Under the pieces are notes generated by a model. The model was not told the origin of the DNA and searched no databases. It saw only the letters and a list, made by a program, of their open reading frames with translations. Of a stretch of 13,839 nucleotides of DNA, positions 1 through 13,839 are shown in pieces (positions within the stretch are counted from its first letter, which is position 1; the number at the start of each line of letters is the position of its first letter). Position numbers and translations under genes: made by a program. The stretch is from Candidatus Hermodarchaeota archaeon (GTDB lineage: Archaea > Asgardarchaeota > Lokiarchaeia > Sigyniarchaeales > SOKP01): positions 1 through 13,839 of the forward strand of contig JBHLLG010000073.1 in NCBI GenBank assembly GCA_048885925.1, written 5' to 3'.

Positions 1-39
1 CCATTTGGCAGCTAAATCAATTTTTTCTTCTAATTCCAT
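1..39 (-). CDS. 5' end of a gene truncated by the window edge (MELEEKIDLAAKW...); product not assignable
   Basis: ATG at 39-37 on the minus strand, 13 open codons to the edge, BRE/TATA-like motif about 23 nt upstream. The N-terminus is reminiscent of Sir2/CobB deacetylases but too short to call. Confidence 0.5.
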   Translation of the reverse strand, partial: MELEEKIDLAAKW

Positions 40-60
40 AAAAAACATAAAAATAATAGA

Positions 61-76
61 CTTTAAAAAGGTTTTT
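61..76 (-). promoter_or_regulatory. Putative archaeal BRE + TATA box for the gene starting at 39 (probably leaderless)
   Basis: Minus strand reads AAAAACC-TTTTTAAAG; spacing to the ATG fits a transcript starting at or near the start codon. AT-rich background lowers specificity. Confidence 0.4.
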
Positions 77-193
77 GCAAGAATATTTTCACTAAAAGTG
101 AAATTATTATCGATATTGCCTTTGAAAAAGCATTTAAATATTACCTTGATTAGTTAAGTAAAATTTCTATTTGACTGTACCTAAATTTTTTTT

Positions 194-916
194 CTAAATA
201 TTTAATTTACTTATCAGATTTTCAAAATTTCTCTCAAGATTATAATATTTTATCATATCGAGAGGTTCTTCGACATTATTTAAATTCTTAAGATTATGAG
301 AATCGCACCCAATTCCAACTGGAATTTCATATTCTTTTAACATTTTAAAAAATCTTTCATATTTTGGAGAATAAAAAGTAGCATAACTAGGGTTAAATTC
401 AAAATAAATATTATATTCTTTAAGAAATTTCATTAAAGGATCAAGGTTTTCTAAGATGAAATGTGAAGGATCAAAATGAGCTAATCCTAAGATTGGTAAA
501 TTAGTAAAATTAATTTTAGTATTTTTCCAGTGATTAATTATATTTTTGACAAAAGCAATTGTTTCATAACTTTGAAGATATTCAAATAAAATTAAATTAA
601 ATTCATCAATTTGTATATACTTACTTATAAATTGCTCAGAACTAGAAAGATCTATTTCTATTCCCTTTAGAAGTTTTAAATTTTTATTGTAAGTACTTAA
701 ATATTTTTGACAAATTGAAATTTCTTCTAAATAACTCGTAATTGTTTCATAATTATTGAGAGTAGAAACCCATGATTTCCAAGAATCAGTAAAATGATCA
801 GTTATAGCAATATAATCTAATTCTAACTTAATTGCTTTTTTTACAATTTGTTGGATAGTATTTTTTCCGTCTGAATAATTGGAATGAATATGCAGATTCA
901 TCTTTGGAAATAACAT
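194..916 (-). CDS. PHP-domain phosphoesterase (YcdX/HisK-like)
   Basis: PHP motifs in order: NLHIHSNYSDG, IAITDH, GIEID, LAHF, EFN, GCDSH. Confidence 0.9.
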   Translation of the reverse strand: MLFPKMNLHIHSNYSDGKNTIQQIVKKAIKLELDYIAITDHFTDSWKSWVSTLNNYETITSYLEEISICQKYLSTYNKNLKLLKGIEIDLSSSEQFISKYIQIDEFNLILFEYLQSYETIAFVKNIINHWKNTKINFTNLPILGLAHFDPSHFILENLDPLMKFLKEYNIYFEFNPSYATFYSPKYERFFKMLKEYEIPVGIGCDSHNLKNLNNVEEPLDMIKYYNLERNFENLISKLNI

Positions 917-971
917 TTTTCGAAATGTTCCCTTTTTTTTCCATTACACTAAAAAGAAATTGCCTATCATA

Positions 972-2858
972 TTAAATTCCTAATGTTCTAGTTTCCCTAT
1001 TGATATAAAGGTTAAATAATCCACTGAATAATAAAATTGTACCAAGAAATACTAAAGCTGTAAAAAATAAGTATTCTCCTGTTGTTTGGGATATGACTGT
1101 ACTTCCAAAAGTTATATTTTCTATCGAGATAATATCCAACATAAATAAAGTTATTAAAATAGAAATGAATATAAATGCAAAAATTTGAATAATTCCTATA
1201 ATGATATTGATGTAATATATGAGTTTTACTTTACTTTTTTTCAGTTCAATTATTTGTCCTATACCAATATCTATAGCTACTTCCTTTTTGTTTATTTTTT
1301 TAATGAAAAAGTAAACCAATTCTTTAAGAGGTATAATATCAAAAAAGATTGTACCAATTGAGAATATACAGAAAAATATTAATATACGAAGTAATCCAAA
1401 TGAAAATAAAGATGTAAATCCTTGGATTGAGGAACTAATAGTCCCTAAATTATTTATGATCCAAATAAATATCCCAACTAGTATAATTGCAAAAAATTTT
1501 AAACCTGCTATTGTCAAGATAATAGAATGGCGATCAGCTATCGTTAATAAATAATAAGTTACTCCAACAACGAAAATAATCAAACCGAGAAATACTGCAT
1601 TAATATTAAGTACAAATGCTAGAATTAAGCAAGTAGACCCTACAATCACGGGTAGATAAGGAAAGAATGGTGCTTTGAACGGGCGGTCTAATTCTCTCCT
1701 CTTATATCTGAGACTAACTGCGGCAAAATTTATGAATGCTAATCCAAAAAAATAGATAAAAGTTGTTATATTAGCAATAAATTCAATATTTGCAAAAATT
1801 CTGGCTAGGATTGTAAAAAGGATGGCTACAAGTGTAGTTATGATTAAAACTAGAGTAGGGACTTTTGTTTTTTTATTGAGCTTTATGAAACTTTTAGATA
1901 TATAGTTATCTCGTGCTAATGCATACATTACACTAACCGCAGAACCTAGAGCGGCATTCATAGCTATAAATGTTGAAATCGTTGCTGCAATTCCCATTAA
2001 TAAATATCCAGGAAACCCCAAAATTTTATTCATTATTAATGCTAATAGGATTGGAGAATCTTCTAAACCTGTACCATTGGGGCCAATATTAATCATTACA
2101 ACAATTGTTATAGAAATATAGATAAGTAATGTTATTAAAATTGCAAACATATTCGTTTTAGGAATATTTCTTGAGGGATTTTTTAAATCTGCATTTAAAT
2201 AAGCTAGATTTGAAGTAATGCTTGTAAAGAAAATAAATAATGATGAAAACATAAATATAATAGCAAAAAAATTAGTCTCAGATTGTAAAAAACTTGGATC
2301 ATATCCAGATATATTATTTATAGGAGCAATAAAAAATCCTGAAAAAATAAATATGCTAAATATTATCAATAATACAACGGTTAAAGATATAAGAGTTCTT
2401 AATGCAATTTTTTGAGTTCTAAAAACAACAATCGCAGTAAAAAGAATTGAAATTATAGCAATTACGAGAAATAAATTCTTAAGAATTTGAAATGGAAAAA
2501 AATTTTCTAATATAACAACAAAAACCTGAGCAGAAAATGAAAACGTAGCTATGTTTGCAATCCATAAAAAAAAACCAATTATAAAAGCTAAAAAACCCCC
2601 TAAAGCTTCCTTACTAAAATTGTATGCTCCACCAAATATAGGTAAGCTGGTTGATAATTCGCTATAATTTAGAGCTGTAATAAAAATTAAAATACCTCCT
2701 AGAATTAAGCTAATTAAAACACCAGATCTAGCTCTTTCAATTGCTGATCCTAATAGAATGAACATTGATCCCCCAATTCCACATCCAATTCCGTATATAA
2801 TTCCTGATAATAATCCAACATTTCGAGATGGGGGTGATTTTACTTCTTCTTCAATCAA
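972..2858 (-). CDS. APC-superfamily amino acid permease with a hydrophobic C-terminal extension
   Basis: GIGCGIGGSMF in TM1, YSELSTSLPIFGGAYNF, LKNPSRNIPK, YALARD, RPFKAPFFPYLP; about 12 core TM segments plus about 4 more; TTG start. Confidence 0.88.
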   Translation of the reverse strand: MIEEEVKSPPSRNVGLLSGIIYGIGCGIGGSMFILLGSAIERARSGVLISLILGGILIFITALNYSELSTSLPIFGGAYNFSKEALGGFLAFIIGFFLWIANIATFSFSAQVFVVILENFFPFQILKNLFLVIAIISILFTAIVVFRTQKIALRTLISLTVVLLIIFSIFIFSGFFIAPINNISGYDPSFLQSETNFFAIIFMFSSLFIFFTSITSNLAYLNADLKNPSRNIPKTNMFAILITLLIYISITIVVMINIGPNGTGLEDSPILLALIMNKILGFPGYLLMGIAATISTFIAMNAALGSAVSVMYALARDNYISKSFIKLNKKTKVPTLVLIITTLVAILFTILARIFANIEFIANITTFIYFFGLAFINFAAVSLRYKRRELDRPFKAPFFPYLPVIVGSTCLILAFVLNINAVFLGLIIFVVGVTYYLLTIADRHSIILTIAGLKFFAIILVGIFIWIINNLGTISSSIQGFTSLFSFGLLRILIFFCIFSIGTIFFDIIPLKELVYFFIKKINKKEVAIDIGIGQIIELKKSKVKLIYYINIIIGIIQIFAFIFISILITLFMLDIISIENITFGSTVISQTTGEYLFFTALVFLGTILLFSGLFNLYINRETRTLGI

Positions 2859-2920
2859 AATTATCGCACTAAATTTTTTCGAAAATGTAAATTTCTCTTA
2901 TTAAAAATAAATTAAAGATA

Positions 2921-4375
2921 TCATGATTTTTCTAAATGAAATATACCAGAAATAATTGATAATATAGCTCCAATTAAAATAAATAATCCCATTATAAAAC
3001 TATTTACATTTCCTAAATCAATAAAATTATAAAATACACCTACCGCCCAGATTACAAAAAATATTCCAATACCGATTAAAATTCCACCAAAAAATTTTGA
3101 GGTTCTATAGATTGCGGATAAAACTTCTAATCTATGAATCCTACTTTCTTTATCTCTTATCTCTTTTTCTTGATTTTCTAATTCTAATTTCAATTTTTGA
3201 AGAATCAATCTTGAATCATTTGTACTACTTTCTATAGCTTCTTTTGCTTTTCTTAATTTCTCATGCTCAGCTTCCACATGCTTTAACTTTTCAGTAAGAG
3301 CTTCTAGCCTCTCTTCTCTCTCAAGATATTCCCTATTTGAAGTTTCAATATCTTTCTTCAAATCATTTATTCTTTTTTCATTAGCTTCAATTAAATTTTC
3401 TTTACCAATAATTTGCTCAATCAAAGAATTTGCATCCTCGTTTAACTCTTGTTTTCGAGATTCAATTTCTATCAGTTGTTGTTGCTTATCCGATAACTGT
3501 ACTTTATATTTAGCAAGAAGTTCCTCATAAGTTTCTCTTTGTTTTTCCATTTCAGGAAATCCTTCTTTATATTCTTCAAGTCTAGCTTCAATCTCTTTAA
3601 TCCTTTTTTCTTTTTTATCAATTTGGTCGGTTAAAAGACTTTTTTCTTCTTCCTTAGCTTCTATTTCAGAATTCGAATGTTCCAATTCAATCTTATTCTT
3701 ACTAATTGATACCCTTAATGTCTCATTCTCAGCTCTTTGACTTCTTAATTTTTTTTCTAATGCCTCTGATTCTTCCTTTAATTTATTTAGATTATCTTCA
3801 CTTTCTTGAATTTCTTGATTTATTTTTGAGATTTTCGTACGAAGTTCATCTTGATTGGAAATTTTCTCCTTAATTGAGTCTGTAAGTACAATTAAATCTA
3901 CTTGTCGTGTCTCATATGTTTTTACTAATTGTTCATTATTTTTTAGAAGCTCCATATATTCTTCTTCTAAAGCTTCTTTACTTTCTTTAGTAATAGTTAT
4001 TCGTTCCTCTAAATTGTTCATTTCTTCAGTTTTTTTATTATATTTCTCCTCAAGCTGTTTAACAGTCTCTTCTATTGCAGCAAGATATTCTTCCTTATCA
4101 TCAATCTTTTTTATAATGTTATCGAGTCTACTTTGAGCTTCTTTTATTTCTCTGTCAATTTCTTCAATTTCTTTCTTCTCTATTTCTTTTTCCTCAGTAT
4201 CCTCACCATTTGTTATGGTTTCTGAGATGTCTTCTATACTATTTTCAACTTTTCTCAACGATTTATTAATCATATCCCTTGAATTTTTAGCTTTTGATAA
4301 AAATTCCTTATCAACTCTATCTGTTTCTCTTTCCGATTTGTTTTCCTTTTCTTCTCCTTTAAACTCGTTTGACAT
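2921..4375 (-). CDS. Long coiled-coil protein with two C-terminal transmembrane helices, function unknown
   Basis: About 400 aa E/K/Q/L/I-rich heptad pattern with a single Pro; ends FFGGILIGIGIFFVIWAVGVFY...FIMGLFILIGAILSIISGIF; no Walker motifs, so not SMC. Confidence 0.85.
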   Translation of the reverse strand: MSNEFKGEEKENKSERETDRVDKEFLSKAKNSRDMINKSLRKVENSIEDISETITNGEDTEEKEIEKKEIEEIDREIKEAQSRLDNIIKKIDDKEEYLAAIEETVKQLEEKYNKKTEEMNNLEERITITKESKEALEEEYMELLKNNEQLVKTYETRQVDLIVLTDSIKEKISNQDELRTKISKINQEIQESEDNLNKLKEESEALEKKLRSQRAENETLRVSISKNKIELEHSNSEIEAKEEEKSLLTDQIDKKEKRIKEIEARLEEYKEGFPEMEKQRETYEELLAKYKVQLSDKQQQLIEIESRKQELNEDANSLIEQIIGKENLIEANEKRINDLKKDIETSNREYLEREERLEALTEKLKHVEAEHEKLRKAKEAIESSTNDSRLILQKLKLELENQEKEIRDKESRIHRLEVLSAIYRTSKFFGGILIGIGIFFVIWAVGVFYNFIDLGNVNSFIMGLFILIGAILSIISGIFHLEKS

Positions 4376-4787
4376 TTTATTGTTTTTATGAATAATGGAT
4401 TATTATTTTTTATGATTCATATAAGAATTAGAATTATAAATTTTAAAATTTAATTTTAATTATTGCAAAACTTTTTTTGATCAAATAAATATTGATATAA
4501 ATAGAAATTTGTTTTGCATTTCATATTAGTTCTTATTTCATAAGATATTTATTCAGATATTTAAATTTTCATTTTTTCCTTTTTTTATTTACGAGATTAG
4601 ATAATTTCAATGAATAAATTTAAATATTCCCGATACATAAATGATAATTTGGATTTTTTAATGTTATATATTACATAAAAATAGGATTATTGTATCTTTT
4701 GACTAGATTGAAAAATATTGGTAAAGTTTTACTTATGATTCACGTAAAAAGAGATATTTTAATTAAGCTTAAATTCGATAATTTCTA

Positions 4788-5762
4788 CTAGCGTTTGCTT
4801 ATCTTTGTTCTGTTCATTAAATCTAAAACTTCTTCATATGATGTATTAGGCATAGGTCCAAAGGAATTAACTTTTAATGCTCCAACTGCATTTGCAAATG
4901 TACCAATTTTATTAAAATTCCATCCCATTATATATCCTACTATAAAAGCCCCTCCAAATGAATCTCCTGCTCCAGTAGGATCTTTTTCTATCACTGTAAA
5001 TGCCTTCACTTTCAATCCATTAAGATGGTCAGGAGTGAAGATTATACAACCATCCTTCCCTTGTTTTAATGCAATTATTTTTGGACCCATGTTGAGTAAC
5101 CTTCGACAGGCTTCATTTGTCCCTTCTATATTTGCTAACATCTCAGCTTCTTCGCCACTTGGAAGTAAAATTGTTGTTGCCTCTAATACAGGTTTACAAA
5201 TTTTTACAATTTTTTCTAATTCTAGCATTTCAGGTCTAAAATTTGGATCAAAAGAGATGATTACATTAGAATTGCATTCTTTAGCTAGTTTAATAGCTTT
5301 ATAACAAGCATCTCTAGATTTTTCACTAATAGAGAGTGAACTCCCCATAATATGGAGATTTTTTATATTCTTGAAATATTCTTCTTTAATATCTTTAGGA
5401 GATGTTTCACCTGCTGCACCTTTTGCAAAAATAAATTTACGAGAGCCATCAGAATTATATTGATTGAATGCAATACCTGTAGTCAAAGAAGTATTTACTC
5501 TAATTTGAGATACATCAACATTATCTTTTTTTAATTTCTCAATTATGCAGTCGCCAAATTCATCCTTACCAATTACTCCAATGAATCCAGCGGTTAATTG
5601 AAATTTGCTCCCCATTCGAGCTGCGCTATCAATGAATATTGCTGGAGCACCACTTGGAAATGGTCCCATATAAGTTGCACCATATTCATTATGTGGAATA
5701 TCAATTTCAGGACGCATAATTTCAACAAGTAGCTCACCAAGAGAAATAATATCAGGGCTCAT
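4788..5762 (-). CDS. PfkB/ribokinase-family sugar kinase
   Basis: SLGELLVEI, PSGAPAIF, GVIGKDEFG, SFDPNFR, LKQGKDG and signature DPTGAGDSFGGAF. Confidence 0.93.
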   Translation of the reverse strand: MSPDIISLGELLVEIMRPEIDIPHNEYGATYMGPFPSGAPAIFIDSAARMGSKFQLTAGFIGVIGKDEFGDCIIEKLKKDNVDVSQIRVNTSLTTGIAFNQYNSDGSRKFIFAKGAAGETSPKDIKEEYFKNIKNLHIMGSSLSISEKSRDACYKAIKLAKECNSNVIISFDPNFRPEMLELEKIVKICKPVLEATTILLPSGEEAEMLANIEGTNEACRRLLNMGPKIIALKQGKDGCIIFTPDHLNGLKVKAFTVIEKDPTGAGDSFGGAFIVGYIMGWNFNKIGTFANAVGALKVNSFGPMPNTSYEEVLDLMNRTKISKR

Positions 5763-5879
5763 TTTTATTATCTCAAATTTGTTTATTATGATTATAAAAA
5801 AGTTATCAAATCTTTAAAAACCAATTACGTTTTATTTAAAAGTAATTCTAAAATTAATCTTATTGAATATGAATAAGAA

Positions 5880-6719
5880 TTATTTCACAAATTTTTGTCT
5901 AAATGATTCAATAGTGTGTGAAATCTCTTCAATATAAAGTTTTAAATCTTTTGGATGGAGGGCTTTTAACTTATCAATATTCTCAATAATATTTTTTAAT
6001 TCATCAATCCATAAGTTTACTAGAATTTGTTTTTCTTTATTTTTGCAGGCTAGTTTAATTTCATCATTAATCAATTCTTTAGTACTTTCGAATATCTGTT
6101 TTTTTTGCACGTCAAGGGTTATTTTAACTAAATCTTGTTTACTTTTAATATCCTCTAAGATTGGTTTTAGATTATTCTGAAATTCTGAGTTCTCTTCATC
6201 GAATTTTTTAAACATATCTCTAAGAACCTCCTCTTTAGTATCAAATTCTTCCTTTAAATTCTTTAGTTTTAATGAAAAATCCTCATTACTTGTCTTGATT
6301 TTATCTATAAGAGACTTAATATCATGCTCAAGATTAACTACATTTGTGTTTAATTTCTGATTAATTTCGCTAAATTTCTCTTCCATATGAGTATTAAGTA
6401 TTTGAAAATTCTCTTCTAACTTTCTATTAAGCGTAGAAAATTTTTCTTTTAATTCTTCTTCAAATGTATAGGCTAAATCTTTAATTTTTGTAGTAGTAGC
6501 ATTTTGTTGACTTTCTAATTTTTGATCTACTTGCTTGAATTGATCTTTAAATTTCTGATCTAAATTATTAAATTGTTCAATTGATTTCGTTTCAAGGGTA
6601 TTAATTTGATCAATAGCTTTGAGTTCTGATTTTTTAAGTTGTTCACTTAACTTCTGATCGAGTTTAGAAACTTGGTCCTTTAATTTTTGGAAGTCTTTTA
6701 AAGAAATCTCTTCAGAAAT
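5880..6719 (-). CDS. 279-aa alpha-helical protein with eleven tandem 11-residue repeats; proposed ATT start at 6719 (ORF track gives only the last 168 aa)
   Basis: Frame is open for 111 codons upstream of ATG 6386, up to TAA at 6722-6720; context AGGTGAAATAA-ATT-TCT-GAA-GAG; repeat register runs unbroken through the internal Met. Confidence 0.8.
   Translation of the reverse strand: MSEEISLKDFQKLKDQVSKLDQKLSEQLKKSELKAIDQINTLETKSIEQFNNLDQKFKDQFKQVDQKLESQQNATTTKIKDLAYTFEEELKEKFSTLNRKLEENFQILNTHMEEKFSEINQKLNTNVVNLEHDIKSLIDKIKTSNEDFSLKLKNLKEEFDTKEEVLRDMFKKFDEENSEFQNNLKPILEDIKSKQDLVKITLDVQKKQIFESTKELINDEIKLACKNKEKQILVNLWIDELKNIIENIDKLKALHPKDLKLYIEEISHTIESFRQKFVK
6324..6686 (-). repeat. Protein-level tandem hendecad (11 aa / 33 nt) repeats, 11 units
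   Basis: KLKDQVSKLDQ/KLSEQLKKSEL/KAIDQINTLET/KSIEQFNNLDQ/KFKDQFKQVDQ/KLESQQNATTT/KIKDLAYTFEE/ELKEKFSTLNR/KLEENFQILNT/HMEEKFSEINQ/KLNTNVVNLEH. Confidence 0.8.
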
Positions 6720-6723
6720 TTAT

Positions 6724-6730
6724 TTCACCT
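6724..6730 (-). promoter_or_regulatory. Shine-Dalgarno-like motif AGGTGA upstream of ATT 6719
   Basis: Matches the archaeal GGAGGTGA consensus, 5 nt before the ATT codon. Confidence 0.65.
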
Positions 6731-6765
6731 TTTAATTTCTTTTTAAATTATTCCTTTTTAACTTT

Positions 6766-7806
6766 TTAAGCAATTATTTCATTCTTTTCAGTTTTTAATT
6801 GTTCTTTTTTAAAATCTGAAATAATTTTTACTAATTCAAATTCTTCTCGATTTAATTTTAATGCTAAATCTGAGATCTTCTCAAAGTCTTTCTTTGCTAA
6901 TGTTAAAAGACCAGTTAAATTATTAATTGTTTCTTCTACTGATTTGGTCTTTTTTAAATGTTTAATCGATTTATCAAATTCGGTTAAATTAATTAAAAAT
7001 TGATCCATAGCATTTGTAATTTGAATTTCATTGTTTTGTAACTCATTTTTAAGAAATTCATAATATTTTAAATCTTTATCTTCTTTCTTGTGATTTGCAT
7101 CCTTTTTAACCTTTAATTTTGGCTTTAATTTTTGAAAATATGAATCTATGTTGGTTACATTTAATAATTTGCTTTTTATTGTTTTTTCATCTTTTCCAAT
7201 TAATCTTAAAAAATCTGTAGCTGTATTATTTTGAACAAGATTAGGCATGATTATTTCTGCTTTTCGTAGAAATGTAAAAATTACTAACTCAAAGCATTCA
7301 TTAATATTTTCACCGGTCTTCGCTGAGACTAAATAAAGATGGTCTATTTTGGTTAATAATTCTTTTATAGCAGTTATCGCAAGCTTTTTCTCTTCAAGTA
7401 AATCCAATTTATTTCCAATGAAAAGGACTAAAACATCTTCAGAAAATTGATTTATATTTTTTAAAAATTCATTTTTAATACTTTTTAAGGTTTCTTTTGG
7501 TTTTGTTAAATCAAAAACTAAAAGAGCAATATCCACATTGGAATAATGATTAGCATTAAATGGATTAAATGACTTTTGACCTCCTAAATCCCAAATGTTA
7601 ATACCTATAATCGTTTGTTTCTTTTTTATTATATAATCTTTTCGATGAGTAATAGTTCCAATTGTTGGAATATATCTCTCTGGTATCTCTTTTCCTAAAA
7701 ATCTATCTATAATTGAAGTTTTCCCTACTTCTCCATCTCCAAGAGAAACTAATTTTAAATTAATTTTTTTATCCAAGTTAAAAGTCGCCAAACAATGAAA
7801 TTTCAA
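6766..7806 (-). CDS. Ras-superfamily (Rab-like) small GTPase with a ~165-aa helical/coiled-coil C-terminal extension
   Basis: G1 GDGEVGKT, G2 YIPTIG, G3 IWDLGGQ, G4 GNKLD, G5 SAKTGENI. Start uncertain (TTG at 7806, 7791 or 7776). No CaaX/CC prenylation motif. Confidence 0.92.
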   Translation of the reverse strand: MKFHCLATFNLDKKINLKLVSLGDGEVGKTSIIDRFLGKEIPERYIPTIGTITHRKDYIIKKKQTIIGINIWDLGGQKSFNPFNANHYSNVDIALLVFDLTKPKETLKSIKNEFLKNINQFSEDVLVLFIGNKLDLLEEKKLAITAIKELLTKIDHLYLVSAKTGENINECFELVIFTFLRKAEIIMPNLVQNNTATDFLRLIGKDEKTIKSKLLNVTNIDSYFQKLKPKLKVKKDANHKKEDKDLKYYEFLKNELQNNEIQITNAMDQFLINLTEFDKSIKHLKKTKSVEETINNLTGLLTLAKKDFEKISDLALKLNREEFELVKIISDFKKEQLKTEKNEIIA

Positions 7807-8080
7807 AGAATTAATATGTAAACTTTATAATAACTTTTAAAATGTTAACAAAATATGTTTTAATTTATTAATTCATAAAGAAACTAATATTTAAGTTCTC
7901 CTTAATAAAAAGTAGTTTTATCATATCTTTTTTTAGTTAAATCAATGTTTCTTTAAAGAATCAAATATCAAACTAATCATTTTTAAAGAGTATCAAACTT
8001 TATATTATTTTTTTATTTTTCACAATCAATATTATAATATTATTATAAATATTAAAACGAGTTAAAAGTGGTATAAGAAA

Positions 8081-9118
8081 ATGGGTTTACAGACAGACAT
8101 AACTGAAATGTTTGGAATTAAGCATCCAATTGTTGCTGCTCCTATGGGACCGTTTTATACAAAAGAATTAACTGTAGCAGTCTCTGAAGCAGGAGGATTA
8201 GGAGTTCTGAGTCATACTAATCTATTTGGAAAGAGTAGTTTGGAAGAAATGAAAAAAGATATGGAGTATGTGGTAGAATATACCGACAAACCTTTTGGAT
8301 TTAATATAAGAACATCAAGATTACAATTAGATGCTCCTGGACTATGTCGTGGGATATCAAAATTTATTATGGATAATCCAAAAATAAAAGAACAGTGTGT
8401 TTATGCTGTTACAAGCGCTGGTTCGGCAAAAACTTTACCCAAGACTAAGACATACCAAAAATTAAAGGAAGGCGGTTCAAATATAAAACATTTCCATGTA
8501 GCGCCCGCACTATGGCTTGCAGATAAATGTGTATCAGCTGAAACTGATGGTATGGTCATAACCGGTTGGGAAGGAGGAGGGCATCAAAGTTATGAAAGAA
8601 TTAGTACTTTAGTCTTATTACAGCAAGTTAAAAGAAAACATCCAAACACTCCAATAATAGCATGTGGTGGTTTTGCGAGTGGAGAAGGTTTAGCTTCCGC
8701 TTTAGCAATGGGAGCAGGTGGTATAGCAATGGGTTCAAGGTTCATTGCTTCAAAAGAAAGTGAATTTCATGAAAAATATAAAAATGTAATACCTCCCGCA
8801 AAAGCAAGCGATACTGAATATTGTTTAGGAGTGCTTGGTCCAATAAGGTTATGGCGTAATAAATATGCCCTTTCTCATAATCCTGTTACGAGTAAAGAAG
8901 AAAAGTTAGCTTTAGAGGCAAAAATAACGCCTCAAATGGCAATGGAAGACCAAAAGCATTATGAAATGACATATAAAGGTAATATAGATGAAGGGGCTGT
9001 ACTTTTAGGTCAGAGTATTGGCCTAATTGATTCGATAGACAGTGTAAAAGATATTATAGAAGAAATTGTCATTGATGCTGAAAAAAGGCTAAAAGAAGTA
9101 AGTTCTTATATAATATAA
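8081..9118 (+). CDS. Nitronate monooxygenase / FabK-like FMN-dependent oxidoreductase
   Basis: FGIKHPIVAAPM, AVSEAGGLG, TDKPFGFNI, GWEGGGH (catalytic His), PIIACGG, ALAMGAGGIAMGSRF, GQSIGLI. Confidence 0.92.
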   Translation: MGLQTDITEMFGIKHPIVAAPMGPFYTKELTVAVSEAGGLGVLSHTNLFGKSSLEEMKKDMEYVVEYTDKPFGFNIRTSRLQLDAPGLCRGISKFIMDNPKIKEQCVYAVTSAGSAKTLPKTKTYQKLKEGGSNIKHFHVAPALWLADKCVSAETDGMVITGWEGGGHQSYERISTLVLLQQVKRKHPNTPIIACGGFASGEGLASALAMGAGGIAMGSRFIASKESEFHEKYKNVIPPAKASDTEYCLGVLGPIRLWRNKYALSHNPVTSKEEKLALEAKITPQMAMEDQKHYEMTYKGNIDEGAVLLGQSIGLIDSIDSVKDIIEEIVIDAEKRLKEVSSYII

Positions 9119-9143
9119 ATTATTTATATTTTCCTTAAATACA

Positions 9144-9160
9144 TATATTTTTTTTCCTTT
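9144..9160 (+). terminator. Possible oligo-T archaeal terminator after the NMO gene
   Basis: T-rich tract about 30 nt after the stop at 9118. Confidence 0.35.
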
Positions 9161-9197
9161 ATTCAATTAGCTTTTAAATTAATCAGGTTTTGAGAAA

Positions 9198-9437
9198 ATG
9201 AATTCTAGAAAGAAAATTGAATTAATTTCTGAAATTTTAGATCGATATGATGATGGAGTTTGCTTTTATTGTGCAAGCACCTTAAATGGTGATCTGGAAG
9301 ATGATGATTTTGATAATGGTTATCCTGAAGATTGGTGCCCTGATTGTTGCGAAAGTATTGACCCTGATGATGATTGGGAGGATGCTTGTTTAAAAGCAAT
9401 AGATAAAGTAATCCATGATGAAAAATTTCAACCATAA
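9198..9437 (+). CDS. Small, very acidic CxxC-x21-CxxCC protein (putative Zn/Fe-binding), function unknown
   Basis: 79 aa, ATG start, 24 Asp/Glu and 6 Cys; fills the gap between two co-oriented genes. Confidence 0.8.
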   Translation: MNSRKKIELISEILDRYDDGVCFYCASTLNGDLEDDDFDNGYPEDWCPDCCESIDPDDDWEDACLKAIDKVIHDEKFQP

Positions 9438-9454
9438 TTAAAAGTTGAGGATAA

Positions 9455-10285
9455 GTGGTAGTTTTAACAACAAAAACTCTTCTTGAAGGATTAGGTTTTA
9501 CAGAAAGCCCCCGTTGGCATAATGATAAACTTTGGTTTTCTGATATGGATGCACATAAAGTAATGACTGTAGATCTAAATGGAAACGTGGAAAAAATTTT
9601 AGAGATATCGAATCGAACTTCTGGATTGGGCTGGTTACCTGATGGAAGGTTATTAGTTGTTTCAATGGAAGATAGTAAAATACTTCGTCTTGATCCTGAA
9701 GGATTAACAGAACATGCAGACTTGAGTGGTCTTGCCGCTTTAAACTGCAATGATATGGTTGTTGATGATAAAGGGAGAGCTTATGTAGGAAATATGGGTT
9801 TTGATTTTTTTAGCCCCAAACCAAGTTTTACTCCCGCTGAAATTATTCTTGTAGACCCAGAAGGAGATGCTAAAATTGTTGCCGACAACTTAGCTTTCCC
9901 CAATGGGATGGTTATTACTCCAGATGGTAAAACTCTTATTGTTGGAGAAACTTTTGCTGTACGCCTTACAGCATTTAATATAAGAGAAGATGGTTCTCTC
10001 ACAGATCGTAGACTATGGGCCAATCTTAAGACTATTGCTCCTGACGGAATATGTCTAGATGCAGAAGGTGCGATTTGGGTTTCTGCTCCAGGACGTCATA
10101 GAGTTGCGCGCATACTTGAAGGTGGTAAAATTACTCATAAAGTTAAAATTGAGACCGATGCTTATGCTTGTATGCTTGGTGGACCTAACCGAGACATCCT
10201 TTTTATAGCAACATCCACTCCTGAAAGGATAAATGGACGGATAGAATATGTAAAGGTAGATATACCTGGTGCTGGTTTACCTTAA
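9455..10285 (+). CDS. SMP-30/gluconolactonase/LRE family beta-propeller protein
   Basis: LGFTESPRWH, LWFSDM, NCNDMVVD, LAFPNGMVIT, PDGICLDAEGAIWV, LGGPNRDILFI; GTG start with GAGG upstream. Confidence 0.93.
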   Translation: MVVLTTKTLLEGLGFTESPRWHNDKLWFSDMDAHKVMTVDLNGNVEKILEISNRTSGLGWLPDGRLLVVSMEDSKILRLDPEGLTEHADLSGLAALNCNDMVVDDKGRAYVGNMGFDFFSPKPSFTPAEIILVDPEGDAKIVADNLAFPNGMVITPDGKTLIVGETFAVRLTAFNIREDGSLTDRRLWANLKTIAPDGICLDAEGAIWVSAPGRHRVARILEGGKITHKVKIETDAYACMLGGPNRDILFIATSTPERINGRIEYVKVDIPGAGLP

Positions 10286-10338
10286 TATCTTAACAAAATG
10301 AATCACAAATAAAAAGTTATTAGAAATTTTTAATAAAA

Positions 10339-10815
10339 ATGAGTGAAAACAGAAAAGAAATCGCACCATATGACTATATAGAATATTTCGAGAGAAATAC
10401 AGCCTTAATGGTAACTATGGATAAAGGTGAAAAACTTAATGTTATGGCTCTAGATTGGAAGAAACTATTTGATTATAAAGGCAAACCAACAATTCGGGTT
10501 CAAGTAGCATATAGCCGATATACCTATACTTGTGTTACTGAAGGAGAAAAAGAATTTACAATAAATATTCCCTCTGATAAAATATCTGATGCTATTGATA
10601 TTGCAGGATCATATTCAGGGAGAAGTAAAAACAAAATTAAAATGGCGGGTTTGGAAGTTATTCCAAGCAGAACTACTAAAGTTCCTACTCTAAAACATTG
10701 TCTTTTAAATTATGAATGCAAAATTATTTACAATGAAAAGTCAAACATGAGTAGTCATCACTATTTTTATGGAAATATCTTAGCTGCTTATGCTTCTAAT
10801 GAAATTAAAAATTAA
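10339..10815 (+). CDS. Flavin reductase-like FMN-binding split-barrel protein (flavoredoxin-like)
   Basis: LNVMALDW, SRYT, EFTINIP, AGSYSGR..NK, KVPTL, YECKI, HHYFYGNI match the family layout. Confidence 0.85.
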   Translation: MSENRKEIAPYDYIEYFERNTALMVTMDKGEKLNVMALDWKKLFDYKGKPTIRVQVAYSRYTYTCVTEGEKEFTINIPSDKISDAIDIAGSYSGRSKNKIKMAGLEVIPSRTTKVPTLKHCLLNYECKIIYNEKSNMSSHHYFYGNILAAYASNEIKN

Positions 10816-10829
10816 ACTTTTAACTTATT

Positions 10830-11246
10830 TTAAATTTCTTTTTCACAGAAACACACTGAACTACTTAAAATCTTTTCACCACAAGGGCATTCTTCAGGAT
10901 GATCATATTTTTCACAGATTTTATTTATTGTTTCACATGAAAAGAGTAAACTAAATTTATCACTTTCAATGTGAGCTATAGTTCGATCGAGTCCTAACTC
11001 GTAATGTAATAGAAGTTCCAGCAGCCTGCTATGCCGATTCAACTCTTTTGCCAATTCAATACCCTCTTTAGTTAAATTTACTTCATGATATGGCTCATAA
11101 TTAACAAAATTGCGCTGTTGAAGTCGTTTAATACAACTACCAAGGGTGGAATGTGGTATATTTAACTCTTTTTTTATTTCACCAATTTTCATCGACTTAT
11201 GTGATTTAAATAAAAATTTAATAACTTGGCAATCCAAATCTAACAT
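10830..11246 (-). CDS. DtxR/MntR-family metal-dependent transcriptional regulator (no SH3-like domain)
   Basis: Winged HTH (IGEIKKELNIPHSTL...RL...FVNYEPYHEVNLTKEG), RHSRLLELLL..LG, HPEECPCG; strong GGAGGAG SD. Confidence 0.88.
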   Translation of the reverse strand: MLDLDCQVIKFLFKSHKSMKIGEIKKELNIPHSTLGSCIKRLQQRNFVNYEPYHEVNLTKEGIELAKELNRHSRLLELLLHYELGLDRTIAHIESDKFSLLFSCETINKICEKYDHPEECPCGEKILSSSVCFCEKEI

Positions 11247-11276
11247 TTTTTAAACTCCTCCATTGTTATTGAATGA

Positions 11277-12035
11277 TTAATGTTCATGTCCTCCAAGTGT
11301 TAATATAGTTCCCATAATGATAATACCTAACATCACTAAAATCAATTGTTTTATGATTTCTTTCGTATCTGTCTTTTCATGTAATTTTGGTGTTAAATCC
11401 GATAATGCTATATAAATAAAACTGGCTGATGAGATTGCTAAAAATATTGGTGTGAGAAATTCAAAAATACCAATAATGTAATAGCTAATAATAGCAGCAG
11501 GTATTGTAGATAGACTGGATATTAAATTATAGATAAATGCTTTTTTTTTTATCATTCCACTGTGAATAAGTATGCCAAAATCGCCTATCTCCTGAGGAAT
11601 TTCATGAATTATTATTGTTATGCCAATTGCAATACCGATATTAAAATCTGTAATAAAGGCAGTTGCAATAAGAATTCCATCTGTAAAATTGTGAAAAGCA
11701 TCCCCTACAAGAATTATTGGTGCTGAAGCATAACTGTGAACATCACAACTGTTATTTTGGCAATTTCGCCAAATTACAAATTTCTCTAAGAAAAAGAAAA
11801 ATAGAATACTTCCTAATACAAAATACATTAATGAATGAGGATCACCTGCCCAACTCTCGATCGCTTCAGGAATTAAACCTAAAAATGAAGCAGTAAGTAA
11901 TACACCTGTAGCAAATGAAATTAAAGCAGAAACAATAACTTTTTGTATATTTTCATTAAAGCGAATGAATCCTGAAGCTGCAAGTATAGCCCCTACACTT
12001 CCTAAAACAGCAAATAAGATTATCCACAGAAAAAT
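11277..12035 (-). CDS. ZIP-family (ZupT/GufA-like) divalent metal transporter, 252 aa; proposed ATT start at 12035 (alternative CTG 12029)
   Basis: TM4 GDAFHNFTDG and TM5 HEIPQEIGDF. Upstream 69 open codons encode TM1-TM2 including LISFATGVLLTASFLGLIPEA, which the 183-aa ORF lacks. Confidence 0.9.
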   Translation of the reverse strand: MFLWIILFAVLGSVGAILAASGFIRFNENIQKVIVSALISFATGVLLTASFLGLIPEAIESWAGDPHSLMYFVLGSILFFFFLEKFVIWRNCQNNSCDVHSYASAPIILVGDAFHNFTDGILIATAFITDFNIGIAIGITIIIHEIPQEIGDFGILIHSGMIKKKAFIYNLISSLSTIPAAIISYYIIGIFEFLTPIFLAISSASFIYIALSDLTPKLHEKTDTKEIIKQLILVMLGIIIMGTILTLGGHEH

Positions 12036-12098
12036 TTCTTATCACTTCCATTAAATCAAAAATTGTTCTTTTTAATCTAATTTCAAAAGATTCTTAAA

Positions 12099-12118
12099 TT
12101 TTACGAATATTCGTAAAA
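12099..12118. promoter_or_regulatory. Perfect 20-bp palindrome TTTTACGAAT/ATTCGTAAAA, candidate operator for the DtxR-family regulator
   Basis: Exact dyad 64 nt upstream of the ZIP start, in the divergent ZIP/SCP2 intergenic region. Confidence 0.65.
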
Positions 12119-12252
12119 AATCTTTTTCTTAAAAAAATTAGTTTGAAATTCAATTCCTATTCATTATTAGAATTTTTTTATTCGAAGATTATATATAATA
12201 TTTAAAGTATTCTTCATAAATAGAATATAGAAAAGAGGGGTAGAAAAGGAAA

Positions 12253-12705
12253 GTGGTAAAAGTAAAATATGGAACTCAAGAGTTTGTGGATGCTTATCGT
12301 GATGCTCTTAATAAAAATGAAAATTATAAAGATGCTGCCGCTGATTGGGAAGGTGACTTTCTCTGGGTAGCTACTCCAAACGGACCATTAAAAGAAGAAC
12401 AGAGAATGTGGATTGGACTCTATCATGGTAAATGTACAGGTTGTAAGGTATTAAATCCAAAAGATAAAGTAAAATTATTAAAACCAGGAGAAAAAAAGAG
12501 TGGAGAAGGTTATGAAGTTGAATATATATACACTACTGATTATGAAACATGGAAAAAAATCACTTTAGGAGAAGCTGATTCTATTAGAATGATATTAAGT
12601 GGTAAAGCAAAACTCGAAGGCAATATGGCAAAAGTTCTGAAATATACTAGAGCAGCTACAGAGCTGACAGTTTCTGCTCAAAAGCTTGATATAGAATGGC
12701 TCTAA
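12253..12705 (+). CDS. SCP2 sterol/lipid-binding domain protein
   Basis: LNKNENYKDAAADWEGDF, IGLYHGKC, DYETWKKITLGEADSIRMILSGKAKLEGNMAKVLK match the SCP2 pattern; GTG start. Confidence 0.85.
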   Translation: MVKVKYGTQEFVDAYRDALNKNENYKDAAADWEGDFLWVATPNGPLKEEQRMWIGLYHGKCTGCKVLNPKDKVKLLKPGEKKSGEGYEVEYIYTTDYETWKKITLGEADSIRMILSGKAKLEGNMAKVLKYTRAATELTVSAQKLDIEWL

Positions 12706-12788
12706 ATATTATTTATTTTCAAAATTTAATTTTTTAATAATCTTTCATGCAGTTCTTCCTTATATTTTCGAAATTTCTAATATCTCAT

Positions 12789-13016
12789 ATGAGCTCCAAT
12801 TTTATTATTAAGGATCAAAGTAAATCTGACCCCATAAGTATTGTTAAAGGGTATTATGTAAGAGAAATACGAAAAACTGTATTTCTAAAACTTCTTAACG
12901 GAAAATTCATTTGCTTTCCAAAAACTACCATTAACACCGAATTTTCTCATAACAAAGATCAACTTCAAGAATTTATTATCGATGATTGAATTCTACGAAA
13001 ACTTGGTTTAATTTAA
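12789..13016 (+). pseudogene. Small hypothetical protein; frame ends at TGA 12987-12989 or continues (IIDD*ILRKLGLI) to TAA 13016
   Basis: Likely start ATG 12789 (MSSNF...; alternative 12747). Eight further protein-like codons follow the TGA. Truncated versus intact status cannot be decided from sequence alone. Confidence 0.4.
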
Positions 13017-13182
13017 TAATTTGATAAATTTATAGTTAAAAAGACGGAGAAATCAAGTTTCGAGTATTCGTTTCAATTTATAATATCCCTAAAGAATAAA
13101 TCTTGTTAAGAGACCTTAATAATGAGAAAAATCAATTAATGATTAAGGTAAAGTTATTATCTATATTAGAGGTTAATTCATC

Positions 13183-13839
13183 ATTAAGAAACCGCTTATC
13201 TTAACTTGTATAAATTGTGAAAAAAAGTTTGAATTTACCTCTATTCAACATAAATGCCCCGATTGCGAAGGAGTATTATGGTTTGAATCTGATTTAGAGG
13301 TCGTTAAGGGGAAATTCCGAGAAATTAAAGATCCACAGAAGTTTTGGGACTATAAAATAACGTTTCCTCAAATAGAAGAGGATTTTATTATTTCCTTAGG
13401 AGAAGGGGGCACTCCATGTAGAAATTCGAAAAAATATGGAGAAAAAATAGGCTTAGAAAAGTTATTTTTTAAGGATGAAACTCAAAATCCAACTAATTCT
13501 TTTAAAGATCGTGCCGCAGCATTGTTAGTTTCTCACGCTAGGAGTTGGGATTTTGAAAAAATAGTCTGTGCTTCTAATGGGAATCAAGGTGCCTCAATCG
13601 CAGCTTATTCTTCTCTTGAAGGAATCGAATGTTCCAATATAATTCCTAAAGAGATTGATGTTGGGAAAAAAGCTCAAATGATAGCATACAATTCTGATTT
13701 AAAAATTATCGGAGAAACCGTTGATGATGCTATTGATTACGTTTTAAATAACAAAAATTTTGAAGATTATTACCAAGCTACTCCAGAATTAAATCCCCTT
13801 ACATTAGAAGCACAAAAAACTATTGCTTTTGAAATTGTA
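13183..13839 (+). CDS. thrC: Threonine synthase-like fold-type II PLP enzyme, 3'-truncated by the window; absent from the ORF track; proposed ATT 13183 (or ATC 13180) start
   Basis: N-terminal CINC...CPDCEG ribbon, FWDY, ISLGEGGTP, LFFKDETQNPTNSFKDR (PLP Lys at 13504-13506), ASNGNQGASIAAY, NPLTLEAQKTIAFEI. Confidence 0.88.
   Translation, partial: MKKPLILTCINCEKKFEFTSIQHKCPDCEGVLWFESDLEVVKGKFREIKDPQKFWDYKITFPQIEEDFIISLGEGGTPCRNSKKYGEKIGLEKLFFKDETQNPTNSFKDRAAALLVSHARSWDFEKIVCASNGNQGASIAAYSSLEGIECSNIIPKEIDVGKKAQMIAYNSDLKIIGETVDDAIDYVLNNKNFEDYYQATPELNPLTLEAQKTIAFEIV

Follow-up and report, generated by a model that had tools for sequence, protein, structure and literature searches.

SD-led AUU, AUA and AUC start codons, probable in a few per cent of the genes of an Asgard archaeon, and an ATT start on its aIF1 gene

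AUU start codons led by a Shine-Dalgarno (SD) sequence are known in bacteria from Escherichia coli infC, which encodes IF3 and is under translational autocontrol, and from pcnB. In archaea and eukaryotes, start-codon stringency is set by a/eIF1. NCBI genetic code table 11 includes ATT, ATC and ATA as possible starts, and common gene finders look for ATG, GTG and TTG only. Autoregulation of eukaryotic eIF1 works through the poor context of its own start (Ivanov et al. 2010, as cited in PMC6237735), and in Pyrococcus and Saccharolobus aIF1 selects against complexes on codons other than AUG (PMC6237735, PMC6412873); the portions of the latter two papers drawn on here describe AUG, GUG and UUG starts and make no mention of lineage-wide AUU.

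The window analysed here, a stretch of 13,839 nucleotides, belongs to a 181-contig assembly with a GC content of 29%. Below, AUU, AUA and AUC (ATT, ATA and ATC in DNA) are collectively termed AUH, and ATG, GTG and TTG are termed canonical starts. The case resembles infC in that a near-cognate AUU stands behind an SD, the factor in charge of start-codon choice has AUU on its own gene, and this use is conserved among relatives; however, the host is an archaeon and its fidelity factor, aIF1, is an eIF1 homologue unrelated to IF3. Whereas infC and pcnB represent use in one or two genes, use here is estimated to extend to a few per cent of the gene set, with a feedback that is putative. Searches of the main texts in a full-text collection turned up no literature on weak aIF1 starts or on the use of AUU, AUA or AUC as starts by Asgard archaea.

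Three genes with ATT at the start

An earlier note on this window had singled out three genes without a usable ATG, GTG or TTG, encoding a repeat protein (here termed coiled-coil protein), a ZIP transporter and a threonine synthase, and our analysis bore this out, the genes being intact (Table 1): each frame is bounded upstream by a stop, and essential parts precede any canonical start. The normal spacing ascribed to their SD-like motifs also held, all three ATT codons lying 10-13 bases beyond the first base of a site of the GGTG/GAGGT type, as did the distances to the first canonical start given below. The two GTG and two TTG starts reported elsewhere in the window matched those of our start-site model (GTG at 9455 and 12253, TTG at 2858 and 7776).

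Table 1. Positions of the ATT start codons and associated features in the window
Feature	Positions	Strand	Basis or remark
ATT start codon, coiled-coil gene	6717..6719	-	In-frame TAA directly upstream; start-site model posterior 0.80
GGTGA ribosome-binding site	6725..6729	-	First G to ATT, 10 bases; SD consensus and spacing
Remainder of coiled-coil gene	5880..6716	-	Downstream of Ras-like GTPase gene
ATT start codon, ZIP gene	12033..12035	-	In-frame TGA and TAA upstream; start-site model posterior 0.64
GTGAT, partial ribosome-binding site (AAGTGAT)	12041..12045	-	AGTGA, GGTGA or GAGGT at the equivalent place in orthologues
Remainder of ZIP transporter gene	11277..12032	-	Pfam PF02535, 6.9e-35; NCBIfam ZupT, residues 14-246
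ATT start codon, threonine synthase gene	13183..13185	+	In-frame TAA three codons upstream; orthologue start codons
GAGGT ribosome-binding site	13169..13173	+	Kept in orthologues of G005, G014 and G008
Coding region of threonine synthase (zinc ribbon followed by PLP domain)	13186..13839	+	Pfam PALP, 2.5e-32; reaches window end

In the coiled-coil gene, GGTGA, an in-frame TAA (6722-6720) and the ATT follow one another in this order on the minus strand, and the ATT opens a frame of 279 codons that is closed by a stop at 5882-5880. Its first canonical start is an ATG at 6386, 111 codons in. A Ras-like GTPase gene on the same strand ends 47 bases ahead. Orthologues were confined to the same genus, being found in 15 of 17 genomes, and the start codon in 14 of them was ATG in three, ATA or ATT after an in-frame stop in three and ambiguous in eight, the last having an in-frame GTG within the SD as a possible alternative start. 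Pfam returned one weak match to the protein, below threshold.

In the ZIP gene, the order on the minus strand is GTGAT, TGA (12044-12042), TAA (12041-12039), GAA and ATT; the protein has 252 residues, the stop being at 11279-11277, and 69 codons separate the ATT from the first canonical start. The corresponding N-terminal residues (about 69), taken in the earlier note as TM1-TM2, were conserved. At the start, 13 orthologues had ATT (six), ATG (four), ATC (one), TTG (one) or an ambiguous codon (one).

In the threonine synthase gene, GAGGT is followed on the plus strand by TAA (13174-13176), TTC, ATC and the ATT, and the next canonical in-frame start is a TTG at 13522, six codons past the Lys of the SFKDR motif, which we take to be the PLP-binding residue of the threonine synthase family. 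The best-scoring NCBIfam profiles at the gene were threonine synthase models, and positions 2-206 of NF004170 aligned to residues 7-218. The start codon in 11 orthologues was ATT (seven), ATG (three) or ATC (one), and their frames were mostly 479-503 codons long, the locus of G014 breaking off early (297 codons). It was also noticed that the ATC (13180) stands one codon ahead of the ATT, and that the ZIP and threonine synthase starts both come after intergenic spacers.

Thus ATT, ATA, ATC and ATG alternate at the same codon among orthologues of the genus, and the orthologous frames were intact, with 60-87% identity over their full length.

Start codons across the genome and in relatives

A maximum-likelihood start-site model was fitted to 3185 frames of the source genome and gave fractions of.717 for ATG,.107 for TTG,.056 for ATT,.029 for GTG,.025 for ATA and.006 for ATC; because the noise floor of the model is about 1-4% (AAA,.018 in this genome; AAA,.038, and TCA,.021, in the comparison genome G025), the figure of 5.6% for ATT is approximate. 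With a posterior of at least 0.8, ATT was called 43 times, ATA 17 times and ATC twice among 2223 starts. An SD was present at 86-94% of the model-called AUH starts versus 33% of ATG starts, a comparison that is partly circular, as is the notion that AUH needs an SD, because the model detects AUH starts through the SD and those without one stay invisible to it.

Spacing was also counted directly, from the first G of GGTG to codons of frames open for at least 100 codons; in the spacing histogram, a limit on the upstream stop kept out intragenic motifs. At 10-11 bases we found ATG 44, ATT 42, TTG 28 and ATA 27 times, so that ATT starts were as common as ATG behind GGTG at this distance before long open frames. 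The ATT count exceeded its background of 7.7 by 5.5-fold (Poisson p=6e-18) and that of ATA its background of 9.5, whereas codons used as permutation controls were depleted (TAT 3, TTA 3, AAT 2). For comparison, 1356 genes with a confidently assigned ATG start had GGTG at -11..-8. A 10-base pattern for the 3' end of 16S rRNA gave no rRNA-like match in the source assembly.

Among 3199 stop-bounded long frames, 97 had at least 40 codons before any canonical start, and many of these read GGTGA, about 6 bases, ATT. In a model-free test on the leader set, an SD core accompanied 19 of 75 ATT codons, compared with 78 of 752 codons of any kind (p=7e-5); strict SD plus AUH within the first 8 codons left over 69 of 94 long-leader frames.

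The model was further applied to G033, a second genome of the same genus, and to G025, of another family (GC 31%). In G033, the fractions were.042 for ATT and.026 for ATA, and in G025 that of ATT was.012, which is at noise level. At the G033 codons homologous to the starts of 30 AUH-called genes, AUH was found in 23, ATG in four, TTG in one and other codons in two. Both gene copies of the proteasome alpha subunit in the source genome start at ATG. The relaxed, SD-directed start choice that had been proposed for this lineage gains support from the exchange among orthologues, the enrichment of ATT at SD spacing, the replication in G033 with the pattern lacking in G025, and the shortened public calls of ZIP homologues described below. 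As far as sequence comparison can tell, SD-led AUU, AUA and AUC starts are probably used by a few per cent of the genes of the source archaeon and its family.

With starts at ATT, ATA or ATC, the proteins of these genes would be shortened by standard gene finders. Table 11 formally permits such starts, yet public gene calls had truncated the N-terminus in five of the six closest ZIP homologues, in line with the truncation foreseen in the earlier note. Where ATG, GTG and TTG alone are considered, a few per cent of the family's proteins, including transporters, enzymes and aIF1, would be called too short or overlooked, and Asgard protein catalogues and phylogenies would be distorted.

The aIF1 gene as a possible feedback point

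The aIF1 gene, of which the source genome has a single close copy, contains no canonical start ahead of codon 88 of 107, and its ATT is preceded by an unusual conserved SD-like stretch (AAGGTTGTGA). Every readable genome of the genus (21 of 21) had ATT at the start, though neighbouring codons vary, and so did four of five genomes that represent three further genera of the family; in the neighbouring family f2, aIF1 was without an ATG start in 8 of 8 genomes, and in G025 the start was TTG. In other words, a weak start signal on the fidelity factor's own gene, conserved among relatives, is present.

The earlier note had tied start-codon stringency to a/eIF1, and the ATT at the start of the aIF1 gene makes this link more concrete. 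Loop 1 of the protein showed no obvious change relative to the family that lacks the habit. The loop retains basic and aromatic residues (R-K-W-G-R), as does the same factor in the Pyrococcus and Saccharolobus work (PMC6237735, PMC6412873). An altered loop 1 was discarded as a cause, the genus having NDTRKWGR and family f2 IDKRKWGR, with no clear loss.

By analogy with bacterial infC and eukaryotic eIF1, aIF1 is probably subject to negative feedback through its AUU start, which would hold stringency permissive. The factor is homologous to eukaryotic eIF1, and there, too, a weak signal on the factor's own mRNA would let a low level raise its synthesis; the eukaryotic signal, as far as described in the account cited above, is an AUG in a weak Kozak context reached by scanning, whereas the putative regulation of aIF1 would act on an AUU behind an SD-like stretch, with no scanning. 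It is conceivable, but on present evidence doubtful, that this feedback sets stringency lineage-wide: when aIF1 is scarce, AUU starts would pass and more aIF1 would be made, and the resulting permissive steady state would let the whole family run several per cent of its genes on AUU, AUA and AUC. In that case the aIF1 start codon would predict which near-cognate codons are tolerated, and the arrangement would be a forerunner, in archaea, of the non-AUG initiation that eIF1 controls in eukaryotes. A lineage near the eukaryotic stem, with AUU as frequent as AUG behind a strong SD and AUU on aIF1, offers a natural system for stringency tuning and could reveal whether eIF1-type feedback predates eukaryotes. 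So far, the aIF1 start is ATT in the source family and TTG in G025, which lacks the habit; ATA or CTG are candidates in further Asgard families.

Initiation at AUH and alternative explanations

It is very likely that the small ribosomal subunit, placed by the SD, takes AUU as a start, with AUA and AUC as less frequent options, and that the three genes of the window are intact and expressed in this way. GGTGA-type SD pairing would position the subunit, the start codon would be accepted about 6-7 bases beyond the SD, and the tRNA decoding AUH would most likely be the ordinary initiator, whose anticodon CAU would mispair with the third base of the codon. We infer from the sequences that translation would start at AUH with insertion of Met, and that such starts would be weaker than AUG.

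A sequencing or assembly error, with a true ATG at the sites or a one-base indel joining an upstream canonical start, could be suspected in an assembly of 181 contigs and at the ZIP gene, where an out-of-frame ATG lies at 12051, 16 bases upstream of the ATT, and a run of five T at 12034-12030. Its probability is close to nil: many genomes of the genus, each assembled independently, have ATT, ATA or ATC at the corresponding codon, a comparable upstream ATG is absent from the ZIP orthologues, and DNA contigs from 4 sequencing runs of 4 studies, covering the ZIP start in all four and the threonine synthase start in two, had no indel and no listed substitution there. Across 11000-13839 these contigs had one indel, at 12885, and the T run was free of indels. 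Decaying pseudogenes, whose start codons were lost to AT-biased mutation and whose translation ceased, are very improbable; the low GC content would favour G-to-T and G-to-A changes at ATG, and ATT and ATG do interchange between species, but the frames are intact and conserved over their full length, ATT is enriched at the exact SD spacing, and the essential, single-copy aIF1 keeps its ATT throughout the genus. Orthologues with ATT, ATA, ATC or ATG at the same codon, intact genes and indel-free contigs together argue against sequencing error, frameshift and pseudogene. A frameshifted or broken gene was likewise rejected, as the contigs of the 4 runs had no indel at the sites and orthologues share the arrangement, and so was an alternative code or stop read-through: reading through the upstream stops at the ZIP site meets no canonical start, and orthologue matches were without internal stops, save single cases elsewhere.

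Initiation at the first downstream ATG or TTG, with the open upstream part untranslated, is what public gene calls chose for the closest ZIP homologues, and there is very little chance that it is correct, given that the segments it would leave out show conservation at the protein level (about 69 ZIP residues, the zinc ribbon and SFKDR Lys of threonine synthase, and 88 of 107 codons of aIF1) and match family profiles from the first profile positions. Moreover, because 8.9% of the triplets in intergenic DNA are stops, open leaders of 69-111 codons without a canonical start are unexpected. Translation might also start near the ATT by another route, namely a neighbouring near-cognate codon, an Ile-tRNA acting as initiator, leaderless initiation or re-initiation. 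The adjacent ATC of threonine synthase, the proximity of the GTPase gene to the coiled-coil gene and an incomplete tRNA set (31 found) leave this some room, but we regard it as unlikely: ATG of the orthologues substitutes for exactly the ATT codon, the SD spacing peak at 10-11 bases is sharp, intergenic spacers precede two of the starts, and the sole tRNA with initiator features has the anticodon CAU.

As for the tRNA that would serve SD-led initiation at AUH, the initiator was ordinary, with A1:U72 and an anticodon stem that has three G:C pairs, and tRNA-Ile(GAU) was an ordinary elongator. A special AUH initiator was rejected, as no initiator-like tRNA with another anticodon occurred among the tRNAs of the incomplete set. 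A second tRNA-Met call and one tRNA-Ile call looked spurious.

Probable ATT starts of three genes in the window

The window makes up all of contig C73 in a genome (G000) of 3.9 Mb, 181 contigs and 29% GC. The earlier note had placed the starts of three of its genes at ATT, and upon re-reading of the sequence all three sites matched its description. These are intact genes without canonical starts (ATG, GTG or TTG), each with a Shine-Dalgarno (SD) sequence at normal spacing. The coiled-coil gene has a frame of 279 codons with the first canonical start 111 codons in, and in the gene for a ZIP transporter of 252 residues (Pfam PF02535, 6.9e-35) that start lies 69 codons past the ATT. In the threonine synthase gene, the next canonical start is TTG 13522, six codons past the Lys of the SFKDR motif, which we take to be the PLP-binding residue. 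The threonine synthase fragment matched PALP (2.5e-32), and NF004170 was its best NCBIfam model, residues 7-218 aligning to profile positions 2-206; the protein therefore begins where its family begins. For the coiled-coil protein, a Pfam profile search gave no family above threshold; in our search this gene was confined to its own genus, where it was present in 15 of 17 genomes.

Features and codons found at the homologous position in orthologues
Feature	Strand	Coordinates	Bases at the start	Homologous codon in orthologues
Coiled-coil gene	minus	ATT 6719-6717	GGTGA 6729-6725, in-frame TAA, ATT	14: ATG 3; ATA 2 and ATT 1 behind in-frame stop; ambiguous 8
ZIP gene	minus	ATT 12035-12033	AAGTGAT with in-frame TGA and TAA, GAA, ATT	13: ATT 6, ATC 1, ATG 4, TTG 1, ambiguous 1
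Threonine synthase gene	plus	ATT 13183-13185	GAGGT, TAA, TTC, ATC, ATT	11: ATT 7, ATG 3, ATC 1
Ras/Roc-like small GTPase and coiled-coil genes	minus	7776-5880	TTG 7776	
ZIP and repressor genes	minus	12035-10830		
MntR/DtxR-like repressor gene	minus	ATG 11246	GGAGG, ATG	
aIF1 gene (outside the window)		G000:C24:8656-8970 (locus L065 1426-1740)	in-frame TAA, AAG AGT, ATT	

The ATT of the ZIP gene could plausibly have been an indel artefact, the true start being the out-of-frame ATG at 12051, which adjoins a run of five T, but the same-genus orthologues remove this reading. Four DNA runs belonging to four studies yielded contigs that span the ZIP start, and two DNA runs did so for that of threonine synthase. 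Checking for sequencing errors with such contigs revealed that the sole indel in 11000-13839 was at 12885 and that no substitution fell on the ATT codons of these two genes, in both cases among the matches listed, beyond which the comparison held 131 weaker rows. Same-genus orthologues and independent contigs together exclude sequencing mistakes, frameshifts and gene decay as explanations of the ATT sites. Among species, ATT, ATA and ATC (together AUH) swap with ATG at the homologous codons, and the threonine synthase orthologues have intact frames, mostly of 479-503 codons, with an early end in one locus. The 8 ambiguous coiled-coil orthologues contain an in-frame GTG within the SD, three codons upstream; this GTG cannot serve the gene in the window, because a TAA comes after it.

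It was also noticed that the genus-specific coiled-coil gene starts 47 bases past a gene whose product is a small Ras/Roc-like GTPase extended by a long coiled-coil tail, and the pair resembles an operon. The ZIP gene is followed by a small gene for an MntR/DtxR-like metal-dependent repressor, an arrangement suggestive of an operon for metal uptake that carries its own regulator.

Start codons across the genome and in two control genomes

After removal of overlapping shadow frames, G000 contained 3199 stop-bounded frames of at least 100 codons, 97 of which run for at least 40 codons ahead of any ATG, GTG or TTG; in many of these long-leader frames GGTGA, about six bases and ATT were recognized by eye. 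The SD consensus from 1356 confident ATG genes was GGTG at -11 to -8. Codons located 10-11 bases past the first G of GGTG were then counted, with at least 100 codons open downstream and a stop at most 10 codons upstream. This comparison with ATG genes, which the earlier note had called for, bore out its view, ATT being about as frequent as ATG at that distance, and both ATT and ATA were sharply enriched at the SD spacing.

Codons 10-11 bases past the first G of GGTG in G000
Codon	Count	Phase-matched background	p
ATG	44	5.3	
ATT	42	7.7	6e-18 (Poisson)
TTG	28	2.0	
ATA	27	9.5	3e-6
GTG	7	0.5	
ATC	7	3.3	0.05
TAT (control)	3	4.5	
TTA (control)	3	9.0	
AAT (control)	2	11.8	

A maximum-likelihood start model that drew on codon usage, intergenic composition, an SD matrix and spacing, and that could place the start at any of the 61 sense codons, was applied to 3185 frames and gave ATG.717, TTG.107, ATT.056, GTG.029, ATA.025, AAA.018 and ATC.006, these being model estimates with a noise floor of about 1-4%. 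At a posterior of at least 0.8 there were 43 ATT, 17 ATA and 2 ATC starts among 2223 genes, and at 0.5 or above 106, 37 and 8, respectively, among 2940; within the window, ATT was called at 0.80 for the coiled-coil gene and 0.64 for the ZIP gene. By contrast, the proteasome alpha subunit has an ATG start in both of its G000 copies. The SD core, which precedes a third of the genes starting at ATG and most of the others, accompanied 37/43 ATT calls and 16/17 ATA calls versus 627/1884 ATG calls, and AUH starts apparently need the SD, a dependence partly built into the model. In a model-free test on the first eight codons of 94 N-free long-leader frames, the SD core was 9-14 bases off ATT in 19/75 cases versus 78/752 for all codons (p=7e-5). 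SD plus AUH was present in 25 of these 94 frames; for the other 69, a strict SD with AUH within this stretch gave no explanation. Some of the unexplained frames look like candidates for CTG or ACG starts (e.g. C87 + 1843 and C8 + 64519), and for others a shadow frame or contaminating DNA may be the source (e.g. C170 - 838, in a GC-rich context).

As controls, we took 1.2 Mb of sequence per genome from two complete genomes, G033 of the same genus and G025 (GC 31%) of another family in the same order, the latter being the one genome modelled outside the family. The model for G033 gave ATG.733, TTG.132, ATT.042, ATA.026 and GTG.020, with ATT 10 versus ATG 7 at 10-11 bases behind GGTG. For G025, the values were ATG.755, ATT.012 and ATA.012 with higher noise terms (AAA.038, TCA.021), and behind GGTG there were 28 ATG versus 4 ATT (background 2.7). 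The ATT-start pattern thus recurs in one genus genome, and one genome from another family lacks it; since ATT in G025 is at noise level, a relative just as AT-rich does not lead the method to invent ATT starts. The long-leader frames of G025 were 28/869, and a few of them carry SD plus ATT (L142 + 6338, L103 + 17763), so that isolated AUH starts may exist there even though no enrichment was seen.

Start calls of G000 were mapped on G033 orthologues with an alignment reaching the first three residues. The homologous codon was ATG for 469 of 543 mapped ATG calls. Mapped ATT calls (21) fell on ATT 11, ATA 5, ATG 3 and other codons 2, the 5 ATA calls on ATA 2, ATT 1, ATG 1 and TTG 1, and the 4 ATC calls on ATC 2 and ATT 2.

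Start of the aIF1 gene and the initiator tRNA

A SUI1 profile search revealed a sole gene for aIF1, the archaeal eIF1 homologue and start-codon fidelity factor, in which no canonical start occurs in frame until codon 88 of 107; the usual zinc knuckle lies downstream of the ATT. This ATT was found in 21/21 readable genus genomes (own and 20 others), a count leaving out one genome masked there and two without a match; the upstream sequence AAGGTTGTGA is near-invariant in the genus, and the two codons between stop and ATT vary. Other genera of the family had ATT in 4/5 genomes, the fifth of which could use GTG or ATA, so that the ATT start extends across the family. ATG was missing as the start from all 8 genomes of the neighbouring family f2, of which 4 have TTG, 2 GTG and 2 an ATA preceded by an in-frame TGA; within f2, it is in genus g5 that aIF1 lacks a canonical start. 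Inspection by eye of 30 loci from sixteen further families of the phylum gave ATG 17, GTG 6 and TTG 1, with no canonical start ahead of the zinc knuckle in 6 (L219, L223-L225, L236 and L239, from families f11, f17 and f6); in f11 and f17 the candidate is an ATA preceded by AGGAGG, and in f6 a CTG 11 bases past the start of GGTG. Loop 1 of aIF1 showed no clear difference from that of family f2, its basic and aromatic residues being kept.

The initiator tRNA, to which attention had also been drawn, showed nothing unusual: its anticodon is CAU, and it has A1:U72 and, in the anticodon stem, three G:C pairs. ARAGORN detected 31 tRNA genes in the G000 assembly and a short pattern search did not find the 16S rRNA 3′ end there; the assembly does not contain a full set of RNA genes.

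Possible mechanism and relation to known systems

We propose that the SD positions the 30S subunit such that AUU would lie in the P site, where a normal initiator tRNA could take it via a third-position mismatch, probably with lower output than from AUG. AT-biased mutation may supply changes from ATG to ATT or ATA, which would be tolerated. According to a passage in PMC6237735, which also recalls the eIF1 feedback loop, aIF1 destabilises non-AUG complexes. It is possible that AUU on the aIF1 gene acts as feedback holding aIF1, and hence stringency, at a permissive level.

Bacteria have SD-led AUU starts with infC autocontrol, and these are one of the two closest models. The other is eukaryotic eIF1 autoregulation via poor context, as cited in PMC6237735. 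Unlike in both, the host here is an Asgard archaeon, the factor concerned is aIF1, and the scale is such that ATT starts outnumber GTG starts across the genome and, behind GGTG, match those at ATG. SD sequences are described as rare in Lokiarchaea in a statement of a 2026 review (PMC12993045), whereas in G000 the SD core was present at a third of ATG genes. A full-text literature search for Asgard archaea that start genes at AUU, AUA or AUC, or for aIF1 genes with weak starts, found no such report. As a practical consequence of ATT starts, 5/6 public ZIP homologues of at least 87% identity are truncated, to 239, 207, 180, 183 and 183 residues versus 252; the closest ones carry the names Promethearchaeota, Lokiarchaeota and other Asgard labels.
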